Assembly: GCA_963705485.1 (NCBI GenBank)
Contig: CAVPJT010000004.1
Location: 16,200-80,199, forward strand
DNA from: Ilumatobacteraceae bacterium
GTDB taxonomy: Bacteria; Actinomycetota; Acidimicrobiia; Acidimicrobiales; Ilumatobacteraceae
Direction: 5' to 3'
DNA length: 64,000 nt
Positions 1 through 64,000 of this stretch are shown here, one piece after another; positions within the stretch are counted from its first letter, which is position 1; each line of letters begins with the position of its first letter. The notes beneath the pieces are model-generated. The model did no database searches. It saw only the letters and a program-made list of their open reading frames with translations, and had not been told where the DNA came from. A program made the translations under genes and the position numbers.

Positions 1-1811
1 ACAACCAGTACGACCCGGCCCTGTACGAAGGGACGACACCGGTCGAGCCGCCGGCAACCCCCGAGGAGGGCTACCACCTCACCGAGGACCTCGCCGACCG
101 TGCGGTCGGCTGGATCCGTCAGCAGAAGGCGCTGATGCCCGACAAGCCGTTCTTCGCCTACTTCGCTCCGGGCGCGACCCATGCACCGCATCACGTTCCC
201 CAAGAGTGGGCCGACAAGTACCGGGGCCGCTTCGACGACGGTTGGGATGTGCAGCGCGAGCGCACCTTCGCCAAGCAGAAGGAACTCGGGGTGATCCCCG
301 CCGACGCCGAACTCACCGCTCGCCACGACGAGATCACGGCGTGGGACGACATGCCCGACGACTTGAAGCCGGTGCTCGCACGACAGATGGAGGTCTACGC
401 CGGCTTCCTCGAGCACACCGATCATCACGTGGGTCGGGTGATCGACGCGATCGACGACCTCGGCGTGCTCGACAACACGCTGATCTACTACATCGTCGGC
501 GACAACGGCGCGTCCGCCGAGGGCACGATGAACGGCGCGTTCAACGAGATGGCCAACTTCAACGGCATGGCCGCCCTCGAGACGATCGAGTTCATGCAGT
601 CGAAGATGGACGAGTTCGGTTCGCCCGAGTCCTACAACCACTACTCGGTCGGCTGGGCCTGGGCGATGAACACCCCGCTGCAGTGGACCAAGCAGGTCGC
701 CTCGCACTGGGGCGGGACGCGCAATGGCACGATCGTCCACTGGCCGAACGGCATCGAAGAGAAGGGTGGCCTCCGCGATCAGTTCACGCACGTGATCGAC
801 CTCGCCCCCACGATCCTCGAAGCGGCCGGGCTGCCGGAGCCGACGATGGTGAACGGCGTGCAGCAGTCGCCGATGGAGGGCACGAGCATGCTCTACACGT
901 TCAACCTGCCCGACGAGCCGGAGCGGCACGATCTGCAGTACTTCGAGATGTTCGCCAACCGTGGGATCTACCACCAGGGGTGGAGCGCCGTCACGAAGCA
1001 TCGCACGCCATGGGTCATGGTCGGTGGTGACCTTCCGCCGTTCGACGACGACGTCTGGGAGTTGTACGACGGAAGCACGGACTTCAGCCAGGCACGCGAT
1101 CTCTCGGCGGAACATCCCGAGCTGTTGGCGAAACTCCAACGGCTCTGGCTGATCGAGGCGACCAAGTACAACGTCCTGCCGATGGACGACCGCACCAGCG
1201 AGCGACTGGAACCGTCGATGGCGGGCCGACCGACACTGATCCGCGGCAATTCGCAGCTGTTCTTCCCCGGGATGGGGCGGCTGTCGGAGAACAGCGTCGT
1301 CAGCATCAAGAACAAGTCGTTCTCGGTCACCGCGGACCTCGACGTCCCCACCGGCGGCGCTTCCGGTGTGATCATCGCCCAGGGTGGCCGCTTCGGTGGC
1401 TGGGCCGTCTACGCGACCGATGGCCTGCTCAAGTTCACCTACAACGTGCTGGGTATCCAACTCTTCACGGTCACGGCAACCGAACCGATCCCCGAGGGTC
1501 ACCATCAGGTGCGCGTCGAGTTCGCCTACGACGGCGGCGGTCTCGCGAAGGGTGGCGACGTCACGCTGTACCACGACGGCAACGCCGTGGGCACCGGACG
1601 TGTCGAAGCGACGCAGCCGATGGTCTTCTCGGCCGACGAGACGACCGACATCGGTTACGAGTCCGGAACGTGTGTCTCACCGGACTACACCGTCGAGACG
1701 AGCCGCTTCACCGGCAAGCTCCACTGGGTCCAGATCGATCTCGGCGACGACGATCACGACCACTTCATCGATCCCGACGAACGACTCAGAATCGCCATGG
1801 CGCGCCAGTAG
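1..1811 (+). CDS. arylsulfatase (S1 sulfatase family), 5' end outside the window
   Basis: Frame 3 is open from nt 3 (NQYDPALYEGTTPVEPP...LMPDKPFFAYFAPGATHAPHHVPQEWADKYRGRFDDGWD). GDNGASAEG and the overall layout are typical of arylsulfatases. Stop at 1809-1811. Confidence 0.85.
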   Translation, partial: NQYDPALYEGTTPVEPPATPEEGYHLTEDLADRAVGWIRQQKALMPDKPFFAYFAPGATHAPHHVPQEWADKYRGRFDDGWDVQRERTFAKQKELGVIPADAELTARHDEITAWDDMPDDLKPVLARQMEVYAGFLEHTDHHVGRVIDAIDDLGVLDNTLIYYIVGDNGASAEGTMNGAFNEMANFNGMAALETIEFMQSKMDEFGSPESYNHYSVGWAWAMNTPLQWTKQVASHWGGTRNGTIVHWPNGIEEKGGLRDQFTHVIDLAPTILEAAGLPEPTMVNGVQQSPMEGTSMLYTFNLPDEPERHDLQYFEMFANRGIYHQGWSAVTKHRTPWVMVGGDLPPFDDDVWELYDGSTDFSQARDLSAEHPELLAKLQRLWLIEATKYNVLPMDDRTSERLEPSMAGRPTLIRGNSQLFFPGMGRLSENSVVSIKNKSFSVTADLDVPTGGASGVIIAQGGRFGGWAVYATDGLLKFTYNVLGIQLFTVTATEPIPEGHHQVRVEFAYDGGGLAKGGDVTLYHDGNAVGTGRVEATQPMVFSADETTDIGYESGTCVSPDYTVETSRFTGKLHWVQIDLGDDDHDHFIDPDERLRIAMARQ

Positions 1812-1850
1812 CGCGGTGAGCCGCACCGCCGGTACGGCGCAGGTCGTTCG

Positions 1851-2142
1851 ATGTCGCCCGCCCCGCTCCCGTTCCCGGGTCTCAACATCGAGAACTTCCC
1901 GTTCTTCGCGGTGATCGCTGCGACGGCAGATGGGTCGACGATCGTGCACGACTGGGTCTACGAGAACCGAGCGATCTACCCCACCGGCGCTGCGCCCGGC
2001 TGTCGTCATGCTGCTCGCGATGATCGCCACGCCAGGCACGTCGGTGCTGCGCAACATCTACGCCAGCAACTGCGGCCACGAGGATCTGCCTGACCGCCTC
2101 GATTCGGTCGGCGCCAACATCGAGGTCTTCCGCGGCGGCTGA
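1851..2142 (+). pseudogene. murA: 3' remnant of UDP-N-acetylglucosamine 1-carboxyvinyltransferase (MurA/EPT family), frameshifted with an internal deletion
   Basis: Two overlapping frames read FPGLNIENFPFFAVIAATADGSTIVHDWVYENRAIY and ALRPAVVMLLAMIATPGTSVLRNIYASNCGHEDLPDRLDSVGANIEVFRGG*. These match the MurA C-terminus (FPTDMQAQF..AEGT..ETVFENRF ... [48 protein letters not shown]). The N-terminal ~300 codons are absent. Confidence 0.6.
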
Positions 2143-2181
2143 GCCGCCGGGCGCCGCAGCTGCTCAGACGACTCAGGCGAC

Positions 2182-2589
2182 TCAGGCGGTGCGGGCGATG
2201 TGAAACGCGGGGATGACGCGAGGTGCGGCCGACGTGATGTACTCGCCGAACTGCGGCATCAACTCGGCCTGGGCGCGCAACTTCGCCTGCCCCTCGTCTT
2301 CGGGCAGTTCGGTGACCGTGGCGGTGAAGGACTCGGTGCCGTACTCGACGGTGATCTCCGGATGTGCCTTGAGGTTGTAGTACCAGTCGGGGCTCGTTGG
2401 GGCCCCACCTTTCGACGCAAAGACGTACAGGTCGTCGCCCTCGACGAACGCCACGAGCGGGGTCTCGCGGAGCTCACCTGACTTGGCGCCGATCGTGTGC
2501 AAGATGACCAGCGGCGCGTCGCCGAACTGAGCGGCCTTGCCGCCGTTGGCACGGAACTCGGCGATGATCTGGGCGTTCCAATCGTTCAT
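2182..2589 (-). CDS. deazaflavin (F420)-dependent nitroreductase family protein (Ddn-like, DUF385)
   Basis: MNDWNAQIIAEFRANGGK..FGDAPLVILHTIGAKSGELRETPLVAF..DLYVFASKGGAPTSPDWYYNLKAHPEITVEYG is the family signature. I prefer the ATG at 2589 over the upstream ORF start at 2625. Confidence 0.8.
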   Translation of the reverse strand: MNDWNAQIIAEFRANGGKAAQFGDAPLVILHTIGAKSGELRETPLVAFVEGDDLYVFASKGGAPTSPDWYYNLKAHPEITVEYGTESFTATVTELPEDEGQAKLRAQAELMPQFGEYITSAAPRVIPAFHIARTA

Positions 2590-2654
2590 TCCGCTGATGC
2601 TACCCAGCAATCCTTGCGAACGCAAATGATTATTGCAGTGTAATTATGTAATTA
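2590..2654. promoter_or_regulatory. AT-rich divergent intergenic region with short repeats
   Basis: An unusually AT-rich stretch in a GC-rich genome. It contains TTGCG-AA-CGCAA (2614-2625) and a tandem GTAATTA-t-GTAATTA (2640-2654), and lies between divergent gene starts. Confidence 0.3.
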
Positions 2655-3188
2655 ATGACTAGAGTGTCCGCCATGACCACCGCTGATTCCACCATCACCT
2701 CCTGGCTCCGCGGGCGTCTCCCCGACGCCTGGACCGACGAGCCCGCCCAGATCACCATCGACCGTGACGAGATCACGATCATGCTCGCGGTGGCGCCACC
2801 TGAACTCGGCGCTGATGCAACCGATGCCGATCGCGCCGAAGCCCTCGCGGGACGAGCCACGGGCTTCCGAGAGGAGACGCGCGAGGCCCGGATGCAGATC
2901 GCACGAGAGGCCGAGCACCGCTACGACCGCAAGGTCGCCTGGGGTGTCGTCGTCGGGGAGCGAAGCGAACTCTTCACCCACCTCGCCGTGCCGGTGATGA
3001 CCCGGCTGCGTCAACCCGAACGGATGGTGCTCGACACCCTCGTGGCCGCGAACGTTGCTCGGTCCCGAGCTGACGCCCTGGCCTGGTGCGTGCGTCTCGT
3101 CGGGCAGCACACCGGCGACTGGCTGACTGAGTTGCGCGATGCGATGCAGGCCGTCGAGCGACTACGCGCCGAGGGGCCCGCCGCTTGA
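2655..3188 (+). CDS. hypothetical protein
   Basis: A 177-aa ORF with protein-like composition (alternative ATG at 2673). I recognise no domain. Confidence 0.5.
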   Translation: MTRVSAMTTADSTITSWLRGRLPDAWTDEPAQITIDRDEITIMLAVAPPELGADATDADRAEALAGRATGFREETREARMQIAREAEHRYDRKVAWGVVVGERSELFTHLAVPVMTRLRQPERMVLDTLVAANVARSRADALAWCVRLVGQHTGDWLTELRDAMQAVERLRAEGPAA

Positions 3189-3209
3189 GCAGCGAGCGGC
3201 GCCGACGAC

Positions 3210-4031
3210 TCAGTTGTCGATGAACACCGAACGGGCGGTGCGTACGACGCAAGGATCGGGTTCGCCGACCACGTCATGATCCTTGAGCTCGTAGTCGAGT
3301 GAGTGCAGCACGCTGCGGATTGCTCCGAGACGGGCGCGCTTCTTCTCGTTCGAGTTGACGATGGTCCAGGGCGCCACCATCGTGTCGCTCGCCAGCAGCA
3401 TCTCGTTGCGCGCTTCGGTGTACTCGTCGTACTTCGTCACACTCACTTCGTCGATCGGCGACAGCTTCCACTGCTTGAGTGGGTCCTCGCGCCGGTCGTC
3501 GAAGCGCTGCTTCTGTCGAGTCTTCGACACCGTGAACCACAACTTGCACAGCCGGATCCCGCTGCTCACCAACGACTGCTCGAAGTCGGGAACCTGGCGG
3601 AGGAACAGCGCGTGCTCCTGCGGCGTGCAGAACTCCATCACCTTCTCGACGCCGGCGCGGTTGTACCAGGACCGGTCGAACATCGTGATCTCGCCAGCCG
3701 ACGGCAGGTGTGCGACGTAGCGCTGGAAGTACCACTGGGTGCGTTCGGCTTCCGTGGGCTTGGGAAGGGCGACGTGCTCGCCACCGCGAGGGTTGAGGTG
3801 CTCACGGAACCGTTTGATCGAGCCACCCTTGCCTGCGGCATCTCGACCCTCGAAGACGATGACGAGACGATCGCCGACGGTCTTGATGTGGCGTTGTGCC
3901 TTGAGGAGCTCGATCTGCAGGGCTTCGAGATCGCGCTCGTACACCTTCTTGTCGATCGGCTCGTCGTACGGCAGTTCGTTCTCCATCTCATCGATGGTCT
4001 CGACCGGCGACGGATCCTGCTTCTTGCTCAC
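3210..4031 (-). CDS. ppk2: polyphosphate kinase 2
   Basis: VIVFEGRDAAGKGGSIKRFREHLNPRG (Walker A) and QWYFQRYVAHLPSAGEITMFDRSWYNRAGVEKVMEFCT are classic PPK2 motifs. Confidence 0.9.
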   Translation of the reverse strand: MSKKQDPSPVETIDEMENELPYDEPIDKKVYERDLEALQIELLKAQRHIKTVGDRLVIVFEGRDAAGKGGSIKRFREHLNPRGGEHVALPKPTEAERTQWYFQRYVAHLPSAGEITMFDRSWYNRAGVEKVMEFCTPQEHALFLRQVPDFEQSLVSSGIRLCKLWFTVSKTRQKQRFDDRREDPLKQWKLSPIDEVSVTKYDEYTEARNEMLLASDTMVAPWTIVNSNEKKRARLGAIRSVLHSLDYELKDHDVVGEPDPCVVRTARSVFIDN

Positions 4032-4300
4032 GATCCTTCGATCCGTCGCTCGAAGACGAACTCGTACTCGAGGTAGTCGTTGAGGTGTTCGTTGCCGGGG
4101 AGCGGCGCGGTGAGCTGGGACGACTGCAACAGCATCCAGCCGTCGCGCAGCGCGGACACCCCGTTGGCGTAGGGCGGCTTGGCATCGGGGAGCGTCGGCC
4201 CGGTGCCGTCGCTGCCATCGTGGAACGCCCAGCCAACCGTGCCGGAGTCGAGCGCCGACCCGTTCGCCCAGAGATAGAGGACCTGCTGACGTTGCGTCAT
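4028..4300 (-). CDS. hypothetical small protein
   Basis: A 90-aa ORF whose stop overlaps the ppk2 start (ATGA at 4028-4031). No recognisable domain. Confidence 0.45.
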   Translation of the reverse strand: MTQRQQVLYLWANGSALDSGTVGWAFHDGSDGTGPTLPDAKPPYANGVSALRDGWMLLQSSQLTAPLPGNEHLNDYLEYEFVFERRIEGS

Positions 4301-4337
4301 CAGGACCCGACCAGCGCCGAGCGGCCCTCGAGCCGGG

Positions 4338-5191
4338 TCAGGTAGTGGTCGACGTCGTAGGACTGTCGTCGCCGGTCAGGTAGCGCCAGAGCTTCGAGCG
4401 TTGGACCTGCTCGTTGCGGTAGTCGGTGATGCTCATCCACGGCTGCATCGTCCGCAGGATCTGCGCCACGCTGTCGGGGAGCATCCGAGCGAAGACGTGA
4501 TCCGACGGTGGGTTCTGCAGTTCCGGCGAGGTCGTCGGTGTTCCAGAGGCGAACCTGCGGCACGGTCGGGTTGAGCCGCACCTTGTGCATCCAGCGGTCG
4601 CCGTCGCCAGGGTTCGGTTGGCCGGCGTGCCACAGCCCGTGGTGGAACACGACCACCGTGCCGGCGGGACCCGAGAACTGTTGCTCGCCGACGATGTGCT
4701 GGTACCGATCGAGGCCGGACGACCGGACTCGACGCAGGTGGCTGCCCGGCACGAATCTCGTGCCGCCCTCACCTGGTGCCACGTCGTGCGGATACCAGAA
4801 CAGCTGGACGTCGAAAGTCGGTGTCGGGCGAGTCGGTGATCGCGTCCACGTGCAGCGGCTGGGTGTAGGTGGAATGCGGCTGCAGGTGGTGGGTGAAGTC
4901 GTGGTCGAAGGTCGGGCTGGCGCCGACGAACGACTCGATGATCCCCGGCATCTGCGGCAGGCGCAGGTAGTCGCCGATCGCCGACGGCGGCGGGTAGCAC
5001 TCGTCGAGCGGTGTCCCGGTGTGCGGGCGGCTTGAGTCCGTCGGGTCCGAAACGCTCGAGTTCGAGGCGACGCATCTCGTCGATGCCACGTTCGTTGATC
5101 TCGGCGGCACGACTGCCTCGAAGCGGATGAACCCGTTGGCGACGAACTCGGCCATCTGCCGTGTCGTCAACCGGTGATCGGTACTCCCCAT
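4338..5191 (-). pseudogene. phytanoyl-CoA dioxygenase (PhyH) family protein, at least 4 frame switches
   Basis: The reading path runs across three frames. It reads MGSTDHRLTTRQMAEFVANGFIRFEAVVP / AEINERGIDEMRRLELERFGPDGLKPPAH / TGTPLDECYPPPSAIGDYLRLPQMPGIIESFVG..HVDAITDSP / GGTRFVPGSHLRRV..GTVVVFHHGLWHAGQPNPGDGDRWMHKVR / PPSDHVFARMLPDSVAQILRTMQPWMSITDYRNEQVQRSKLWRYLTG. Confidence 0.75.
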
Positions 5192-5253
5192 CGCCAGAGT
5201 GTGGCATGTGTGTCAACTGGGGTCAGACCCCAGTTGACACGCCGACGCGCAAC

Positions 5254-5580
5254 TCAGCCGGCCGCGTCGTCGCGAGCCAGCCTCACTCGGACGCCGATCG
5301 CCGCGGTCACCTGGTAGCCGGCGAGGTAGCGATCCTCCTCGTTCTCGCCGCCCCAGTAGCCGTACTCGAGATTCTCGCGGGCGAACTGTCGGCACGGCTG
5401 ACGAACGACGCAGGTGTCGCACAGCTTCGGCGCCTTGGCTTCGCGCCGGGCCCGCGCCTGGGGCCGTTCGGCGACCTTGCCGAAGAACAACTCGAGCTGG
5501 CCCTTGCACGCTGCGTACTCCTGCCACTCGACGCCTCGGGGCAGCGGCGTCTCGATCTCGGGGAGTTCGACGGCACTCAT
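5254..5580 (-). CDS. WhiB family transcriptional regulator
   Basis: Four Cys in the WhiB pattern (AACKGQ...LCDTCVVRQPC) followed by the GYWGGENEEDR turn and basic tail. Confidence 0.9.
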   Translation of the reverse strand: MSAVELPEIETPLPRGVEWQEYAACKGQLELFFGKVAERPQARARREAKAPKLCDTCVVRQPCRQFARENLEYGYWGGENEEDRYLAGYQVTAAIGVRVRLARDDAAG

Positions 5581-5669
5581 GCGGCCACCTCGCCGGATGC
5601 GGTGGTTGGCGGTGTGGGGGTGGTGCTGATGCGGATGGTGGTCATCGACGAAGATCCTTTCGGTGACGG

Positions 5670-5705
5670 GGGTCCGGCGCCGACGGGAGGATCGGCGCCG
5701 GACCC
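5670..5705 (-). terminator. GC-rich hairpin just downstream of the rhodopsin stop codon
   Basis: A perfect 14-bp inverted repeat, GGGTCCGGCGCCGA (5670-5683) / TCGGCGCCGGACCC (5692-5705), with an 8-nt loop. It starts 13 nt after the stop at 5719-5721. There is no U-tract. Confidence 0.5.
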
Positions 5706-5718
5706 GATTCAGGGGAGG

Positions 5719-6537
5719 TCAGCTCGATGCGAGTTCGCTCGCATCGTCGGGGACGATCAGCTCGGGATCTTCGTCCATGGCAGGTGCGTAACCGTCGGCC
5801 CGGGACTTGGCGAGGGCGATGGCCAACACCAGGAGTCCGAACAACGGCTTGGCGAGCACGTCGGCGATCGAGTAGCCGACCTGGCGGACGACCTCGGCCG
5901 TGGCTTCGTCGTTGATGATGCTCGGGGCCATGTAGGCCAGCGGGTACACGCCCCACGTCGCGAGCACGATGTAGCGGAGGCCGTCGACGAGCTTGCGGAC
6001 CTGTGGGCTCTGGCGGTCGAGCGACTTGCCGAGCTCGACGAAGAGCACGTACAGGATGTAGAGGAAGGGGATCGTCGAGGCGACGCCCCACACCGTGCGA
6101 GCGGTCGAGTCCGCCGCCGCGAGTTCGCCCGGCCAGCCGAGCAGGATCATCGCCACCGCAGCGCCCGTGAGTCGGACGAGGAGGCTCCGTGTGGTGCTCT
6201 TGTTGAGTTTGAGCACGATGACCAGCTCCGCCAGGAGGAGCGGCACCGTCAGCAGCCAGTCGACGTATCGGTAGCCCTCGTTGAAGGGTGCGCCGGTCTG
6301 GATGAACTCGCCGTCGACGAAGTCGAAGGCACTCGAGAACGAGTCGAAGATCCTGACGTAGTGGTAGAAGGCGATCGCCACGACGAGCGTGGACAGGGTG
6401 ACCGCCATGCGATGGCGGGGCGCCACCTTCGACCTGACGAGCAGGAAGAAGAGGAAGGCTGCGCCCATACAGGCGATGACGAACGAGAACGAGTTGTAGA
6501 CGAGGTTGAACTGGTTCTCACTCAGGACGAGATCCAT
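5719..6537 (-). CDS. microbial (type I) rhodopsin, xanthorhodopsin/actinorhodopsin-like light-driven proton pump
   Basis: FNEGYRYVDWLLTVPLLLAELVIVL gives the D/T/E motif with Leu at the spectral-tuning site. AFYHYV keeps the conserved His. YSIADVLAKPLFG carries the counter-ion Asp and the Schiff-base Lys. Seven hydrophobic helices are present. An AAGGAG Shine-Dalgarno sits 6 nt before the ATG at 6537. Confidence 0.9.
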   Translation of the reverse strand: MDLVLSENQFNLVYNSFSFVIACMGAAFLFFLLVRSKVAPRHRMAVTLSTLVVAIAFYHYVRIFDSFSSAFDFVDGEFIQTGAPFNEGYRYVDWLLTVPLLLAELVIVLKLNKSTTRSLLVRLTGAAVAMILLGWPGELAAADSTARTVWGVASTIPFLYILYVLFVELGKSLDRQSPQVRKLVDGLRYIVLATWGVYPLAYMAPSIINDEATAEVVRQVGYSIADVLAKPLFGLLVLAIALAKSRADGYAPAMDEDPELIVPDDASELASS

Positions 6538-6575
6538 GACGTGCTCCTTGCGGTAGGGCTGCTCGGGTGGCAACC

Positions 6576-6615
6576 GACACTGCAAGGTTAGCGATGTTTA
6601 GCAGTAATTAGCTCA
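6576..6615. promoter_or_regulatory. four 10-bp-phased direct repeats (candidate operator) in the rhodopsin/regulator divergent spacer
   Basis: GGTTAGCGAT GTTTAGCAGT AATTAGCTCA ATTCAGCACT. The TTAGC cores are at 6578, 6588 and 6598, and TCAGC is at 6608. The element lies in a locally AT-rich 115-bp spacer. Confidence 0.45.
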
Positions 6616-6652
6616 ATTCAGCACTAATAAAAATCACCGGTAGTGTGGCCCG

Positions 6653-7511
6653 GTGGACGACGAGCCCTTGGACCTCCAGCGCGCCGCCGACGAACTCGGT
6701 GTCCACTATCAGACCGCCTACCGGTGGGTTCGCACCGGCAAGTTGCCCGCGCAGCTCGTCGACGGCCGCTACCAGGTGACACGAGACGACATCGGCGACG
6801 ATCTCGGCTCGCCGGTCGGCACCGCAGGCGCCCACACCGCCGACCGCGAAACGGACGGCCCGCGCGGCCGAGCGCATGCACCGTGCGCTGGTCGAGGGAG
6901 ACGAGGCGACCGTTCGGACCATCGCCCACGGTCTCATCGACGAGGGGGCATCGATCGTCGACGTCATCCAGCAGGTGCTCGTCCCGCCGCTCGTCCGCAT
7001 CGGCGCCGACTGGCATGCCGGCTTGCTGACGATCTGGGTCGAGCATCGTGCGTCAGCGATCGTCGAGCGTCTCCTCGGCGGGATCGCGCCGAATCCGCGC
7101 GGCCGACGGCGGGGCACGGTGATGGTGGCCGCCGTCACGGGTGACCTGCATTCGTTGCCGTCATCGATGGCGGCCGTGGCGCTGCGCGCCGACAACTGGT
7201 GGGTGGAACACCTCGGCGCGAACATGCCACCCGACGAACTCGTCCGCTTCTGTGCCGAGCATCCGGTCGATGTGGCGGTGCTGTCGTCGACCAACCCCGA
7301 CACCGCCGCACTCGCCGCCGACACCGCTGACCGACTCCGCGCCGCGGGGGTCGGCGTGGTGCTCGGCGGTCCGGGCCGCACCCTCGACGATCTGCTCAGC
7401 GAGGTTCGGGCGGCTGCACGCCCGGTCGGCCGAGCACGGCTGACGAGCACGAGTACCGCCGGCGCCCGTCAGCCTGCCGGAGCCGTCAGCTCGTCTGGGT
7501 GCCCACCTTGA
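6653..7511 (+). pseudogene. HTH (excisionase/MerR-like) + cobalamin-binding domain regulator, CarH/LitR-like, with one frame switch near 6794
   Basis: The N-terminus LDLQRAADELGVHYQTAYRWVRTGKLPAQLVDGRYQVTRDDI is an HTH_17-type domain. After one extra base the frame continues ATISARR...MHRALVEGDEATVRTIAHGLIDEGASIVDVIQQVLVPPLVRIGADWHAGLLTIWVEHRAS (Wx9EH). It then reads VMVAAVTGDLHSLPSSMAAVALRADNWWVEHLGANMPPDEL..VDVAVLSS, a B12 Rossmann fold with the axial His. Confidence 0.75.
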
Positions 7512-8694
7512 GTTCGCGGAACGGCACACCGCGGTCGACCGACGGTTCGCGGGGCAGGCCCAGTACCCGATCGCCGATGATGTTGCGCTGGATCTCGTCG
7601 GTCCCGCCGGCGATGCTCGACTGGAAGCTGTTCAGCACGATGCGCTGCAGCTCGGCGCCGCTCTCGTCGTCGGGTCCCACGCCACCGACCCGGGTCCGGC
7701 GAACTCGAGCGCCATCTCGCGGACCTTCCAGGCGATGTTCGAGCCGAAGAGCTTGCCGAGCGATCCACCGGGGCCCGGGGTCTTGCCGGCCTTGAGCTCG
7801 TCACGGGTCTTCATCGCCACGAGCGACTTGCAGGTCTCCATCGACCAGATCTTCATCATCTGATCACGCACCACCGGGTCGTCGATCTTGCCGTTCGACT
7901 CGGCGGCCTTGCGGAGCATCTTGAAGTTCGGCTGGTTGATCTTGCCGGCGCCGGCGCCACCGATGGCGACACGCTCGTACATCAACATCGCGGTCGCGAG
8001 GTTCCACCCGTTGTTGAGATCGCCGATCAACCAGTCCTTCGGGATGCGGACGTCGCTGAAGAACACCTCGTTGAAGTGTGAGCCACCGTCGATCTGGTGG
8101 ATCGGGCGGATCTCGACGCCCGGAGCGCGCATGTCGAGGATGAACATGGAGATGCCGGCGTGCTTCACCTGGTCGGGGTCGGTGCGGGCCACGACGAGGC
8201 CGTAGTCGCTCTTGTGGGCGAGCGTGGTCCACACCTTCTGGCCGTTGATGACCCACTCGTCACCGTCGAGTTCGGCCTTGGTCTGCAGGCTCGCGACGTC
8301 GGAACCGGCGCCCGGCTCGGAGAACATCTGGCACCACATGGTCTTGCCGGAGATGTTGTCGGCGAGGAAGCGTTCCTTCTGCTCGTGGGTGCCGTACTCG
8401 GCGAGCATCGGCATGCACATGCCGTGGCTGATGATGAATTCGCTGTCGGGCATCGGGTAGTTGCCCTTGACCTCGCGCCAGATCTTCTCGTGGGCGAGGG
8501 TCTGGCCGCCGCCGCCGTACTCGGCGGGCACGGGCAGTCCGGCGAGACCGGCCTCGGCGGCTGCAGCGAGGAATGCCTTCTGGTCGTCGATGCTTCGCGG
8601 CCGGCTTGGTGCCGTACTGCTCCATGAAGTCGACGCACTTCTGGCGGAACTCGGCGGCTTCGGCGTCGGTCAATCCGGTGGCGGTGTCGGTCAT
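7486..8694 (-). pseudogene. acyl-CoA dehydrogenase, 2 frame switches (~8590 and ~7680)
   Basis: MTDTATGLTDAEAAEFRQKCVDFMEQYGTKPAA / SIDDQKAFLAAAAEAGLAGLPVPAEYGGGGQT..WCQMFSEPGAGSDVASLQTKAELDGDEWVINGQKVWTT.. / DDESGAELQRIVLNSFQSSIAGGTDEIQRNIIGDRVLGLPREP. Confidence 0.85.
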
Positions 8695-8756
8695 GTCATG
8701 TCCTCCAAGACGGTGGTCGCGAGAGATTGTGCAACGCGCAACAATCTGCAGTTGCA

Positions 8757-8780
8757 ATACTGTATGGCATCGTACAGTAT
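8757..8780. promoter_or_regulatory. perfect palindrome, candidate MarR operator
   Basis: ATACTGTA-tggcatcg-TACAGTAT lies in the divergent spacer between the acyl-CoA dehydrogenase (start 8694) and the marR-thiolase pair. Confidence 0.4.
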
Positions 8781-8861
8781 GTGTCCACACGTGTCGCTAC
8801 CGAACCGTCACACCGTGCCGGGTCAAACGTGACCAGTTCGCCGCCGACAGACACGACCCCG

Positions 8862-9383
8862 ATGAGCAACCTCACCACCCACGAACTCGACTCGCCGCCG
8901 TGGCTCCGTGTGGAGTCCACGCTGATGGCGACGGCACGACTCGTGCGAGTCGCGTTCGACACCCGGCTCGCTCCGCTCGATCTGAACCTCACCCAGGCGT
9001 CGCTGCTCGGCTACGTCCACGAGTTCGGCGCGACCACCCAGACCGATCTCGCCGACCATCTCGGGATCGGTCGTGCCGCCATCGGCTCGGTGATCGACCG
9101 CCTGCAGGCCCGCGGACTCGTGGAACGTCAACCGAAGCCCGACGACCGGCGGGTGTGGCTCGTCGCCATCACCGACGCCGGCGCGGAGCTGGCCGCACAG
9201 ATCAACGACGTCGACCAGGTGCTGCGCGCCGAGCTTCGCCACGGACTCGGCCGCGAGGAACGTCAGGCGCTCGCCTGGGTGATGACTCGCCTCCAGCAGA
9301 ACCTCGCCACGGCCATCGCCAAGACACCCGTCTCAACCCTCTCAACCACCATCTCAACCACACCAACAGGAGAAACCCAATGA
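8862..9383 (+). CDS. MarR family transcriptional regulator
   Basis: LNLTQASLLGYVHEFGATTQTDLADHLGIGRAAIGSVIDRLQARGLVERQPKPDDRRVWLVAITDAG is a winged-helix MarR core. The start is ambiguous (ATG 8862 or GTG 8829). The stop overlaps the thiolase start (ATGA at 9380-9383). Confidence 0.85.
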   Translation: MSNLTTHELDSPPWLRVESTLMATARLVRVAFDTRLAPLDLNLTQASLLGYVHEFGATTQTDLADHLGIGRAAIGSVIDRLQARGLVERQPKPDDRRVWLVAITDAGAELAAQINDVDQVLRAELRHGLGREERQALAWVMTRLQQNLATAIAKTPVSTLSTTISTTPTGETQ

Positions 9384-10548
9384 CCGAAGCAGTGATCGTC
9401 GACGCCATCCGCACGCCGGGCGGCAAGCGCAACGGCAAGCTCAAGGACCAGCACCCCGCTGCGCTCGCCGCGCAGGTCCTCAAGGCCCTCGAGGAGCGCA
9501 ACGGCCTCGACCCCGCCATGGTCGACGACGTCATCATGGGCTGCGTGATGCAGGTCGGTGAGCAGTCGCTCAACATCGGCCGCAACGCCGTGCTCGCCGC
9601 CGGCTGGCCCGAAGAGGTCCCGTCGACCACGATCGACCGCCAGTGCGGCTCGAGCCAGCAGTCGATGCACTTCGCCGCGCAGGGCGTGATGGCCGGCGCC
9701 GTACGACGTCGTCGTCGCCGCCGGTGTCGAAGTGATGACCCGCACCCCGATGGGCGCCTCGATCGTGCAGGGCATGGGTTTCCCGTTCCCGCAGGAGCAG
9801 CTCGACCGCTACGCCGAGACCGGCCTGCCGCCGCAGGGCATCGGTGCCGACATGATCGCCGCCGAGTACGGCATCACCCGTGAAGATCTCGACGAGTTCG
9901 GCGCCACCAGCCAGCAGCGCGCCGCCGTCGGCGCGCGACGAAGGTCGTTTCGAGAACGAGATCATCCCGATCGAGGTCGAGATCGACGGCCAGACCGAGA
10001 CGATGACCGCCGACGAAGGCATCCGGGAGGGCACCACCGCCGAGACGCTGGCCAAGCTGAAGCCGGCCTTCAAGGAGGACGGCGTGATCACCGCCGGCAA
10101 CTCCTCGCAGATCTCCGACGGTGCGTCCGCGGTGCTCATCATGAGCAGGGAGAAGGCCGATGAGCTCGGGATGAAGCCTCGTGCCCGCTTCCACGCGTTC
10201 GCCGTCACCGGCGCCGACCCGGTCACGATGCTCAAGGGCCCGATCCCGGCGACCAAGAAGATCCTGGAGAAGACCGGGATCAGCATCGACGACATCGATC
10301 TGTTCGAGGTCAACGAGGCCTTCGCCTCGGTCGTGCTGGCCTGGCAGAAGGAGACCGGCGCCGACATGAGCAAGGTCAACGTCAACGGTGGCGCCATCGC
10401 CCTCGGCCACCCGCTCGGCGCCTCGGGCACCAAGCTGATGGCGACGCTGCTCAACGAGCTCGAGCGCACCGGTGGCCGCTACGGCCTGCAGGTGATGTGT
10501 GAGGGCGGCGGCATGGCCAACGCCACCATCATCGAACGCCTCGACTGA
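9380..10548 (+). pseudogene. acetyl-CoA C-acyltransferase (thiolase), 2 frame switches (~9700 and ~9935)
   Basis: MTEAVIVDAIRTPGGKRNGKLKD..IDRQCGSSQQSMHFAAQGVMAGA / VMTRTPMGAS..ITREDLDEFGATSQQRAA / EGRFENEIIPIEV..NSSQISDGASAVLIMS..NEAFASVVLAW..NVNGGAIALGHPLGASG..MCEGGGMANATIIERLD. Confidence 0.85.
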
Positions 10549-10592
10549 CCTCCGTCCCCCAACCTCCCAACCCCCAACCCCAACCCCCCAAC
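10549..10592. repeat. C-rich (CCCCAA-like) low-complexity tract, with a G-quadruplex-type motif on the minus strand
   Basis: CCTCCGTCCCCCAACCTCCCAACCCCCAACCCCAACCCCCCAACAC. The complement has G-runs of 6, 4, 5, 3 and 5 separated by TT. Confidence 0.5.
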
Positions 10593-10598
10593 ACGTGT

Positions 10599-10637
10599 GC
10601 AGATCCGGTCGCTGAGCGGCCGGATCTGCGCGTTTTT
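10599..10637 (+). terminator. rho-independent terminator after the thiolase gene
   Basis: GCAGATCCGG (10599-10608) / CCGGATCTGC (10620-10629), an 11-nt loop, then GCGTTTTTCGG. Confidence 0.6.
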
Positions 10638-10666
10638 CGGTTCGCCTGGTCGGGTACGGTCGGACC

Positions 10667-11338
10667 ATGGCGAACGACACCCGGGTTCCGCTCGAGCTGC
10701 TGCGAGTGGCCAGCGCAAGCGGAGCGGTCCGCGTGCATGCCGTGGCCGGCCTCGACGAGGTATTGGTCGATGGTGCGGCCATCGTGGTCGACGGCTCGCG
10801 GGCCACGGTCGACGGCCGGAACTCGAAGCTCGAAGTTCGCGTACCGAAGGGGCTGGACCTCGTGATCGGAACGTCGTCGGGGCGGGTCGACGTGCTCGGC
10901 AGCGCGGGGTCGGTCGCCGTCGTCACTTCCTCCGGCAAGGTGTCGGTCGACGAGGCGGCGTCGGTGGACATTCGCACGACGAGCGGCAAGGTCACCGTCA
11001 ACGCCACGGACGGCGAGTGTCGGATCCTCGGTGGAAGTGGGCGGGTCACCGTCGGCCGATGTGGATCGGCCCACGTCTCCACGGACAGTGGGCGGATCAC
11101 GCTGCGCGACGTGCGTGGGGCGGTTCAGGCGCACTGCGCAAGCGGCAGGATCGACATCGACATGACGACGGCCAGCGACGTCGACGCCGAGACCGTGTCG
11201 GGGCGGATCTCGGTCGCGATGCCTGCCGGTGCGAACGTGCGCGTCGACACCCCGTCGAGCGCTCCGGCGGAGTTGCGTGGGGAGCACGACTGCGTCGTCA
11301 CCGCTCGGTCGGGCAGCGGCCGAGTGGCCGTCCGGTGA
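10667..11338 (+). CDS. DUF4097-type beta-strand repeat protein (putative adhesin fold)
   Basis: Repeated S/TSG(K/R)(V/I)xV units (TSSGRVDV, TSSGKVSV, TTSGKVTV, GGSGRVTV, TDSGRITL, CASGRIDI, TVSGRISV, SGSGRVAV). Confidence 0.75.
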   Translation: MANDTRVPLELLRVASASGAVRVHAVAGLDEVLVDGAAIVVDGSRATVDGRNSKLEVRVPKGLDLVIGTSSGRVDVLGSAGSVAVVTSSGKVSVDEAASVDIRTTSGKVTVNATDGECRILGGSGRVTVGRCGSAHVSTDSGRITLRDVRGAVQAHCASGRIDIDMTTASDVDAETVSGRISVAMPAGANVRVDTPSSAPAELRGEHDCVVTARSGSGRVAVR

Positions 11339-11856
11339 GCGCCACTCCCGCAGCCGCAGACACGGCAGCCATCGTGTTCACCGATCTCGTCGGCTTCACG
11401 GCATACACCGACGTACACGGTGATCGGGCGGCGGTGGATGTGCTCGATCGCCAGTCGACCATCGTGAGCGACCAACTCTCTGGCCGGGGCCGCATCGTCA
11501 AGGAGCTCGGCGACGGGTTGATGCTGTGGTTCGGAGATGGGCCCATGGGTCTGACGGTGGCGCGCAGCGTCCTCGCCTCGGTGTCTGCGGCGCGTGATCA
11601 TGACGAATTTCCACTTGCCGTCCGCATGGGCATGCATGTCGGCGACGTGATCGAGCGGGGCGACGACTTCGTCGGTCAGACGGTCAACATCGCCTCGCGG
11701 GTGGCGGACCTTGCCGGACCCGGTGAGCTGCTGGTGACCGAACAGGTCGTGCGATCGCTCGACGGGAACGGGCAGACCGCGGCGTTCCGACCCGTCGGTC
11801 CGACGAGTGTGAAAGGCGTCGGCGCTCCGATCTGGTTGCATCGATTGGCGACCTGA
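11335..11856 (+). CDS. class III adenylate/guanylate cyclase, catalytic domain only
   Basis: AIVFTDLVGFTAYTD, VKELGDGLMLWF, RMGMHVGDV and GQTVNIASRVADLAGPGELLVTEQV. The GTG start overlaps the upstream stop (GTGA at 11335-11338). Confidence 0.8.
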   Translation: MSATPAAADTAAIVFTDLVGFTAYTDVHGDRAAVDVLDRQSTIVSDQLSGRGRIVKELGDGLMLWFGDGPMGLTVARSVLASVSAARDHDEFPLAVRMGMHVGDVIERGDDFVGQTVNIASRVADLAGPGELLVTEQVVRSLDGNGQTAAFRPVGPTSVKGVGAPIWLHRLAT

Positions 11857-12744
11857 GTGACGGACCAACCGATACTCCGCGTCGGTTGTCCGATGTGGGC
11901 GCACCCACCATGGGTTGGGCGGTTCCTGTCGCCGAGCAATCGTGGCCGGGAGCTGGCTGAGTACGCAGGTTGGTGCAACGCCGTCGAGGGCAACACGACG
12001 TTCTATGCGGTGCCGTCGGAGCGGACAGTCGCGAAGTGGGCCGCGCAGGCGCCCGCCGATTTCCGATTCGCGTTCAAGGTGCCGCGCCACATCACCCACG
12101 AACTGCGCTTGCGTGGTGGTGAGGCGGTCGCCGCGCTCGGCGAATTCCTCGCTGCGATCGATCCGCTCGATGCACGCGTGGGGCCCGTCCAGGTGCAGCT
12201 GCCGCCAACGTTCGGACCCGAGTCGCTGGACACGTTGCGGTCGTTCGTCGGGCGGTTGTCCACTTCGCGCGGTCGGGTCGTCGAGTTGCGCCATCGAGCG
12301 TTCTTCGATGGCGGCCCGGCACACCGTGCGGTCGATGATCTCCTCGGTGATGCCGGCATCGGTCGCGTGGTGCTCGACACCCGGCCGCTGTACGCAGCGC
12401 CGCCGAGATCGGACGCAGCCGTCGATGAACGACGCACGAAGCCGAGGCTGCCGGTGGTCACCGACCTGATGGGAGCGTCACCGATCGTGCGGGTGATCGG
12501 CTCCGACGACCTCGACGGCACTGCGGACGGTCTGCGCACGTGGATCCCGCAACTCGTGGCATGGATCGCGGAGGGTCGCGAGCCGTTCGTCTTCGTGCAC
12601 CAGCCCGAGAACCTCGAGTCTCCAGCGCTCGCCCGGATGCTGCACGCCGAGATCGTCGACCTCGTCGATGGGCTCGTCGCCCTGCCGACCCCACTGCCGG
12701 TCGCTCCGGCCTCCGAGGTCGTTGGCCAGGACTCCCTGTTCTGA
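11857..12744 (+). CDS. DUF72 (UPF0759) family protein
   Basis: ILRVGCPMWAHPPWVGRFL..ELAEYAGWCNAVEGNTTFYAVPSERTVAKWAAQAPADFRFAFKVPRHITH. The GTG start abuts the cyclase stop. Confidence 0.85.
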   Translation: MTDQPILRVGCPMWAHPPWVGRFLSPSNRGRELAEYAGWCNAVEGNTTFYAVPSERTVAKWAAQAPADFRFAFKVPRHITHELRLRGGEAVAALGEFLAAIDPLDARVGPVQVQLPPTFGPESLDTLRSFVGRLSTSRGRVVELRHRAFFDGGPAHRAVDDLLGDAGIGRVVLDTRPLYAAPPRSDAAVDERRTKPRLPVVTDLMGASPIVRVIGSDDLDGTADGLRTWIPQLVAWIAEGREPFVFVHQPENLESPALARMLHAEIVDLVDGLVALPTPLPVAPASEVVGQDSLF

Positions 12745-12783
12745 GTTGCGAGTTGCGGCGTGGGCGACCGGCACACTGAGGGA

Positions 12784-13710
12784 ATGGCTCGTCGCAGCAT
12801 CCTGATCGACACCGACACCGCGTCCGACGACGCGATCGCACTCGTGCTTGCGATTCGTGACCCGACGGTCGACGTTCGCGCCGTGACGGTGGTCGCCGGC
12901 AATGTGCCGCTCGACCTGGCCGTGAGGAACGCGATCGTCACCCTCGACCTCGCCGGCGGCGCCGACATTGCGCTGCACGCCGGGCGAGACCGCCCGCTCA
13001 CCCGATCGCTCGACACCGCCCAGTTCGTGCACGGCCAGGACGGTATGGGCGGTGCACCGTTGCCGGAACCATCGCGGGCAGCGACCTCCGCCGACGCCGT
13101 CGGAGTCCTCCTCGACATCGCTGCGAACGAACCCGGCCAACACGACCTGGTCACGCTCGGCCCACTCACCAACATCGCGGCTGCGCTCGAACACGACCCC
13201 GACCTGCTCACGAAGTTCGGCCACACCTACCTGATGGCCGGCTCGCCGGACGGTGTCGGCAACGTCGACGCCCTCGGCGAGTACAACGTGTGGGCCGACC
13301 CGGAAGCGGCGACAGCAGTGTTCGCCGCGCCGGGCGCGAAGACGATGATCGGCTGGAACATCTCGCGGAAGTTCGCCGTGATGACCGACGAGGAACAGTC
13401 GGCGTTGGCCGCCGTCGGCCCGCTGGGCAAGTTCGCAATCGACATCAACGGCGACGTCGAGCAGTACTGCCTCGACACCGGTCTCGCCGGGTTCGATCTC
13501 CCCGACCCCATCGCCATGGCCGTGGCCCTGGACGACTCGATCATCACCGAGGCCACCGACGAGTGGCTCGTGGTCGGCCTCGACGGCCCCACCCGCGGCT
13601 GCACGATCCCCGACCGCCGCTTCGGCCGGTCCGATCCGAACATCCGCGTACCGTGGTCGGTCGACGAAGCCGCCTTCAAACAACGACTGCTCGTCGCGTG
13701 CGCCGAGTGA
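12784..13710 (+). CDS. nucleoside hydrolase (IU-NH family)
   Basis: SILIDTDTASDDAIALVLA (DxDxxxDD motif), VTVVAGNVPL and the C-terminal WADPEAA. Confidence 0.85.
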   Translation: MARRSILIDTDTASDDAIALVLAIRDPTVDVRAVTVVAGNVPLDLAVRNAIVTLDLAGGADIALHAGRDRPLTRSLDTAQFVHGQDGMGGAPLPEPSRAATSADAVGVLLDIAANEPGQHDLVTLGPLTNIAAALEHDPDLLTKFGHTYLMAGSPDGVGNVDALGEYNVWADPEAATAVFAAPGAKTMIGWNISRKFAVMTDEEQSALAAVGPLGKFAIDINGDVEQYCLDTGLAGFDLPDPIAMAVALDDSIITEATDEWLVVGLDGPTRGCTIPDRRFGRSDPNIRVPWSVDEAAFKQRLLVACAE

Positions 13711-13732
13711 CCTGCATGGGGCTCCATCAATC

Positions 13733-13788
13733 CACGTTTGCGTGAGGTTTTCGGTGACCCGTCCCACCCGAAGTGCAACGCAAACATG
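13733..13788 (+). repeat. hairpin repeat family HR-A, copy 1
   Basis: CACGTTTGCGTGAGGTTTTCGGT-GACCCGTCCCA-CCCGAAGTGCAACGCAAACATG. The outer GTTTGCGT/ACGCAAAC and inner TTCGGTG/CACCCGAA segments pair. Confidence 0.8.
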
Positions 13789-13807
13789 ATTGGTGCCGGG
13801 CTCAAGG

Positions 13808-13862
13808 CGTTTGTGCGCAAGTTTCGGTGACCCGTCCCACCTGTAGTGCAACGCAAACGTGG
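13808..13862 (+). repeat. hairpin repeat family HR-A, copy 2 (tandem with copy 1)
   Basis: GCGTTTGTGCGCAAGTTTCGGT-GACCCGTCCCA-CCTGTAGTGCAACGCAAACGTGG. Confidence 0.75.
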
Positions 13863-13873
13863 TTGGCGCGGTG

Positions 13874-14497
13874 TCAGCGGGGGAGGGGGCGGTCGCCGGA
13901 CAGCGGGCCCTCGGAGCGGGTGCGCTTGAGTTCGAAGAACGAGTCGATGTCCATCATCGTCACGAGCGCATCCCACATCGCCACGCTCTTCTCGGTGGAC
14001 GGGATCCGCGAGATGATCGGGCCGAAGTAGCCGGCTTTCACACCGTCGGAGTTGTCGAACGCGATGATCGGGGTGCCGACGTCGTTGCCGACCAGTTCCA
14101 AGCCCTCGTCCATACCCTCGCGGATCACGGCATCCCATGACTCCTCGTCGAAGGCCGCTGCGTGCGAGGTGTCGAGCCCGACGGTCGCCAACGCATCGGC
14201 GGGGTCGAATGGGGTCTCTTTGTCGTGGTGGATGCGTGCGCCGAACTCCCAGTACAGCTTGAACACGCCGTCGTTGCCATCGGTGGTGCGCACCGACTCC
14301 ATCACGCGCAGCAGCCCGTGAGTGAACTTCGATCCCTCGTACCAGGGCGTGTCCGGGTCGGGCTCATTCTTGAAGAACAAGCTGATCGGGCGCCACGTGA
14401 TGTCGATGTCGCGGTGCGGCTGCACCTCGTCGACGGCCCAGCGGGCGGTGGCCCAGCAGAACGGGCAGCCAGGGTCGACCCAGAAGTCGATGTTCAT
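13874..14497 (-). CDS. DsbA-fold thiol oxidoreductase, Rv2466c (mycoredoxin-2)-like
   Basis: MNIDFWVDPGCPFCWATARWAVDEV...GTPIIAFDNS..FFELKRTRSEGP is collinear with M. tuberculosis Rv2466c as I recall it (DFWFDPLCPWCW...FFELKRTRTEPP). Confidence 0.8.
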   Translation of the reverse strand: MNIDFWVDPGCPFCWATARWAVDEVQPHRDIDITWRPISLFFKNEPDPDTPWYEGSKFTHGLLRVMESVRTTDGNDGVFKLYWEFGARIHHDKETPFDPADALATVGLDTSHAAAFDEESWDAVIREGMDEGLELVGNDVGTPIIAFDNSDGVKAGYFGPIISRIPSTEKSVAMWDALVTMMDIDSFFELKRTRSEGPLSGDRPLPR

Positions 14498-15043
14498 GTC
14501 GTCACGTCGCTTTCGTTGCTGACGGGCTGAGGGGTTGCGGGGATCGAGACACCGACGCCGCCCAACTCGTCACGGCCGAACCGGTCGATCTCGGCAGGGA
14601 GGTCGAGTGGGCCGACCGAGGCACGGGCGGCGACGTCGGCGGCGTTGAGCAGGTGAGCGGGAATCAACCACACGACTTCGAACTCGATGCCGTTGGGGTC
14701 TTTCGCGTAGAGGCTCTTGGTGGTTCCGTGGTCGCTGGCGCCGACGAGCGCCCCGCGCTCGGCGCAGCGCAGTGGCGAGGCGCTGGAGTTCGCCGAGCGT
14801 GTCGACCTCCCAGGCCAGGTGGTAGAGCCCGACGGTGGTGCGGCCAGCGTCGGACGGGCCCGCGTCCGAGCCGATCTGGAACACGCCGAGGTCGTGGTCG
14901 TTCGTGGAGCCGGGCGCTTGCAGGAACGCAGCCCCCGGGAACTCGCTGACCACCCGGAAGTCGAGCACGGAGCCGTAGAACTCCTTGGTTTCCTCCACGT
15001 CTCGGACGTAGAGCACGGCGTGATTCAGTCGGTGCACACTCAT
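14494..15043 (-). pseudogene. VOC/glyoxalase-family (extradiol dioxygenase-like) protein, 1 frame switch (~14765)
   Basis: MSVHRLNHAVLYVRDVEETKEFYGSVLDFRVV..GLYHLAWEVDTLGELQRLATAL / AERGALVGASDHGTTKSLYAKDPNGIEFEVVWLIP... The stop overlaps the downstream start (ATGA at 14494-14497). Confidence 0.75.
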
Positions 15044-15130
15044 CCCCACCTTCAAGTCAATTGCGCTCGCAAACATTCCCAGCAGGAAATGTCTGCTGAA
15101 CCTGCGGTCGCTTGCGGCGAGACTGGACGA

Positions 15131-16912
15131 ATGGCGACGCAGACCGGGGAGACCGGTGGACGTTGGCGTGCCCTCGGCGCGCTGCTGCGGCCCGACCGAT
15201 GGCGTTGGGCCGGTCTTGGCGCGCTCGTCGCACTGGCCTCGGCGCTCACGATCACGGGCCCGCTCGTGATCCGTCGCATCGTCGACACCGCCGCCGATGG
15301 TGCGACGACCAGTGAGATCACACAGCTCGCCGTGCTCTTCCTCGCGATCGCGGTCGTCAGTCAGTTCCTCGCCGTCGTGGTGTCATGGCTCGCCACGGTG
15401 CTTGCCTGGCGCACCACCAACGAACTTCGCGTCACGATGACCCGACACGTGCTCGGCCTCGATCACGAGTTCCATCGCACCCACACTCCCGGCGAGCTGA
15501 TCCAACGGGTCGACGGCGACATCACCTCGGTGTCGGAGTTCCTCGGCCAGGTCGTCACCAAGGCCGCCGGCGCAGCGATGCTGGTCAGCGGGATGATCCT
15601 GGTGTTGTCGGTGCTCGACTGGCGCCTCGGCCTCGGCATGGCGGTGTACGTCGCAGTGGCGCTGGTCGTCGTGTTGCGCGGGCGCCACCGTGCGGTGTCG
15701 GAGTCGTCCGACGAGATGGGAGCGCTCGGCCGGCTCTACGGCGGCATCGAGGAACGCCTGACCGCCGGCGAGGACCTGCGCGCCAACGGTGCCGCCGATC
15801 ACGTCGCCTGGCGCTTCGTCGAAGACAGTGGAGGTGCACTCGTCAGCGCAGTGCGTCGCGAGCGGGCGTTTCTCGTGATGTGGTGGTTCGTGCAGGGCGC
15901 CGTTGCAGCCGGTTGGGTGTTGGCCCTCGTGCTGGGTGCCGTGCTCGTCGGAGCGAACACGATCTCGCTGGGTACGGCCTTCCTGCTGTTCCAGTACGTG
16001 CTGCTGATCGCCCGACCACTCGAAGAGGTGGTTCACGAACTCGAGACCGTGCAGAAGGCCAACGGTGCAATGGTGCGCGTCGCCGAGCTCCTCGCGATCC
16101 AGCCGACGATCGTCGACACCGGCACCCGCCATCCGCCGTCGGGTCCGCTGACCATCGAGGCGAGCGACGTCGCGTTCGACTACGGCGACGATCGGCCCGT
16201 GTTGCGCGATGTCGACATACGAATCGAGGCAGGCCGTTCGGTCGGGATCGTCGGACGCACCGGCAGCGGCAAGACCACGTTCTCGCGGCTCGTGCTGCGA
16301 CTCGTCGAACCCACCGGCGGCCTCGTGTCGCTCGGCGGGGTCGCGATCGGTGAGATCCCGCTCGACGAACTCCGACGCCGCGTCGCGCTCGTCCCGCAGG
16401 AGGTCGAACTGTTCGCCGGTTCGCTGCGCGACAACATCACCCTCTTCGACGACGAGCCCACCGACGATGCCGTGATCGACGCGCTGCAACGCGTCGGCCT
16501 CGCTGAGCTTGCAGCGGGGGGAATCGACCGCTCGCTCGGCGCTGCCGGCGCTGGGCTGTCCGCGGGGGAGGCGCAACTCCTCGCGCTCGCCCGGGTGTGG
16601 CTGCGCGACCCCGATCTGCTCGTGCTCGACGAGGCGACCGCTCGTGTCGACCCCGAGACCGAGCGGCGTCTGGAGGCCGCCGTCGTCGAGCTCATGCGTG
16701 GTCGAACGACGCTGATCATCGCCCACCGACTCAGCACGTTGCGCTCGGTCGACGAGATCGTGGTGTTCGACCACGGCCGCATCATCGAACACGGCGATCG
16801 GGTCGATCTCGTTGGCGACGATGCCAGCCGCTTCGCCCGCCTGCTCACGATGTCGCTCGAAAGCGAACAGGCTCAGGGTGACGATGTCGAGGTCTCCGAG
16901 GTGTCGTCATGA
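15131..16912 (+). CDS. ABC exporter, fused permease-ATPase (half transporter 1)
   Basis: An intact 593-aa ORF with six N-terminal hydrophobic helices, then GIVGRTGSGKTT (Walker A), LSAGEAQLLALAR (signature) and LLVLDEAT (Walker B). Confidence 0.85.
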   Translation: MATQTGETGGRWRALGALLRPDRWRWAGLGALVALASALTITGPLVIRRIVDTAADGATTSEITQLAVLFLAIAVVSQFLAVVVSWLATVLAWRTTNELRVTMTRHVLGLDHEFHRTHTPGELIQRVDGDITSVSEFLGQVVTKAAGAAMLVSGMILVLSVLDWRLGLGMAVYVAVALVVVLRGRHRAVSESSDEMGALGRLYGGIEERLTAGEDLRANGAADHVAWRFVEDSGGALVSAVRRERAFLVMWWFVQGAVAAGWVLALVLGAVLVGANTISLGTAFLLFQYVLLIARPLEEVVHELETVQKANGAMVRVAELLAIQPTIVDTGTRHPPSGPLTIEASDVAFDYGDDRPVLRDVDIRIEAGRSVGIVGRTGSGKTTFSRLVLRLVEPTGGLVSLGGVAIGEIPLDELRRRVALVPQEVELFAGSLRDNITLFDDEPTDDAVIDALQRVGLAELAAGGIDRSLGAAGAGLSAGEAQLLALARVWLRDPDLLVLDEATARVDPETERRLEAAVVELMRGRTTLIIAHRLSTLRSVDEIVVFDHGRIIEHGDRVDLVGDDASRFARLLTMSLESEQAQGDDVEVSEVSS

Positions 16913-18680
16913 CCGCAGTGATCCACCCGGAGGCGACACCCGGTGACGGACACACCGAGGTGTCCGTCGATCAGGGGTCGACGCCCGTTGCCGGAGTGTG
17001 GGGCCTGGCGTGGCGCGTCGCGGAACACCGTCCGAAGGAGTTCTGGCTCGGCTGGTTCCTCTTTGTCGTGTTCTTCACGATGCCGGCGATCACCGGCTAC
17101 CTGCTCGCACGCGGGTACGCGCGTGCTCGAACGGGGCGACTCCACCGAGACGATCTGGTGGTCGGTGGCGATCGTGGCCAGCGAGACGATCCGCATGGTC
17201 TCCATCCACCACGGAGCGTTGATCTGGACGCGGGTCTGGCTCCACATGCAGACGCTGCTTCGTGCCAACATGCTGAGCGCCCAGATGGCGAGCGGCGGCA
17301 TCCACGCAGGGCAGCCCGTCGGTTCGGCGGGCTCCGCGGTGACGCACTTCCGTGATGACACCGAAGACGTGGCCAACCTGGTCGACGGCATCGTCGACAT
17401 CTCGGGCGGCCTGGTGTTCACAGTCATCGCGGGGTTCGTGCTCGGGGCCGCCGACGCCAACGCCGCACTGGTGCTGGTCTTCCCGTTGGTGGCCGTCGCA
17501 CTGGTGACGTGCGTGCTCGACACCCGCATCAAGGAGTATCGGGCCGCCGATCGTGCGGCGACCGAGCAGGTCACCGGCCTGCTCGGCGACATCATGGCGG
17601 CAGCCACCACCGTGAAGGTCAACGCCGCAGCTGCACCGATGCTGGCTCGTCTGCGGGTGCTCGTTGATCGTCGCCGCCACACGGCCGTGCGCGACCGTGT
17701 GCTGGATGAAGGTGTCATGGCGTTCAGCCAGGGGGCGGCCGACATCGGCCTGGGTCTCGTGTTGCTGGTCAGCGCCGGCGCGATCGCGTCGGGCGCGTTC
17801 GATCTCGCAACGCTGGCGCTGTTCACCGCGTATCTCGGCTGGCTCAGCTTCCTGCCTCGGATGGTGGGCCGGGTGCTCGCCCGCCGCAAGCAAGCTGGCG
17901 TCGCGTTCGCGGGATGAGTGCGCTCGTCGCCGACGCCGACGCCCGCAACACCGTTCGTTCGTGCACGCTGCCGATCGACCCGAGCGACCAACGTGTTCGG
18001 CCCGACGTCATTCGGCCCGACCGTGTCCCCCTCGAGCGTCTCGACGTCGACGGACTCACGGTGTCGTATGGCCAGCGCCCGGTGCTGCACGAGGTGTCGT
18101 TCACGGTTCGGCGCGGCGAGTTCGTGGTGATCTCGGGTCCGGTGGGTGCCGGCAAGAGCAGCCTGCTGCGGGCCCTGCTTGGGCTGGCGTGGCAGGCCGA
18201 CGTGAGCGGCTCCATTCGGTGGAACGGCGCCGAGATCGGCGACCGTTCGGCGTTCCTCGTGCCGCCGAACGCAGCCTTCCTGTCGCAGGTGCCGCAGCTG
18301 ATCTCCGACAGCATCGCCGACAACGTCAGCCTCGGGCCCGCTGACGTCGAGGCGCTCGATCGCGCGTTCCGGCTGGCTGCGATTGCCGACGACATCGCCG
18401 CACTGCCCGACGGTGCAGCAACCCTGATCGGCCCGCGCGGGCTGCGACTGTCGGGTGGGCAACGCCAACGACTGGCCACCGCCCGTGCGCTCGTGCATTC
18501 GCCGGAACTCGTCGTGCTCGACGACCTGTCGAGCGCGCTCGACGTCGAGACCGAGGTCCAGCTGTGGAGCGAATCTTGCCGATGCCGGCATGACGGTGAT
18601 CGCCGTGTCGCATCGCGCCGTGGCGTTCGACCGCTGCCGATCAGGTGCTGCGTCTCGATGCCGGTCGTCTCATTCGCTGA
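16909..18680 (+). pseudogene. ABC exporter, fused permease-ATPase (half transporter 2), ~4 frame switches
   Basis: The transmembrane part spans two frames. The ATPase part has ISGPVGAGKSSLL, LSGGQRQRLATARAL and LVVLDDLSSALD. The tail reads NLADAGMTVIAVSHRAVAFDR / ADQVLRLDAGRLIR*. The start overlaps the upstream stop (ATGA). Confidence 0.8.
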
Positions 18681-18702
18681 ACGGCTGACGGTCCCACGCG
18701 GA

Positions 18703-19323
18703 TCAGGTCGTGCGCTGGCGCCGCCGGTGGTCGGCGGTGTGGGTGCGGCTGGCGCAGCGAGGGTCGGAACAGAACCGCCGGGAGCCGTTGCGGGTCACAT
18801 CGTAGAAGAGGTGCTCGCAGTCGCTGGCGGCGCAGGTCCCGAATCGTGTGGTGCCGTGGTCGCACACCTCCTGCGAGAGCGCCATCAGGAAGTCGGCGAC
18901 TGCCTGATCGTCGAACGTCGCTGATGCGGGGGTCCAGTGGATGTGAAGATCGGCGCCGTCGTGGTCGGTGAGCGACGGCGTGATGTGGATCCCCGAGAGT
19001 TGCGCGTTGATCCATGTGACGGTCGGTTCCGAGTCCGCTTCGGGGAGCCCGAGCAGGGTCTCGACCATCGATCCAACGCGCTCGGCGACCCGATCGATCG
19101 CCGCCGCGGACGCACCGGCGGCACGGCTGAAGCGGTGGTCATGGAGCAAGGTGCGAACCTCGACGTCCTCACCATCGGTCGCGGCGGCGTCGGCCAACGT
19201 GTTGACGAGGTCGACCAGCGCCTCGATCGTGAGGCGGACCTCGGTGTCGTGCCCCGATGTGACGTACACGATGCGAGCGTATCCCCTCTCGGGGATGTAA
19301 GGTACTAAAGTCTTTGTAGCCAC
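18703..19323 (-). CDS. CGNR zinc-finger (ABATE + zf-CGNR) protein
   Basis: C-terminal [32 protein letters not shown]. The start codon (GTG at 19323) is uncertain. Confidence 0.8.
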
Positions 19324-19347
19324 TTACACCGAAATGCTCTCCGACTC

Positions 19348-20056
19348 ATGAACTTCGCTCTCAACCTCCTCGTCGTCGTCGCTACGGTCCTCGGATCGTG
19401 GATGGCGTTCCCGCAAGCGCGCCGGATCGCCCGGACGCGACGCGTCGACGGCGTCTCGGCCACGTGGATCGGCGTGAGCCTTGCAATCAACGCATGGTGG
19501 CTGACGTACGGACTGATCGTCGGCGTCTGGGCGCTGGTGCCCGTGTCGATCGTGTCGCTGCTGCTGTACGGCGTGATGGCATGGTTCTTCGTGGGCTCGG
19601 TCGGGCGGCCGGCGTCTGCCAGGTCTGACACTCGGGATGTTCGGCCTCGGGATGGTGCCGCTGCCGTTCCTCCTCGTCGGTGGCTGGAATCTCGCCGGCG
19701 TTGCGATCGGCTTGTCGTACGGCGTGCAGCTGCTGCCGGCGGTCGTCGCCTCGCTCCGTACCCGGGTGTTGTCGGGTGTGTCGTCGACGACGTGGATCAT
19801 CGCGCTGTCAGAAGCCGCGGGCTGGCTGGTGTACGGACTCGGAGTCGGCGACATCGCGCTCACGCTCGCGGGCGCGGTCGGTGCGGTGATGGCTTCGGTG
19901 ATCCTGGCCCGACTCGCCGATCACCGGACATCGCCCGTTCGTCGTGCTCGACCCGCGTCGACGGATCGAACTGTCCACCGCAACCTGACCTGGACCGGCG
20001 CGGTACCGCTGGTCGGCGCGAGGTGGACAATCGCACAACCGTCACTAGCCTCGTGA
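19348..20056 (+). pseudogene. two-repeat PQ-loop (SWEET-like 3+1+3 TM) membrane protein, 1 frame switch at ~19615
   Basis: Repeat 1 is [39 protein letters not shown]. Repeat 2 is [41 protein letters not shown]. The two frames join as ..[26 protein letters not shown].. if one base is removed. Confidence 0.6.
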
Positions 20057-20077
20057 TCGTAAACGTGAGTCAACGGT

Positions 20078-20100
20078 GGCTCCGATTTCAACAAGGAGCC
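20078..20100 (+). promoter_or_regulatory. 5'-UTR hairpin occluding the cspA Shine-Dalgarno
   Basis: GGCTCC (20078-20083) pairs with GGAGCC (20095-20100). The latter is part of the AAGGAGCC RBS, 4 nt before the ATG. Confidence 0.3.
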
Positions 20101-20103
20101 GAA

Positions 20104-20304
20104 ATGGCCACAGGTACAGTGAAGTTCTTCAACGACGAGAAGGGCTTCGGTTTCATCTCTCGCGACGACGGCGACGACGTCTTCGTGCACTATTCGAACA
20201 TCGTCGGCACCGGCCGTCGTTCGCTGAACGACGGCGACACCGTCGAGTTCGAGATCGCTGCGGGCCGTAAGGGTCCGGAAGCGGTCGACGTCAAAGTCGT
20301 CTGA
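20104..20304 (+). CDS. cspA: cold-shock protein (CspA family)
   Basis: [33 protein letters not shown] contains the RNP1 and RNP2 motifs. 66 aa. Confidence 0.95.
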
Positions 20305-20317
20305 GGAGGCGTTCCGA

Positions 20318-20620
20318 TTGGCTCGAAGTCCACAGTCCTACCAGAAGCGTCAACGAGAGCTCCGCAAGAAGGAGCGCAAGGCCGAGAAGCTCGCCGTTCG
20401 ACACGGCAAGTCCTCGGACTCCGATGACGAGGTCGATGACGGCCCCGACGAGGATGCGCTGCTCGAGGAGTTCCGCCTGTTGAACGAGAAGTTCGCAGCT
20501 GGAGACGTCGACGAGGACGACTTCGAGTTCCGCAAGGCGGAGATCTTCGCCGAGCTCGGCCTCGGGGAAGCCCCCGAACCGCGTGAAGAATCTGCTGAAG
20601 CGGTCGAATCCTCCGACTGA
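20318..20620 (+). CDS. small charged hypothetical protein with a SHOCT-like C-terminus
   Basis: TTG start 8 nt after GAGGAGG. Basic N-terminus (KRQRELRKKERKAEK) and acidic tail. LEEFRLLNEKFAAGDVDEDDFEFRKAEIFAELGL resembles SHOCT. Confidence 0.55.
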   Translation: MARSPQSYQKRQRELRKKERKAEKLAVRHGKSSDSDDEVDDGPDEDALLEEFRLLNEKFAAGDVDEDDFEFRKAEIFAELGLGEAPEPREESAEAVESSD

Positions 20621-20636
20621 CCCTCAACAATCTGCA

Positions 20637-20675
20637 GAACGACCCCCGGCTCGCCCGGGGGTCGTTCTCGTTTTC
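20637..20675. terminator. rho-independent terminator between convergent genes
   Basis: GAACGACCCCCGG / CCGGGGGTCGTTC is a 13-bp perfect stem with a 5-nt loop, followed by TCGTTTTCC. Confidence 0.7.
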
Positions 20676-20689
20676 CGATGAGGTCGTGG

Positions 20690-21322
20690 TCAGTTGCGCT
20701 GGGCCGTGAGCCAGAATCCGGTGCCGGCACGTGCGGTGCGACCGGACCAGTCACCCGGTAGGGCAGCGAGGACGTCGGTTGCCGGGAGGTGGATCGGCGT
20801 CTGGTCGCCGAGGGTGTTGACCCACACCACGCTGCCGCCGGGTCGCAGGACCCGGTCGACCTCGTGGGGGAACAGCAGCATGTTGATCATCAGCACGGCG
20901 TCGAACGACCGATCCGGGAACGGCAGCATCGACGCATCGGCCCGGACTCTCGGCGCGAGTTCGCCTGGTGCATGAGCCAGCATCTGCGTCGAGAGGTCCG
21001 TCGCCACCAGCGAGCCCACGATGTCGGCGAGCAGGAGGGTTCCGGCGCCGGTGCCGGAGCCCAACTCCAGCCACGTGCCGTCGATCGGGACAGCGCCACG
21101 TTCGAGCACGTCGCGGACCGGAGCGGCCTTGGTGTCGTCGACGTGGCGGGCCGACCACTCCGCTGCCAGCGAGTCGAAGACGTCTGCAACCCGGTCGGCA
21201 TCGTCCTGGGTCCACGGCTCGCCGAGTGCGACCGACCGGGTGAGCTTGCGCATCGGATGGTCCGGCCCGGCGAACGGCTCAGGTTCCCGGGTGGATGGAT
21301 GGTCCGCCAATGGCTCGATCAT
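20690..21322 (-). CDS. class I SAM-dependent methyltransferase
   Basis: WLELGSGTGAGTLLLA (motif I), ADASMLPFPDRSFDAVLM and LRPGGSVVWVN. Confidence 0.85.
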   Translation of the reverse strand: MIEPLADHPSTREPEPFAGPDHPMRKLTRSVALGEPWTQDDADRVADVFDSLAAEWSARHVDDTKAAPVRDVLERGAVPIDGTWLELGSGTGAGTLLLADIVGSLVATDLSTQMLAHAPGELAPRVRADASMLPFPDRSFDAVLMINMLLFPHEVDRVLRPGGSVVWVNTLGDQTPIHLPATDVLAALPGDWSGRTARAGTGFWLTAQRN

Positions 21323-21367
21323 CCGAGCAGTGTTACATCTGGGTCTGACCTCCGATGCAACGGCCGG

Positions 21368-21836
21368 TCAGCCGACGCTGGATTCGGCGGCGGCGGCGAG
21401 GTTCGCAAGCGTGTGTTCGATGCCCGCTCTCGTGTGCGGTTTCCGATCCTTCACTCCGGAGATGAAACCCGAGATCGGCAACCCCCATCGCCAGCGGTGC
21501 GTCGGTCCACGACTCGGTGACTCGGCAGCCCGTGTCCGTCGGCTCGATGTCGTAGGACCACTCGGCGCTCGGCGCGCCCATCGACGACGTGCGGAACGAC
21601 AGTCGCCGGCCGGGTTCGACATCGACCAGTGTCACGAGCATCTTCCATGTCTTGGAGCCGTTGCGATTGGTCCCCCGGAACGTCACGCCCGGAGCAGGAC
21701 CGGTCGCGCCGTTCAGCCACTCACCGCCCTCGTTCTCCGGCGACCACTCACCCATGCGAGGCAGGTCGGCGATCATCGCCCAGACCTCCTCGGCGGGTGC
21801 GGCGACCTCGCGCGTGACCGACACGTCAGCTTCCAT
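21368..21836 (-). pseudogene. SRPBCC (polyketide cyclase/START-like) family protein, 1 frame switch (~21500)
   Basis: MEADVSVTREVAAPAEEVWAMIADLPRMGEWSPEN..CRVTESWTD / HRWRWGLPISGFISGVKDRKPHTRAGIEHTLANLAAAAES*. Confidence 0.75.
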
Positions 21837-21906
21837 GCCACAACAGTAGTAGCGATGACCCGCCCACGGGTTGCATTCATCACTTCATGGTTATAGAGTG
21901 CTGCGC

Positions 21907-22236
21907 ATGCCCAAGGCACTCCCTGCTGAACTGCTCGAACACGTCGCCGAACGTTTCCGCGTTCTGGGCGACGCCACGCGCCTCGGGATCATCCGCACCC
22001 TGCTCGACGACGGCGAACAGAACGTCGGTCAGCTGGTCGACCGGCTCGGCACCAGCCAGGCCAACGTCTCCAAGCATCTGCGCGTCCTCCATGATGCGAG
22101 GATCGTGACGCGACGCACCGAGGGCACCGCCGCCTTCTACTCGGTCACCGATCCCAGCCTGATGCCGGTCTGCGCCATCGTCTGTGACCGCCTGCGCGAG
22201 CAGGTCGCCGACGACGCTCGCATGTTCGCCGTCTGA
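21907..22236 (+). CDS. ArsR/SmtB family transcriptional regulator
   Basis: FRVLGDATRLGIIRTLLDDGEQNVGQLVDRLGTSQANVSKHLRVLHDARIV. Confidence 0.85.
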   Translation: MPKALPAELLEHVAERFRVLGDATRLGIIRTLLDDGEQNVGQLVDRLGTSQANVSKHLRVLHDARIVTRRTEGTAAFYSVTDPSLMPVCAIVCDRLREQVADDARMFAV

Positions 22237-22291
22237 CCCCGGCCTCTTCGCCTCTTCTCCCACCAACCCCGTACCCAGAAAGCAGCCTGAC

Positions 22292-24478
22292 ATGAGTACC
22301 GACCTCGAACCACCACCTTTGTCCGATTCATCACTACATGAGCATAAACCATTGGTTCACCACGACGACATGGAGACCGACGTCGTGCACCCACCGCTGG
22401 CCCGGATGGGTCGCTGGGCGCACGGACACCGCAAAGTGGTGATCCTCACCTGGGCGGTCCTCGCGATCGGCCTGGGCGTGTTCGCACCGCGACTCGAGCA
22501 TGCGCTCTCCGGCGCCATGTGGGAGGTCAACGGCAGCGAGTCGCTCGCCGCGCGTGACGTCATCGACGAGCAGTTCGGCGGCTTGTCATCGCAGTCGGCG
22601 GTCGTCGTGATCCAGAGTCAGTCGACACCGATCGACGATCCCGCGTTCCAGCAGGCGATCGCCGACGTCAACGCGTTGATCGGCACCGAGGAGGGCTTCG
22701 GCCAGCCGATGCCGCCGCAGCCGGGCATGGACGGCCAGACCGTCATGATCCAGGCCGGCGCCAACGTCGACCCCACCGAAGCCGTTCGCGCCGCCGAACG
22801 TCTCGGCGACGACATCGGTGATCTGTCCCGTGAGATCGCGGGCGACGAGATCTCCGTTGCGTTGACGGGTTCCCCCGCATTCTGGGACGACTTCAACGCG
22901 GTCAACCGCGAGGGCATGTTGAAAGCAGAGATCCTCACGTGGCCGGTCACCGCCATCATCTTGGTGATGGCGTTCGGCACGCTCGCTGCTGCCGGTCTTC
23001 CCCTCTTGCTCACCGCTGCCGGGCTGCTGGCTTCGATGGGCGTGCTGTTCGGGATCACCCAGATCACCGACCTGTCGATCTGGACGCTGAACTTCGCCAT
23101 GATGTTCGCGCTCGCGCTCGGCATCGACTACGCCCTGTTCATCGTCACCCGCTACCGGGCGGCGCTGCACGCTCACCCCGAAGACCCGCAACACGCCGCC
23201 GGCATCGCGATGGACACCGCCGGCAAGGCCGTGCTCTTCTCGGGCATCACCGTGTTGGTCAGCCTCTCGGCAGTTCTCCTCGTGCCGATCCCGGCGTTCC
23301 GTTCGATGGCTGCCGGCATGATGTTGTCGGTCGGCTTCGTCCTGCTCGCCGCGCTCACCCTGCTCCCCGCACTGCTCGGCCCCGGCATCGACAAGTTCGC
23401 CCTCCCGTGGTACCGCAAGGGTGATCACCACAGCGAGTTCTTCGCGAAGCTCGCCGACCGGATCCAGGCCCACAAGGTGATCGTTGCCGGCGGCGCAGTC
23501 GTCGTGCTGCTCGCACTGGCGCTGCCGTTGCTCGGTCTGAAGACCGGGATGCCCGGCATCACCGTCCTCCCCGAGGACGAGCAGGCACGTCAGGGCTACG
23601 ACATGATCGCCGACGGCTTCGGCCCCGGCGGTCCAGGTCCCATCCAGGTGATCGTCCCCGCCGACGGCGATGCACAAGCCGTCGCCGACCAGGTGATGGC
23701 CACCGAGGGCATCGTCATGGCCTTCCCGCCCTCTCCGGGCATGGAGGGTGCGAGCATCATCCAGGCCGTCGGTGCCTACGACCCGTCGTCCGACGAGGCG
23801 CTGGCTCTGATCCCGACACTGCGGACCGAGTTGCCCGATGGTGTGCTCGTCGGCGGCCCGGTCGCCGAGAACTTCGACCTCGACCAGACGCTCTCGCAGA
23901 AGGCGCCGCTCGTGATGGGCGTCGTCCTGGTGCTGGGCTTCATCCTGCTGATGATCGCCCTGCAAGCGGTGATCGTCGCCTTCGTCGGCGTGATCTTCAA
24001 CCTGTTGTCGGTCGCCGCAGCGTTCGGCGTCGGTGCCCTGGTGTTCCAGAACGGCATCGGAGCGGGGTTGCTGAGCTTCGAGAGTCAGGGCTATCTCACC
24101 TCGTGGGCGCCGCTGTTCTTCTTCGCCCTCGTGTTCGCCATCTCGATGGACTACACGGTGTTCCTCCTGGCCTCGACCCGTGAGCACTTCGAACGCTCCG
24201 GCGATGCTGCCGAGGCGGTGCGGGGATCGCTCAGCCACGTCGGTCGACCGATCGTGGCAGCCGCCGGCGTCATGATCGCGGTGTTCTACACCTTCGCCAT
24301 CGCCGGCACGTTGCCGATGAAGGAGATGGGTCTCATCCTCGGTACCGCCGTGCTGCTCGATGCCTTCCTGATCCGGCTGGTGCTCGTGCCCGCCACGCTG
24401 TACATCATCGGCAACAAGGCGTGGTGGCTGCCGCGCTGGATGGAACGCATCCTCCCGAACGTGAAGTTCGCCCACTGA
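22292..24478 (+). CDS. MMPL family (RND superfamily) transporter
   Basis: An intact ~728-aa ORF with two 6-TM bundles, each following a soluble loop. FAMMFALALGIDYALFIVTRYR and FALVFAISMDYTVFLLASTREH are MMPL signatures. The start could also be the internal MET... codon. Confidence 0.85.
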   Translation: MSTDLEPPPLSDSSLHEHKPLVHHDDMETDVVHPPLARMGRWAHGHRKVVILTWAVLAIGLGVFAPRLEHALSGAMWEVNGSESLAARDVIDEQFGGLSSQSAVVVIQSQSTPIDDPAFQQAIADVNALIGTEEGFGQPMPPQPGMDGQTVMIQAGANVDPTEAVRAAERLGDDIGDLSREIAGDEISVALTGSPAFWDDFNAVNREGMLKAEILTWPVTAIILVMAFGTLAAAGLPLLLTAAGLLASMGVLFGITQITDLSIWTLNFAMMFALALGIDYALFIVTRYRAALHAHPEDPQHAAGIAMDTAGKAVLFSGITVLVSLSAVLLVPIPAFRSMAAGMMLSVGFVLLAALTLLPALLGPGIDKFALPWYRKGDHHSEFFAKLADRIQAHKVIVAGGAVVVLLALALPLLGLKTGMPGITVLPEDEQARQGYDMIADGFGPGGPGPIQVIVPADGDAQAVADQVMATEGIVMAFPPSPGMEGASIIQAVGAYDPSSDEALALIPTLRTELPDGVLVGGPVAENFDLDQTLSQKAPLVMGVVLVLGFILLMIALQAVIVAFVGVIFNLLSVAAAFGVGALVFQNGIGAGLLSFESQGYLTSWAPLFFFALVFAISMDYTVFLLASTREHFERSGDAAEAVRGSLSHVGRPIVAAAGVMIAVFYTFAIAGTLPMKEMGLILGTAVLLDAFLIRLVLVPATLYIIGNKAWWLPRWMERILPNVKFAH

Positions 24479-24560
24479 TCCGAGATCGTAGGTCCCCGAG
24501 ACCGGTCGAGCTGGAGCCCCACCGGTTCCCGCGGTTCTGGACTCGGGGATCCTGCGACCG

Positions 24561-25370
24561 TCAGCGGGCAGGGCGGCGAAGGTGACCGCGGCGGCTTGGC
24601 CCACGTTGAGCGAATCGACGTCGGCGCTGATCGGGATCCGCACCAGGCGGTCTGGCGACGGCGAGCGCGCCGCGTGTCAGCCCCGGCCCTTCGGCGCCGA
24701 GGAGCACGGCCACCCGATCGGGGATCTCGACCGCCCAGAGATCCTCGGCGGTCGACGACGGTGTCATCGCCCACACCTCGAAACCTGCGGTTCGACACGT
24801 TGTACAACACCGCCGGCCACCGTCCGGCGCCGCTCGGGCGATCGGCATCGTCAGTACCTCACCCATGCTCACCCGAACGGTGCGACGGCTGTAGGGGTCG
24901 GTGCACGTCGGATCGATCAGCGAGGCCGTCGATCTGGAACGCCTTGGCGGCCCGGGCGATCGCCCCGAGGTTCTCGTTGTCGTTCAGGCCCTCGAGCACG
25001 GCGATCCGTCGAGCACCGTCGAGCAACTCGTCGAGACCGTGCAGCGAGCGCCGCGCTCGGCGCAAGCGATCACCCCGCGATGCAGATCGAACCCGACCAC
25101 CTCGGCGATCACGCTGCGCTCGGCGACGTACACCGGCACGCCGGCAGCAACGAGTGCATTCGCGTGGTGGGCGAACCGATCGACCCGAGATGGAGCCAGC
25201 AGCACGGATCGGATCGATGTGACCGCGACTCGATCAGCCGGTCGATCGCAACGAAACCCTCGACGATGAACAGCTCGTCGCCCTCGTAGCGGCGGCGGAA
25301 CGGCTTGGTCGTTGAGCGACCGGTAGTCGTCGAGTCGACGATCGGCCGGATCGGAAACGGCAATCGTCAC
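24561..25370 (-). pseudogene. TrmH/SpoU family RNA methyltransferase, at least 5 frame switches
   Basis: Fragments lie across three frames. They read IAVSDPADRRLDDYRSLND / KPFRRRYEGDELFIVEGFVAIDRLIES / VLLAPSRVDRFAHHANALVAAGVPVYVAERSVIAEVVGFDLHRGVIA / LDGARRIAVLEGLNDNENLGAIARAAKAF / VSMGEVLTMPIA..VAVLLGAEGPGLT / RIPISADVDSLNVGQAAAVTFAAL. The 3' end is uncertain. Confidence 0.7.
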
Positions 25371-25377
25371 ACGGGTC

Positions 25378-25863
25378 TCATCGGGCGAAGACCTGGTCGT
25401 CGTCGGCGAACGCCTTGAACTCGAGCGCGTTGCCGGATGGGTCGAGCAGGAACATCGTCGACTGCTCGCCGACCTCGCCGGCGAAGCGGGTGTGCGGCTC
25501 GATCACGAACGCCGTTCCTGCGGCACGCAGTCGGTCGGCGAGCGCGTCCCACTGCGCCGGTGACAGCAGCACACCGAAGTGGGGTACTGGGACGTCGTCG
25601 CCGTCGACCGGATTGGTGATCGTGCGACCCGCGGTGCCCCCCAGTGGATCGAGGTGGGCGACGAACTGATGGCCGAACAGATCGAAGTCGACCCACGCTC
25701 GCTGCTGCGCGCCCTCGGGACAGCCGAGCAGTTCGCCGTAGAACCCACGGGCAGCGACGAGGTCGTGCGACCGGCATCGCCAGATGGAACCGTGGTGATC
25801 GCGGCTCGCGCGGCCGGTGCGAACCGGGGGCCTGATCCCGTGTTGTCCGATCTGATCCGTCAC
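25378..25863 (-). pseudogene. VOC/glyoxalase family protein, at least 2 frame switches (~25780)
   Basis: FHLAMPV / [99 protein letters not shown]. There is one extra G between GTC and CAC. Confidence 0.65.
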
Positions 25864-26255
25864 AGCGGGAGGACGTAGGTGCCCTGGGCGGTGGCGGTCG
25901 GCTTGTCGATTCGGTCGTCGCACCACACGTGAACCGTGCCGACCACGTTGCGTCGTCCGGCGACGTCGAGCGTCGCCTTCGCCCACAACACCTTGCCCCG
26001 TGCCGGGCGCAGGAAGCGGATCGACAACTCCGAGGTGAGCGCCATCGGCTCGATCCGGCCGGTGGCGCCGAACACGAGATACCACAGCGCGGCGTCGGCC
26101 AGCCCGAACTGTGATGGGCCCGACACGAACGCTCCGGGCCGGAGCTCGGCCTCGGAGATGTCGCGGCGAGCGACGGCGAAGTCGGCACCGATGTCGTCGC
26201 AGGTGTTGTTCGAGCCGGGGAACAGCTGGTCGATCATCTCGTTGACGGCGGTCAC
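25860..26255 (-). CDS. PaaI-family hotdog-fold thioesterase
   Basis: [68 protein letters not shown]. The start is uncertain (GTG 26255 or ATG 26237). Confidence 0.7.
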
Positions 26256-26384
26256 CGTGGGCAGCGGTGGCGTCGGCGCGAGTCGTCGTGGCGGCAGACG
26301 GCATGCCCCGACGTTACTGGCGATTGCCGGACTCGGTCCGAGCGAGCTTCCCCTCGGGGGCCGAACCGTGGCATCGTTGCCGCC

Positions 26385-27650
26385 ATGACCGACAGCGACG
26401 ACCACGGCGTCCTTCGATCCGCTCGACCGGGTGGTCGTCGTGGGCGCCTCACTCGCAGGGCTGCGAGCAGCAGAAACGCTCCGACAGCACGACGTCGCCA
26501 CGTCGATCGTGGTCGTCGGCGACGAGGTGCATCGGCCCTACGACCGGCCGCCGCTGTCGAAGAAACTGCTGTCCGGCGAGTGGGAACCCGACCGGATCCA
26601 CCTCCGTCAACCCGACGTGTTCGACGACCTCGACGTCGAGTGGCGTCTCGGCACGCAGCCTCGGCGCCTCGACCTCGCCAGTCGCGAACTCACGCTTGGC
26701 CGACGGATCGGTGCTCGGGTTCGACGGTCTGGTGATCGCAACGGGAGCCCATCCCCGCCGGCTGTCTGGACAGGAGACCTTCGATCACGTCCACGAACTC
26801 CGAACACTCGACGACTCGCTTCGCCTCCGCGAGCGAGATCGCCGACGGTGGACGTCGTGTCGTCGTGATCGGTGCCGGATTCATCGGGCTCGAGGCGGCC
26901 GCCACCGCCAAGACACTCGGCAATGACGTGGTCGTGCTGGAAGGTGCGGCCGCTCCGCTGATCCGAGGCCTCGGGGCCGAGATGGGCGAGGCGATCGCCG
27001 ATCTGCACCGTGCGCACGGTGTCGACGTGCGCTGCGGGGTGCTGATCGAGGGTCTCACTGCCGAGGGCGTCCGGTTGGTCGGGTGGCGAGATCGTGCCCG
27101 CCGATGCGATCGTGGTCGGCATCGGCGTCACGCCGAACACGCACTGGCTGGAGGGCAGTGGTCTGCAAGCTTCGCGACGGCGTGGTGTGCGATGCCAACC
27201 TCAATGCACTCGACGTGTCCGGCGACGTCGCCCGGGCGTGTTCGCGGCCGGCGACGTGGCACGTTGGCCGAACGGGCTCTTCGACGAGGAGATGCGCGTC
27301 GAGCACTGGACGAACGCCGCCGAGCAGGGCGCCCACGTGGCGACGAACCTGCTGGCACCTGGCCGCCGGGGAACCACTCGTAGCCTACGAGCCGCTGCCG
27401 TTCTTCTGGAGCGATCAGTTCGAACATCGGATCCAGTTCCTCGGTCGGGCGGCCGCCGACGACGAGGTGCGGGTGGTCGCCGGTTCGGTCGCCGACTGCG
27501 AAGTTCCTCGCGCTGTTCGGCCGCGACGGTCGATTGCACGGTGCGCTCGGTGTCAACGCCCCGAGATGGGTGATGCCGACCCGCAAGCTCTTTCTCGACC
27601 GCGCCACCTGGGACGAGGCAGTCGCGGCCACCTCCGGCCTCGACGCCTAG
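26385..27650 (+). pseudogene. FAD-dependent pyridine-nucleotide-disulfide oxidoreductase (ferredoxin reductase type), ~8 frame switches
   Basis: The hand-traced path is MTDSDDHG / SFDPLDRVVVVGASLAGLRAAETLR..YDRPPLSK / ADGSVLGFDGLVIATGAHPRRL / [30 protein letters not shown] / [22 protein letters not shown] / [11 protein letters not shown] / [24 protein letters not shown] / [19 protein letters not shown] / [21 protein letters not shown]... Confidence 0.75.
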
Positions 27651-27659
27651 GCTTCGCGG

Positions 27660-28902
27660 ATGACCTCCCGGGTTCGCACACGTCGAACGTCTGGGCCAAG
27701 ACCACCGATCTCCAGGTGGTGAGCGGCCACGGTTGCCGGGTGGTCGACGTCGACGGCAACGAGTACCTCGACTTCACCGCGGGGATCGCTGCGGCATCGA
27801 CCGGTCATTCGCATCCCGAAGGTGGTGCAGGCGATCGCCGATCAGGCCGCTCGGTTCGTCCATGCCCAGCAGAACGTGTACACCCACGACCTGCTCGAAC
27901 CGTTGGCCGCGAAGCTCGACGAGATCACACCGGCGTCGATCGACACGTTCTTCTTCGCCAACTCCAGCGACGAGGTGCTCGAGGTGGCGGTGAAGGTCGC
28001 CAAGCATGCGACGGGACGTCACAACGTCGTCGTGTTCGACGGGGCCTTCCACGGGCGCACCCACCTGACGATGGCGATGTCGACCGCACGGGCGATCGAC
28101 CGCGCCGGCTACGGACCGTTCCCACCGGGTGTCTTCGTGGCGCCGTTCCCCGACCCGCACGCATCGGACCAGGAAGCCGAGGTCAGCAGGGCGCTGCGCG
28201 GCTTCGACCGACTCCTGCAGACCCAGGTGGTCGCCGAGGAGATCGCGGCCATCGTGATCGAACCGGTGATCAGCGAGCGTGGCTACATCCCGACGCCGGC
28301 CGGCCTTCATCACCGGCCTCGCCGAACGCTGCCGCGAACACGGCATCTTGTTCATCGCCGACGAGATCCAGAGCGGCTTCGGTCGCACCGGGAAGATGTT
28401 CGCGATCGAGGCGCACGACGTCGAGCCCGACATGCTCTGCATGGCCAAGGGCATCGCTTCGGGGTTCCCGTTCGCGGCGCTCGGGATGCGCAGGTCGATC
28501 GACGCCAGCTGGCGAGTCGGCAGCCAGGGCGGTTCGACCAATGGCAACCCGATCGGGTGTGCGGCAGCGCTGGCGACCATCGATGTGCTCACCGAACCGG
28601 GCTTTCTCGACAACGTCCACGCCCGCGGCAACCAACTGATCGATGCGCTGCGCGAGATGCAGCAGCTCGATCCGGCGCTGCTGTACGTCCGCGGTCGTGG
28701 GCTGATGGTGGCCACCGAGTTCGACACGCCTGAGCGTGCCGACGCGGTGGTCGCTCACTGCCTTCGCGAGAATCGGGTGATCCTGATGAAGGCCGGCACT
28801 CGCAACCGCACGATCCGCTGGATGCCGCCGCTCGTGGTCACCGCAGACGAGGTGAACGAAGCGACCAAGGCGTTCGCCGCAGCGATTCGCGCCACGGGCT
28901 GA
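27660..28902 (+). pseudogene. class III (GABA/ornithine-type) PLP-dependent aminotransferase, 3 frame switches
   Basis: [34 protein letters not shown] / [46 protein letters not shown] / [49 protein letters not shown] (catalytic Lys). Confidence 0.8.
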
Positions 28903-28912
28903 CGCGTCGTCG

Positions 28913-29395
28913 ATGGCCCGCCTCGATTCGTCCCGCGTCGCGGCGTGGCGGGGACTGCAGGCACTCGTCGGTCAGATCGAACGAGGGCTCGACGAAGAGC
29001 TGCGCGCCGACTGGGACATTCCGCTCGGATGGTTCGACGTGCTCGCGTCGCTGCAGCGTCTCGGTGGTCGAGCGCGACCGCTCGACGTCGCCGCCGACCT
29101 TCGGTTGCCTCCGTCGAGTCTGAGTCGTCGACTCGACCGGCTGCAGGAGGAGGGCTGGATCGCCCGTCATCGCGAGGTGCCAGGCGCCGATCTTCGAGCA
29201 GTCGAGATCGAACTGACGCGGACCGGTCGTCGGTTGTGGCGCGAGATGAACGTGAGCTACCGCCGCGCGCTGCAGGCGCAGTTCGCCGTGCACCTCGACG
29301 ACGGCGACATCGCCCACATCGCTCGAGTGCTCGACACGCTGTTCGGCATCGACGAGCCCACAGAACCGGCCGAGCCGATCACGCCTGGGCTCTGA
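28913..29395 (+). CDS. MarR family transcriptional regulator
   Basis: [64 protein letters not shown]. Confidence 0.8.
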
Positions 29396-29416
29396 ACCGA
29401 GGCGTGATCGTCACGT

Positions 29417-31238
29417 TCAGGCGTACATCGCCTCGATCTCGTCCGCGTAGCGAGCGTTGACGCCCCGACGCTTGAGCTTCGAGGTGGGCGTGAGCATGTC
29501 GCTGTCGGGCATCCACTCCTCGCCGACGAGCGTGAACTTCTTGATCTGCTCGACCTGGGCGAACTGCTGGTTGACGTCGTCGATGCCGGCTTGCACCTCA
29601 GCGAGTACATCCGGATCGGTCGACAGCTCGGCGAGCGACAGCGACTCCTTGCCGTGTGACTTCGCCCAGACCGCGGCGGCCTCGGGGTCGAGCACCAGGA
29701 TCGCGGAGACGAACTTGCGGGCGTCGCCGATCGCCGCGGTCTGACCGATCAACGGGATCGTCTTCAGCGCGGCTTCCAGGTTCGCCGGGCTGATGTTCTT
29801 GCCACCGGAGGTGATGATCAACTCCTTCTTCCGATCGACGATCTTGATGTAGCCCTCGTCGTCGATCTCGCCGATGTCGCCCGAGTGCAACCAGCCGTCG
29901 ACGACGGTTTCGGCGGTCTTGTCGGGCTGCTTGAAGTAGCCGAGGAACACGTTGCCGCCGCGGCAGATCACTTCGCCGTCGTCCGCGATCCGCACCTCCA
30001 TGCCATGACAGCCGCGCCCGACGGTACCGATCTTCGGGCGTTCGGGCGAGAACGTCATCGGGCCGGTCGTCTCGGACATGCCGTAGATCTCCGCGAGCGG
30101 GATGCCGATCGCGTTGAACCATTCGAGCACCTGCGTCGGAATCGGCGCTGCGCCGGTGATCGCCAGTTCGACTGCGTCGAGCCCGACGAGCGTCGCGCAC
30201 CATGGAGAACGCCACGCTGTCGAGGAAGTCGAGCGTTGCCTGTTGCTCGTCGGTGAAGTCACCGTCGAGGTTCGACCGGCGGATCTCGATCGCCGCGTTG
30301 ACGCCGTCGTCGAACTGGGCCTTGCGGTCGGGGTCGGCGGCGAGCGCCGCGTTCACGCCGTTGTAGATCTTCTCCCACACCCGCGGGACGCCGAACGCGA
30401 GCTGCGGGTGGACCTCTTTGAGATACTTCGTGAGCTGGTTGGGGTCGGGGCAGCAGTAGACGTCGTAGCCGAGCATCATCGACTGGTAGTGACTGACGGC
30501 CCGCTCCGCGATGTGAGCCATCGGCAGGTACGACACCACCCGCATGCCCACGAAGTCGTCGAAATGGATCGAGCGCTTGAGGATCTCGATCGTGTACACG
30601 ATGTTGTACTGGCTGATCATCACGCCCTTCGGTGGCCCCGTGGTGCCCGAGGTGTAGATCAGGGTCGCGATGTCGTCGGGCTCGGTGAGCGCAGCGAGCT
30701 CGGCAAGGTCGGCGCTGCCGGTGGCGAGGAGTTCGGAGGCCTCGTGGACACCATCGGGCAGCGGTCCCTCGGGCGGCTCGACCACGTAGATGAGTTCGAG
30801 TGCGGGCAGTTCGTCACGGACCTTCAGGATCCGGTCGAGGAACCCCTCGTCCTCGACGATCGCGATGCGTGCCTCGGCATGACCGGCGAGGTACTGGATC
30901 TCTTCCGGCGACGACGAGTTGTAGATGCTCACGGGCGTGGCGCGCAGGAACTGCGCGGCGGCATCGAACCAGTGGAAGTCAGGGCGGTTGCGCATCATCA
31001 GCAGCACCTGCTCTCCAGCGCTGGCGCCCGCAGCGGCCAACCCGGCCGCCGCCTTGGCGACCTGGTCGGCGAATTCTTGGATCGACCAGCTGTTCCAGCC
31101 GCCGTCCTCGCGCATCGAGTGCAGCGCCGGTGAGGTCGGATGGGCACGCACCAGCTCGAGAAAGTCGCGCGGCACGGTGCGATCCGCCGCAGCGGCGTCG
31201 ACCTCGGCGATGGTGGACAGGGGCGTCAGTGAACTCAT
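29417..31238 (-). pseudogene. long-chain fatty acid--CoA ligase (AMP-dependent synthetase), 1 frame switch (~30200)
   Basis: ATLIYTSGTTGPPKGVMISQYN (AMP-binding motif), then after the switch ITGAAPIPTQVLEWFNAIGIPLAEIYGMSETTG, WLHSGDIGEIDDEGYIKIVDRKKELIITSGGKNISP. Confidence 0.85.
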
Positions 31239-31296
31239 GTGCTCATTGTCACACGGACCGCCGCTCGGGGAAACCCTCACCGGATATCGTGACCGG

Positions 31297-31563
31297 ATGC
31301 CCGCCTTGTCGACCGTGATCTGGGTCGGTGTCGGGCTGGTTCTCGGCTACGTCCTGTGGAAAACCGGGATCATGATGCTCCGCAGCATGACGTCGATGCC
31401 CCCAGAACCACCACCGACCGGTGAGCTCCGCAAGGTGAACCGCAGGTATCGGTGCGATGTCTGCGGGGTGGAATTGAGGTTGACGATGGCCCCCGACGAG
31501 GATCCGCCGCCGCCGAGGCATTGTCTCGAGGACATGACCGAGGTCGCGCCGCTCTACGACTGA
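31297..31563 (+). CDS. small membrane-anchored protein with a Cys-rich motif (hypothetical)
   Basis: An N-terminal TM helix (LSTVIWVGVGLVLGYVLW), then RYRCDVCGVEL...PRHC. Confidence 0.5.
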   Translation: MPALSTVIWVGVGLVLGYVLWKTGIMMLRSMTSMPPEPPPTGELRKVNRRYRCDVCGVELRLTMAPDEDPPPPRHCLEDMTEVAPLYD

Positions 31564-31667
31564 TCGTCCTCGGGCACGCCAGGGCCAGTTTGTCCACAGG
31601 GGTGTGGACGAACTGGGGGTGAATCACACCCGTGTGGTTCCGCCGGGCATGTTCAGGTGGTGGATCG

Positions 31668-31994
31668 CTAGCGCCACTTGGTGGCGGTGTAGAGCCCACC
31701 CAGGATCATCACGAGCCCGAGCAGGGTCGGGATGTTGCTGTCGGTGAAGATCAGGTAGCGGGCCATGATCATCAGCCCGCCACCGATGAGCAGCACGAGC
31801 ATGATCACCGGGATCCAGTTCGGTGGCACGAGTTGACGGCGCTGCGCCTTGGGCGTGTAGCGCGACGATGCCGCGACATCGTGGTGCTCGCCGTGGTGCT
31901 TGTCGCTACTGGTCTTGGCGACGTGGCGGTCTTCTGGTCGCGTCCCTTTCGGAGTGACCCGTCCACCACCCGTCTTTCGCTTCGGGGGAGCCAT
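31668..31994 (-). CDS. crgA: cell division protein CrgA
   Basis: A basic N-terminus (PPKRKTGGGRVTPKG), SSRYTPK and two TM helices (NWIPVIMLVLLIGGGLMIMARYL / LLGLVMILGGLYTATKWR). It occupies the conserved position next to trpG/pknB. Confidence 0.8.
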   Translation of the reverse strand: MAPPKRKTGGGRVTPKGTRPEDRHVAKTSSDKHHGEHHDVAASSRYTPKAQRRQLVPPNWIPVIMLVLLIGGGLMIMARYLIFTDSNIPTLLGLVMILGGLYTATKWR

Positions 31995-32074
31995 GCGGAG
32001 ATGAGCATAGGGGACCGGAGTGGCCGGTGCATTCCCAACGTGTGCAGCGGGCGCCGAGACTCCATACTTGGTGC

Positions 32075-32686
32075 ATGACGGCGACAGCGGCACGAACGGC
32101 CACAGCGGCTCCCCGTGTCCTGGTGATCGACAGCTACGACAGCTTCGTCTACAACCTCGTGCAGTACCTCGGGGAGCTCGGCGCGGACCCGTTGGTGGTG
32201 CGCAACGACCAGCTGACGGTCGACGAGGCAGTGGCGCTGGCGCCCGACGCTGTGTTGCTCTCACCCGGTCCTGGCCGCCCGGAGACGAGCGGCATCATCT
32301 GCGAGGCCATCGGTGCCTTCGCCGCGTTGGGAACGCCGGTGTTCGGCGTGTGCCTCGGGCACCAGGCGATCGGTCACGTCTACGGCGCTGACGTCGTGGG
32401 AGCACCCGAGTTGATGCACGGCAAGACCTCGCCGATCCTGCACGACGGTGCCGGCGTGTTCGCCGGCCTGCCGTCGCCGTTGACCGCGACTCGCTACCAC
32501 TCGCTCACCTTGGCTCCCGGCAGCATCCCCGACGAGCTGGTCGTCACGGCCCGCAGCGCCGACGGGGTCGTCATGGGGGTGCGCCATCGCACGCTCGAGG
32601 TGGAGGGTGTGCAGTTCCATCCGGAGAGCATCCTCACCGGGCACGGTCACGATCTGCTGCGAACGTTCCTCTCGCGCATCGGCTGA
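32075..32686 (+). CDS. trpG: anthranilate/aminodeoxychorismate synthase component II (glutamine amidotransferase)
   Basis: VLVIDSYDSFVYNLVQYLGELG, PVFGVCLGHQAIG (catalytic Cys) and GVQFHPESILT. Confidence 0.9.
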   Translation: MTATAARTATAAPRVLVIDSYDSFVYNLVQYLGELGADPLVVRNDQLTVDEAVALAPDAVLLSPGPGRPETSGIICEAIGAFAALGTPVFGVCLGHQAIGHVYGADVVGAPELMHGKTSPILHDGAGVFAGLPSPLTATRYHSLTLAPGSIPDELVVTARSADGVVMGVRHRTLEVEGVQFHPESILTGHGHDLLRTFLSRIG

Positions 32687-32716
32687 CCGACCAGCCGCGG
32701 AGGTCTCCGCGAACCG

Positions 32717-34825
32717 TCAGGGGACGGTGGTGGTCGTCGACGGCGGTGGAGCAGTCGTGGTCGTCGCCGGCGGTGCCGTTGTCGTGGTGGTCGGCGGAAT
32801 CGTCGTCGTTGGCGGTGCGGTGTTGCGGGCCACGATGATGGTGATCTCGGTGCCGGGAGGGACCAGCGAGCCGACCGAGAGGCTCTGAGAGATGACCCGA
32901 CCATCCTCGGCGGGCCCGAAGTCGCCGTCTTGATAGCTGACCACCGGGATCAGGCCGATCTCGGTGAGCGTGTTGCGAGCTTGTGCCTCGGTGCGGCCGA
33001 CGACGACCGGGACACGGACGTCCTCCGGCCCGCTCGACACGATGATGAGGACCTCGCTGCCCTTCTCGATCAGCTCGCCGGGCCCGGGGCGGATTTCCAT
33101 GACGGTGTTCTCCGGCACGGTCGGACTCGAGCGGACGTCGGTGGTGACGACGAACTCGTACGGGGGTGCTTCGAGCACGCTGCGCGCCTCGACCTCGGTC
33201 ATGCCGATCACCTCGCCCGGCACCTGCACGCTCGACGGCGGGGCCGACACGACGAGGTTGACCTCGGAGCCCTGCAACGCCGGCGTCTCGGGAGCGGGGT
33301 CGCTGCTGATGACGGTGTCCTCAGCGACGTCCTCGCGCTCTTCGGTGGTGATCTCTCCGACCACGAATCCTTCGGCGGCCAGACGTGTGCGCGCCTCCTC
33401 TGACGACAGCCCGACCACGTTCGGGATCGGCACCAACTGCGTATCAGGGTTGTAGAAGACCTCAACGGTCTGGTCCTGCAGGATCAGCGTGCCGGCGACC
33501 GGGTCGGTCTTGAACACGAAGTTCGGCGGCACGAGGTTGTTCTCCTCGGCGGTGGTCGTGAAGCGGATCTCCTTGGCGGTGAGGTCAGCGGTCACTTCGT
33601 TCAGCGGGCGGTTCGTGTAGTCGTCGAGGACGAACTCCTGGGTCTCCTCGGTGCCGCCATCGTCGCTCAGGGCCTGGAAGAGCAACACGCCGCCGATGAC
33701 CAACAGGATCAGCGCCACGAACGCGCCGAGCGCGTACCAACCGGTGCGCGACCCGTTGGTGTCGTAGTACATCGCATCGGCGGACGCACCGGTCGGATAT
33801 CCCGCCTCCAGCATTCCCGTCGATGGCACGTTGGTTGCCCGAGGGGCCCCCGCCGGCATCATCCCGGTGGGCGCGGTCGTGGGGTTCACCGTGGTCGCTC
33901 CGACGACTGCGCCTGCCGCGGCGGCGCCGGCGATCGTGGCGGCACGGTTCTGCGCACCTTGCGCCGCAGCGAGTGCCTGCACCGGTTCGTCGTTGCGGAA
34001 GCGGCGCAGATCGTCGCGGAGCGCCATGCCACTCGGATAGCGCAGCTTGGGGTCCTTGGCCAGCAGCTTCGCCACGATCGCTTCGAACGACCGGGGAACG
34101 TCGGCAACGATCTGCACGAGCGGCTGCGGTGCGTCGTGCACCTGCTTGTAGGCGATGCTCACCGGATTCTCGCCGGTGAACGGCGGACGGCCTGCCACCA
34201 TCTCGTACATCACGATGCCGAGCGAATACAGATCGCTGCGGGGGTCGGGCTGTGCGCCCTGTGCCTGTTCGGGCGAGAAGTACGTCGCGGTGCCCATCAC
34301 CGAGCCGACCTGCGTGAGGTTCGACTCGGTCGGAGCGTTCAGGGCCCGAGCGATGCCGAAGTCGGCCACCTTCACCTGACCGTTCGTGCCGATCAGAATG
34401 TTGGCCGGCTTGATGTCGCGGTGAGCGACATGGTTGTCGTGAGCGAACCCGAGCGCAGCGGCCACCTCACTGGCGATCTCGGCGGCCTGCTTCGACGTGA
34501 GCTGTTTGTTGGTCGACAGGATTTCGGCGAGCGTTCGGCCCTGCACCTCCTCCATCACGATGAAGTAGGTGCCTTCGTACTTGCCCCAGTCGTAGACGTT
34601 GACGATGTTCGGGTGCGACAGGCTGGCCGCCGATTGCGCTTCGCGACGGAACCGCTCGACGAAGTTGGCGTCGGTGGCGAACTCGGGGAACAGGACCTTC
34701 ACAGCGACTTGGCGGTCCAGGAGGAGATCGCGCGCGGAGAACACGTCGGCCATGCCGCCGCGTCCGATCCGCTTGTGGATCTCGTACCGGTCGTTGATGA
34801 CCGTCGCCTGTCCGTTGTTGGTCAC
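32717..34825 (-). CDS. pknB: Ser/Thr protein kinase PknB with PASTA repeats
   Basis: RYEIHKRIGRGGMADVF, VAVKVL, HRDIKPANIL, DFGIA and a TM segment. These are followed by four PASTA-like repeats and a Thr/Pro-rich tail. Confidence 0.95.
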   Translation of the reverse strand: MTNNGQATVINDRYEIHKRIGRGGMADVFSARDLLLDRQVAVKVLFPEFATDANFVERFRREAQSAASLSHPNIVNVYDWGKYEGTYFIVMEEVQGRTLAEILSTNKQLTSKQAAEIASEVAAALGFAHDNHVAHRDIKPANILIGTNGQVKVADFGIARALNAPTESNLTQVGSVMGTATYFSPEQAQGAQPDPRSDLYSLGIVMYEMVAGRPPFTGENPVSIAYKQVHDAPQPLVQIVADVPRSFEAIVAKLLAKDPKLRYPSGMALRDDLRRFRNDEPVQALAAAQGAQNRAATIAGAAAAGAVVGATTVNPTTAPTGMMPAGAPRATNVPSTGMLEAGYPTGASADAMYYDTNGSRTGWYALGAFVALILLVIGGVLLFQALSDDGGTEETQEFVLDDYTNRPLNEVTADLTAKEIRFTTTAEENNLVPPNFVFKTDPVAGTLILQDQTVEVFYNPDTQLVPIPNVVGLSSEEARTRLAAEGFVVGEITTEEREDVAEDTVISSDPAPETPALQGSEVNLVVSAPPSSVQVPGEVIGMTEVEARSVLEAPPYEFVVTTDVRSSPTVPENTVMEIRPGPGELIEKGSEVLIIVSSGPEDVRVPVVVGRTEAQARNTLTEIGLIPVVSYQDGDFGPAEDGRVISQSLSVGSLVPPGTEITIIVARNTAPPTTTIPPTTTTTAPPATTTTAPPPSTTTTVP

Positions 34826-34943
34826 TGTGTGCTCTCTCCGCCGCCACGTCCGTACGCAGCGCTGGACAAGGTTACCGACTGGTCACGGTGCGTGAGCTGC
34901 AGCCCACCTCGACGGATGATTCCCGACGCCACGAGCAGCGCGC

Positions 34944-36467
34944 TCACCCGCCGGCCCCTGGGGCCGACGTGGCCGGTTGCGCTCCGGGGCCGGTGAGGAG
35001 GAAGTCGAGCATCCCCTTCGCGAGCGGGCCGGCGAGGCGTCCCCCGGTCGCGGCGACGTCGGCGGTCGACTGGACGTTGGTGAGGACCACCGACACCGCG
35101 TACTGCGGATCGTCGGCCGGAGCGAACGCAACGATCCAGGCGTGCGACAGGTCGGGGTTCGTCGGGTCGCCGAGTTCGGCGGTTCCGGTCTTGGCCGCCA
35201 CCGGGATCCCACCGTTCAGCGCGATGCAGCAGCTCGCCGTCCCGCGCTCGGCCACCCCGATCATCAGTTGACGTTCGATTTCCGCGGTCTGCGGGGAGAT
35301 CGGGGTCTTCCACACCCGGGGGCTCGTCCGGTCGAGCACGCGGCCGTCGTTGTCGTAGGTCGCCTGCACGGCGTACGGCGCCATCATCCGGCCACCGTTG
35401 CCCACGGTGGCCGCCACCATCGCCATGTGCAGCGGCACCATCTGCACCTCGCTCTGGCCGAAGCCGCGGATGGCGAGCAACGGCAGTTCCTGCGCGAGGT
35501 TGTCGGTGTTGCCGAACGTGCTGGCCGCCGGTCGTGGCAGGTCGATCGGCAAGGGTTCGCCGATCCCCCACGCTTGGGTGCCGGCGACCATGGCCTCGGG
35601 GCCGAGGAACGTGGCGAGCTGGGCGAATGGGATGTTGCAGCTGCGGGCGAACACCGTGGCCAAGTCACCGCCACAGAGGCTGCCGTTGTAGTTCTGGATG
35701 GGATCGTTGGTCTGTGGAGGAACCCACTCGCGTTCGTTGGCGAAGACCGACTCGAGCGTGGCCGCACCGTTCTCGAGCGCGATGCCCGTCGTCATCACCT
35801 TGAACGTCGAGCCCGGCATGTACCGCTCCTGGTAGGCCTGCGCCAACAGCGGGCTGCCTGGAGCATTCTGGAGTTCGGTGATGATCCCCTGGGCGACGTC
35901 GAAGTCCGCGTTCACGAACGTGTTCGGATCGAACGTGGGGTTGCTGTACATGGCGCGGATGGCGCCGGTCTTCGGCTCGATCACGGTGATCGACCCGGTC
36001 CTGCCACCGAGCAGGAACTGGGCAGCTTCCTGGGCGTCGTTGCGGACGGCGAGCTCGACGGTTCCCGTCGATCCGGTTCCGCCGGTGAGCAGGTCGCCGA
36101 GGCCGCGCACCTGTTGTTCCGTGGTCGAACCGGTGAGGACGTCGCCGTACATGCGCTCCACCTGGGTCGAACCGAAGGCGAACGTGAAATAGCCGGTGAT
36201 GTCGGCGAGCAGATCGCCGGTCGGGTACTCGCGCCGGAAGTCGTATGGCTGACCGGGCGCCGTCGGGATCGACAGTGCAGCGACGATGCCGTCGCTGGTC
36301 ACGATCGGTCCACGCGGCTTGTTGAACTCGCGCAGCACTTGGCGGGTGTTGTCGAAGCGGGCGTCGAGTTCCTGCTTGCGCCCCACCTGCCAGTAGTTGA
36401 GCGCAACGAACAACACGACGTAGCAGGCGATCAGCCCGAGCGCGAGCTGGCGGATCTGGCGGTTCAC
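34944..36467 (-). CDS. pbpA: penicillin-binding protein A (class B transpeptidase)
   Basis: PGSTFKV (SxxK), a transpeptidase domain and AAKTGTAE (KTG). A GTG start at 36467 gives a GTGA overlap with the rodA stop. The alternative start is 36524. Confidence 0.9.
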   Translation of the reverse strand: MNRQIRQLALGLIACYVVLFVALNYWQVGRKQELDARFDNTRQVLREFNKPRGPIVTSDGIVAALSIPTAPGQPYDFRREYPTGDLLADITGYFTFAFGSTQVERMYGDVLTGSTTEQQVRGLGDLLTGGTGSTGTVELAVRNDAQEAAQFLLGGRTGSITVIEPKTGAIRAMYSNPTFDPNTFVNADFDVAQGIITELQNAPGSPLLAQAYQERYMPGSTFKVMTTGIALENGAATLESVFANEREWVPPQTNDPIQNYNGSLCGGDLATVFARSCNIPFAQLATFLGPEAMVAGTQAWGIGEPLPIDLPRPAASTFGNTDNLAQELPLLAIRGFGQSEVQMVPLHMAMVAATVGNGGRMMAPYAVQATYDNDGRVLDRTSPRVWKTPISPQTAEIERQLMIGVAERGTASCCIALNGGIPVAAKTGTAELGDPTNPDLSHAWIVAFAPADDPQYAVSVVLTNVQSTADVAATGGRLAGPLAKGMLDFLLTGPGAQPATSAPGAGG

Positions 36468-37900
36468 GCTGATGCCCTGCGCTGATCGCGACGCAGTCGC
36501 CGCCCCAGGCGCCATGCCGTCCAACGCTCGGACGGAGTGGGGTCGTCAGGCAGTTCCCCGAGTCGCCGAGCCGACGAGTCCGAGAGGCGGATCAACAGTG
36601 CGAGCAGCACGTAGTTGGCGACGAGCGATGAGCCGCCGTAGCTCACGAACGGCAGCGTGATGCCGGTGAGCGGCACCACCTTGATGACGCCGCCGATGAT
36701 GATGAATCCCTGGATGCCCACGATGGTCGTGAGGCCGACCGCAAGGAGCTTTTCGAACGTGCGGTCGGTGCGCAGCGCGATCCGCAGCCCGGCGCCGACG
36801 AGCAGCACGAACGACATCAGGACCGCTGACGCCCCGATCAAGCCCCACTCCTCGCCGATGGCGGCGAAGATGAAGTCGTTCTGGGCTTCGGGCACCTGGC
36901 CGGGATTCCCGCGTCCGAGCCCGGTGCCGGTGAGCCCGCCGTCGGCGAGACCGTAGAGCGCTTGGATGATCTGGTAGCCGTCATCGAGTGGGTCGGCCCA
37001 CGGGTCGAGCCAGATGTCGACGCGGGTCTGGACATGGCCGAATTGCGTCCACGAGAAGTAGGCAGCACCGGCGAACAGCAGCATGCCGAGGATCAGGTAG
37101 CCGATCCGTTCGGTGGCCACCCACATCATCACCACGAACAGCGTGAAGAACAGCAGCGACGAGCCGAGATCCTTCTGGAACACCATCACGACCACGGCGA
37201 AGCCCCACGCCATGAGGATGGGTGCGATGTAGCGGGGCTCGGGGAGGCGGAGCGGACCGACCTTCCACGTCGACGCGGCGATGAGCTCGCGACGGTTGGC
37301 GAGGTACGACGCGAAGAAGATGGCGAGGAAGACCTTGGCGAACTCGCCCGGTTGGAAGTTGATCGGGCCGAGGCTCACCCAGATGCGGGCGCCGTTGATG
37401 TTGACGCCCAAGCCCGGCACGAGTGGGAGGAGGAGCAGGAATGCGCCGGCGAAGAAGAACAGCCAGCTGTATCTGGCCAGGTCGCTCGCACGCTGTACGA
37501 CGAGCAGGGTCACCACGAACGCAACGACCGCAACGAGGCTCCACGTGGCTTGTAGCCCGGCCAGTTCGTCATCGAGGCGGGTGATCATCACGAAGCCGAT
37601 GCCGTGGAGCAGTGCGGCCAGCGGGAGCAGCGTGCCGTCAGCACCTCGGGCAACGAGGCGAACGACGACGTGGGCGCACAGCAGCAGACCCATCAGGATC
37701 GCCACGAAGAAGATGATGCCTGGTGGGATCTCGGCGTTCGTGCCGAGGGCGGTGATCGTGTACGCGGCACCCGTGATCAACGCCGCCATGACCACCAGCG
37801 TCAGCTCGGTGGTTCGCCGGCCGCGCGCGAGCGGCGAATCAGGACGCTCGACGATGTCGCCGTCCTCGACGTGCCACGTGGGTGCGGCGGTCTCGGTCAC
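36464..37900 (-). CDS. rodA: FtsW/RodA/SpoVE family peptidoglycan glycosyltransferase
   Basis: A polytopic membrane protein with NDFIFAAIGEEWGLIG and PLTGITLPFVSYGGSS. Confidence 0.9.
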   Translation of the reverse strand: MTETAAPTWHVEDGDIVERPDSPLARGRRTTELTLVVMAALITGAAYTITALGTNAEIPPGIIFFVAILMGLLLCAHVVVRLVARGADGTLLPLAALLHGIGFVMITRLDDELAGLQATWSLVAVVAFVVTLLVVQRASDLARYSWLFFFAGAFLLLLPLVPGLGVNINGARIWVSLGPINFQPGEFAKVFLAIFFASYLANRRELIAASTWKVGPLRLPEPRYIAPILMAWGFAVVVMVFQKDLGSSLLFFTLFVVMMWVATERIGYLILGMLLFAGAAYFSWTQFGHVQTRVDIWLDPWADPLDDGYQIIQALYGLADGGLTGTGLGRGNPGQVPEAQNDFIFAAIGEEWGLIGASAVLMSFVLLVGAGLRIALRTDRTFEKLLAVGLTTIVGIQGFIIIGGVIKVVPLTGITLPFVSYGGSSLVANYVLLALLIRLSDSSARRLGELPDDPTPSERWTAWRLGRRLRRDQRRASA

Positions 37901-39324
37901 GGCCCGCTGGTGGTGGTCACGCCGCCCGGCAGCACGGCGCCGGCGATCGTGGTCTCCGTGCCTCCGTCGACCGTGGTGGACGGAGGCACCGTCGTCGTCG
38001 TGGTGGTCGTCGTGGTGGTCGTGGTGGTGGTGCCGCTGTTGATGAACTCGACGGCGTCATCGAAGCTGTCGAAGGTCGGTTCGGCGTCGATGTCCTCGGC
38101 GACATCGGGATCGAACTCGGCGCGCTCGGGTCCGATGGCGTCGGCAGTCGGCTCGATCCAGAGCACGCCGCCGGGGCGGCCCTGGTAGATGACAGCCTGG
38201 TCCTCGTCGTTGAACGCCACGAACCACCCGTTGCGTGCCCACGCCGAGAACACGACGACCGCGATCACCAACACCGCAGCCACCACGAACGCGGTGCCGA
38301 TACGCACCAAGGTGCGTCGACGCGGTCGTGGAACGGTGTCCGTAGCGGCCGCTGCCGGCAGGGCATCTGTCGGTGACGAGGGGTCGGGGTCGAGCTCCAA
38401 GGTTCCTGCCGGAGTCGGGTCGGTGCCGACTTCTGCCCAGACCGGCACGAGATCGAGTTCCTGGGTCGGGTCGGGTGGGTCATCACCCTCGAGCACATCG
38501 ACGACCACCACGGTGATGTTGTCGCGACCACCGGCCTCGTTGGCCTTCTCGACGAGCCGATCGGCGGCGACCTGTGGATCGGACTCGATGGTCAGCGTCG
38601 AGGCGATGTCGACGTCGGCCACCTCGTCGACGAGCCCGTCGCTGCACAACACGAACCGATCACCTCGGATGAGCGGCAGCGTCCACCAGTCGACTCGCAC
38701 CTCGGGTTCGATGCCGAGTGCGCGGGTGATGATGTTGCGTCGTGGATGGTCGCGGGCCTCGTCTTCGGTGATGTGACCCGTTGCGACGAGTTCCTGGACG
38801 TAGCTGTGGTCGACCGTGACGCGGCGCAGTCGACCGTGGCGGAACAGATAGGTGCGCGAGTCGCCGACGTTGGCGAGCACCAACGCCTCGCTCGGCTCGG
38901 CGGGCACGACGGGGGTCACGTCGCCTGGGAGGTCGCCTGCGTCGTTGTCTGCGCCCGTGTCACCGACTCCGTCGTTCAGGTCGATGTTCGGTGCTGCTCG
39001 TCCAGCGTAGGCGTCGTCGATGACTGCGATCGCGGTGACGGTGGTGCCCATGCCGTGCTGGCCGGGATTGGCGATCGCAGCGCGGAAGATGTCGCCGTTG
39101 GCGACTCGAATCGCATCGACGACATCCGGAGCACTCGGCGGCTGATCGCCCGAAAGGAGCTCGCCGATGCGATCGACCGCGATCTGGCTCGCGACCTCGC
39201 CGGCCTCGTGTCCGCCCATGCCGTCTGCGACGACGAACAGTCGGTGGGTGACGAGGAGGTTGTCCTCGTTCTCGGGTCGGATCTGGCCCTTGTGAGTGGA
39301 CGCGCCGACGCGCAGCTCGGCCAT
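37897..39324 (-). CDS. pstP: PP2C-family Ser/Thr phosphatase PstP
   Basis: GQIRPENEDN, VADGMGGHEAGE, a TM segment and an extracellular tail with a 14-Thr run. Confidence 0.9.
   Translation of the reverse strand: MAELRVGASTHKGQIRPENEDNLLVTHRLFVVADGMGGHEAGEVASQIAVDRIGELLSGDQPPSAPDVVDAIRVANGDIFRAAIANPGQHGMGTTVTAIAVIDDAYAGRAAPNIDLNDGVGDTGADNDAGDLPGDVTPVVPAEPSEALVLANVGDSRTYLFRHGRLRRVTVDHSYVQELVATGHITEDEARDHPRRNIITRALGIEPEVRVDWWTLPLIRGDRFVLCSDGLVDEVADVDIASTLTIESDPQVAADRLVEKANEAGGRDNITVVVVDVLEGDDPPDPTQELDLVPVWAEVGTDPTPAGTLELDPDPSSPTDALPAAAATDTVPRPRRRTLVRIGTAFVVAAVLVIAVVVFSAWARNGWFVAFNDEDQAVIYQGRPGGVLWIEPTADAIGPERAEFDPDVAEDIDAEPTFDSFDDAVEFINSGTTTTTTTTTTTTTTVPPSTTVDGGTETTIAGAVLPGGVTTTSGP
37991..38032. 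repeat. (GTS)14 trinucleotide tract encoding poly-Thr in PstP
   Basis: gtcgtcgtcgtggtggtcgtcgtggtggtcgtggtggtggtg on the plus strand encodes T14 on the minus strand. Confidence 0.8.
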
Positions 39325-39349
39325 CAGATCGTCTTTCTCGGCGCGCTGA

Positions 39350-39901
39350 TCATTGGGCCTCGATCACGGTGGTACCGGCCTGCACCCGATCGCCTGGGTG
39401 GAGCAGCTTGCTGCCGGTGAGCTTCGATCCGTTGTGGAAGGTGCCATTGGTCGATCCGAGATCCTCGACCATCGGCTGACCGTCGTACTCGTAGAAACGG
39501 ACGTGGCGTTGGGAGATGTAGGCGTCGTCGTCGATCATGATCGTCGAACCGGCGTCGCGACCCAGCACGATGTCGTTGCCGAGTTGGATGGTGACACCAC
39601 GTCGGGATCTCGGCTCGAGCATCACGAGGCGGGTGGCCCGGCCACGTTGCTGTTTCGACTGCTTCTTCGATCGTTTCGTCGGTTGCTGCATCGGAACGGT
39701 GGCGGCGGCTCCCGGCGCTGGCCGGCCCATCGGCACCGTCTGTCCCGCCGACGGCGCGGTGCCCTGGCGTGGTGCGCCGACCATGGGTCGCCGGCTCGGT
39801 GTGCGGACCTCGCTCCACACCGCCCAGAGCACGCGGGCGAAGAACAGGTACAGCAGTCCGAGGAGGACGAACTTCAAGATGGTGAGGACTTGGTCAGTCA
39901 T
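39350..39901 (-). CDS. fhaB: FHA-domain protein FhaB/FipA
   Basis: An N-terminal TM helix and a C-terminal FHA domain (IVLGRDAGSTIMIDDDAYISQRHVRFY..VEDLGSTNGTFHNG). Confidence 0.85.
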   Translation of the reverse strand: MTDQVLTILKFVLLGLLYLFFARVLWAVWSEVRTPSRRPMVGAPRQGTAPSAGQTVPMGRPAPGAAATVPMQQPTKRSKKQSKQQRGRATRLVMLEPRSRRGVTIQLGNDIVLGRDAGSTIMIDDDAYISQRHVRFYEYDGQPMVEDLGSTNGTFHNGSKLTGSKLLHPGDRVQAGTTVIEAQ

Positions 39902-39932
39902 GGCAGCACGGAGGAGCTGGTGCTCCGCTCGG

Positions 39933-40595
39933 TCAGGAGGCCTCGAACCGGACGTGGGTGGAGCCGAAGCTGATGATGTCGCCGTCTCGAAGGCGGTGTT
40001 CGCCGACGATCTTGATGCCGTTGACCATCGTGCCGTTCGTGGAGCCGAGGTCGGTGACGATGTACGCCGTCTGGCCGGCCTTCACCTCGGCGTGGTTGCG
40101 GCTGATGTTGCTGTCATTGATGGAGATCGTGCACTCGGGCAGACGTCCGATGGTCACCGTGGCACTGCCCAGGTCGACCCGGTTGCCGGAGGGGAGCACC
40201 AGCGAGCCCATGGTGGGGCCGGTGGCGGCCTGCTTCAGTTGGCTGACGATGTTGAAGCGACCGCTGCGCAGACTGTTGTCGACGGCGAGTTGCACGGTGA
40301 CGGGTCCCATGAAGTGGTAGCCCTCCTCGCGGGCGTACTCGCGGGCGGCCTCGGCGAGTTCGGCGACGAGGGCGTCCTCGATCTCGTTGAAACTGGCGTG
40401 GTCGATGGCGCTCAGGACCACGGTGAAGTCGTTGGGGACGATGCGTCGACCCTTGACGTCGACCGAGCGTTGGTCGTCCATTTCGCGCACGAGGCGCCGG
40501 CCGAGTTCGATGGGGCGGATCGAGCCCTTGGAGCGACGAAAGAACACGCCATCGACCATACGCTCCAGACGGTGTTCCAGTGACTGCAATCCCAT
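39933..40595 (-). CDS. fhaA: FHA-domain protein FhaA (DUF3662 + FHA)
   Basis: An N-terminal LERMVDGVFFRRSKGSIRPIELGRRLVREMD (DUF3662) and a C-terminal TIGRLPECTISINDSNISRNHAEV..VTDLGSTNGTMVNG. Confidence 0.85.
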   Translation of the reverse strand: MGLQSLEHRLERMVDGVFFRRSKGSIRPIELGRRLVREMDDQRSVDVKGRRIVPNDFTVVLSAIDHASFNEIEDALVAELAEAAREYAREEGYHFMGPVTVQLAVDNSLRSGRFNIVSQLKQAATGPTMGSLVLPSGNRVDLGSATVTIGRLPECTISINDSNISRNHAEVKAGQTAYIVTDLGSTNGTMVNGIKIVGEHRLRDGDIISFGSTHVRFEAS

Positions 40596-40653
40596 AAGTG
40601 GAGCGCCAGGCTAGTGCCACCACCGGGCCGCTCCCCGTCGTCCCGTAACCCCC

Positions 40654-40697
40654 GAGCGATGAGCGAATCCCCGGCATTCGGTGGCCCCGCTCATCGC
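40654..40697. repeat. hairpin repeat family HR-B, copy 1
   Basis: GAGCGATGAGCGAATCCCCGGCATTCGGTGGCCCCGCTCATCGC, with GCGATGAGC / GCTCATCGC arms. Confidence 0.7.
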
Positions 40698-40714
40698 ATC
40701 GAGTCGATCAGTGC

Positions 40715-40758
40715 GAGCGATGAGCGAAACCCCGACATCGGCGCGGTTCGCTCATCGC
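40715..40758. repeat. hairpin repeat family HR-B, copy 2
   Basis: GAGCGATGAGCGAAACCCCGACATCGGCGCGGTTCGCTCATCGC, with perfect 12-bp arms GCGATGAGCGAA / TTCGCTCATCGC. It lies 61 bp after copy 1. Confidence 0.7.
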
Positions 40759-40821
40759 TTCGGGTTGCCGACACCGCGCGTGCCAAGCGTCGCAGGGAGC
40801 GCTAACGTTCGTGCTCCACTT

Positions 40822-40904
40822 GCGCGAGTGGCGGAATGGCAGACGCGCCAGCTTCAGGTGCTGGTGTCCGAAAGGGCGTGGGGGTTCAAGTCCCCCCTCG
40901 CGCA
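40822..40904 (+). tRNA. tRNA-Leu (anticodon CAG)
   Basis: A hand-folded cloverleaf. The acceptor stem is GCGCGAG/CTCGCGC and the anticodon stem-loop is CCAGC-TTCAGGT-GCTGG. It has a long variable arm (TGTCCGAAAGGGCG), a T-arm GGGGG-TTCAAGT-CCCCC and discriminator A. No CCA is encoded. Confidence 0.9.
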
Positions 40905-40908
40905 CGAG

Positions 40909-40933
40909 AAATCCCTTGCACTGCAAGGGATTT
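40909..40933 (+). terminator. hairpin immediately after tRNA-Leu
   Basis: AAATCCCTTGCA-c-TGCAAGGGATTT is a near-perfect palindrome. There is no T-tract. Confidence 0.4.
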
Positions 40934-41123
40934 CGTCGCGTGCGGGACGGCTGTCGACCCGGGTCCAACCGTCGAAGGACGAGTCGACGAAGCGCCCTGA
41001 CGTCGCCCGGCTCCCGGCTTCGTGTGAGCCGCGGCAATCGTGCTTGCCAAACCGCGCGGCGAGGTGAAGAATGCCGCTCAACAATCCACGGCGCTGAGGC
41101 GCCCTGTTCCCAAAGGGGTTCGA

Positions 41124-42920
41124 ATGTCGAGGCGTCTCATCGGCGCCGGCCTGTTGGCCGGCGCACTGCTCTCGGGTGCCCTGGCGTCGGCGGCGCTCGC
41201 CCAGGACGGCACCGGGGACGCCAACTCGGACGACACCGTCACCCTCACGATCGGCTTGCTGCAGGACCTGTCGTCGCCGAATGTCACGGTCGGATACCTG
41301 GTGCCGGACTACGAGGTGTGGAATCTGCAGTACGCATCGCTCACCGACAAGGCCGCCGACGACTTCGAAACCATTCCCGGACTGGCCGAATCGTGGGAAG
41401 TGTCGAATGACGGGCTCACCTACACCTACACGCTGCGCGAGGGCCTCGCCTGGTCCGACGGTGAACCGTTGACCGCTGACGACGTTGCGTACACCATCAA
41501 TCGATCGCGCGATGAGGAGTGGAGCAACCACTTTTCGACCGTGCAGAACCTCGACGCCGTCGTGATCGACGATCGCACCGTCGAGATCACATCGTCCGTC
41601 CCCGATCCGAAGCTGCCCACGATGGACGTGTACATCGTGCCCGAGCACATCTACCAGGAGATCTCGGCCGACGACCTCGCCTCGTACGACGGGCTCGACG
41701 GCGTCGCCTCGGGCCAGTACTCGCTCACCGAGTGGCGTTCGGGCCAGGACTGGACGATGGAGAAGAACCCCAACTGGTACGGCGCCGACAACGGCATCGA
41801 CCGCATCGTGTTCCGTGTGTTCACCAACGGCGACGCCATGGTCGCTGCCCTCCAGGCGGGCGAGATCGACGCTGCGCATGCGCTGCCTCGGTCCGCGCTC
41901 GAACGGCTCCAAGGCGAAGAGAACATCGAGACCGTGTCGGGCGAGCAGGGCTCGTTCACCGAGCTGGCGATGAACGGCGGCGCCGGCGGTCTCGGCGACG
42001 GTCACCCGGCGTTGCAGGATCTCGAGGTGCGCCATGCCATCGCCCACGCGATCGACCGCGAGGTGCTCTTCGACCGTGTGGCGCTCGGCACCGGGTCGGT
42101 CGGCACGGTCATGATCCCATCGGCCGATCCGGTGTGGACGCCGGAGCTCTCCGACGAGGAGGCCTTCGCTTTCGACCCCGACCGGGCGAACTCGATGCTC
42201 GACGATGCCGGTTACCTCGACACCGACGGGGACGGCGTTCGCGAGATGCCCGACGGCACCGATCCGCTGGTGTTCCGTTACGTCGAACGATCCGAGTCCG
42301 ACGTCGCCCCGGCGATCCGGGAGTTCGTCACCCAGTGGCTCGCCGACATCGGCATCGGCACCGAGGTGTCGGTGATGGACGACAACCAGCTCTACGAAGC
42401 GAGCATTGCGGGCGAGTACGACCTCTTCGTGTGGGGGTGGACCCCGTTCGTCGATCCTGACCCGCAGCTGAGCTACTTCACCTGCGACGAGCTGACCACC
42501 GACGTCGAGTCGCCGGGTAACAACGACGCCAACTGGTGCGACCCCGCCTACGACGAGCTGTACCAGCAGCAGAAGGTCGAACTCGATCGTGACAAGCGCA
42601 TCGAGATGGTCCACGAGATGGTGAAGCTCCTCCACGAGAACGGCACGTATGTCGTGTTGCTCGCCGACGCCGATCCGCAGGCCTACCGAACCGACCGTTT
42701 CGACGGATGGCTTCGCCAGCCGGTGGACACCGGCCCGGTCTTGTTCTCGAACAGCTCGCCGACCTACGCCAACCTCCAGGTGATCGACGGTGGCAGCAGC
42801 GGCGACAGCGGTCTGTCGACCGGTCTGTTGATCGCGCTGATCGTGGGTGGCATCGTGGTGGTGGGCGGCGGAGCGTTCCTCGTCGCTCGGTCGCGGGCGT
42901 CGGCCGACGACCGCGAGTAG
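41124..42920 (+). CDS. ABC transporter substrate-binding protein, family 5 (peptide/nickel), with a C-terminal TM anchor
   Basis: A signal peptide (GLLAGALLSGALASAALAQDG) and family-5 motifs (GLAESWEVSNDGLTYTYTLREGLAWSDGEPLTADDV). The C-terminus reads GSSGDSGLSTGLLIALIVGGIVVVGGGAFLVARSRAS. Confidence 0.85.
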   Translation: MSRRLIGAGLLAGALLSGALASAALAQDGTGDANSDDTVTLTIGLLQDLSSPNVTVGYLVPDYEVWNLQYASLTDKAADDFETIPGLAESWEVSNDGLTYTYTLREGLAWSDGEPLTADDVAYTINRSRDEEWSNHFSTVQNLDAVVIDDRTVEITSSVPDPKLPTMDVYIVPEHIYQEISADDLASYDGLDGVASGQYSLTEWRSGQDWTMEKNPNWYGADNGIDRIVFRVFTNGDAMVAALQAGEIDAAHALPRSALERLQGEENIETVSGEQGSFTELAMNGGAGGLGDGHPALQDLEVRHAIAHAIDREVLFDRVALGTGSVGTVMIPSADPVWTPELSDEEAFAFDPDRANSMLDDAGYLDTDGDGVREMPDGTDPLVFRYVERSESDVAPAIREFVTQWLADIGIGTEVSVMDDNQLYEASIAGEYDLFVWGWTPFVDPDPQLSYFTCDELTTDVESPGNNDANWCDPAYDELYQQQKVELDRDKRIEMVHEMVKLLHENGTYVVLLADADPQAYRTDRFDGWLRQPVDTGPVLFSNSSPTYANLQVIDGGSSGDSGLSTGLLIALIVGGIVVVGGGAFLVARSRASADDRE

Positions 42921-42924
42921 GACG

Positions 42925-43893
42925 GTGCGGGCACGATTCGTCGTCTCGAAGGTTGCGGGAGCGTTCGCGACGTTGGCGTTCGTGCTCGTCATCAATTTCT
43001 TCTTGTTCCGCGTCGTCAACGACGACCCGACCGGCTCGATGTTCCGCGGCCGCAACATGAGCGCCGATCAGATCCAGCAGCGGCGCGAACAGTTCAACCT
43101 CACCGGATCACGGTTGGAACAGTTCGTGGCCTACGTGGGCCAGACACTGCGGGGCAACCTCGGCGACTCGTTTCTCAGCAACCGACCGGTGACCACCGAG
43201 ATCCGTGAGGCGATCTGGCCGACGGTCGCGCTCGTCGGCACGTCGACGGTGCTCGCCATGGTGATCGGCGTGACACTGGGCATCTACGCCGGCTGGCGTC
43301 GGCGGAGCAAGTTCGACGTGGGGTCGACCACGTTCTCGATGTTCACCTACTCCGTGCCCGACTTCTGGTTGGGCATGCTGCTGCTCGCCTTCTTCGCAGT
43401 GAAGCTGGGTTGGTTCCCGACCGGTGGGTTCGAAGATGCCGGCAGTACCGCGACCGGGTTGCCCGCGCTGCTCGACCAAGCGCACCACATGGTGCTGCCC
43501 GCGTTGACGCTGACGCTCGCCTACATCGGTGAGTACATGATCGTGATGCGATCCTCGATCGTCGACACCGTCGGCGAGGACTACCTCCAACTCGCGCGGG
43601 CGAAGGGTCTACGCGATGCCGATGTCCGCAAGCAGCATGCCGTACCCAATGCGTTGCTCCCCGTGGTGAGCCTGACGGCGCTCAACTTCGGATTCATCCT
43701 GTCCGGAGCGATCGCGGTCGAAGCGATCTTCTCCTGGCCCGGCCTCGGCCAGGCGACGCTCGAGGCGATCCGTGGGCCGGACTTCCCGATGCTGCAAGGT
43801 CTGTTCCTCCTGTTCAGCGTTTCGCTGATCATGGCGAACCTGGCGGTCGACCTCCTGTACGGCTACCTCGACCCACGGGTGGTCGGCCGATGA
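42925..43893 (+). CDS. ABC transporter permease (DppB/OppB type)
   Basis: A BPD-transport permease with the EAA-like region YLQLARAKGLRDADVRKQHAVPNAL. Confidence 0.85.
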   Translation: MRARFVVSKVAGAFATLAFVLVINFFLFRVVNDDPTGSMFRGRNMSADQIQQRREQFNLTGSRLEQFVAYVGQTLRGNLGDSFLSNRPVTTEIREAIWPTVALVGTSTVLAMVIGVTLGIYAGWRRRSKFDVGSTTFSMFTYSVPDFWLGMLLLAFFAVKLGWFPTGGFEDAGSTATGLPALLDQAHHMVLPALTLTLAYIGEYMIVMRSSIVDTVGEDYLQLARAKGLRDADVRKQHAVPNALLPVVSLTALNFGFILSGAIAVEAIFSWPGLGQATLEAIRGPDFPMLQGLFLLFSVSLIMANLAVDLLYGYLDPRVVGR

Positions 43894-44870
43894 GTGACAC
43901 CGTGCTGGAGCCAGTTCCGGGCGAGCCCACACCGGGCGAACCCACATCGGGCGAAGCGGTGCGATATTCGCCTCGCGCCGCCGCGTGGGCGCGGCGTCGG
44001 TCGTCGGTCGTCGAACTGGCGCGCGGCGTTCGTGCCGACCGGATCGCGCTCGGCGGGCTCGTCGTGCTCGCGTTGTTCATCGTGATGGCGGTCGCCGCCC
44101 CGCTGATCAGCCCGCGCGGGGGGCTCAGCGCCGTCGACTCGGTCGCCAACCCCGCATGGGCTCGTCCGAGCTGGGACTTCCCGCTGGGCACCGACCACCT
44201 CGGGCGTTCCGTCGCTGCCCAGTTCGTGTGGGGGGCGCGGGTCAGTCTGTTCGTCGGCTTCGCCGCGACGATCCTCACCGTCGGCATCGGTTCACTCGTC
44301 GGCATCGTGTCGGGATTCTTCGGCGGCTGGACCGACTCCGTGCTGATGCGCCTCACCGACTGGTTCCTCGTGATCCCGTTCCTGCCGCTCGCAATCGTGC
44401 TGGCGACGATCCTCGACCGCTCGCTGTGGAACATCGTGCTCGTCATCGGCGTCACCTCGTGGCCGTCGACCGCCCGGCTCGTGCGCTCCCAGGTGCTGAC
44501 GGTCAAACAACGGCTCTATGTCGATCGCGCACGTGCGCTCGGGGCCCGGCGAACCCACATCGTGAGCCGCCACATCCTGCCGAACGTGGCGCCGCTGATC
44601 CTCGCCAACGTCACGCTCGCAGTGCCGATCTGCATCCTCACCGAGACGACGCTCGCCTTCCTCGGCCTCGCCGACCCGAACCAGACCTCGTGGGGCAAGA
44701 CACTCGAAGAGGCGTTCGGCGCCGGCGCCATCAGTCGAAATGCGTGGTGGTACTACCTGCCCGCCGGGCTCGGCATCGTCGCGGTCGTGTTGGCATTCAC
44801 GCTGTTCGGCCGAGCGCTCGAGGAGATCCTCGACCCGCGCTTGCGCGAACGAGGCAGGCGGCGCGCGTGA
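43890..44870 (+). CDS. ABC transporter permease (DppC/OppC type)
   Basis: LFVGFAATILTVGIGSLVGIVSGFFGG..DRARALGARRTHIVSRHILPNV. The start overlaps the upstream stop (ATGA). Confidence 0.85.
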   Translation: MSDTVLEPVPGEPTPGEPTSGEAVRYSPRAAAWARRRSSVVELARGVRADRIALGGLVVLALFIVMAVAAPLISPRGGLSAVDSVANPAWARPSWDFPLGTDHLGRSVAAQFVWGARVSLFVGFAATILTVGIGSLVGIVSGFFGGWTDSVLMRLTDWFLVIPFLPLAIVLATILDRSLWNIVLVIGVTSWPSTARLVRSQVLTVKQRLYVDRARALGARRTHIVSRHILPNVAPLILANVTLAVPICILTETTLAFLGLADPNQTSWGKTLEEAFGAGAISRNAWWYYLPAGLGIVAVVLAFTLFGRALEEILDPRLRERGRRRA

Positions 44871-45842
44871 GTCTGTTGGAACTCCGAGACCTGCGTGTCA
44901 CCTACCGGTCCGAACGGGGCGATGTGCCGGCGGTCCGCGGCGTGCGACCTGACCATCGAACCCGGCCAGACCGTCGGGCTGGCCGGCGAGTCGGGATGTG
45001 GCAAGTCGACGATCGCGGGTGCCGTGCTCAAACTGCTCCCGAGCGACACGCTGGTCGAAGGCTCGGTGCTCCTCGACGGCGAGGACGTGTACGCCATGAA
45101 GCCAGGACGGCTGCGCGCCGTTCGTTGGACCGGTGCGGCCATCGTGTTCCAGGGAGCGCTCCACTCCCTGAATCCGGTGCGGCGGGTCGGTCGCCAGATC
45201 GAAGAGGCGATTCTGCTGCACGCTGCCGACCTCGGGTTGAACCGCACGCAGGCGCGTCAACGCGTGGGCGAGCTCCTCGAGCGGGTGGGCCTGCGGGCCG
45301 AACGGGCACGGGACTATCCCCATCAGATGTCGGGTGGGCAGCGTCAACGTGTCCTGATCGCGCTGGCGCTCGCGTGTGAACCCGACCTCTTGATCGCCGA
45401 TGAACCCACGACCGCGCTCGACGTGATGGTGCAGGCCCAGGTCTTGGCGCTGCTGGCCGAGCTGCAAGCCGACCGGGGCCTGGCACTGCTGTTCATCACG
45501 CACGACCTCTCGGTGCTCAACAGCACGTGTGAACGCCTGGTGGTGATGTACGCCGGACGCGTGGTGGAGGAGGGCCCGAGCCACGAGTTGTTCGCCGATC
45601 CACGGCATCCCTACGGACGGGCGCTGTCCGAGGCGTTTCCCACGATCGGCGACCCGGCCTCGCGGATGCGCCCCAGCGGCCTGCCCGGCGACCCGCCGGA
45701 CCCGGTCTCGCTGCCGCCGGGCTGCGCGTTCCACCCCCGTTGCGACGTGTCGACCGACGAGTGCTCGACCATCGACGTCGCCCTGCGCGATGTGAGCATC
45801 GGTCGGCGAGCGGCGTGCGTCCACGTGGGGGTGACGCTGTGA
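44867..45842 (+). pseudogene. ABC transporter ATP-binding protein (DppD/OppD type), 1 frame switch (~44943)
   Basis: VSLLELRDLRVTYRSERGDVPAVRGV / DLTIEPGQTVGLAGESGCGKST..QMSGGQRQRVLIALAL..LLIADEPTTALD. There is one extra C at the junction. Confidence 0.8.
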
Positions 45843-46837
45843 GCGACCTGCTGCGGCTCAGCGATGTCCATGTCACGTTCCCGGCCGGCTCGAGGCCCGG
45901 GATCGTGCGCGCCGTCGACGGCGTCGACCTCACCGTGCACGCAGGCGAGGTGCTCGCGCTCGTCGGTGAGTCGGGGTGCGGTAAGACGACCTTGATCCGG
46001 TCGGTTCTCGGACTCGAACCGATCGCGTCCGGCACGATCGAGTTCGACGGCGAAGAGGTCACGTTCGGCCGTGGAGTGCTGCGACGCCTCCGCCGCGGCG
46101 TGCAGATGATCTTCCAGGACCCCTCGGGTGCCCTCAACCCGCGCCAGACGATCTACGAGGCCGTCGCCGAGGGCATTCGCATTCACGGAGTGCCCGGCCG
46201 CGAGATCGATCTGGTCGCCGACGCGCTGAGCAGGGCGGGCTTGCGGCCCCCCGAGCGCTACATGTCGCGCTACCCGCACGAGGTGTCCGGCGGCCAGCGC
46301 CAACGTGTGCTGATCGCCGGAGCAATGGTGCTGTCGCCGCGTCTCCTCCTCGCCGATGAACCGGTGGCCTCCCTCGACGCATCCATCCGCGGTGAGGTCC
46401 TCGCACTCATGCGTTCGCTCGTCGACGACGCCGGCATCTCGATTGTCGCAGTCACCCACGATCTCGGCCTTGCGTGGAACATCGCTGATCGCATCGCGGT
46501 GATGTACCTCGGTCGCATCGTCGAGGTCGGCACCGCAGAGGACCTACTCGCCGATCCCCAGCACCCGTACACCAAGGCCTTGCTGTCGGTGGTTCCCGAA
46601 GCCGATCGCATGGACCAGCAGATCCTCGAGGGCGAGACACCGGATCCGGCGGCCATCCCCGGCGGTTGTCGGTTTCACCCGCGCTGTCCGGTGGTTGCGT
46701 CGGGTGAAGCCGAACGCCTCGGAATCGTCGGCCGCTGCACGGGGAGTGACCCGGTGCTGGTCGGCATCGCGCCCGATCGTGCCGTTGCGTGTCACATCGG
46801 CAGGGACCGAGACGTCAATCCGAACGAGCCCGGGTGA
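45839..46837 (+). CDS. ABC transporter ATP-binding protein (DppF/OppF type)
   Basis: LALVGESGCGKTT, EVSGGQRQRVLIAGAM, LLLADEPVASLD and the C-terminal oligopeptide-transporter Cys motif (GCRFHPRCP). Confidence 0.85.
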   Translation: MSDLLRLSDVHVTFPAGSRPGIVRAVDGVDLTVHAGEVLALVGESGCGKTTLIRSVLGLEPIASGTIEFDGEEVTFGRGVLRRLRRGVQMIFQDPSGALNPRQTIYEAVAEGIRIHGVPGREIDLVADALSRAGLRPPERYMSRYPHEVSGGQRQRVLIAGAMVLSPRLLLADEPVASLDASIRGEVLALMRSLVDDAGISIVAVTHDLGLAWNIADRIAVMYLGRIVEVGTAEDLLADPQHPYTKALLSVVPEADRMDQQILEGETPDPAAIPGGCRFHPRCPVVASGEAERLGIVGRCTGSDPVLVGIAPDRAVACHIGRDRDVNPNEPG

Positions 46838-48239
46838 GGCGGTACGTGGCGAGCGCCGCGGTGACCGCCAACAACGCCAGCGTTGCAACCATGCCGACGG
46901 TGGTGACCGCGTGTGGCACGGTGCTGACGGCGCCTGGGTTCCGATCGGCGATGCCGACGGGCTTCGAACCGATCTCGGCGAGCGACGAGACCCAGAGCCA
47001 CAGTGAGACGCTCACCGCGCCCGCTGCCAGTCCGAGGCCGTAACTGCGGACGATCAGCATGCCGATCACGCCGGCGAGCGCGATCAGCCCGACTTGGCCG
47101 AGTCGACCAGCGAAGAACGCCGAGGGCAGGTCACGTGATGGATCGACCGAACGGAAGTTGTCGGCGAAGACGGCGTCGTTGACCGGCACGAGCGGTCCGA
47201 AGGCCAACACGACCATGGCAACGGCGGTGATCGCTGCCACCAGCGGATTGAGCGCTGGCTTTCCGCCGGACCCGATCGAGCGCAACGAGGTGAAGAACAC
47301 GATGAGGCCGACCACGCCGACGCCCACGATCAGCCACCACCCGAGGTCACGCGTGACCCGCAGCGTGAACTGCACCGACGAGGTCCGGGTGATCGATTCG
47401 GAGATCGCGATCGGGAGCTCGGCGAGTCCGATCGACAGTCCGGCCCATCCGGCCAATGCGAGCCCGGCGCCGCCAGCGAGCCCGGCCCCCCAACGGAGTC
47501 CGAAACACGCGAGGAACCCCCCGAGCACCATCACTGCCGCGCCGATGAAGCCGGCCAGGCCCAGGTTCGAGCCGAGTTGTTCGAGCGTCCGTTGACCCGT
47601 GGTGATGCCCGGCGCCGGGCGGGTCGTTCGGATGTCGATGACGTCGGCGACGATCGACATGAGCATGGCGGCGGTGCCGAAGATCGACAGCAGGAAGACC
47701 ACCCGGATCTGGAACGGTTCGCGAGCCACGGGGTATTCGACGAGATCGGGCTGCCCGTCGAACACGGCCGGCATCTCGGCCGTGACCGGCGGGGCCAAGG
47801 CCTCGACCGGCTCGGTCGGGGCTGCCTCGAGGATGCTCGGCTGCGGCAACAGGGCGATCGGTTCGGTGAGGGTGTCGGCCGCCTCCTGCGAGTCGGGCAA
47901 CTCGTCGATCGGCTCGGTCGGTTTGGTGACGTCGAGTGGTTCGGTGGCGTCGGTCGGTTCGGTGACGTCGGTCGGTTCGGTGGCGTCGGTCGGTTCGGTG
48001 ACGTCGAGTGGTTCGGTGACCTCGGCCGTCTCGGTGACCTCGGCCGTCTCGGTCGGCGTGGTGTCTGGTGAGGTGACAGACGGGGTCAACTCGATCGGTT
48101 CGGTCGCTTCGAGCGTGGGGTCGTTGGCATCGACCTCGAGATCTTCGACATCGACCGTATGCGTCGACAGATCGGTGCCGCATTCGTGGCAGAATTTCTG
48201 GTGCTCCGAGACGTCGGTCTCGCAGCGAGGACACCGCAT
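46815..48239 (-). CDS. zinc-ribbon + acidic TEP-repeat linker + polytopic membrane domain protein (function unknown)
   Basis: MRCPRCETDVSEHQKFCHECGTDL, then about 110 aa of acidic T/E/P repeats, then about 8 hydrophobic helices. Confidence 0.65.
   Translation of the reverse strand: MRCPRCETDVSEHQKFCHECGTDLSTHTVDVEDLEVDANDPTLEATEPIELTPSVTSPDTTPTETAEVTETAEVTEPLDVTEPTDATEPTDVTEPTDATEPLDVTKPTEPIDELPDSQEAADTLTEPIALLPQPSILEAAPTEPVEALAPPVTAEMPAVFDGQPDLVEYPVAREPFQIRVVFLLSIFGTAAMLMSIVADVIDIRTTRPAPGITTGQRTLEQLGSNLGLAGFIGAAVMVLGGFLACFGLRWGAGLAGGAGLALAGWAGLSIGLAELPIAISESITRTSSVQFTLRVTRDLGWWLIVGVGVVGLIVFFTSLRSIGSGGKPALNPLVAAITAVAMVVLAFGPLVPVNDAVFADNFRSVDPSRDLPSAFFAGRLGQVGLIALAGVIGMLIVRSYGLGLAAGAVSVSLWLWVSSLAEIGSKPVGIADRNPGAVSTVPHAVTTVGMVATLALLAVTAALATYRLTRARSD
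47925..48050. repeat. 7 x 18-bp tandem repeat (coding, TEPxDx hexapeptides)
   Basis: Units are ggtgacgtcgagtggttc / ggtggcgtcggtcggttc / ggtgacgtcggtcggttc / ggtggcgtcggtcggttc / ggtgacgtcgagtggttc / ggtgacctcggccgtctc x2. Confidence 0.85.
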
Positions 48240-48331
48240 GACACGACTGTAGGAGATCGCGAGGCTGCGACCTCGTCGATCGCGCTGTCCGGCCGGGTGG
48301 CATCGACTCGCTCTCCGGCGACACTGTCGCG

Positions 48332-49255
48332 GTGGCTGGTCGCTTTGCGCCTTCTCCGACCGGGGACTTGCACCTCGGCAACCTCCGGACCGCGGCGATC
48401 GCCTGGTTGGCGGCCCGGTCGCGTCGTGATGACTTCGTTGTCCGCATGGAGGATCTCGATCGCCAGCAGGCGCGCCTCGAGATCGAAGCCGCACAGCTGC
48501 GCGATCTCCAGGCGCTCGGGCTCGACTGGGACGGCGCCGTGGTCCGTCAGAGCGATCGATTCGATCGATACGAGGCAGCCATCGAACAGCTCGCCTCCCG
48601 TGGTCTGGTCTACGAGTGCTTCTGCTCGCGTCGTGAGATCCGTGAGGAGATCGAGGCCGCGTCGAATGCACCGCACGGTCCACCCGGCTCGTATCCGGGC
48701 ACGTGCCGTCGCCTCACGGCGCGCGAGCGGTCGGATCGACGCGACGCCGGCCGACCACCGGCACTCCGCTTGTGCACCGATGGCCAGGAGATCGAGTTCG
48801 CCGACCGTCTCCACGGGGTTGTCACGGGGGTGGTCGACGACGTGGTGCTGCGGCGCAACGATGGCGTCCCGGCCTACAACCTGGCTGTCGTGGTCGACGA
48901 CGACGCCCAAGGGGTGACCGAGGTGGTGCGTGGAGACGACCTGCTCGCCTCGACCGCCCGCCAGATCCACCTGCAGGAACTGCTCGGATTCGCACGACCG
49001 GCGTACGTCCACGTTCCGCTGGTGGTCGACGAACACGGCGAGCGCCTGGCGAAACGACATGGCGTGGCGCTGACGATGACCGATCTCGCAGCGGCCGGCG
49101 TGGACGCCGACGAGGTCGTCGCGTGGATCGCATCGTCGCTCGAGCACGACGGAGCGGGCTCGGCCACCACGCTCCGTGATCTCCTCGACGCATTCGATCC
49201 GGCCGCGGTCCCGCCGAACCCCTGCCCGCTCCCTGCATTCGCGCATTCCGGGTGA
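48332..49255 (+). CDS. gluQ: tRNA glutamyl-Q(34) synthetase (GluQRS)
   Basis: GRFAPSPTGDLHLGNLRTA (HIGH-type), VVRMEDLD, GLVYECFCSRREI..YPGTCR, LRRNDGVPAYNLAVVVDD and GERLAKRHG. It is truncated relative to GltX, as expected for GluQRS. Confidence 0.85.
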   Translation: MAGRFAPSPTGDLHLGNLRTAAIAWLAARSRRDDFVVRMEDLDRQQARLEIEAAQLRDLQALGLDWDGAVVRQSDRFDRYEAAIEQLASRGLVYECFCSRREIREEIEAASNAPHGPPGSYPGTCRRLTARERSDRRDAGRPPALRLCTDGQEIEFADRLHGVVTGVVDDVVLRRNDGVPAYNLAVVVDDDAQGVTEVVRGDDLLASTARQIHLQELLGFARPAYVHVPLVVDEHGERLAKRHGVALTMTDLAAAGVDADEVVAWIASSLEHDGAGSATTLRDLLDAFDPAAVPPNPCPLPAFAHSG

Positions 49256-49319
49256 ATGTCGAGGGAACTTCGCCCAGGTGCGGGCATCACGTCCGACGAG
49301 GCCGGTAGGATCACCGACC

Positions 49320-50264
49320 GTGGTTGAACAGGAGCGCAAGCGGGCGAAGATCGGCACCCTCGTGGTGTTCGGAATCGTCGCGCTCGTCGGCTGCTCCACT
49401 GCGGTCACCAGCGGAACCGGGGCCGACGGCGCCGCCGAAGCACCCGCTGTGGACACCGAAGCGTCGGGATCTGCGCCGACCACGGCTGCGGTGACCACCA
49501 CCACTGCGGCGCCGACCACCACGATCGCGCCGACCACCACAGTCGCGCCGACCACCACGATCGCGCCGACCACGCTGCCGCCCACCACGACTGTGCCGGC
49601 GAACATCATTCCGGTCGGCATCGTCGATCCGCCTCTGCAGGCGGTCGGCACCAACAACGGTCAAGAGGCCGCTCGGATCCAGCAGCGGCTCTTCGAACTC
49701 GGCTTCTGGCTCAGCGCCGCCGATGGCGACTACGGACTGACCACCCGACAGGCCGTCATGGCCTTCGAGAAGTACATGGGCTTCGAGGCCGACGGTCAGG
49801 TCGACCAGCGCACCGCCGATGCACTCACCACGATGACCCTTCGCCCGGTCGCCAGAGCCAACTCGGGCACGCTGGTCGAGGTCGACAAGGCCAAGCAGGT
49901 GATCTTCTTCGTGATCGACGGCCGAACCGAGTGGGTCCTCAACACCTCCACCGGCAACGGTGAGGAGTACACCGAGGAAGACAAGAACACGCCGGGAGAG
50001 ATGATTTCAGGTGTGTCACTCACCCCGAGCGGTTTGCACAACGTCAACCGGGAACGTCCGGAAGGCTGGTGGGAAGGCGACCTCGGTGAGATCTACCGAC
50101 CCAAGTACTTCGTCGGCGGTGTGGCCGTTCACGGGTCGAACAGCATCCCGAACTACCCGGCGTCGCACGGCTGTGTCCGGGTGAGCGTCCCCGCGATGGA
50201 CTGGATCTGGGACAGCGGCATCATGCCGATGCGCACCCCGGTCTGGGTCCACGACGGCGCCTGA
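49320..50264 (+). CDS. L,D-transpeptidase (YkuD) lipoprotein with a peptidoglycan-binding domain
   Basis: A lipobox (IVALVGCSTA), a Thr/Pro-rich linker, PG_binding_1 (IQQRLFELGFWLSAADGDYGLTTRQAVMAFEKYMG) and the catalytic HGSNSIPNYPASHGCVRV. The start is uncertain (GTG 49320). Confidence 0.8.
   Translation: MVEQERKRAKIGTLVVFGIVALVGCSTAVTSGTGADGAAEAPAVDTEASGSAPTTAAVTTTTAAPTTTIAPTTTVAPTTTIAPTTLPPTTTVPANIIPVGIVDPPLQAVGTNNGQEAARIQQRLFELGFWLSAADGDYGLTTRQAVMAFEKYMGFEADGQVDQRTADALTTMTLRPVARANSGTLVEVDKAKQVIFFVIDGRTEWVLNTSTGNGEEYTEEDKNTPGEMISGVSLTPSGLHNVNRERPEGWWEGDLGEIYRPKYFVGGVAVHGSNSIPNYPASHGCVRVSVPAMDWIWDSGIMPMRTPVWVHDGA
49509..49575. repeat. ~3.7 x 18-bp tandem repeat (coding, APTTT(I/V))
   Basis: gcgccgaccaccacgatc / gcgccgaccaccacagtc / gcgccgaccaccacgatc / gcgccgaccacgctg. 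Confidence 0.7.
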
Positions 50265-50307
50265 CTCGCTGGCGGATCTCGCTCGCCGGTCTGTGAGACT
50301 CGGCGTC

Positions 50308-53277
50308 ATGCTCCCCGCCATCGGTGTCATCCGGCCATGGGCCGACCCGCATGTGGTGTCGATCAATCGACTGTCGATGCGACCACCAACCGTTGCTTCG
50401 ACCTCACTCGGTGACGCGCGAGCAGACCGGGTCTCGCCGTGGCGCCGCTCGCTGGATGGTCGCTGGCGGTTCCGCCTGTTCGCCGATCCCGACGCGGTTC
50501 CGGCCGCCGCCGTCGCGAAGCCAGCCGTCGACGCGTCGTGGACGACGGTGAACGTGCCGGGCAACTGGACCCTGCAGGGTGTTGGAGACCTCCCGCAGTA
50601 CACCAACGTGAGGATGCCGTTCGACGGCCCGCCGCCCGGCCTGCCGGATCGCAACCCAACCGGCGTGTACCGCAGGACGATGCAGATCTCCAAGCGGTGG
50701 CTCGGTCGCCAGATCGTGCTCCACATCGGTGGTGCCGAGAGTGCACACGCCCTGTACGTCAACGGTGAGTTCGCCGGCTACGGCACCGACAGCCGCCTCG
50801 CCAGCGAGTACGACGTCACGCCACACGTCCATGCCGGCGCCAACGACGTCGCGATCGTCGTGACGCGGTGGAGCGCCCACAGCTACGTCGAGGACCAGGA
50901 CCAGTGGTGGATGGCCGGGCTCCACCGGACCGTGTCCGTCGAGGCTCGCGGTGCGGTGCACCTTGCATCGCTCGTGTGTGATGCAGGGCTCCGCGGTGCG
51001 GGGACGCCCGACGCCGTCGGCACGCTGGCCGTCGCTGCCACCCTCGACGGGCTCACGCCGCCCGGCCCGGGTTGGCGGGTGCGCTTCGGTGTCGAGACGC
51101 TGCGCGGTCGACGTCTCGGTCGCCCCCAGAGCGTTGATGTGCCCTACCGGTTCGCCACGCCGTACCTCTTCAGCGGGCACACTGCGGCGACATCCTTCGA
51201 GTTCTCGGGCATCTCGGCGTGGTCGGCGGAGTCACCGACGCGGTATCGGGTGACCGCCGAGTTGCTCGACCCCGATGGCGCTGTCGTCGAGGTCCACACC
51301 CAACTGGTCGGCTTCCGCACCGTCGAGGTCCGCAATCGCCAGTTGCTCGTCAACGGCGCACCCGTCTGGATCTTCGGAGTGAACCGACACGACCATCATC
51401 CGACTCGGGGCAAAGCGGTGACGCTCGATGACATGCGCGATGACCTGCTCGCGATGCGACGGCACAACATCACTGCGGTGCGATGCTCGCACTATCCCAA
51501 CGACCCGGGGTTCCTCGACCTGTGCGACGAGATCGGGTTGTACGTCGTCGACGAAGCGAACATCGAGAGTCACGCCTACAACACCAGCCTCTGCGACGAT
51601 GCCCGCTACCGCTCGGCCTGGTTGTCGCGTGGTGCCCGCATGGTCGAACGCGATCGCAACCATCCCAGCGTGATCCTGTGGTCGCTCGGCAACGAGGCTG
51701 GCTATGGCTCGAACCACGACGCGCTGGCGGGATGGATCCGTCGTGCCGACCCGTCGCGCCCACTGCACTACGAGGGCGCGGTGTTCCACGACGGCTGGGC
51801 CGAAGGTGGCACTGCGGCGAGCGACGTGGTGTGTCCGATGTATCCGACGATCGACTCGATCGCCGAGTACGGGCGCAGCGGTGCGGGCTCTCGACCGTTG
51901 ATCATGTGTGAGTACAGCCATGCCATGGGCAACTCGAACGGTTCGCTCGCCGACTACTGGGACGTGATCACCTCCACGCCCGGTTTGCAGGGTGGGTTCA
52001 TCTGGGAGTGGAAGGATCACGGGCTGCTCACCCGCCTGCCGAGCGGCAAACGCGGCTTCGCCTACGGGGGCCAGTTCGGCGACGAACCGAACGACGGCAA
52101 CTTCGTGGCCGACGGCCTGATGTCGTCAGACCTGCACCCGCATCCCGGTGTGCAGGAGATGATGTGGGTGTACCGGCCCGTGGTCGTGTCGCTCGCCGGA
52201 GAAACACTCACCGTCACCAACCGGCGCAGCTTCACCGACCTCTCCGACCTCGCCGGGTCGTGGGAGTTGCTCGTCGGCGGCGAGGTCGTCGCGTCTGGCG
52301 TGCTCGGCGACGACACGGGTGAGACCCCCGTTGTCCCACCAGCGGCCACCGTCGAGTTGCCGCTCCCCTGTGCGATTCCGGACCGCCCCGATGCACATCT
52401 CACGGTCCGTTGGGTCCAGCGTCGCGCCACTGCCTGGGCACCCAAGGGCCACCTCGTCGCCTGGGATCAGCTCACCCTCCAACCCCCCGCCACCCCCGCG
52501 AAACCCCGCAACCACCCGAAAAATCGCGTCAGCGTTGCGCTCAACGCAACGCTGACGCGCCAATTCGGTCGGGAGGGTGATCCGAAGCTCGCATTGTTCC
52601 GGGCACCGACCGACAACGACGGCTTCAAGCTCTTGCCCGAACTCGGTCGCCGGATCGGGGTGGGCGGCGATGGGCTCGGCCATTGGATCGACGCCGGGAT
52701 CGACCAGCGGCCGGCCGACGAGTTCGTCGAGCACGAACACGTCGTCGAGGTACTCGACGACGGTGTGCAGGTCCACACCCATGTCGTGGTGGTGCCCGAT
52801 CAGCTCGACGATGTCGCCCGAGTCGGGGTGACGTTCGAGTTGCGACCGGGATTCGATCGGCTTCGATACTTCGGGCGAGGGCCGTTGGAGAACTATCCGG
52901 ATCGCAATCGCGGGGCCGTGCTCGGCACCTGGGAGTCGGACGTCGACGAGCCGCCGTATCTCGTGCCGCAGGAGTTCGGGTTGCGCACCGATTGTCGCTG
53001 GTTCGAGTTCGTCGACTCAGCGACCGGCACAGTCGTGCGGCTCGACGTCCTCGATCCCACAGCGATGCACGTCTCGGCCACACGCTTCACGACGCAGGAC
53101 TTGTACGCGGCTGGACACGAGACCGACCTGCGCGCCCGCCGGGGTCTGGTGGTCCACGCCGACGTCGCCCATCGCGGGCTCGGCACCGGCAGCTGCGGTC
53201 CCGACGTCCTCGACCGCTACCGCATCAGACCAGGGACGTACCGCTTCTCGTATCGCCTCAGCGCAACGCGCACCTGA
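50308..53277 (+). CDS. lacZ: beta-galactosidase, glycoside hydrolase family 2 (LacZ type)
   Basis: IRPWADPHVVSINRL, NVPGNWTLQG, WSLGNEAGYG (acid/base Glu), MCEYSHAMGNSNG (nucleophile Glu) and a C-terminal small-chain domain. It is intact. The alternative start is 50293. Confidence 0.85.
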   Translation: MLPAIGVIRPWADPHVVSINRLSMRPPTVASTSLGDARADRVSPWRRSLDGRWRFRLFADPDAVPAAAVAKPAVDASWTTVNVPGNWTLQGVGDLPQYTNVRMPFDGPPPGLPDRNPTGVYRRTMQISKRWLGRQIVLHIGGAESAHALYVNGEFAGYGTDSRLASEYDVTPHVHAGANDVAIVVTRWSAHSYVEDQDQWWMAGLHRTVSVEARGAVHLASLVCDAGLRGAGTPDAVGTLAVAATLDGLTPPGPGWRVRFGVETLRGRRLGRPQSVDVPYRFATPYLFSGHTAATSFEFSGISAWSAESPTRYRVTAELLDPDGAVVEVHTQLVGFRTVEVRNRQLLVNGAPVWIFGVNRHDHHPTRGKAVTLDDMRDDLLAMRRHNITAVRCSHYPNDPGFLDLCDEIGLYVVDEANIESHAYNTSLCDDARYRSAWLSRGARMVERDRNHPSVILWSLGNEAGYGSNHDALAGWIRRADPSRPLHYEGAVFHDGWAEGGTAASDVVCPMYPTIDSIAEYGRSGAGSRPLIMCEYSHAMGNSNGSLADYWDVITSTPGLQGGFIWEWKDHGLLTRLPSGKRGFAYGGQFGDEPNDGNFVADGLMSSDLHPHPGVQEMMWVYRPVVVSLAGETLTVTNRRSFTDLSDLAGSWELLVGGEVVASGVLGDDTGETPVVPPAATVELPLPCAIPDRPDAHLTVRWVQRRATAWAPKGHLVAWDQLTLQPPATPAKPRNHPKNRVSVALNATLTRQFGREGDPKLALFRAPTDNDGFKLLPELGRRIGVGGDGLGHWIDAGIDQRPADEFVEHEHVVEVLDDGVQVHTHVVVVPDQLDDVARVGVTFELRPGFDRLRYFGRGPLENYPDRNRGAVLGTWESDVDEPPYLVPQEFGLRTDCRWFEFVDSATGTVVRLDVLDPTAMHVSATRFTTQDLYAAGHETDLRARRGLVVHADVAHRGLGTGSCGPDVLDRYRIRPGTYRFSYRLSATRT

Positions 53278-53302
53278 GCAACACCACCGATGACCACGCA
53301 GG

Positions 53303-53845
53303 TCAGACGCCGGATGTCATCCAGGCGGTGACCAGCGACGCACCGTTCTGATCGTCGGTGACGTTGTCGATGCGGTCGCCGATCCATTCGAACAGGCTGG
53401 CCTGGGCCACCACTTGAAACACGAAGTAGGCCACGAGCAGCACGATCGCGACGATCGCTGCGATGCGGATCCACTTGACGATCCGGTTGGTGTAGTCGGA
53501 CACGAGGGGCACGATGTCGCGCTGCATCTGGCGTGCGCGCTGTGAGAACAGGTCCGCAGCCCGGTCGACTTCGCCGCGAGCAGCGCGCCGGACATCTTCG
53601 ACGATCTGTTGCGAATCGGGTCGGCCGGCACGGTTCGACAGTGCCTGTGTGGCCGCCTCGGCCGACGGCGCCACGTAACGGTGAGCGGCCTCGAACGCCT
53701 CGCGCTGCTCGAACGACAACAGTTCGGCAGCGCTGGGTGGCGAACGCCTGGCATCGGTCCAGTCGAGGCCGTCCCAGTACCGCAGGTTGGTCTGGCTCTC
53801 CGGGTCGGGATACCAACCCGCTCGGGGTGCATCGACGCTGCGCAT
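53303..53845 (-). CDS. DUF2510-domain membrane protein
   Basis: N-terminal GWYPDPESQTNLRYWDGLDWTD and a C-terminal TM helix (IAAIVAIVLLVAYFVFQVV). Confidence 0.7.
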   Translation of the reverse strand: MRSVDAPRAGWYPDPESQTNLRYWDGLDWTDARRSPPSAAELLSFEQREAFEAAHRYVAPSAEAATQALSNRAGRPDSQQIVEDVRRAARGEVDRAADLFSQRARQMQRDIVPLVSDYTNRIVKWIRIAAIVAIVLLVAYFVFQVVAQASLFEWIGDRIDNVTDDQNGASLVTAWMTSGV

Positions 53846-53847
53846 GA

Positions 53848-54885
53848 CTAGCGGCGCGTCTCCGAACGGGCCGGCTCGGGCAGGTCGACGCGTTCGTCGT
53901 CGTCGGGGATCGGCAATCCGTCCTTGGGACGAACCTCGTCGTCGGTGTCGTCGTCACCGCTCGCAGCCGCAAGTGCCGCCACGGTGCCCAACAGGCCGGA
54001 GAATTCGGCCGGGATCACGAGTTTGGTGGCACGCCCGTCGCCGATGCGTTCGAGGGCCTGCAGGTACTCGACGGTCAGCACGCTCTTGTCGGCCTTGGCC
54101 TCCTTGATTCCGGTGAGGCGGGCACGCGCGGCGTTGCCTTCGCCCTGACCGATCAGTTCCAGCTGGAGCTTCTCGGCGCTGGCGCGCAGTTCGATCGCCT
54201 GGGCTTGGCCCTCGGCATCGAGGACGGCGGCCTGCTTGCGACCCTGTGCCGAGAGGACGGCTGCCTGCTGCTCGCCGTCGGCACGTGCGATCGCTGCCTC
54301 CTGATAGCCCTTTGCCTCGGTGACGGTGGCACGACGGTCGCGCTCGGCACGCATCTGGGCGTGCATGGCGGACACGATGTCCGGCGGCGGATCGATCCGC
54401 TGGATCTCGACTCGCACCACCCGCACACCCCACTTGTCGGTGGCGTCGTCGAGCACGTCACGCAGTTGGGTGTTGATCGTGTCGCGGGAGGTGAGCGCAC
54501 GGTCGAGTTCGAGATCGCCGATCAGGTTGCGGAGGTTGGTCTGGGCGAGCTTGGTGAGCGCCATGAAGAAGTCGGCGACGTTGTACACGAGGCGCTGCGG
54601 GTCGGTGGCCTCGTAGTACACGACGGCGTCGACCGACACCACCACGTTGTCGGCGGTGATGACCTCCTGCGGCGGCACGTCGACCACTTGCTCACGCATG
54701 TCGATCAGCTGCATCGTCTCGATGAACGGCAGGATCAGGTTGAGACCTGGGTCACGCGTGGTCTTGTATTTGCCGAGACGTTCGACGAGTCCCCGCTGAT
54801 ACGGGCGCACGATCTTGACAGCGCTGACGAGCACGCCGATGCCGATGAGTGCGACGACGATCAGGACGATGGCAATGGGATTCAC
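53848..54885 (-). CDS. SPFH/band-7 (stomatin/HflK-C-like) protein
   Basis: An N-terminal TM helix, then VKIVRPYQRGLVERLGKY..PGLNLILPFIETM..VITADNVVVSVDAVVYY..VRVVRVEIQRIDPP. A GTG start lies 5 nt after GGGAG. Confidence 0.85.
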   Translation of the reverse strand: MNPIAIVLIVVALIGIGVLVSAVKIVRPYQRGLVERLGKYKTTRDPGLNLILPFIETMQLIDMREQVVDVPPQEVITADNVVVSVDAVVYYEATDPQRLVYNVADFFMALTKLAQTNLRNLIGDLELDRALTSRDTINTQLRDVLDDATDKWGVRVVRVEIQRIDPPPDIVSAMHAQMRAERDRRATVTEAKGYQEAAIARADGEQQAAVLSAQGRKQAAVLDAEGQAQAIELRASAEKLQLELIGQGEGNAARARLTGIKEAKADKSVLTVEYLQALERIGDGRATKLVIPAEFSGLLGTVAALAAASGDDDTDDEVRPKDGLPIPDDDERVDLPEPARSETRR

Positions 54886-54910
54886 GGAAGCTCCCGGCTT
54901 GGTGGTCGGA

Positions 54911-55478
54911 CTAGGTGGGTGGCGCTGGTGGGGATGATGAACTGGGCGGTGGGGCCGGCGGCGGCGCACCGGGTGGGGCGACTGGTGGGGTGGTCGGCGG
55001 CACGACGTCGGTCGACTGGACGATGACCTTGGTGCCGCTGACGGCGACGATGCGGACGTGGGTGCCTTGCGGGAGTGGCTGACCGTTCTCGGAAGTGGCG
55101 CCCCATATCTCGCCGTGGGCGGTGACGCGACCGCGGCGGTCGGTGTCGTCGGGGTCGATGGCCGAGGTGACGATGCCGGTGAGGCCGATCAGGCGATCGG
55201 CGCCGACACCGGGTTGGAGTTCGTTCTGGCCGGCGAATCGTCTTCGCGTATCGGTAGAGCAGGATCCAGATCACGGCACCGCCGCCGAGGAACATGAGCC
55301 ATTGGATCTCGATGGCGACGTCGTAGAAGCCGAGCAACGCGGCGCCGAGAGCCGACACGGCGAAGGGGAGCAGCACGAACGAACCGGCGAGCACGGTGAG
55401 TTCGATCAGGGCGAAGAACACGGCGATGCCGAGCCACACCCATGGCCAGAGGTTCAGGTCGATCCCGAGATCCAGCAC
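54911..55478 (-). pseudogene. NfeD family protein, 1 frame switch (~55240)
   Basis: The TM N-terminus is MLDLGIDLNLWPWVWLGIAVFFALIELTV..ILLYRYAKT. After the switch the OB-fold C-terminus reads FAGQNELQPGVGADRLIGLTGIVTSAIDPDD..GRVTAHGEIWGATSENGQPLPQGTHVRIVAVSGTKVIVQ. Confidence 0.75.
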
Positions 55479-55496
55479 CCTTCCAACCTATCCCAC

Positions 55497-55552
55497 CCCG
55501 TTTGTGTTGCACTTCGGGCGACCCGTCCCATCGAAATCGTCACGCAAACGTG
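55497..55552. repeat. hairpin repeat family HR-A, copy 3
   Basis: CCCCGTTTGTGTTGCACTTCGGGC-GACCCGTCCCA-TCGAAATCGTCACGCAAACGTG. The arms match copy 1 best when reverse-complemented. The loop is identical to copy 1 in the direct orientation. Confidence 0.8.
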
Positions 55553-55557
55553 ATTCG

Positions 55558-55613
55558 ACCGTTTGTGTTGCACTTCGGGTGGGCCGTCTCACCGAAACCG
55601 TCACGCAAACGTG
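55558..55613. repeat. hairpin repeat family HR-A, copy 4 (tandem with copy 3)
   Basis: ACCGTTTGTGTTGCACTTCGGGT-GGGCCGTCTCA-CCGAAACCGTCACGCAAACGTGG. Confidence 0.8.
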
Positions 55614-55620
55614 GTTGGGG

Positions 55621-57203
55621 TCAGTCGAGGTCGGCGGTGGAGGTGGTGGCGGGCCGGATGCGCAGGGGTTGGTCGGAGGCGGTCTTGTTGCGACCGGTCT
55701 CGAGGTCGAACCGCCAACCGTGGAGGGTGCACACGAAGTCACAGCCGTCGATCTCACCGAACGCAGCGAGGTCGGCGTTGCGATGCGGACACCGACGCTG
55801 CACCAGGTAGTCGCCGATGCGGATGTCGTCCTCGTCGAGGTGTTCGAGCACGTCGACCGGCGTGAGTTTGCGGATGACTTCGGCCTCGGCACGGCGCATG
55901 CGCTCGCGCGACAGCGACTTCAAGAAGTTGTAGACGTACTCGTTGAACTCGCCCTCGCGCCACGCCGTGAAGCGGCACGACAGCAGCAGCGAGTTGCTCC
56001 AGTCGACGGCTCGCTGCGGCGACGACGGTCTCGACGAGCTCACGCGGGATGTCGAATCGGAACGAGAAGGGCTCGTCGGCGTGGCGGCGGACCTCGCCAG
56101 CAGCAAAGTCGACGAGGATCGGCAGGTCGCCCGCATTGATCAGGACATTGCCACCCACCTGGGAACGCAACGTCGGCGCCATGTCGAGCAGCGGCTCCCA
56201 CCAGCCGCGAAGCGTGGCGAGCAGGTCGGTGCTCGGGGGATTCCACGATGCTTTCAGGTCGTCGAGCCACGGCATCCAGTCGGCTTGGTACGTCTCGAGG
56301 TACGTACGCTTGTCGGCGAAGATCGCGTCGACGTCGGCGACCGGCATCGGGTGGGTCACCTCGATCGAGTCGGGTCCGATGTCGATCGTCGTGCCGGGGA
56401 TGTTCATCACCCCGCTGCCGACCGGCGTCGGCGAGGCGTCGGAGGAACTGGGTCTGGTCGGGGAAGATGCTCAGCTCGTCACCGTCGATCATGTTGAGCG
56501 CGAACAGGTCCGGATCGAGGAACGCAGGTGGACCGGCACTCGGCACGACGTAGCGCGCATCGATGTTCTCCACGTACCGCATCGCTCGGGCGAACTGGGC
56601 GCCGACCTTCGCCTCACAGAGTTGGCGCTTGTCGCTGTCGGGCATGTCGTACACCATCGGGTACCAGATCGCCCCCGAGAACTGCAGCCAGTGCAGATCA
56701 ACCGGGCCGTGGGCACGCAGCTGGGCGAGGTCGTTGGTGCGGCAGTCGTTCTGGTTGACGAGGATCGACGTGCCATCGGAGACGACCAGCGCCGAGTCGC
56801 CGCCGGGGCCATCGGTGATCGAGGTCTCGACGTGGATCGCCACGGTGAGACCGGGAGCGATCTCCATCTCCTCGGTGTCGACCGTGCGGACGAACTCGGT
56901 GAAGCCGAGCGCTTGGAGGGTTCGCTGCTGCTCGCGGGTCGGGAATCCGGGCAAGAGGATCGGGATGTCGCGGCGCAGGTGTTCGCGCAACCAGGGCTCG
57001 TCGTGGTGGTCGCCGTGGAGGTGCGAGATGTAGAGGAAGTCGGCGTTTTCGATGCGCCCGCGGAGGTCGTCGGTCAACTGGTCGTTGCGGGGGAAGACGA
57101 ACCATGACCCGAAGAATGCGGGCACGAACCAGGGGTCGCACACGATCGATCCCGCATCGGTTTCGATGAGCATGCCGGCGTGGCCGATGGAGGTGGCGCG
57201 CAT
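55621..57203 (-). pseudogene. MBL-fold metallo-hydrolase fused to a C-terminal Rieske [2Fe-2S] domain, 2 frame switches (~56410 and ~56010)
   Basis: The N-terminus is IGHAGMLIETDAGSIVCDPW..LYISHLHGDHHD. The middle is MNIPGTTIDIGPDSIEVTHP..DWMPWLDDLKASW. The C-terminus is YLVQRRCPHRNADLAAFGEIDGCDFVCTLHGWRFDLETG. Confidence 0.75.
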
Positions 57204-57300
57204 CGGCTCAGGGTACGTCGGTCAGGCGGTTCGGTCGCAGCAACTGTTCAGCGGACATGCAACCGAACGGGGTCGTTGACCCCTCGGTTTCGCTGGCTCG

Positions 57301-57951
57301 TCAGGCGACCGGAGGATCGGTGAACTGCTGGCCGGCTCGAGAGACGTGCTCGGTCCAGGCCGCTCCGTCCCAGTAGCGCAACTCGAATCGGCCCGACGGG
57401 TCGGCATACCAACCGGCCGGGACTGCCGAATCGGCAGCTGGAGCGGTTTCGGCGGCCGGCTCGGCGGCAACGGGCTCCTCGACAGCGGCTGGCTCGGGCT
57501 CGCTCACCTGTGCTGCGAGGTCGGCGATCGACGCTTCTTCGGCGGCCGGCTCGACCGGGGCCTCGGTGGTCGGCTCATCGGGCGCTGTGGCCCACCCGGC
57601 GGGCTCCTCGACCGGAGCCGGTGTCTCCTCGACGACGGCAGCTGCTGCGGCCGGGACGAACGGAGCGGCCGCAGCCGGCTCGTCGACCGCAGGCGTCTCC
57701 TCGGCAGGCGTCTCCTCGGCGGGTGCTTCGTCGGCGGGTGCTTCGTCGGCCGCTGGCTCCTCGGCCGGTGCCGCCTCGACCGCAGTGTCGACGGCGGTCC
57801 CGTCGGCCTCACGCTGGAGGTAGGCGACGATGTTGGTGCCGGCAGCCACGATCGAGACGACCGACCAGCCATCGGCGGCCTTCTCGTTGAGCAGCGGTGC
57901 CAGTGATTCGGCGTCGTAGGACGAAGCGGTGACCGAAGTGAACTCCTGCAT
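57301..57951 (-). CDS. DUF4177-like N-terminus + A/E/P-rich linker + DUF2510 C-terminus protein
   Basis: LAPLLNEKAADGWSVVSIVAAGTNIVAYLQRE, a low-complexity AEEPAADEAPADEAPAEETPAEETPA linker, and a C-terminal GWYADPSGRFELRYWDGAAWTEHV. Confidence 0.65.
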   Translation of the reverse strand: MQEFTSVTASSYDAESLAPLLNEKAADGWSVVSIVAAGTNIVAYLQREADGTAVDTAVEAAPAEEPAADEAPADEAPAEETPAEETPAVDEPAAAAPFVPAAAAAVVEETPAPVEEPAGWATAPDEPTTEAPVEPAAEEASIADLAAQVSEPEPAAVEEPVAAEPAAETAPAADSAVPAGWYADPSGRFELRYWDGAAWTEHVSRAGQQFTDPPVA

Positions 57952-58011
57952 GGCCGCGATGCTAGACGACGAATTGCCTGGTTGAGGCTCTCTTGAAGGA
58001 ACTCTTGACGG

Positions 58012-58869
58012 TCACTCGCGATCCTGGCGGACACCCTCGGTGAGCGCAGCCAGGTCGGCAGCCGTCGGATCGCCGTCGTAGGTCACCTCGCCGCTGCTCA
58101 ACGCGATCAGTCGGCTGCTCTCTTTCACGCTCGAGAGCTCATGGGTGGCAACGACCAGCGTGGCGCCGTCGCCGTGCGCGAGCGTGAGCAACTCGAGCAG
58201 GGCTTCGCGGCCCAGCCGGTCGAGCCCGACGAACGGCTCGTCGATCAGCATCACGTCGAACGGGCGGACGAAGGCCATGGTGAGCGCCGCCTTCTGCTTG
58301 AGGCCGCGGCTGAACGTCGTCGGCAGGTCGTCGACCCGGTCCATCAGACCCACCATGTCGACGAGGTCGACCGCCTGCTGCTCCCAGTCGTCGGTGCCGT
58401 GCAGCCGGGCGATGTATTCGAGGTGTTCCCACACGGTGAGGTCGTCGTAGAACACGGGTTGATCGGCGAGGTACGACACGGCGGCGCGGGCCTCGATCGA
58501 TCCGATCGGATGACCGGAGATCGTGGCGGTGCCCTCGGTCGGTTCGAGCATGCCGACCAGCATTCGCATCAACGTGGTCTTGCCGCTGCCGTTGTGGCCG
58601 ATCAACGAGATGCGCTCACCCGACCCGATGCGCAGGTCGAGCGGCCACAGGGCGGGCGCATCGCCGTAGCGCTTGGACAACCCGATGGTCTCGATCGCGG
58701 CGGGAGGCCCTGCTGGTCGCCCCGATCGTGCAGCGGGCTCGGGCTTCGAGGTCGTCTTCGACTGGGGCGATGCAGCTCCACTCTTCTTCGCACCGGTTGC
58801 CGCGGACTTGCCGGACTGCTTTGCGCGACTGCGCTGCGATTGTGGCCGGTTCGATCGTGAGTTGCTCAT
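58012..58869 (-). CDS. ABC transporter ATP-binding protein with a basic Ser/Lys-rich N-terminal extension
   Basis: LIGHNGSGKTTLMRML, FSRGLKQKAALTMAF and VMLIDEPFVGLD. The ATG overlaps the upstream stop (ATGA at 58866-58869). Confidence 0.85.
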   Translation of the reverse strand: MSNSRSNRPQSQRSRAKQSGKSAATGAKKSGAASPQSKTTSKPEPAARSGRPAGPPAAIETIGLSKRYGDAPALWPLDLRIGSGERISLIGHNGSGKTTLMRMLVGMLEPTEGTATISGHPIGSIEARAAVSYLADQPVFYDDLTVWEHLEYIARLHGTDDWEQQAVDLVDMVGLMDRVDDLPTTFSRGLKQKAALTMAFVRPFDVMLIDEPFVGLDRLGREALLELLTLAHGDGATLVVATHELSSVKESSRLIALSSGEVTYDGDPTAADLAALTEGVRQDRE

Positions 58870-60618
58870 GCGGTGGCGGCTCGCCCTTCTTCGAAGAATG
58901 CTCGGACCTTGGCGCCCCATGGGTCGCGGCGTCGCACCCAGAGCACCACGATCGCGATGAACAGTGTCAATGCGACCAGTGAGCGACCGACGCTTGCGGC
59001 GTCGTCGGCGAAGCGGGCGACGAACACGGGAATCGTGCCGACACCGCTGATGATGACGGGCAGCAGTGTGCGCAACGCCGTGCTGAATCCGGCGAACTCG
59101 GGTGGCACGAAGCTCGTCTCCGCGTCGCGGGGGGTGCCCATCAGTGTGGTGGGCGATGGGGTGGTGGGCGCGTCGAGCATGGTGACGACCACCGGACCCA
59201 TCGCGCCGGCCCACACCATCGGAATGGCAACGGCGAATGTCAGCGGGCCGAGGTCGGGATCGACCAGGAATGCCGTCGCGGCACCGATGATGCCGACCGC
59301 TACGAGCAGCACCGATGGCGCCATGAGGTGGTGCGCATAGATCCATCCACGTTCGATCGGGATGCCGTCGGTGAGGTCGGGGCGGTCGATCTCTTGCGAC
59401 AGCGGTTCGAGCGACTCGAGACCCGCGAAGAACAGTGCACCGAGCAGCAGCAATCCGAACATCGGCGACGACGACACCGTCAGTGCCGCGCCGACACCGC
59501 CGATCGCCGCGAGCAGGCCGATACGGAAGCATCTGGCGGCCGGCAATCGCCGCAGCGATCGGCTGTCGCGTCGCCAGACGACGAGCGCTGACGGACTGAC
59601 CCCCTCGCCGTTGGTGGCAGTCGTCGATGGCGTGCGTCCACGAGCCGACCCGGTGGCAGCAGGTCGGGCGGGCTGGTGCCGCTGCCCCCACGGTCGGGTG
59701 CGCAACATCTCCGATCGCAATTGCCGCCGCAACTGCACGACGGTGCGGAGATCTTGCACGGTGGCTGCGAACCGGAGTTGTGACACCAGTTCACCGCGCC
59801 GTGCCAGTGCCTCGACGCGGAGTCGCCCACCGAGGGCGAGCGCCGCAGCCGTCATCGCGAGGGCGACCACGATGGCGATCACGTCGATCGATCGCTGGCT
59901 GATGCCCCACAGCGCCAGCCGGCCGGCGAGATTTCCGGGAGCCACACGTGCCAGTCCGGTCGTCTCGCCGTTCCAGATTCCCCAGGCCACCGCCCCCTGC
60001 CAGGCGAGCACCGCCGCGGCGAGTGTCGTGGCGAGCCACCGGGGCACCCGAAGTGTGTGAGCGATGACGGCGGTGGCGATGAAGGTGACGCCGACGATGG
60101 CTCCGAACGCGCCGCAGGCTGCTGCCCAGGCCGTGCGAGAGCCTTCGACCTCGGTGGCGACCAACTGGCCGAGGACCGCACCGCCGAGGCCGAGCGCAAA
60201 CGCTGCAGCACGGAGACGCTGAGCCACGGGTCGCAACATCACCGAACGGCGCGAGATCGGCGACAGCAGCACGTGGCGGATGTCGGCGACTTCGATCGCC
60301 ACCGGTCCGCCGTCGGCGCCGCTGCGGACACCGAGCGCGAAGGCGGCGGCCACGAGCAGCCCGATGATCGACGGGCCCCGTTCGAGCAGGTCAGCGGTGT
60401 CGATGCCGTCGCCGATCGCCCCGTCGACGGCGTCGGACACCCAGACCACGAGCGTCAGGCCGACGAGGGCGAACAGGTAGCACGCGGTAGGCGATGTCGT
60501 ACCAGTCGGCGTCGCCGAGGCGTCGCCGTTGGCGGGTCTTGCGGAGCTCGTTGAGGGTGGCCTTCGACGTTCGCTGGTCGGGTACCACTGCGGGCTCCGC
60601 GAACGCGTCTGACGACAT
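58866..60618 (-). pseudogene. large polytopic membrane protein partnered with the ABC ATPase (putative permease), 1 frame switch (~60490)
   Basis: MSSDAFAEP..LNELRKTRQRRRLGDADWYDIAY / TACYLFALVGLTLVVW... followed by at least 10 hydrophobic segments. I cannot assign a family from memory with confidence. Confidence 0.6.
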
Positions 60619-60657
60619 CGCCGAAAGAACGTACTGCCGTCGTTGCATACTTGTGCA

Positions 60658-61245
60658 GTGGACACCGAAACAGCCCAACTGTTCGTCGGGCTGCTGACGA
60701 TCGCTGCTGGCATCGGCGCGGTCTCGTTGGTCGTGTTGCGAGTACTCGCGGCGACCGGCAACGAAGGTGCGAGCCGATTGGGTTCAGCCATCAGCGACTC
60801 GGCGGTGTGGCTGGCGTTCCTCGTGGCCCTCGGGGCCACACTCGGCAGCCTCTACTTCTCCGAGGTGGCCAATTTCACGCCCTGCCGTCTCTGCTGGTTC
60901 CAACGAATCGCGATGTATCCGCTGACCGTGATCCTGCTCGTCGGTGGGCTGAGGAAGGACCCGAACGTGCGCTGGTACGCAGCGCCACTCGCCGCCGTCG
61001 GCGTGGCGATCTCCGGTTGGCACAGCCTGATCGAATGGCGACCGGCGCTCGACAACGGGGCCTGCGAGTTCCAGGGCCCGTCGTGCACGTTCATCTGGTT
61101 CCGTGAGTTCGGCCTGAGCCTTGCGAACATGGCGTTGATCGGCTTTCTCACCATCCTCATACTGTTGCTCGTCCGCTTCCCCGCCAGACTGGTTACACCA
61201 GCTGACACCTCGACGTCCGAGCCCGAAATGGAGCCCTCCTCGTGA
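60658..61245 (+). CDS. disulfide bond formation protein B (DsbB/BdbC family)
   Basis: Four TM helices, a CRLC pair after TM1 (FTPCRLCWFQRIAMYP) and a second Cys pair (GACEFQGPSC). The alternative start is 60643. Confidence 0.7.
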   Translation: MDTETAQLFVGLLTIAAGIGAVSLVVLRVLAATGNEGASRLGSAISDSAVWLAFLVALGATLGSLYFSEVANFTPCRLCWFQRIAMYPLTVILLVGGLRKDPNVRWYAAPLAAVGVAISGWHSLIEWRPALDNGACEFQGPSCTFIWFREFGLSLANMALIGFLTILILLLVRFPARLVTPADTSTSEPEMEPSS

Positions 61246-61922
61246 AGAACCGCACCGTGATCATCGTCGTCGGAGTGATCGTGCTCGTCCTCGGGCTTGC
61301 TGGCGCTGCCGTGCTTCTGACCGGCGGCGACGACGAGAGCTCCGGTGGTGTTCTCGCTCCGGGCGAGACCACGCGTCCCACCTATGGCCCTGATGTGCAG
61401 CAGAATCGCCCGGTCGACGTGACTGGCGATCCGCTTCCCGGCCTCGACGCGGTCGTCGATGTCGATCCCGCCCTCGGACTGGCGATGCCGGTGGTCGAGG
61501 GCGCCACGTTCGATGGCAACCCGGTCACGGTCGGCGGCTCCTCAGACGGCGCCACCCTGTACGTGTTCCTGGCCCACTGGTGCCCGCACTGCAACGACGA
61601 GATCCCCGAGCTGATCGAGCTGAACAACCGCGCCGGACTCCCAGATGGGATGAATGTCGTCGGGATCAGCACCGGGGTCGACAGCACCGGCCCGAACTAC
61701 CCGCCGTCGGAGTGGGTCGTCGACAAGGACTGGCCGGCGCAGTGGCCGATGATGGCCGACAGCGTCGAGTCGACGAGCTTCCTGGTCAACGGCGGTGCCG
61801 GCTTCCCGTATCTGGTGATCGCCGACGCCGATGGCACTGTGCTCGACCGGGCGAGTGGCACCAAGTCGGCCGAACAGCTCGCCGCCTGGATCCAGGCCGT
61901 TCTCGACACCAGCGGCGCCTGA
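61242..61922 (+). CDS. membrane-anchored TlpA/ResA-like thiol:disulfide oxidoreductase
   Basis: An N-terminal TM helix and the thioredoxin motif LYVFLAHWCPHCNDEIPEL. The GTG start overlaps the dsbB stop (GTGA). Confidence 0.8.
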   Translation: MKNRTVIIVVGVIVLVLGLAGAAVLLTGGDDESSGGVLAPGETTRPTYGPDVQQNRPVDVTGDPLPGLDAVVDVDPALGLAMPVVEGATFDGNPVTVGGSSDGATLYVFLAHWCPHCNDEIPELIELNNRAGLPDGMNVVGISTGVDSTGPNYPPSEWVVDKDWPAQWPMMADSVESTSFLVNGGAGFPYLVIADADGTVLDRASGTKSAEQLAAWIQAVLDTSGA

Positions 61923-61962
61923 CGACCGGAGTCCCCCGACCCCAGGTCTCCGGGGACCACGA

Positions 61963-63573
61963 TCACTCCCAGGCGGTCGGAAGGGTGGTGTGGTCGCTGA
62001 CGGCGCAGTCGTCGCCGAACACCACGAACCGGTCGAAGCCGCGCAGGAACCAGCGGTCGTGGGTGACCGCCACCACGGTGCCGTCGAACTGGGCGAGGCC
62101 GTGTTCGAGCGCCTCGGCTGACATCAGGTCGAGGTTGTCCGTCGGTTCGTCGAGCAGCAGCAGGGTGGCACCGGACAACTCCAACAGCAGGATCTGGAAG
62201 CGGGCCTGCTGGCCGCCCGACAGCGTCTCGAACGTCTGCTGTGCGTTGCCATGGAGTTCGTAGCGTCGCAGCATCCCCATCGCCGGACCGAGCACGACGT
62301 CGTGGTCGTACAAGACGTCGACGAGCGCACGGCCGTGCCACTCGGGGTGCTCGTGGGTCTGATGGAACAGGCCGGGTGCGACGCCCGCCCCGAGGCGGCA
62401 GACGCCGTCGTACGCGACACGGTCGTCGTGCGGATCACCGGAACGGCCATCGTTGGTCAACTGATCGAGCAGCCGCAGGAAGTGGCTCTTGCCGACGCCG
62501 TTGCCGCCGAGCACGGCGACACGTTCGCCGTACCAGAGTTCGAGATCGAACGGATCGGTGAGCCCGTCGATCTCCAACGACTCACAGATCACCGCACGCT
62601 TGCCCGTGCGGGCCCCGCGTAGACGTACGTCGATCTGCTGATCGCGTACCTCCGGAGGACGGTCGTGCTTCTCCACGAAGTGGCGCAGCTTCGTCTCGGC
62701 CGCCTTCAGCTTGGGTGCGAAGGCCTCGCTGATCTTCGCCCGTTCACGCATCAGCTTCACGTAGTCCTCGAGGCGCTGACGTTCGTCGTCGTAGAGGGCT
62801 CGATCACGGTCGCGCTTGTCGTGCTCGCGCTCCTTCGCCTCGTTGTACGTGGCGAAGGAGCCACCGTGGGTCCACGCGCCCCAGGCTTCGACGGTGACGA
62901 TCTTGCCGGCCGTTGCGGCGAGCAGTTCGCGGTCGTGACTGATGAACAACACGGTCTTGCGTGTGTCGTTGAGCTGGCCCTCGAGCCAGCGCTTCGCTGG
63001 CACGTCGAGGAAGTTGTCGGGCTCGTCGAGCACCAGGATGTCGAACTCGCTCCGCAGGAGGGTCTCGAGTGCCAGCCGTTTCTGTTCGCCGCCGCTCAGC
63101 GTGCGCAAGGGCCTGTCACGCACCTCGGTGAAGCTCTCGCCGAAGGCTCGGGTGACGCACTCGTTCCACGCCACCTCGAGGTCGTAGCCGCCGGCGTCGC
63201 CCCAGCGTGCCAGTGCGTCCGCATAGTCCATCGGGGCGTCGCCGAGACGTTGCTCCGCGGCTGTCAAGCGGTCGGCGGCCTCTCGAAGGCGCGTCGGAGC
63301 CAATGACAACAGGAGTTCGTGGACGGTGGTTGCGGGATGATCGGCGGTGCCGACCAGTTGGTGCATCACGCCGATCTGCCCGTCGACGCTGATCGTGCCG
63401 TCGCTGGCGGCCAGGTCACCGGTGATCAGCTTGAGCAGCGTCGACTTGCCGACTCCGTTGGCCCCGACGATCGCCACGCGGTCGCCGTCACCGACCCGGA
63501 ATCCGACATCGCGGAACAGTTCGTCGCCGCCGGGCAGCTGCCAGGCGAGTCTGCTGACAGCGATCGACCCCAT
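61963..63573 (-). CDS. ABC-F family ATPase (two nucleotide-binding domains, no TM domain)
   Basis: The two Walker A motifs are VGANGVGKSTLL and LGGNGVGKSHFL. The two signature motifs are LSGGEQKRLAL and LSGGQQARFQIL. A charged linker is present. Confidence 0.9.
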   Translation of the reverse strand: MGSIAVSRLAWQLPGGDELFRDVGFRVGDGDRVAIVGANGVGKSTLLKLITGDLAASDGTISVDGQIGVMHQLVGTADHPATTVHELLLSLAPTRLREAADRLTAAEQRLGDAPMDYADALARWGDAGGYDLEVAWNECVTRAFGESFTEVRDRPLRTLSGGEQKRLALETLLRSEFDILVLDEPDNFLDVPAKRWLEGQLNDTRKTVLFISHDRELLAATAGKIVTVEAWGAWTHGGSFATYNEAKEREHDKRDRDRALYDDERQRLEDYVKLMRERAKISEAFAPKLKAAETKLRHFVEKHDRPPEVRDQQIDVRLRGARTGKRAVICESLEIDGLTDPFDLELWYGERVAVLGGNGVGKSHFLRLLDQLTNDGRSGDPHDDRVAYDGVCRLGAGVAPGLFHQTHEHPEWHGRALVDVLYDHDVVLGPAMGMLRRYELHGNAQQTFETLSGGQQARFQILLLELSGATLLLLDEPTDNLDLMSAEALEHGLAQFDGTVVAVTHDRWFLRGFDRFVVFGDDCAVSDHTTLPTAWE

Positions 63574-63585
63574 GAAGGGGCGAGC

Positions 63586-64000
63586 CTACGGAGCTGAAGA
63601 GGTCGGAGCGTCGTTGGTTTCGTCGACCAGTTCAGCGGTTCGATCGAGCAGGGTGCGCACCGGGACGCCGAGCGCCGCCGCGGCGGTCGCAGCGTCATCG
63701 AACTCGACCTTGATGCGGTGTTCGGCAATCTTCACCCGAATGCTGTGGCCGTCGACGTCGACGATGGATTCGGTTCGTCGTTGCGGCCAGCGGCGCATCA
63801 TCGACATGCGTACACCAAGCGTCCCGGTCTCGCGGACCAGCATCTCTCGCATCGCGGCGAGCGCCGATGGGTCACACAGCACGGCGATCGTGTGCGCCGG
63901 CCGCCCCTTCTTCATCACGATGGGGGTGATCCACGCGTCATGGGCGCCGGCGGCAAGCAGCGTGGAGACGGTGTGGGCGAGCACCTCGCCGGTGACGTCG
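63586..64000 (-). CDS. larC: nickel-pincer cofactor biosynthesis protein LarC (DUF111), C-terminal part; 5' end outside the window
   Basis: AWITPIVMKKGRPAHTIAVLCDP..ETGTLGVRMS..R is typical of the LarC C-terminal half. The ORF is open to the window edge. Confidence 0.75.
   Translation of the reverse strand, partial: DVTGEVLAHTVSTLLAAGAHDAWITPIVMKKGRPAHTIAVLCDPSALAAMREMLVRETGTLGVRMSMMRRWPQRRTESIVDVDGHSIRVKIAEHRIKVEFDDAATAAAALGVPVRTLLDRTAELVDETNDAPTSSAP

What the first reader, a model, noticed from the sequence alone, without database searches (positions are those of the whole stretch)
5719..7511. Xanthorhodopsin-type proton pump divergently paired with a CarH-like B12 photoreceptor-regulator
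**Rhodopsin (5719-6537, minus strand).**
- It reads ...FNEGYRYVDWLLTVPLLLAELVIVL... and ...YSIADVLAKPLFG...
- Aligned from memory to proteorhodopsin and Salinibacter xanthorhodopsin, this gives the D/T/E proton-pump triad, the counter-ion Asp and the Schiff-base Lys. The long B-C loop is typical of the xanthorhodopsin/actinorhodopsin clade.

**Divergent neighbour (115 bp away).**
- It combines an excisionase/MerR-type HTH (LGVHYQTAYRWVRTGKLPAQLVDGRYQV) with a four-helix-bundle plus Rossmann B12-binding module.
- The bundle contains ADWHAGLLTIWVEHRA, which is W-x9-E-H. That motif caps the 5'-deoxyadenosyl group in the light sensor CarH.
- The Rossmann part keeps the lower-axial His (TGDLHSLP).

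**Interpretation.** A cobalamin photoreceptor placed to control a retinal photosystem would mean one chromophore system gating another. I am not aware of this as a characterised regulatory circuit. CarH/LitR are known mainly as carotenoid-gene regulators.

**Caveat.** The regulator ORF needs one extra base removed (near 6794) to be continuous.
Basis: partly seen in the sequence, partly recalled or inferred. Interest (0 to 1): 0.8.

Follow-up and report, generated by a model that had tools for sequence, protein, structure and literature searches.

The report
B12 light sensor controlling a rhodopsin
A light-driven proton pump gene sits back to back with a vitamin-B12-based light-sensor regulator, sharing a conserved four-repeat DNA site, which gives a testable explanation of how some bacteria switch rhodopsin on in light.

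Summary

- **Rhodopsin:** window 5719-6537 (-) encodes an intact xanthorhodopsin-clade rhodopsin with every proton-pump residue.
- **Regulator:** window 6653-7443 (+) encodes an HTH_17 + B12-binding_2 + B12-binding protein. Its W-x9-E-H motif and lower-axial His align exactly with Thermus CarH W131/E141/H142/H177.
- **Frame breaks:** there are two, an extra A at 6798 and an extra base in 7425-7431. The surrounding 9 kb carries at least 7 more frame breaks, so I read them as assembly errors, not decay.
- **Operator (new here):** the 115-bp spacer holds four 10-bp direct repeats (TTAGY-N5, 6588-6627).
  - It is unique in the window.
  - It is present upstream of the regulator in 68 of 80 species-representative loci.
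  - It overlaps the predicted -10 of the rhodopsin promoter and the -35 of the leaderless regulator promoter.
- **Pairing:** 50 of 76 informative regulator loci carry the rhodopsin, and 50 of 67 rhodopsin loci carry the regulator. Where the two genes are separated, the rhodopsin keeps its own operator copy.
- **Wider regulon:** a WhiB gene takes the rhodopsin's place in 10 loci, so this looks like a small light regulon.
- **Best reading:** a CarH-like, dark-state repressor built on a different DNA-binding domain and operator.

All evidence is computational. No published description was found.

The parts
5719..6537 (-). Xanthorhodopsin-clade rhodopsin gene (272 aa). Key residues: H59 (6361-6363), D93 (6259-6261), T97 (6247-6249), L101 (6235-6237), E104 (6226-6228), G151 (6085-6087), D226 (5860-5862), K230 (5848-5850).
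   Evidence: Pfam Bac_rhodopsin 1.1e-39. Best PDB hits are psXR, GR, Kin4B8, TR and XR, with residue-level alignments.
5670..5705 (-). Perfect 14-nt inverted repeat with an 8-nt loop, starting 14 nt after the rhodopsin stop. It is a terminator-like hairpin without a U-tract, lying between the rhodopsin and WhiB genes.
   Evidence: the repeat finder I1. The consensus terminator scan did not call it because there is no T-run.
5254..5580 (-). WhiB-family transcription factor gene downstream of the rhodopsin. In rhodopsin-less relatives it becomes the divergent partner of the regulator.
   Evidence: Pfam Whib 1.1e-11. It is conserved downstream of the rhodopsin in many loci and sits directly divergent to the regulator in 10 loci.
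6544..6549 (-). Ribosome-binding site AAGGAG, 6 nt before the rhodopsin ATG.
   Evidence: Read from the sequence. It is conserved in the leader alignment.
6557..6575 (-). Hairpin in the rhodopsin 5' leader (GGTTGC-CACCCGA-GCAGCC), about 3 nt from the predicted 5' end of the mRNA.
   Evidence: A stem of at least 6 bp sits at the same place in 68% of 101 leaders, against 19% of shuffled sequences. Stem sequences differ between loci. There is no Rfam match.
6585..6590 (-). Predicted -10 hexamer (TAACCT) of the leftward (rhodopsin) promoter. It overlaps operator repeat 1.
   Evidence: TAAnnT is conserved: the A at -3 of repeat 1 is present in 55 of 67 loci. In L010 the same hexamer lies 6 nt before the WhiB ATG, implying a leaderless transcript. 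No transcription start site has been measured.
6588..6627 (+). Operator: four tandem 10-bp direct repeats, TTAGCGATGT TTAGCAGTAA TTAGCTCAAT TCAGCACTAA.
   Evidence: It is the only match in the 64-kb window, with 0 expected by chance. It scores at least 16/20 upstream of the regulator in 68 of 80 species loci, always in the same orientation. It is also found upstream of rhodopsins that are separated from the regulator.
6641..6646 (+). Predicted -10 hexamer (TAGTGT) of the regulator promoter, 6 nt before the GTG start, which implies a leaderless mRNA. Operator repeat 4 lies at the -35 position.
   Evidence: TAnnnT followed by 6-8 nt and an in-frame start codon occurs in 63 of 67 loci. The operator core ends 18-23 nt upstream of this hexamer in 56 of the 63.
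6653..7443 (+). [quoted passage not shown] The extra bases are the A at 6798 and one base in GTCGGCC at 7425-7431.
   Evidence: Pfam domains. The corrected translation matches the intact homolog P0001 at 255 of 257 positions. AF2 model pLDDT 83. Foldseek top hits are photocobilin, CtMerR and full-length TtCarH.
6695..6745 (+). Helix-turn-helix LGVHYQTAYRWVRTGKL. It is almost invariant across the family.
   Evidence: Alignment A1 shows GVHYQTAY and W-V-R invariant. hhalign pairs it with the CarH winged helix.
7002..7046 (+). G-x-x-W ... E-H, that is, the W-x9-E-H cap for the 5'-deoxyadenosyl group. The His next to the Trp (WH) is present, as in TtCarH W131-H132.
   Evidence: hhalign to TtCarH. 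HMMER alignment to SasPcob, whose Trp61 and Glu71-His72 contact the adenosyl group. SignatureFinder signature.
7140..7229 (+). G-D-L-H (lower axial His, 7149-7151) and G-A-N-M-P (7215-7229) of the light-responsive B12-domain signature. These are part of DxHxxP-x41-SxT-x24-GG.
   Evidence: Regex match and coordinates. The His aligns with TtCarH H177 and SasPcob His108.

Best explanation
The two genes form a light switch. The regulator is an adenosylcobalamin (AdoCbl) photoreceptor that works like CarH but is built on an HTH_17 winged-helix domain.

1. In the dark, AdoCbl-loaded protein oligomerises, probably into a tetramer.
2. Its DNA-binding domains occupy the four tandem 10-bp repeats at 6588-6627.
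3. That site covers the -10 and upstream region of the leftward rhodopsin promoter and the -35 of the rightward, leaderless regulator promoter. Both are therefore repressed.
4. UV-to-green light breaks the Co-C bond, the oligomer falls apart and leaves the DNA, and both genes are transcribed.

The rhodopsin is predicted to be a green-absorbing DTE proton pump, possibly with a carotenoid antenna.

In related genomes the same switch drives a rhodopsin-blh operon or a WhiB-family regulator gene, so it heads a small light regulon.

**Shown here:** domain architecture, photoreceptor signature residues, the conserved operator, the pairing statistics, and the geometry of the predicted promoter elements.

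**Inferred:** AdoCbl binding, light sensitivity, oligomeric state, that this protein is what binds the repeats, the transcription start sites, and the sign of regulation.
For: **Photoreceptor signature**
- W-x9-E-H and the axial His align with TtCarH W131/E141/H142/H177. They also align with SasPcob Trp61/Glu71-His72/His108.
- All four SignatureFinder elements are present: GxxW, EH, GxxH and GxxxP.
- The classic B12 motif is met, with Pro in place of Gly.
- In the closer family alignment, W, E-H and the axial His are invariant across 18 sequences down to 64% identity. Across 37 members down to 30% identity, W and the axial His are nearly invariant and E-H is kept in the majority consensus.

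**Fold**
- AF2 model pLDDT 83. The best Foldseek hits are B12 photoreceptors, including full-length DNA-bound TtCarH.

**Operator**
- It is unique in the window, with 0 expected by chance.
- It scores at least 16/20 in 68 of 80 species loci, at a fixed orientation and distance.
- A scan of about 1 Mb of flanks at the same threshold gave only two sites away from a regulator's own upstream region. One is directly upstream of a separated rhodopsin in L077. The other is directly upstream of a membrane-protein ORF in L066.

**Pairing**
- 47 loci have the rhodopsin divergent and 3 have it in tandem, out of 76 informative regulator loci.
- 50 of 67 informative rhodopsin loci carry the regulator.
- The pair sits in different genomic contexts and in Nocardioides/Propionibacteriales MAGs.
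- 14 of the 17 rhodopsin loci without a nearby regulator also lack the operator.

**Promoter geometry**
- Conserved -10 hexamers and a leaderless regulator start.

**Precedent**
- CarH tetramers bind three or four tandem direct repeats that overlap -35 and/or -10 (PMC8156234).
Against: - No experiment exists for any member of this family.
- The DNA-binding domain is HTH_17, not MerR. The NCBIfam CarH model scores 45.8 bits against a cutoff of 400.
- The repeats have a 10-bp period and no resemblance to nAnnTnnACAn, so CarH's DNA-binding mode cannot simply be transferred.
- The consensus sigma-70 scan found no promoter. My -10 assignments rest on conservation only.
- A quarter of related rhodopsin loci have neither the regulator nor the operator nearby.
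- About a third of regulator loci have no rhodopsin.
- In this window the regulator reading frame is broken twice.
- No retinal or carotenoid biosynthesis gene lies within the 64 kb.
Confidence: 0.68

Rival explanations
1. The same photoreceptor and operator act as a light-dependent activator rather than a dark repressor, or repress one promoter while activating the other.
For: Repeat 4 sits at the -35 of the regulator promoter, a position also used by class II activators. MerR-superfamily proteins are often activators. No -35 consensus is visible for either promoter.
Against: Repeat 1 overlaps the predicted -10 of the leftward promoter, and the repeats fill its whole upstream core. That geometry blocks RNA polymerase. 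Characterised AdoCbl-CarH proteins are dark repressors that lose DNA binding in light.
Confidence: 0.15
2. The regulator is mainly an autoregulated light switch for a WhiB-family transcription factor. The rhodopsin is a later insertion that merely borrows the leftward promoter, so the rhodopsin is an accessory target rather than the point of the circuit.
For: In 10 of 76 loci WhiB is the direct divergent partner, with the same operator. In L010 its ATG lies 6 nt after the leftward -10. WhiB follows the rhodopsin in many loci. WhiB has been noted in operons of B12-binding/photoglobin proteins in actinobacteria (PMC8717448).
Against: In the window a perfect 14-bp-stem hairpin separates the rhodopsin from WhiB, and no operator precedes WhiB. 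Many paired loci have no WhiB nearby. Separated rhodopsins carry their own operator copy, without WhiB. This refines the main explanation rather than excluding it.
Confidence: 0.2
3. The B12 domain reports cobalamin availability rather than light, so the circuit is a nutrient switch.
For: The domain is homologous to the B12 domains of methionine synthase and corrinoid proteins. CarH-type repression needs AdoCbl, so cobalamin supply necessarily gates the system.
Against: W-x9-E-H and the four-element signature separate light-responsive domains from enzyme-type B12 domains, and all of it is present. The nearest solved relatives are photoreceptors. The targets and neighbours are light-related: rhodopsin, blh, photolyase-related genes and a BLUF cyclase.
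Confidence: 0.07
4. In this particular genome the regulator is a decaying pseudogene and the rhodopsin is constitutively expressed.
For: There are two one-base insertions in the gene. The first truncates the protein after the HTH domain.
Against: At least 7 further frame breaks occur in housekeeping genes within about 9 kb, judged against intact orthologs: PhyH x2, acyl-CoA dehydrogenase x2, thiolase x2 and one more. That pattern is typical of indel errors in an assembly. Apart from the two indels the gene matches an intact homolog at 255 of 257 residues, with no other lesion.
Confidence: 0.08
5. The two genes are neighbours only through inherited synteny. The repeats serve the regulator's autoregulation and have no effect on the rhodopsin.
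For: Most loci come from one family (Ilumatobacteraceae), where gene order is broadly conserved.
Against: The pair persists while its flanks change. It also occurs in Nocardioides/Propionibacteriales MAGs. Rhodopsins displaced from the regulator keep an operator copy in the same relative orientation. The operator overlaps the conserved leftward -10.
Confidence: 0.04

Closest known systems
CarH/LitR (Thermus thermophilus, Myxococcus xanthus, Bacillus megaterium): AdoCbl-dependent light-sensing repressors of carotenoid genes
   Same: - Three-part build: N-terminal winged helix, four-helix bundle with W-x9-E-H (plus the adjacent His), and a Rossmann B12 domain with an axial His.
- The gene is divergent from its target.
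- The operator consists of tandem direct repeats overlapping promoter elements. There are four repeats, as in B. megaterium CarH.
   Different: - The DNA-binding domain is Pfam HTH_17 (excisionase type), not MerR.
- It is far below the NCBIfam CarH cutoff.
- The repeat period is 10 bp with a TTAGY core, instead of 11 bp with nAnnTnnACAn.
- The B12 motif has Pro where CarH has Gly.
- The targets are a rhodopsin (with or without blh) and WhiB, not crt genes.
Photocobilins (SasPcob 8J2W/8J2X, AbPcob 8J2Y) and CtMerR (8JBS): newer B12 photoreceptors found by signature mining
   Same: They are the closest solved B12 domains by sequence (4.6e-19) and by fold. They share the GxxW/EH/GxxH/GxxxP signature and the H-x-L-P variant.
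   Different: Photocobilins carry a C-terminal biliverdin-binding globin and no DNA-binding domain. This protein ends right after the Rossmann fold and has an N-terminal HTH.
Xanthorhodopsin / Gloeobacter rhodopsin / actinorhodopsin-acidirhodopsin proton pumps
   Same: Gapless alignment through helices A-C with psXR and GR. It has the DTE motif, His59, the counter-ion Asp, the Schiff-base Lys, Gly at the carotenoid-ring site and Leu at the green-tuning site.
   Different: Nothing notable in the protein itself. What is new is the transcriptional context. The acidirhodopsin paper mentions no regulator.
HTH_17 + B12-binding (+ photoglobin) architectures catalogued computationally (PMC8717448)
   Same: HTH_17 fused to B12-binding_2/B12-binding has been listed, and WhiB has been noted in such operons.
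   Different: That survey concerns photoglobin-containing proteins. It names no operator or target and does not mention rhodopsin (0 occurrences).

Membership tests
CarH/LitR family (AdoCbl photoreceptor repressors) | [quoted passage not shown] | tested here: met
   WHAGLLTIWVEH. hhalign places W, E and H on TtCarH W131/E141/H142. The definition is from PMC8156234.
CarH/LitR family (AdoCbl photoreceptor repressors) | Classic B12 motif ExHxxG-x41-SxV/T-x22-27-GG with a lower axial His | tested here: met
   DLHSLP-x41-SST-x24-GG matched by regex, with Pro in place of the Gly. The His aligns with H177. SasPcob has the same H-A-L-P.
CarH/LitR family (AdoCbl photoreceptor repressors) | MerR-type N-terminal winged-helix DNA-binding domain, and family-level model match | tested here: not met
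   Pfam assigns HTH_17 (35.2 bits). MerR scores 13.3 bits against a cutoff of 28.2. NCBIfam TransRegCarH scores 45.8 bits against a cutoff of 400 and covers the B12 part only. hhalign does pair the two winged helices, so they are related at superfamily level only.
CarH/LitR family (AdoCbl photoreceptor repressors) | Operator of tandem 11-bp direct repeats nAnnTnnACAn overlapping the promoter | tested here: not met
   The repeats are tandem and overlap promoter elements, but they have a 10-bp period and a TTAGY core.
CarH/LitR family (AdoCbl photoreceptor repressors) | AdoCbl-dependent tetramer in the dark, disassembled by light with loss of DNA binding | not testable with these tools
   This needs purified protein (UV-vis, SEC-MALS, EMSA).
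Light-responsive cobalamin-binding domains (SignatureFinder signature) | GxxW, EH, GxxH and GxxxP elements | tested here: met
   GADW 7002-7013, EH 7041-7046, GDLH 7140-7151, GANMP 7215-7229. The signature is from PMC11796333.
Photocobilins | C-terminal biliverdin-binding globin domain after the B12 domain | tested here: not met
   The corrected protein is 262 aa and ends after the Rossmann fold. The model shows no further domain.
Xanthorhodopsin-clade proton-pumping rhodopsins | Seven-helix bacteriorhodopsin-like fold with a Schiff-base Lys and a counter-ion Asp in helix G | tested here: met
   Pfam 1.1e-39. D226/K230 align with GR D253/K257.
Xanthorhodopsin-clade proton-pumping rhodopsins | D-T-E motif in helix C (acceptor, Thr, donor) and the helix-B His | tested here: met
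   D93/T97/E104 = GR D121/T125/E132, and H59 = GR H87.
Xanthorhodopsin-clade proton-pumping rhodopsins | Closest relatives are XR-clade members; Gly at the carotenoid keto-ring site | tested here: met
   The top six PDB hits are psXR, GR, Kin4B8, TR, 9hfk and XR, at 1e-82 to 6e-68, against 1e-26 for proteorhodopsin. G151 = GR G178. That this site is the antenna site is from my own knowledge.
Xanthorhodopsin-clade proton-pumping rhodopsins | Light-driven outward proton transport; retinal supply | not testable with these tools
   No blh, crtB or crtI was found in the 64-kb window. blh follows the rhodopsin in about 10 related loci.

The most novel reading that the evidence does not exclude
HTH_17-B12 proteins are a distinct, widespread family of adenosylcobalamin photoreceptor-repressors with their own four-repeat TTAGY operator. 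In Acidimicrobiia and some Nocardioidaceae they are the direct light switch for rhodopsin phototrophy genes (rhodopsin, sometimes blh) and for a WhiB regulator. This would be the first case of a B12 photoreceptor directly gating a retinal proton pump.
Probability: 0.6. Interest if true: 0.75.

Novelty: new variant of a known kind. Interest (0 to 1): 0.66.

Why it matters
**An open question becomes testable.** To my knowledge, how heterotrophic bacteria decide when to make rhodopsin is largely unknown. Light induction has been seen in some lineages, but the sensor has rarely been identified. This locus offers a complete hypothesis with named parts: a sensor protein, a 40-bp operator, two promoters and a set of target genes. 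It is present in hundreds of environmental genomes from soil, lakes and sea.

**New outputs for B12 photobiology.** It would extend B12 photoreception from photoprotection (carotenoids) to energy harvesting. Both chromophores are expected to respond to green light, an inference from CarH photochemistry and the Leu tuning residue.

**A possible link to cobalamin supply.** If AdoCbl is needed for repression, as in CarH, rhodopsin expression would also depend on cobalamin supply.

**A possible tool.** The compact regulator and its orthogonal operator could become a second green-light gene switch for high-GC hosts.

Tried and rejected
- **Tandem Repeats Finder** on 6500-6700 found nothing, because only 5 of every 10 bases are conserved. 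The repeats were found by eye in the multi-locus listing and then by pattern search.
- **The sigma-70 and intrinsic-terminator consensus scans** found nothing in 5200-7600. Promoter calls therefore rest on conservation.
- **Rfam**, at permissive E-values, gave no hit in 5000-8000.
- **tblastn with Thermus CrtB, CrtI, lycopene cyclase and photolyase, and with a Blh from L131**, found nothing in the window.
- **tblastx of loci against the window** was swamped by high-GC noise and was used only to see where collinearity ends.
- **Seven literature searches** for B12, CarH or LitR together with rhodopsin found no paper describing this pairing. Subscription journals are not covered, so absence is not proof.
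- **My first placement of the second indel (7418)** was wrong and was corrected to 7425-7431.
- **Rejected: pseudogene.** The frame-break density in neighbouring genes argues against it.
- **Rejected: photocobilin.** There is no globin domain.
- **Rejected: strict CarH membership.** The DNA-binding domain and operator differ.
Full report
**1. What is at the coordinates**

The minus-strand ORF 5719-6537 (272 aa) starts at an ATG preceded by AAGGAG.
- It is a bacteriorhodopsin-family protein (Pfam 1.1e-39).
- Its six best matches among solved structures are all xanthorhodopsin-clade pumps: psXR 1.6e-82, Gloeobacter rhodopsin 4e-76, Kin4B8, thermophilic rhodopsin, 9hfk and xanthorhodopsin. Proteorhodopsins score about 1e-26.
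- Counting along the printed alignment to Gloeobacter rhodopsin gives D93/T97/E104 = D121/T125/E132, H59 = H87, D226/K230 = D253/K257 and G151 = G178.
- Leu101 occupies the position that gives green absorption in proteorhodopsin (my knowledge).
- The gene is intact.

**2. The divergent neighbour**

The spacer is 115 bp. The plus-strand gene starts at GTG 6653.
- It encodes HTH_17 (1.5e-8), B12-binding_2 (5e-12) and B12-binding (1e-12).
- A homolog that matches it at 255 of 257 positions once the two extra bases are removed (P0001) is intact. More than a thousand other relatives, typically 255-270 aa, share this architecture.
- Against them the window has an extra A at 6798 (GGCG[A]CGATC) and one extra base in GTCGGCC at 7425-7431.
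- Removing both gives a 262-aa protein that ends ...RPVAEHG, with TGA at 7441-7443. It matches P0001 at 255 of 257 positions.

**3. Are the frame breaks biological?**

Intact orthologous proteins from loci L009 and L011 align to the window in pieces that jump frame.
- This happens in the phytanoyl-CoA dioxygenase gene (twice), the acyl-CoA dehydrogenase (twice), the thiolase (twice) and one more gene.
- That makes at least nine breaks in about 9 kb, counting the two in the regulator.
- Such density in housekeeping genes points to indel errors in the assembly, not to decay of the regulator.

**4. Is the B12 domain of the light-sensing kind?**

- A profile of 18 family members aligns to Thermus thermophilus CarH (taken from plasmid pTT27) with 96.6% probability over 225 columns. 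The alignment includes the winged helix.
- W, E-H and the Rossmann His fall on CarH W131, E141-H142 and H177. The His that follows the Trp is also present.
- The closest solved relative is the photocobilin SasPcob. The same residues align with its Trp61, Glu71-His72 and His108, which that paper shows contacting the adenosyl group and the cobalt.
- The four elements proposed to separate light-responsive from enzyme-type B12 domains are all present: GxxW, EH, GxxH and GxxxP.
- The classic B12 motif is present, with Pro for Gly.
[quoted passage not shown] Its best Foldseek hits are photocobilin, CtMerR and full-length CarH, including the DNA-bound form.
- In the closer family alignment W, E-H and the His are invariant. 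Across members down to 30% identity W and the His stay nearly invariant, and E-H is kept in the majority consensus.

**5. Is the pairing conserved?**

*Regulator to rhodopsin.* A scan of one genome per species found 470 relatives of the regulator. The best 80 are almost all Ilumatobacteraceae or Acidimicrobiales MAGs, plus a Nocardioides and a Propionibacteriales MAG. Among those 80:

| Arrangement | Loci |
|---|---|
| Rhodopsin divergent, 130-170 bp away | 47 |
| Rhodopsin downstream on the same strand | 3 |
| WhiB gene as the divergent partner | 10 |
| Other neighbours | 16 |
| Too short to tell | 4 |

*Rhodopsin to regulator.* Among the 80 metagenomic loci with the most similar rhodopsins, 67 are informative. 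Fifty of these carry the regulator and 17 do not.

*Context.* The pair keeps its arrangement while the flanks differ.

**6. The operator**

Listing the sequence upstream of every regulator exposed four tandem 10-bp repeats with a TTAGY core. In the window they are TTAGCGATGT TTAGCAGTAA TTAGCTCAAT TCAGCACTAA, at 6588-6627.
- The pattern occurs once in the 64-kb window, with none expected by chance.
- It scores at least 16 of 20 upstream of the regulator in 68 of 80 species loci, always in the regulator's orientation.
- Scanning all fetched flanks (about 1 Mb, both strands) at that threshold gave only two sites away from a regulator's own upstream region. One is directly upstream of the rhodopsin in L077, where the rhodopsin is separated from the regulator, and it has the same orientation relative to the rhodopsin as in divergent pairs. 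The other is directly upstream of a membrane-protein ORF in L066.
- L043 has a degenerate operator copy upstream of its separated rhodopsin.
- L131, L132/L133 and L167 have operator copies (17-19 of 20) upstream of rhodopsins that have no adjacent regulator.
- By contrast, 14 of the 17 rhodopsin loci without a nearby regulator also lack the operator.
- This co-occurrence is the main argument that the repeats, the regulator and the rhodopsin form one functional unit.
- The helix-turn-helix (GVHYQTAY.WVR) is nearly invariant across the family, which fits a conserved DNA target.

**7. Promoter geometry (inferred)**

- *Rightward.* A TAnnnT hexamer lies 6-8 nt before an in-frame start codon of the regulator in 63 of 67 loci (window TAGTGT 6641-6646, GTG 6653). 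This is the usual signature of a leaderless actinobacterial gene.
- In 56 of those 63 loci the operator core ends 18-23 nt upstream of that hexamer, which puts repeat 4 at the -35 position.
- *Leftward.* The reverse complement of repeat 1 plus three flanking bases reads TAAnnT in 55 of 67 loci (window TAACCT, 6590-6585).
- In L010 that hexamer lies 6 nt before the WhiB ATG.
- The repeats would therefore cover the core of the leftward promoter and the -35 of the rightward one.
- This is the arrangement by which CarH tetramers exclude RNA polymerase from three (Thermus) or four (Bacillus) tandem repeats.
- The generic sigma-70 scan did not call these promoters, and no start site has been measured.

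**8. Best explanation and limits**

The data fit a CarH-like dark-state repressor that autoregulates and gates the rhodopsin promoter. Light relieves the repression.

It is not a CarH/LitR member in the strict sense.
- The DNA-binding domain is HTH_17.
- The NCBIfam CarH model scores 45.8 bits against a cutoff of 400.
- The operator has a different period and sequence.

The regulon is wider than the rhodopsin.
- WhiB replaces it in 10 loci.
- blh follows the rhodopsin in about ten loci.
- Photolyase-related genes and, in one locus, a BLUF-cyclase are neighbours.

Cofactor binding, photochemistry, oligomeric state, DNA binding and the sign of regulation are all untested.

**9. Novelty**

Seven full-text searches found no paper that links a B12 photoreceptor to a rhodopsin gene.
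- The HTH_17 + B12 architecture, and WhiB in such operons, have been catalogued computationally in a study of photoglobins. That study does not mention rhodopsin.
- Signature mining has listed HTH-fused light-responsive B12 domains without naming targets.
- The paper that named acidirhodopsins mentions no regulator.
- JGI's automatic annotation already labels some of these proteins 'light-induced transcriptional regulator'.

I therefore rate this a new variant of a known kind: a known photochemical module and known logic, combined with a new DNA-binding domain and operator and a new class of target.

Noticed in passing
window 6557-6575 (-), and the same position in about 100 related loci: A short hairpin lies in the rhodopsin 5' leader, 19-25 nt before the start codon. 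Its stem sequences differ between loci (GGTTGC/GCAACC, GTTCGCA/TGCGAAC, GCCGCA/TGCGGC, GGTGGC/GCCACC). A stem of at least 6 bp occurs in 68% of leaders, against 19% of shuffled sequences. It is also present in rhodopsin loci that lack the operator. It may be an mRNA-stabilising 5' stem-loop. There is no Rfam match.
   Followed up: partly
window 5254-5580 (-); L010, L014, L019, L030, L031, L039, L055, L056, L063, L070: A WhiB-family gene follows the rhodopsin in many loci. In loci without the rhodopsin it sits directly divergent to the regulator, behind the same operator. In L010 it appears leaderless from the leftward -10.
   Followed up: partly
window 1863-2139, 4306-5191, 7489-8790, 9380-10545: Several housekeeping genes (PhyH, acyl-CoA dehydrogenase, thiolase and one more) are split across reading frames relative to intact orthologs. 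The window appears to come from an assembly rich in indel errors, so any ORF-based reading of it needs care.
   Followed up: yes
window 5670-5705: A perfect 14-nt inverted repeat with an 8-nt loop lies just after the rhodopsin stop. It is a likely U-tract-less terminator between the rhodopsin and WhiB.
   Followed up: partly
L131 3912-4814, L167 3549-4568, also L071, L124, L134, L137, L139, L140, L142, L147: In a subclade a Brp/Blh-like gene (retinal-forming beta-carotene dioxygenase) lies immediately downstream of the rhodopsin. There the operator would control both apoprotein and chromophore synthesis. L131 and L167 have the operator but no regulator within 3 kb.
   Followed up: partly
L051 5700-6830 (-); L132 1264-2898 (+): Other light-related genes lie next to the regulator. 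L051 has a BLUF + adenylate/guanylate cyclase protein as the divergent neighbour, with no clear operator. L132 has a photolyase-related gene between the regulator and the rhodopsin.
   Followed up: partly
L061, L066, L076, L082, L085, L087 (upstream of the regulator); L083 7851-8093: A 72-aa, probably two-helix, membrane protein recurs as the divergent or adjacent neighbour (sequence MK.LPTSLRLKLPFV.AGF...GIFVG.WVPSIHSLG; no Pfam family). It has its own TTTAAC/TTTAGT repeat cluster. A roughly 720-aa HEAT + glycosyltransferase-1 protein often follows it.
   Followed up: partly
L026, L043, L077 rhodopsins: Some paired rhodopsins have Phe instead of Gly at the carotenoid-ring site (W-F rather than W-G). 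Antenna binding would probably be blocked in those lineages. The window's protein has Gly.
   Followed up: no
L052, L064, L084 (about 6887-6961): These loci carry six tandem TTAGY repeats instead of four.
   Followed up: no
L066 5999-6033 (-): A perfect-scoring operator copy (20/20) lies directly upstream of a 167-aa membrane-protein ORF with no Pfam family, 2.3 kb from the regulator. It is a further candidate regulon member.
   Followed up: partly

What the first reader, a model, noticed from the sequence alone, without database searches (positions are those of the whole stretch)
6576..6615. Four direct repeats phased exactly 10 bp apart in the rhodopsin/regulator spacer
- The only strongly AT-rich stretch in this neighbourhood reads GGTTAGCGAT GTTTAGCAGT AATTAGCTCA ATTCAGCACT.
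- The pentamer TTAGC (TCAGC in the last unit) recurs at 6578, 6588, 6598 and 6608, about one helical turn apart. All copies therefore face the same side of the DNA.
- CarH-type repressors bind as tetramers to tandem direct repeats, so this looks like an operator for the adjacent regulator.
- It overlaps where the -10/-35 elements of both divergent genes must lie.
Basis: seen in the sequence. Interest (0 to 1): 0.6.

Follow-up and report, generated by a model that had tools for sequence, protein, structure and literature searches.

The report
B12 light-switch operator before rhodopsin
Four 10-base repeats between a light-driven proton pump gene and a vitamin-B12 light-sensor regulator gene are very probably that regulator's docking site, and a second copy of the site sits before the retinal-synthesis genes, so the cell most likely makes pump and pigment only in the light.

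Summary
The repeats are real, but lie 10 bp right of the stated coordinates (6586-6625). TTAGC occurs only 60 times in the 2.68-Mb genome, and this is its only phased triplet.

In 78 of 78 related loci the best TTAG(C/T) x4 phasing upstream of the regulator gene is 10 bp. Cores are near-invariant, and the bases between them vary.

- **Promoters:** unit 1 carries the rhodopsin promoter's predicted -10 on the opposite strand. Unit 4 covers the -35 region of the regulator's leaderless promoter.
- **Regulator:** it has every sequence signature of CarH's B12 light-sensing module. Its DNA-binding head is excisionase-like (Pfam HTH_17), closest in fold to RacA, Xis and BldC, not the CarH MerR head. 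The 10-bp TTAGY repeat likewise differs from CarH's 11-bp TnnACA repeat.
- **Second site:** the best other match in the genome is a three-unit array before the lycopene cyclase (crtY) and retinal-forming dioxygenase (blh) operon. Nine relatives conserve it.
- **Caveat:** the regulator gene is frameshifted in this assembly.

Nothing was tested biochemically. This is a new variant of a known kind. Earlier notes of this scan describe the same system on other DNA.

The parts
6586..6595 (+). Operator unit 1, GGTTAGCGAT (core TTAGC 6588-6592)
   Evidence: The TTA of the core is invariant in 16 orthologous spacers. PWM information is 1.7-1.9 bits per core position.
6596..6605 (+). Operator unit 2, GTTTAGCAGT (core TTAGC 6598-6602)
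   Evidence: TTAG is invariant in the genus and is the best-conserved unit across 61 loci.
6606..6615 (+). Operator unit 3, AATTAGCTCA (core TTAGC 6608-6612)
   Evidence: The A and A/T before the core are also conserved.
6616..6625 (+). Operator unit 4, ATTCAGCACT (core TCAGC 6618-6622); it coincides with the -35 region of the regulator promoter
   Evidence: T(T/C)AG(C/T) is the usual form of unit 4. Its core starts 23-28 bp before the -10 hexamer in 59 loci, and 23 bp here.
6626..6635 (+). Possible degenerate fifth half-unit, AATAAAAATC
   Evidence: Across 61 loci the positions 38-41 bp after the first core base of unit 1 read AATT at 62-78%, but the AG(C/T) part is not kept. This is an inference.
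6585..6590 (-). Predicted -10 hexamer of the rhodopsin promoter, TAACCT on the minus strand, embedded in unit 1
   Evidence: The A three bases before the unit-1 core is 91% conserved. It is the T at position 6 of TAAnnT on the rhodopsin strand and is not part of the repeat pattern of the other units. TAAnnT is seen in most of 46 rhodopsin-linked loci. No transcription start data exist.
6641..6646 (+). Predicted -10 hexamer of the regulator promoter, TAGTGT
   Evidence: T, A and the last T are invariant in 16 spacers. A TAnnnT box lies 6 nt before the start codon in 45 of 59 loci, 7 nt in 10 and 8 nt in 4. This spacing implies a leaderless mRNA.
6653..6799 (+). Regulator, N-terminal DNA-binding head (Pfam HTH_17 winged helix), GTG start at 6653
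   Evidence: Pfam PF12728, E 3.9e-9. The recognition helix VHYQTAYRWVR is invariant in 36 diverse homologues. The fold is closest to RacA, Pukovnik Xis and BldC.
6800..7511 (+). Regulator, linker plus B12-binding module (four-helix bundle and Rossmann fold). It is in another reading frame in this assembly, through one extra base near 6799.
   Evidence: Frames shown. PF02607 and PF02310 match. The indel was located against three orthologues. Intact orthologues of 255-267 aa are single ORFs.
6557..6575 (-). Stem-loop at the predicted 5' end of the rhodopsin mRNA (GGUUGC-loop-GCAGCC)
   Evidence: A hairpin sits at the same place in 37 loci, with different stem sequences that stay complementary. 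Mean folding z-score is -1.9. RNAalifold on the MAFFT alignment gave no consensus structure.
6544..6549 (-). Shine-Dalgarno sequence AAGGAG of the rhodopsin gene
   Evidence: Read directly from the sequence and conserved in the alignment.
5719..6537 (-). Proton-pump-type rhodopsin gene, the main target of the operator
   Evidence: Pfam Bac_rhodopsin, E 1e-39. It is divergent from the regulator in 50 of 80 related loci.
5254..5580 (-). WhiB-like gene downstream of the rhodopsin; possibly co-transcribed by read-through of the hairpin in the gap after the rhodopsin stop codon
   Evidence: Pfam Whib, E 1e-11. It lies on the divergent side of the regulator in 44 of 80 loci, and is the immediate neighbour in the 16 of those that lack a rhodopsin.

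Best explanation
The four 10-bp units at 6586-6625 are the operator of the regulator encoded next door.

That regulator is a CarH-like photoreceptor. Its C-terminal module has every sequence signature of an adenosylcobalamin (AdoCbl, coenzyme B12) light sensor. Its N-terminal head is a small winged helix of the Pfam HTH_17 (excisionase-like) family, closest in fold to RacA, Xis and BldC.

**Proposed mechanism (inferred).**
- In the dark, the AdoCbl-bound protein assembles as an oligomer, most likely a tetramer as in CarH.
- Its heads sit head-to-tail, one per 10-bp unit, on one face of the DNA.
- The complex covers the -10 box of the rhodopsin promoter (inside unit 1, opposite strand) and the -35 region of the regulator's own leaderless promoter (unit 4). 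Both promoters are therefore shut.
- Green or near-UV light breaks the Co-C bond, the oligomer falls apart and both promoters open.
- A weaker three-unit operator before the operon of a small membrane protein, lycopene cyclase (crtY) and the retinal-forming dioxygenase (blh) puts retinal synthesis under the same switch.

**Shown here:** the repeat, its significance, its conservation, its fixed geometry, its co-occurrence with the regulator, the protein signatures and fold, and the second site.

**Inferred:** binding, stoichiometry, repression rather than activation, light dependence, and the transcription start sites.
For: **Repeat and its significance.**

**Phylogenetic footprint.**
- In 16 same-genus spacers the cores are invariant, the interleaved bases vary, and no indel falls inside the array although the flanks have indels.
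- In 78 of 78 loci fetched through the regulator protein the best period is 10 bp. The mean score is 17.8 of 20, against about 11.3 at periods 8, 9, 11 and 12 and mostly 10-13 in shuffles.
- 70 arrays could be aligned, and three loci carry six units.

**Link to the regulator rather than to the rhodopsin.** The array is kept where the divergent gene is a WhiB-like gene, a HEAT plus glycosyltransferase protein or an amine-oxidase-type flavoprotein.

**Geometry.** The unit-4 core lies 23-28 bp before a TAnnnT box, which lies 6-8 nt before the start codon. The A three bases before the unit-1 core, 91% conserved, completes TAAnnT on the rhodopsin strand.

**Protein.**
- Pfam finds HTH_17, B12-binding_2 and B12-binding.
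- The motifs Wx9EH and DxHxxP-x41-SxT-x24-GG are read. They match the CarH signature quoted in PMC9304148.
- The light-response signature GxxW, EH, GxxH, GxxxP of PMC11796333 is also present.
- The AlphaFold model has mean pLDDT 94.5.
- Foldseek aligns it with full-length Thermus CarH over about 275 columns at E 1e-11 to 1e-12. It also matches the light-sensing B12 domains of photocobilin and CtMerR.
- The head alone matches RacA, Xis and BldC (TM 0.74-0.83 for BldC).
- BldC binds direct repeats head-to-tail about one helical turn apart (PMC5859096).
- The recognition helix is invariant across 36 homologues, which parallels the invariant DNA core.

**Regulon coherence.**
- The best non-self PWM hit in the genome (18.6 bits, three units) lies about 40 nt before the small membrane protein, crtY and blh operon.
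- In nine same-genus relatives the top hit of the crtY locus (23-35 bits) is in the same place and orientation.

**Precedent.** CarH tetramers bind three or four tandem repeats overlapping -35 or -10 elements and can control divergent promoters from one site.
Against: - **No experiment.** There are no binding, footprint, transcript-start or light-response data for any member of this branch.
- **Frameshift.** In this assembly the regulator gene has one extra base near 6799, which separates the head from the B12 module. If the frameshift is real, the switch is broken or altered in this organism. The PhyH-like dioxygenase gene and apparently blh are also broken, which suggests assembly errors.
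- **Not CarH in head or operator.** The head and the repeat differ from CarH, so tetramer stoichiometry is by analogy only. Arrays of three, four and six units exist.
- **Promoters are pattern-based.** The generic sigma-70 scan found none in 5500-6800.
- **No AdoCbl supply seen.** No PduO-type adenosyltransferase was found in the genome, which is only 60% complete.
- **Weak second site.** The crtY-blh site of this genome scores lower than in relatives, and its unit 1 gives TAAACG, a poor -10.
Confidence: 0.72

Rival explanations
1. Same operator and same regulator, but the signal is cobalamin supply rather than light. The protein would repress whenever B12 is bound and so tune the genes to vitamin availability.
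For: The B12-binding fold is shared with non-photoreceptor corrinoid proteins and methionine synthase. No photochemistry was tested.
Against: The Wx9EH motif, the His after the Trp, and the GxxW/EH/GxxH/GxxxP signature mark light-responsive modules. The targets are a rhodopsin and retinal-synthesis genes, which make sense for light and not for B12 supply.
Confidence: 0.08
2. The regulator binds the array but acts as an activator, or as a dual regulator, of one of the two promoters, for example by bending DNA as BldC does, rather than as a simple dark repressor.
For: BldC-type heads distort DNA strongly and BldC sites can lie at unusual promoter positions. MerR-type proteins are often activators. 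Promoter positions here are only predicted.
Against: The array overlaps the predicted -10 of one promoter and the -35 region of the other. That is the classic repressor position and the one used by CarH.
Confidence: 0.1
3. The array is bound by a different protein, such as the WhiB-like factor, the paralogous HTH_17-B12 regulator or another small repeat-binding protein. The neighbouring regulator is then only a passenger.
For: A WhiB-like gene is a frequent neighbour. A paralogue exists at G000:C7.
Against: The array keeps a fixed distance to the regulator's own -10 and start codon in loci that lack the WhiB-like gene or the rhodopsin. The paralogue has a different recognition helix and no TTAG array before it. 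Only two HTH_17 matches exist in the assembled genome.
Confidence: 0.06
4. No dedicated regulator binds. The phased A+T-rich pentamers are promoter architecture, such as curved DNA or UP-like elements for two back-to-back promoters.
For: It is the only AT-rich patch in a 67% GC genome. Phased A/T tracts bend DNA.
Against: Conservation is of a specific pentamer with G and C/T, not of A/T content. The bases between cores vary freely. The same word array recurs at an unlinked operon of related function.
Confidence: 0.03

Closest known systems
CarH / class I LitR adenosylcobalamin photoreceptor-repressors (Thermus thermophilus CarH, PDB 5C8D/5C8E; Bacillus megaterium CarH; Myxococcales CarH)
   Same: - Overall architecture: winged-helix head, linker, four-helix bundle and Rossmann B12 domain, with a full-length fold match.
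- Motifs Wx9EH and D/ExHxxG/P-x41-SxT/V-x22-27-GG.
- An operator made of three or four tandem direct repeats on one face of the DNA, overlapping -35 or -10 elements and serving divergent promoters.
- Autoregulation, and control of isoprenoid-pigment genes.
   Different: - The head matches Pfam HTH_17 with recognition helix HYQTAYRWVR, not the MerR head with RxWERRY.
- The NCBIfam CarH model scores 57.7 bits against a cut-off of 400, and only over the B12 module.
- The repeat is 10 bp with core TTAG(C/T), not 11 bp nnnnTnnACAn.
- The main target is a proton-pump rhodopsin together with crtY-blh, not the carotenoid (crt) genes that CarH controls.
- The mRNA is predicted to be leaderless.
BldC of Streptomyces (PDB 6AMA/6AMK; PMC5859096)
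   Same: - The head has the same minimal MerR-like winged-helix fold (TM 0.74-0.83).
- BldC binds two to four direct repeats head-to-tail, about one helical turn apart, each with an AT-rich part. That is the layout seen here.
   Different: - BldC is a 68-residue stand-alone protein with no sensor domain.
- Its repeat consensus AATTxxxx(C) is not the conserved word here.
- BldC was not found by sequence search.
CtMerR of Chloracidobacterium thermophilum (PDB 8JBS/8JBT; PMC11796333) and photocobilins (PDB 8J2W/8J2X/8J2Y; PMC10979010)
   Same: The B12 modules are close in sequence and fold (photocobilin 8J2X, E 1e-22) and have been shown experimentally to respond to light. CtMerR is a precedent for a CarH-like sensor with a divergent DNA-binding head.
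   Different: Photocobilins carry a bilin-binding domain and no DNA-binding head. No operator or regulon is given for CtMerR in the passages read. Neither is linked to rhodopsin genes.

Membership tests
CarH / class I LitR | N-terminal MerR-family winged-helix head with the RxWERRY recognition helix | tested here: not met
   Pfam assigns HTH_17. The helix reads HYQTAYRWVR. The NCBIfam CarH equivalog scores 57.7 bits against a cut-off of 400 and matches residues 72-243 only. PDB sequence matches to CarH cover the linker and B12 module only, residues 42-242 at most.
CarH / class I LitR | Wx9EH motif in the four-helix bundle, which caps the adenosyl group | tested here: met
   The window reads W-HAGLLTIWV-EH. 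W120, E130 and H131 are invariant in 63 homologues. The motif definition comes from PMC9304148.
CarH / class I LitR | B12-binding motif D/ExHxxG/P-x41-SxT/V-x22-27-GG, with His as lower axial ligand | tested here: met
   DLHSLP, then 41 residues, SST, then 24 residues, GG, counted on the window translation. D164, H166 and G238 are invariant, and P169 is conserved in at least 90% of 63 homologues.
CarH / class I LitR | Light-responsive B12-domain signature GxxW, EH, GxxH, GxxxP (SignatureFinder, PMC11796333) | tested here: met
   GADW, EH, GDLH and GANMP are all present in the window translation. The signature is as quoted.
CarH / class I LitR | Overall three-domain fold like full-length Thermus CarH | tested here: met
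   The model has pLDDT 94.5. Foldseek against 5C8D/5C8E/5C8F gives E 4e-12 to 2e-10 over 268-288 columns.
CarH / class I LitR | Operator of tandem 11-bp direct repeats nnnnTnnACAn | tested here: not met
   The period is 10 bp in 78 of 78 loci. The core is TTAG(C/T).
CarH / class I LitR | AdoCbl-dependent tetramer that binds DNA in the dark and dissociates in light | not testable with these tools
   This needs purified protein, SEC-MALS and EMSA in dark and light.
BldC family | Minimal MerR-like winged helix without a coiled-coil dimerisation domain | tested here: met
   The head-only model (pLDDT 90) matches BldC 6AMA/6AMK at TM 0.74-0.83 and rmsd 1.3-2.4 Å. This holds for the head only.
BldC family | Stand-alone protein of about 68 residues with no sensor domain | tested here: not met
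   Intact orthologues have 255-267 residues with a B12 module.
BldC family | Direct-repeat consensus AATTxxxx(C) | tested here: not met
   The conserved word is (A/T)TTAG(C/T). Positions after the core are not conserved.
BldC family | Head-to-tail oligomerisation on direct repeats about one helical turn apart | not testable with these tools
   The DNA layout of three to six direct units at 10 bp is consistent with this. The binding mode itself needs a footprint or a structure.

The most novel reading that the evidence does not exclude
This is the operator of an uncharacterised branch of B12 photoreceptors, with at least 1623 protein clusters. The branch combines a BldC/Xis-type head with a CarH-type sensor.

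It would switch on, in the light, a proton-pump rhodopsin, the last two steps of retinal synthesis and a WhiB-like transcription factor. That would be a first concrete mechanism for light-induced rhodopsin expression in heterotrophic bacteria. The WhiB-like factor could extend the response to a wider light regulon.
Probability: 0.55. Interest if true: 0.72.

Novelty: new variant of a known kind. Interest (0 to 1): 0.62.

Why it matters
My ten literature searches found no paper that ties a B12 photoreceptor to a rhodopsin gene.

Here the sensor, its DNA word, both target promoters and a second target (retinal synthesis) can be read from sequence. Two cultured strains carry the regulator and its array. 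Nocardioides sp. Soil774 (L082) also has the adjacent rhodopsin. Ilumatobacter nonamiensis YM16-303 (L093) has a WhiB-like gene in that position instead. The hypothesis is therefore directly testable.

The finding also shows that the CarH sensor module has been joined to a different DNA-binding head with its own 10-bp repeat code. That widens the known design space of B12 light switches and offers a candidate orthogonal part for optogenetics.

Tried and rejected
- **Reads.** The frameshift could not be checked against reads and no RNA data could be laid on the spacer.
- **Generic promoter and terminator scan.** It found nothing in 5500-6800. The E. coli-type consensus is too strict for this high-GC actinobacterium, so promoter calls rest on conserved TAnnnT boxes.
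- **RNAalifold on the rhodopsin leader.** It gave no consensus structure because MAFFT misaligned the variable stems. Single-sequence folds show the hairpin.
- **Phytoene synthase locus (G000:C27).** No array was found there.
- **crtY locus of the more distant relative G033 (L115).** No hit above 8 bits.
- **BldC by sequence.** Not found. Only the fold comparison found it.
- **PduO-type adenosyltransferase.** Not found in the 60%-complete genome, which is uninformative.
- **Conserved inverted repeat GGTTGC-N6-GCAACC as a second protein operator.** Rejected, because its half-sites change between lineages while staying complementary. That fits an RNA stem.
- **Literature.** All ten searches found no report of this regulator branch or of B12 control of rhodopsin genes. 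Subscription journals are not covered.

Full report
**1. Observation**

The units are GGTTAGCGAT (6586-6595), GTTTAGCAGT (6596-6605), AATTAGCTCA (6606-6615) and ATTCAGCACT (6616-6625).

The stretch is the GC minimum of the neighbourhood, at 0.40 against about 0.65-0.75.

The window comes from a 2.68-Mb metagenome-assembled genome with 37 contigs, 67% GC and about 60% completeness. By the titles of related records it belongs to the Ilumatobacteraceae (Acidimicrobiales).

TTA is very rare in this genome, with 1109 occurrences on both strands. TTAGC occurs 60 times. Three of those 60 lie here, exactly 10 bp apart. No other place in the genome has three copies at any period from 8 to 13 bp. Shuffles of the window gave no match. 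The repeat is therefore real and not a chance event.

**2. Surroundings**

- **Left, minus strand.** A rhodopsin gene spans 5719-6537 (Pfam Bac_rhodopsin, E 1e-39). Its ATG is at 6537, preceded by AAGGAG. After it come a GC-rich hairpin and a WhiB-like gene at 5254-5580.
- **Right, plus strand.** A GTG at 6653 opens an HTH_17 DNA-binding head. [quoted passage not shown]
- **Frameshift.** Orthologues are single ORFs of 255-267 residues. The window has one extra base near 6799 relative to three of them. In the same assembly the PhyH-like dioxygenase gene at 4300-5191 is frameshifted, and blh appears to be, while at least the PhyH-like gene is intact in relatives. I therefore suspect assembly errors.

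**3. Phylogenetic footprint**

Sixteen of 36 same-genus genomes searched carry the rhodopsin. Every locus that includes the upstream spacer has the divergent regulator.

In an alignment of 16 spacers the invariant columns are TTA, TTAG, TTA and AG of the four cores, the T, A and last T of a TAnnnT box, and the start codon. The bases between the cores vary. No indel falls inside the array, although both flanks have indels.

A scan of one genome per species with the regulator alignment gave 80 loci. They come from Ilumatobacteraceae, other Acidimicrobiales, Nocardioides and other Propionibacteriales, and Microthrix.

In all 78 loci with enough upstream DNA, the best phasing of four TTAG(C/T) words is 10 bp. 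The mean score is 17.8 of 20, against about 11.3 at periods 8, 9, 11 and 12 and mostly 10-13 in shuffles.

Seventy arrays could be put in register, and three loci carry six units. The information profile shows four peaks of five positions separated by uninformative positions.

**4. The array belongs to the regulator**

Of the 80 loci, 53 have a rhodopsin (50 of them divergent). Forty-four have the WhiB-like gene on the divergent side, and in the 16 of those without a rhodopsin it is the immediate neighbour.

In other loci the divergent gene is a HEAT plus glycosyltransferase protein or an amine-oxidase-type flavoprotein. The array is present in all these contexts.

Its distance to the regulator gene is fixed. 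The unit-4 core starts 23-28 bp before a TAnnnT box. That box lies 6 nt before the start codon in 45 of 59 loci, 7 nt in 10 and 8 nt in 4. This spacing is that of a leaderless mRNA, and it puts unit 4 on the -35 region.

On the other side, the A three bases before the unit-1 core is 91% conserved and is not part of the pattern of the other units. With the TTA of the core it spells TAAnnT on the rhodopsin strand. In the window this is TAACCT at 6590-6585.

The distance from unit 1 to the rhodopsin start codon is 57-62 nt in most of the 46 rhodopsin-linked loci examined.

One array thus covers the predicted -10 of one promoter and the -35 region of the other. These promoter assignments are inferences from conservation. 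No transcript data were available, and the generic scan found nothing.

**5. The regulator**

The B12 module carries:
- Wx9EH, with a His after the Trp;
- DxHxxP-x41-SxT-x24-GG, which is the CarH signature as stated in PMC9304148;
- the four-part light-response signature GxxW, EH, GxxH, GxxxP of PMC11796333.

By sequence the nearest solved structures are the light-sensing B12 domains of photocobilins (8J2X, E 1e-22) and CtMerR, followed by methionine synthase and CarH.

An AlphaFold model built from 63 homologues has mean pLDDT 94.5. It aligns with full-length Thermus CarH over about 275 columns at E 1e-11 to 1e-12.

The head is not the CarH MerR head.
- Pfam calls it HTH_17.
- The NCBIfam CarH model scores 57.7 bits against a cut-off of 400, on the B12 part only.
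- The head alone (pLDDT 90) is closest to RacA, mycobacteriophage Pukovnik Xis and BldC, with TM 0.74-0.83 for BldC.

BldC is known to bind two to four direct repeats head-to-tail, about one helical turn apart (PMC5859096). CarH tetramers bind three or four tandem 11-bp repeats.

The recognition helix VHYQTAYRWVR is invariant in 36 homologues that are otherwise 53-82% identical to the reference sequence over the head. This matches the invariance of the DNA core.

A paralogue in the same genome (G000:C7, L117:1978-2832) has the helix VHYMTVYRYVR and no TTAG array before it.

**6. A second site**

A 40-bp matrix from 62 arrays scores the window site 46 bits and nothing else in the genome above 18 bits.

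With a three-unit matrix, the best non-self hit of the whole genome is GTTTAGCGGT GTTTATTCCG ATTTGAGTTA at G000:C6:107905-107934 (18.6 bits).

It lies about 40 nt before an operon encoding a 73-residue membrane protein, a lycopene cyclase (PF05834) and a beta-carotene 15,15'-dioxygenase (blh, PF15461). It is on the strand opposite to the operon, the same relative orientation as at the rhodopsin.

In nine same-genus relatives the top hit of the crtY locus (23-35 bits) sits in the same place and orientation. A tenth, more distant relative showed none. The phytoene synthase locus has none.

The predicted regulon is therefore the pump, the last two steps that make its chromophore, the regulator itself and probably the WhiB-like gene.

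**7. Mechanism and rivals**

The best-supported model is a CarH-like dark repressor with a BldC/Xis-type head.
- In the dark, an AdoCbl-bound oligomer places one head per 10-bp unit and blocks both promoters.
- Light dissociates the oligomer.

The steps shown and those inferred are listed under Best explanation. The rivals are a B12-supply sensor, an activator mode, another binding protein, and pure promoter architecture. Each is less well supported, for the reasons given under Rival explanations.

**8. Comparison with what is known, and novelty**

The system works like CarH, but it fails two defining features of that family: the head and the repeat. It resembles BldC in its head but is not a BldC. 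I file it as a new variant of a known kind.

The protein branch is large, with at least 1623 clusters at E <= 1e-20. It carries only automatic names: excisionase-family protein, LitR-type regulator, or corrinoid protein MtbC1.

HTH_17 fused to B12 domains has been listed in domain surveys, without function (PMC8717448).

Ten literature searches found no report linking a B12 photoreceptor to a rhodopsin gene.

Earlier notes of this scan describe the same system on other DNA (e1-2454775, e1-4428640). They gave me the BldC and CtMerR leads (e1-2113032, e1-1043992). I tested those leads here and did not take them as evidence.

Noticed in passing
window 6790-6805: The regulator gene has one extra base (about 6799) relative to three orthologues. 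The DNA-binding head (frame of 6653) and the B12 module (frame of 6876) are therefore in different frames. If real, the switch is split or broken in this organism.
   Followed up: partly
window 4300-5191 (minus strand); G000:C6:109737-110511: The PhyH-like dioxygenase gene downstream of the WhiB-like gene is frameshifted here. It is a single ORF in L021, and its two halves lie next to each other in the other same-genus loci. The blh match is also split between two frames and runs into a ferritin-like domain. Together with the regulator, that makes up to three broken genes, which points to indel errors in the assembly.
   Followed up: partly
window 6557-6575 (minus strand): A stem-loop sits a few bases after the predicted start of the rhodopsin mRNA. 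It is found at the same place in 37 loci, with different but complementary stems (GGUUGC/GCAACC, GUCCGCA/UGCGGAC, GCCGCGC/GCGGCG). It is probably a 5'-terminal RNA structure and not a protein site.
   Followed up: partly
window 5254-5580 (minus strand); L027, L049, L061, L076, L095, L100: The WhiB-like gene downstream of the rhodopsin is the direct divergent partner of the regulator in 16 loci that lack a rhodopsin. The older pairing may therefore be B12 sensor plus WhiB-like factor, with the rhodopsin inserted between them.
   Followed up: partly
G000:C6:107905-107934 (L104:4906-4935): A three-unit TTAG-type array lies about 40 nt before the operon of a small membrane protein, lycopene cyclase and blh. 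Nine same-genus relatives conserve it (L106-L114).
   Followed up: yes
G000:C7:49477-50331 (L117:1978-2832): A paralogous HTH_17 plus B12 regulator (284 aa, with Wx9EH) has a different recognition helix (VHYMTVYRYVR) and no TTAG array upstream. Its operator and targets are unknown.
   Followed up: partly
L002:598-1287 (= L094): In one same-genus relative the regulator is 229 aa and lacks the segment that holds Wx9EH, although the four-unit array is intact.
   Followed up: no
L052, L058, L063 (upstream of about position 3001): Three loci carry six phased units instead of four between the rhodopsin and the regulator.
   Followed up: no
L048, L059, L077, L085, L092, L096; L097: In some Acidimicrobiales the gene divergent from the regulator, behind the same array, is a protein of about 490-730 residues. 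Pfam on the L096 copy found HEAT repeats and a group-1 glycosyltransferase domain. In L097 it is an amine-oxidase-type flavoprotein. These may be further light-controlled targets.
   Followed up: partly
whole genome G000: TTA is extremely depleted, at 1109 occurrences on both strands of 2.68 Mb. TTAA occurs 56 times and TTAG 152 times. An operator built on TTAG is therefore almost free of chance look-alikes.
   Followed up: partly

What the first reader, a model, noticed from the sequence alone, without database searches (positions are those of the whole stretch)
55497..55613. Second HR-A locus: stem arms are inverted relative to locus 1, but the loop keeps the same strand orientation
**Hand alignment of copy 3 with copy 1.**
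- The arms match about 39/44 when copy 3 is reverse-complemented. Reverse-complemented copy 3 arms are CACGTTTGCGTGACGATTTCGAT...CCCGAAGTGCAACACAAACGG. Copy 1 arms are CACGTTTGCGTGAGGTTTTCGGT...CCCGAAGTGCAACGCAAACATG. In the direct orientation the arms match only about 24/41.
- The 11-nt loop GACCCGTCCCA is 11/11 identical in the direct orientation. It is about 3/10 identical when reverse-complemented.
- Copy 4 behaves the same way. Its loop GGGCCGTCTCA matches 8/11 direct versus 2/11 inverted.

**Two possible explanations.**
- The loop has flipped between the inverted arms, in a flip/flop manner by recombination or hairpin resolution.
- Selection acts on a plus-strand C-rich loop regardless of which arm comes first.

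**A possible RNA parallel.** Two tandem hairpins with C-rich loops recall the actinobacterial 6C sRNA architecture. I cannot confirm homology.
Basis: seen in the sequence. Interest (0 to 1): 0.6.

Follow-up and report, generated by a model that had tools for sequence, protein, structure and literature searches.

The report
Repeated intergenic hairpin with flippable tip
The two hairpins belong to a genus-specific family of about 58-base palindromic repeats that sit just after genes, and the tip of the hairpin occurs in either orientation relative to its stem in about equal numbers, most likely a footprint of replication template-switching and not a small RNA or a genetic switch.

Summary
Copies 3 and 4 (55497-55613) match copy 1 at 38/44 arm bases when reverse-complemented and 27/44 when direct. 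The copy 3 loop matches 11/12 direct and 5/12 inverted. The copy 4 loop is ambiguous on its own (9/12 both ways).

These are four of 62 copies in this 60%-complete Ilumatobacteraceae MAG. The family was found in 50 of 54 genomes of the genus and in no other genus sampled in the order.

Copies lie a median of 13 nt after stop codons, mostly between co-directional or convergent genes. They are often in tandem at about 73 nt spacing, and they lack U-tracts.

Among 121 copies with the standard asymmetric arms, the apical module is C-rich in 51 and G-rich in 47. Neither arm nor loop orientation tracks transcription.

In-situ flips are seen in one tandem pair and at a few shared loci, but the locus 2 configuration is the same in 9 of 10 other species and uninformative in the tenth.

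Best reading: a REP-like, RAYT-unlinked palindromic repeat whose apical hairpin is inverted now and then by template switching. The 6C sRNA idea and strand-specific loop selection are not supported.

The parts
55497..55552 (-). HR-A copy 3. Left arm 55497-55518, apical loop 55519-55530 (CGACCCGTCCCA on +), right arm 55531-55552. The standard arm polarity (GTGAC...TGCAAC) reads on the minus strand. The loop is C-rich on the plus strand.
   Evidence: nhmmer gives 61.0 bits on minus and 13.9 on plus.
55558..55613 (-). HR-A copy 4, a tandem neighbour with start-to-start spacing of 61 nt. Loop 55580-55591 (TGGGCCGTCTCA) is a degenerate C-type loop that matches copy 1 at 9/12 in both orientations.
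   Evidence: Loops at the same locus in other species.
13733..13788 (+). HR-A copy 1 (locus 1). Standard arm polarity on the plus strand. Loop 13755-13766 is TGACCCGTCCCA.
13806..13861 (+). HR-A copy 2 (locus 1), tandem at 73 nt spacing. Loop 13828-13839 is TGACCCGTCCCA.
55621..56136 (-). 3' end of an Rv3818-like gene (SCP2-like plus Rieske domains). Its stop codon lies about 5 nt from copy 4, so in transcript sense the array follows this gene.
54882..55478 (-). Downstream small membrane-protein ORF that precedes an apparent SPFH/band-7-type gene (not scanned against Pfam). Its GTG start is 19 nt from copy 3. A TAGGTT motif conserved across species lies in between and may be a -10 box for a leaderless transcript (inference).
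   Evidence: No Pfam hit.
12760..13710 (+). Nucleoside hydrolase gene. Its stop codon is 22 nt before copy 1. It converges on the next gene.
13874..14497 (-). Rv2466c-like/DsbA-like thioredoxin-fold gene. Its stop codon is about 12 nt after copy 2.

Best explanation
**What it is**
The two hairpins are members of a genus-specific dispersed family of about 58-nt quasi-palindromes.

**Anatomy: three nested layers**
- An invariant 9-bp outer stem, CGTTTGCGT/ACGCAAACG.
- An asymmetric internal loop that gives the arms their polarity. In this clade it is GTGAC opposite TGCAAC, with G.A and A.C mismatches.
- An apical hairpin, GGTG-NNNCGNNN-CACC, whose loop is not palindromic.

**How the discordance most likely arose (inferred)**
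- The apical module has been inverted repeatedly, independently of the outer frame. It spans roughly model positions 21-38.
- The likely cause is DNA-polymerase template switching, or recombination, between the two halves of the inner stem. This is the process known to invert spacers and to homogenise the arms of short imperfect inverted repeats.
- Locus 1 (frame on +, C-rich loop on +) and locus 2 (frame on -, C-rich loop on +) are simply the two states.
- Both states are old and stably inherited. This is not a working switch.

**Likely function (inferred, untested)**
- The elements sit directly after stop codons and work, if at all, in either orientation.
- The most plausible role is as 3'-end hairpins that stabilise mRNA or attenuate read-through, as proposed for REPs.

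**Shown versus inferred**
- Shown: family membership, the layered anatomy, the roughly 1:1 dimorphism, the lack of strand bias, the position after genes, and the genus restriction.
- Inferred: the template-switch mechanism and the 3'-end function.
For: **Family and distribution**
- 62 copies in this genome.
- Present in 50 of 54 genus genomes, with 1-114 strict-pattern hits each.
- Absent from 4 other genera of the family. About 195 further genomes of the order gave only two single hits, with unrelated interiors.

**Layered behaviour**
- Loop column pairs are tightly linked to one another.
- Pair 21/38 is partly linked to the loop (p from 2e-4 to 8e-3).
- Arm pairs 13/46, 14/45 and 16/43 are unlinked to the loop: 39:26, 28:30 and 17:25.
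- Overall, 51 A-type and 47 B-type loops sit on identically oriented arms.
- Exact reverse-complement loop pairs exist on the same arm polarity.
- There is no subfamily structure. The nearest non-tandem paralogue shares core orientation in 13.7 of 34 cases.

**In-situ flips**
- Tandem pair C14:55207/55285 shares the rare GCAACCCAAAC arm and the same flank, but has opposite cores.
- Shared loci a92/a117 and a19/a119.
- G009 at locus 1: its loop TGGGAGGGGCCA is the reverse complement, at 11/12, of TGGCCCGTCCCA in the other species.

**Other footprints expected from template switching**
- 25 copies have homogenised arms: 11 GTTGCA/TGCAAC and 14 with G13-C46 paired.
- One copy is a perfect 52-nt palindrome, C24:46758.

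**Published mechanism**
- Loop inversions of up to 7-8 nt attributed to template switching, including bacterial examples (PMC8794818).
- IR spacer inversion and arm homogenisation by template switching (PMC8604942).

**REP-like placement**
- Non-redundant contexts: 38 co-directional, 31 convergent, 6 divergent (convergent versus divergent p = 4e-5).
- Di Nocera et al. describe the same placement for REPs (PMC3733652).
Against: - No read-level or experimental evidence exists for any mechanism.
- Flips at shared loci are rare. Locus 2 shows none across 10 other species. My rough estimate from that rate predicts clearly fewer than 50% flipped copies within the age of the genus, yet the ratio is about 1:1. 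It also looks mixed in G013, by a hand tally of about ten listed copies, although G013 has different stems.
- The presence/absence polymorphism at locus 1 (0, 1, 2 or 5 copies) means some 'flips' at a shared locus could be independent insertions.
- Stems are species-specific while termini and loop are conserved. This implies turnover or concerted evolution by an unidentified process.
- No mobilising enzyme was found.
- The elements have no U-tract (TTTT in 1 of 133 downstream flanks), so they are not canonical intrinsic terminators.
Confidence: 0.6

Rival explanations
1. Two old sublineages. A single inversion of the apical hairpin happened once in a master copy. Both forms then amplified in parallel, so the 1:1 ratio reflects two founders and not recurrent flipping.
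For: - Core orientation is stable at most shared loci. Locus 2 is consistent in 9 of 10 other species, and about 14 of 18 groups are clearly consistent.
- Tandem neighbours share the loop sign in 31 of 33 cases.
- Weak associations exist between loop type and arm columns 14-16 (p from 0.003 to 0.05).
Against: - No arm position is diagnostic for loop type.
- The most similar frames have random core orientation: 8 same and 7 opposite at 2-3 differences.
- A tandem duplicate pair with a shared rare arm variant has opposite cores.
- G013 has different stems yet appears to show both orientations, by a hand tally of about ten listed copies.
Confidence: 0.15
2. Copy-associated flip/flop. Each time a new copy is made, or a hairpin or cruciform is nicked and refilled, an enzyme resolves the apical hairpin so that both orientations arise equally. 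This is the way parvovirus and poxvirus terminal hairpins come as flip and flop forms.
For: - The ratio is about 1:1 in this genome and looks mixed in a lineage with replaced stems.
- Termini and loop are conserved while stems are species-specific, and occupancy at locus 1 varies. This suggests ongoing turnover.
- HUH-type Y1 transposase genes are present in 29 of 30 other genus genomes searched.
Against: - None of the 16 Y1_Tnp neighbourhoods examined is flanked by HR-A. This includes every Y1_Tnp match found in the near-complete genomes G010 and G023. These genes carry their own, different palindromes.
- G013 has 51 elements and no Y1_Tnp match. G024 has 3 Y1_Tnp matches and no elements.
- The boundary of the flipped segment is variable, since 21/38 is only partly linked to the loop. 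A fixed nick site would not give that.
- No empty frames or solo cores exist in the genome.
Confidence: 0.08
3. Programmed inversion switch. The apical segment flips within a population and changes expression of neighbouring genes.
For: The segment is flanked by inverted repeats and exists in two discrete states.
Against: - The invertible part is only about 18 nt. From background knowledge this is far below what known invertases handle.
- The state at locus 2 is fixed across 9 of 10 other species.
- Tandem neighbours almost always agree.
- Orientation is unrelated to gene direction.
- Heterogeneity within a population could not be tested.
Confidence: 0.04
4. Strand-specific functional RNA, either 6C-like or another sRNA. 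Its C-rich loops would be selected on one strand whichever arm comes first.
For: - Two tandem hairpins carry C-rich loops at both window loci.
- The loop sequence is conserved across species at locus 2.
Against: - No match to 6C or to any Rfam family.
- The loop is G-rich as often as C-rich on any reference: arms 51:47, contig strand 27:23, transcript sense 19 G to 11 C.
- At locus 2 the sense strand is minus, so a read-through RNA would carry the G-rich loop.
- Copies number 60-110 per genome and sit after stop codons.
Confidence: 0.03

Closest known systems
REP / BIME-type repetitive extragenic palindromes (E. coli, Pseudomonas; GTAG and CGTC superfamilies of Di Nocera et al. 2013, PMC3733652)
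   Same: - Short, GC-rich, imperfect palindromes in tens to hundreds of copies.
- Lineage-specific.
- Located downstream of ORFs, between co-directional and convergent genes, often clustered.
- Some REP families (the CGTC type) also lack a dedicated transposase.
   Different: - Longer (about 58 nt against 20-40) and three-layered.
- No unpaired GTAG or CGTC tag.
- Clusters are direct tandem copies, not alternating orientation.
- Not found next to any RAYT gene.
- The apical module occurs in both orientations within a fixed frame.
REPIN-RAYT systems (REP doublets forming hairpins, mobilised by a single-copy Y1/HUH transposase)
   Same: - A long imperfect hairpin with conserved arm sequences and a less constrained centre.
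- Populations of copies with species-specific master sequences.
- The genus does carry RAYT-like genes flanked by their own palindromes.
   Different: - HR-A does not flank any of the 16 Y1_Tnp genes inspected.
- Its presence across genomes does not follow Y1_Tnp.
- The palindromes that flank the RAYT-like genes are a different family (GTGTCAACTGGGGTC[A/T]GACCCCAGTTGACAC and relatives).
Template-switch (quasipalindrome) mutations: IR spacer inversion and arm homogenisation (PMC8794818, PMC8604942); small hairpin-loop inversions of chloroplast non-coding DNA (the chloroplast case is from my own background knowledge)
   Same: - Inversion of the loop plus a variable part of the stem of a short imperfect inverted repeat.
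- Copies with homogenised arms and perfect palindromes occur alongside.
   Different: Here the process is seen across a whole dispersed repeat family, at an apparent equilibrium of about 1:1, and not as isolated events in single-copy hairpins.
Flip/flop terminal hairpins of parvoviruses and poxviruses
   Same: Two forms related by reverse-complementing the interior of a hairpin while the outer stem is unchanged, present at about 1:1.
   Different: - Those are ends of linear genomes, and hairpin transfer inverts them at every replication round.
- HR-A copies are internal chromosomal sites.
- HR-A state is inherited stably across species.
6C sRNA of Actinobacteria (Rfam RF01066)
   Same: Two adjacent hairpins with C-rich loops in an actinobacterial genome.
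   Different: - No covariance-model match.
- Multi-copy.
- Loops are G-rich as often as C-rich.
- Not a discrete gene.

Membership tests
REP (repetitive extragenic palindrome), broad sense | Short imperfect palindrome repeated many times, confined to intergenic DNA | tested here: met
   62 copies in 2.68 Mb. Coding signal was detected on both flanks of 59 of 62 copies, usually within 0-90 nt.
REP (repetitive extragenic palindrome), broad sense | Preferential location downstream of ORFs, between co-directional or convergent genes | tested here: met
   38 co-directional, 31 convergent and 6 divergent among non-redundant arrays. Median 13 nt after the stop codon.
REP, GTAG or CGTC superfamily (Di Nocera 2013) | Unpaired GTAG or CGTC tag at one end of a 20-40 bp palindrome | tested here: not met
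   The element is about 58 nt. Its ends are CCA-CGTTTGCG...CGCAAACG-TGG, fully paired, with no GTAG or CGTC tag (column profile).
REP/REPIN-RAYT system | A RAYT (Y1_Tnp) gene flanked by copies of the same repeat | tested here: not met
   No HR-A copy flanks any of the 16 Y1_Tnp genes inspected in 10 genomes, within 1.5-5 kb each side. The only copies seen lie more than 3.4 kb from the gene in one locus. Three genes inspected closely are flanked by other palindromes. G000 itself has no Y1_Tnp match, but it is only 60% complete.
REP/REPIN-RAYT system | Co-occurrence of repeat family and RAYT across genomes | tested here: not met
   G013 has 51 elements and 0 Y1_Tnp matches. G024 has 0 elements and 3 Y1_Tnp matches. 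G044 has 0 elements and 1 Y1_Tnp match.
MITE | Terminal inverted repeats shared with an autonomous IS, and target-site duplications | tested here: inconclusive
   Solo terminal 8-mers occur no more often than composition predicts: 79 observed, and about 76 expected per motif per strand. No longer element with these ends was seen in the 60% genome. Filled and empty sites at locus 1 show no clear duplication.
6C sRNA (RF01066) | Match to the Rfam covariance model at or near the gathering score | tested here: not met
   No hit at E <= 10 at either locus. No hit in the whole genome.
Intrinsic (Rho-independent) terminator | GC-rich hairpin followed by a U-tract | tested here: not met
   TTTT occurs within 16 nt downstream in 1 of 133 flanks. 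The flanks are G/T-rich (TGGTTGGGG) instead.
Structured hairpin maintained by pairing | Compensatory changes that keep stem pairs | tested here: met
   In 27 copies from 4 species, 12 of 20 predicted pairs show double compensatory changes. Within the G000 clade, pair 23/36 gives 142 Watson-Crick pairs against 106 +/- 3 expected. Caveat: template switching can create such changes without selection.
Invertase-driven phase-variable inverton | Both orientations present within one population | not testable with these tools

The most novel reading that the evidence does not exclude
HR-A may be an actively turning-over mobile hairpin whose copying or repair regularly resolves the apical hairpin into both orientations. 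That would be a chromosomal analogue of viral flip/flop termini, driven by an enzyme not yet identified. It would account for three things together: the roughly 1:1 dimorphism, which also looks mixed in a species with replaced stems; the invariant termini and loop; and the 0-5 copy polymorphism at a shared intergenic site.
Probability: 0.1. Interest if true: 0.75.

Novelty: new member of a known kind. Interest (0 to 1): 0.36.

Why it matters
- It documents an undescribed, genus-restricted extragenic palindrome family in uncultured Acidimicrobiia (Ilumatobacteraceae). It has 60-110 copies per genome and is not linked to the RAYT transposases that the same genomes carry.
- The family is a convenient natural record of template-switch mutagenesis. 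One sequence family shows loop inversion, arm homogenisation and full palindromisation side by side. It could be used to estimate the rates of these events in bacteria.
- For annotation, it warns that tandem hairpins with C-rich loops in Actinobacteria are not necessarily 6C-like sRNAs.
- If the flip turns out to be coupled to copying, it would point to a new way of mobilising hairpin DNA.

Tried and rejected
- **Rfam.** Gathering thresholds on the whole window and E <= 10 on both loci gave only chance-level hits and one tRNA. RF01066 on the whole genome gave nothing.
- **RAYT link.** Y1_Tnp is common in the genus, but none of 16 gene neighbourhoods carries HR-A.
- **'REP inserted into a palindromic frame'.** No empty frames exist (all frames are 51-54 nt) and there are no solo cores.
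- **Autonomous element with the same termini.** Solo termini occur no more often than chance predicts.
- **Genes bracketed by two elements.** They are ordinary by reading their translations: lysA-like, a sterol-desaturase-like protein, an MFS transporter and an amidohydrolase-like protein. They were not scanned against Pfam.
- **Orientation against transcription.** The apparent 20:7 excess of G-rich loops in sense fell to 19:11 (p = 0.20) once copies at shared loci and tandem copies were collapsed.
- **Orientation against local GC skew.** Arms 11:12 and loops 16:8, not significant. The skew itself is weak.
- **Frame similarity as a clock for core flips.** Uninformative, because the frames are too constrained.
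- **RNA folding of the tandem pairs.** Energies are not unusual against shuffles (z from -0.8 to -1.6), and the pairs can fold as one long hairpin.
- **Plasmid database.** No match.
- **Literature.** No paper links Ilumatobacteraceae, or Actinobacteria RAYT/REPIN systems, to such repeats.

Full report
**1. The observation**

The stretch 55497-55613 holds two tandem quasi-palindromes.

- Copy 3 has arms at 55497-55518 and 55531-55552, and its loop at 55519-55530.
- Copy 4 has arms at 55558-55579 and 55592-55613, and its loop at 55580-55591.
- The repeat finder groups them with the pair at 13735-13869 both as a direct family (D3) and as long inverted matches (I1, I2, I4).

I made a gap-free comparison with copy 1, in register with the dyad.

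| Copy | Arms, reverse-complemented | Arms, direct | Loop, direct | Loop, reverse-complemented |
|---|---|---|---|---|
| Copy 3 | 38/44 | 27/44 | 11/12 | 5/12 |
| Copy 4 | 38/44 | 27/44 | 9/12 | 9/12 |

Copy 4 is ambiguous on its own. The reported '2/11 inverted' comes from comparing an 11-mer that is not centred on the dyad. Copies at the same locus in other species carry TGGCCCGTCCCA, so copy 4 is probably a C-type loop with two substitutions.

**2. What the elements are**

*Copy number and shape*
- A profile built from the four copies finds 62 copies in the 2.68-Mb, 37-contig genome. The genome is about 60% complete.
- The consensus is CCACGTTTGCGTGACGGTTCC-GGTG-NNNCGNNN-CACC-GGAACTGCAACGCAAACGTGG.
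- Thirteen loci are tandem pairs, mostly at 72-73 nt spacing.

*Taxonomic range*
- Record titles of exact-pattern matches place the family in MAGs labelled Ilumatobacteraceae.
- The outer-stem pattern CGTTTGYG-N34-40-CRCAAACG occurs in 50 of 54 genomes of the genus, with 1-114 hits each. Reversed-pattern controls gave 0.
- It was found in none of 4 other genera of the family. About 195 further genomes of the order gave only two single hits, with unrelated interiors.

*Position relative to genes*
- After collapsing copies at shared loci and tandem copies, 38 arrays lie between co-directional genes, 31 between convergent genes and 6 between divergent genes. Convergent against divergent gives p = 4e-5.
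- The median distance from the upstream stop codon is 13 nt.
- There is no U-tract. TTTT appears in 1 of 133 downstream flanks, which are G/T-rich instead.

*The two window loci*
- At locus 2 the array lies on the minus-strand transcription path. It follows the stop of an Rv3818-like SCP2/Rieske gene and precedes the start of a small membrane-protein ORF.
- Locus 1 lies between the convergent nucleoside hydrolase and Rv2466c-like genes.

**3. Anatomy**

I aligned 160 copies: 62 from this genome and 98 from loci fetched from related genomes. They show three layers.

- **Outer stem.** Positions 4-12 pair with 47-55. The sequence CGTTTGCGT/ACGCAAACG is almost invariant.
- **Asymmetric internal loop.** Positions 13-17 face 42-46. 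It carries G13.A46 in 121 of 160 copies, A14.C45 and G16.T43. This gives the arms a polarity. The flanking pair 3/56 follows that polarity (49 to 7).
- **Apical hairpin.** Positions 18-25 pair with 34-41, with a frequent C.C or G.G mismatch at 21/38. The 8-nt loop is not palindromic. Watson-Crick pairing at 27/32 is avoided: 19 observed against 52 expected.

Species-specific variants exist across the genus.
- G013 has GGCGCG/CGCGCC with GTTG/CAAC.
- G231 has GACAAGAA/TTCTTGTC with GGAG/CTCC.
- Termini and loop are kept in both.
- In 27 copies from four species, 12 of 20 predicted pairs show compensatory double changes.

**4. Arm orientation against loop orientation**

- Among the 121 copies with standard arm polarity, 51 have the C-rich loop (type A, TGACCCG[G/T/C][C/T]CCA). 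Another 47 have its reverse complement (type B, TGGG[A/G]CGGGTCA), and 23 are near-symmetric.
- In this genome alone the split is 18:18:6, using the first marker-based arm call.
- The three loop column pairs switch together (p from 7e-5 to 3e-13).
- Pair 21/38 follows the loop only partly (p from 2e-4 to 8e-3).
- Arm pairs 13, 14 and 16 do not follow the loop.
- The mobile unit is therefore the tip of the hairpin, with a variable boundary inside the inner stem.
- No arm column is diagnostic for loop type. The most similar frames have random core orientation.
- Tandem neighbours agree in arm strand in 31 of 32 cases and in loop sign in 31 of 33 cases. This fits an origin by local duplication.

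**5. Is orientation selected?**

- Arm polarity is random relative to transcription (15 to 12), and so is loop polarity (19 G to 11 C in sense, p = 0.20).
- An initial 20:7 signal came from counting tandem copies and copies at shared loci several times.
- Neither polarity follows local GC skew.
- This argues against selection on one strand and against a strand-specific RNA.
- Rfam gives nothing at either locus. The 6C model finds nothing in the whole genome.

**6. Do flips happen in place?**

*Locus 2 is stable.* Nine of ten other species have the same configuration, with arms on minus and a C-rich loop on plus. The tenth has a near-neutral loop.

*Four cases show a change.*
- Tandem pair C14:55207/55285 shares the rare GCAACCCAAAC arm and the same downstream flank, but has opposite cores.
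- Shared-locus pairs a92/a117 and a19/a119 need 2-3 substitutions as an inversion, against 5-6 as a direct comparison.
- At locus 1, G009 has the standard arms with a loop that is the reverse complement, at 11/12, of the loop in other species.

*Caveat.* Locus 1 varies between 0, 1, 2 and 5 copies among species, and the empty sites are only 4-14 nt long. Some differences at a shared locus could therefore be independent insertions.

*Other footprints.* The family also contains 25 copies with homogenised arms and one perfect 52-nt palindrome.

**7. Mechanism**

The pattern matches DNA-polymerase template switching at imperfect inverted repeats. Its features are:
- inversion of the loop together with a variable part of the stem;
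- homogenised arms;
- perfect palindromes.

Template switching is reported to invert spacers and to homogenise arms (PMC8604942). It is also reported to invert hairpin loops of up to 7-8 nt, including in bacteria (PMC8794818). I take this as the most likely cause.

One tension remains. The low flip rate at shared loci does not easily give a 1:1 ratio within the age of the genus. The ratio also looks mixed in G013, by a hand tally of about ten listed copies, although that species has different stems. Possible ways out are two founder forms, or a flip coupled to copying.

**8. Relation to REP/RAYT**

- The placement and copy number are REP-like (PMC3733652).
- The element is longer than REPs and lacks a GTAG or CGTC tag.
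- It is not found beside any of 16 Y1_Tnp genes inspected, including every Y1_Tnp match in the near-complete genomes G010 and G023.
- Three of those genes, inspected closely, are flanked by their own, different palindromes. One of these families is also dispersed in this genome and occurs in the window near 5210-5240.
- Element and Y1_Tnp presence do not track each other across genomes.

**9. Verdict**

- The 'flip' reading is partly supported, as an evolutionary event.
- The strand-selection and 6C readings are not supported.
- The thing itself is a new member of the broad class of extragenic palindromic repeats, with an unusually clear record of hairpin-tip inversion.

Noticed in passing
window 5210-5240 (G000:C4:~21409-21439): There is a perfect palindrome here, GTGTCAACTGGGGTCAGACCCCAGTTGACAC. 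It belongs to a second dispersed family: 7 copies of this exact type in G000, and 13 hits to the shared GGGGTC[A/T]GACCCC core. In the related genome G014 the same palindrome flanks a Y1_Tnp (RAYT-like) gene on both sides. This looks like a genuine REP-RAYT system in Acidimicrobiia.
   Followed up: partly
L060:1383-1429 and 2307-2351; L066:4090-4154 and 5057-5123; L068:4721-4752 and 5616-5648: Y1_Tnp genes of about 300 aa, with HUH and Tyr motifs, occur in 29 of 30 other genus genomes searched. The three inspected closely are each bracketed by their own palindrome type. Of the two single-base-centred types, the centre base is A on one side and T on the other.
   Followed up: partly
window 55621-57203, minus strand: The Rv3818-like gene (MBL-fold, SCP2-like and Rieske domains) upstream of locus 2 is spread over three overlapping reading frames: 56040-57203, 55754-56410 and 55621-56136. 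That suggests two frameshifts, meaning either a pseudogene or consensus errors in the MAG.
   Followed up: no
window 55479-55497, minus strand: Between copy 3 and the GTG start at 55478 lies TAGGTT-N6-GTG. The TAGGTTG motif is conserved at this locus in most species. It could be a -10 box for a leaderless transcript, which would put the -35 region inside the repeat.
   Followed up: no
locus 1 in other species (L076-L095): The convergent spacer between the nucleoside hydrolase gene and the Rv2466c-like gene holds 0, 1, 2 or 5 HR-A copies, depending on the species. Empty sites have only 4-14 nt between the two stop codons.
   Followed up: partly
G013, G231 and G008 (listing): Each of these species has its own stem sequence in nearly all listed copies, while the termini (CGTTTGYG) are kept. 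G013 and G231 also keep the loop (GACCCGG-like). This points to family-wide replacement or concerted evolution of a dispersed repeat.
   Followed up: partly
   Followed up: no
G000:C30:6473-6531 and G000:C5:4170-4228: These two HR-A copies are identical, and their flanks match in inverted orientation on different contigs. This is either a duplicated region or assembly redundancy.
   Followed up: no
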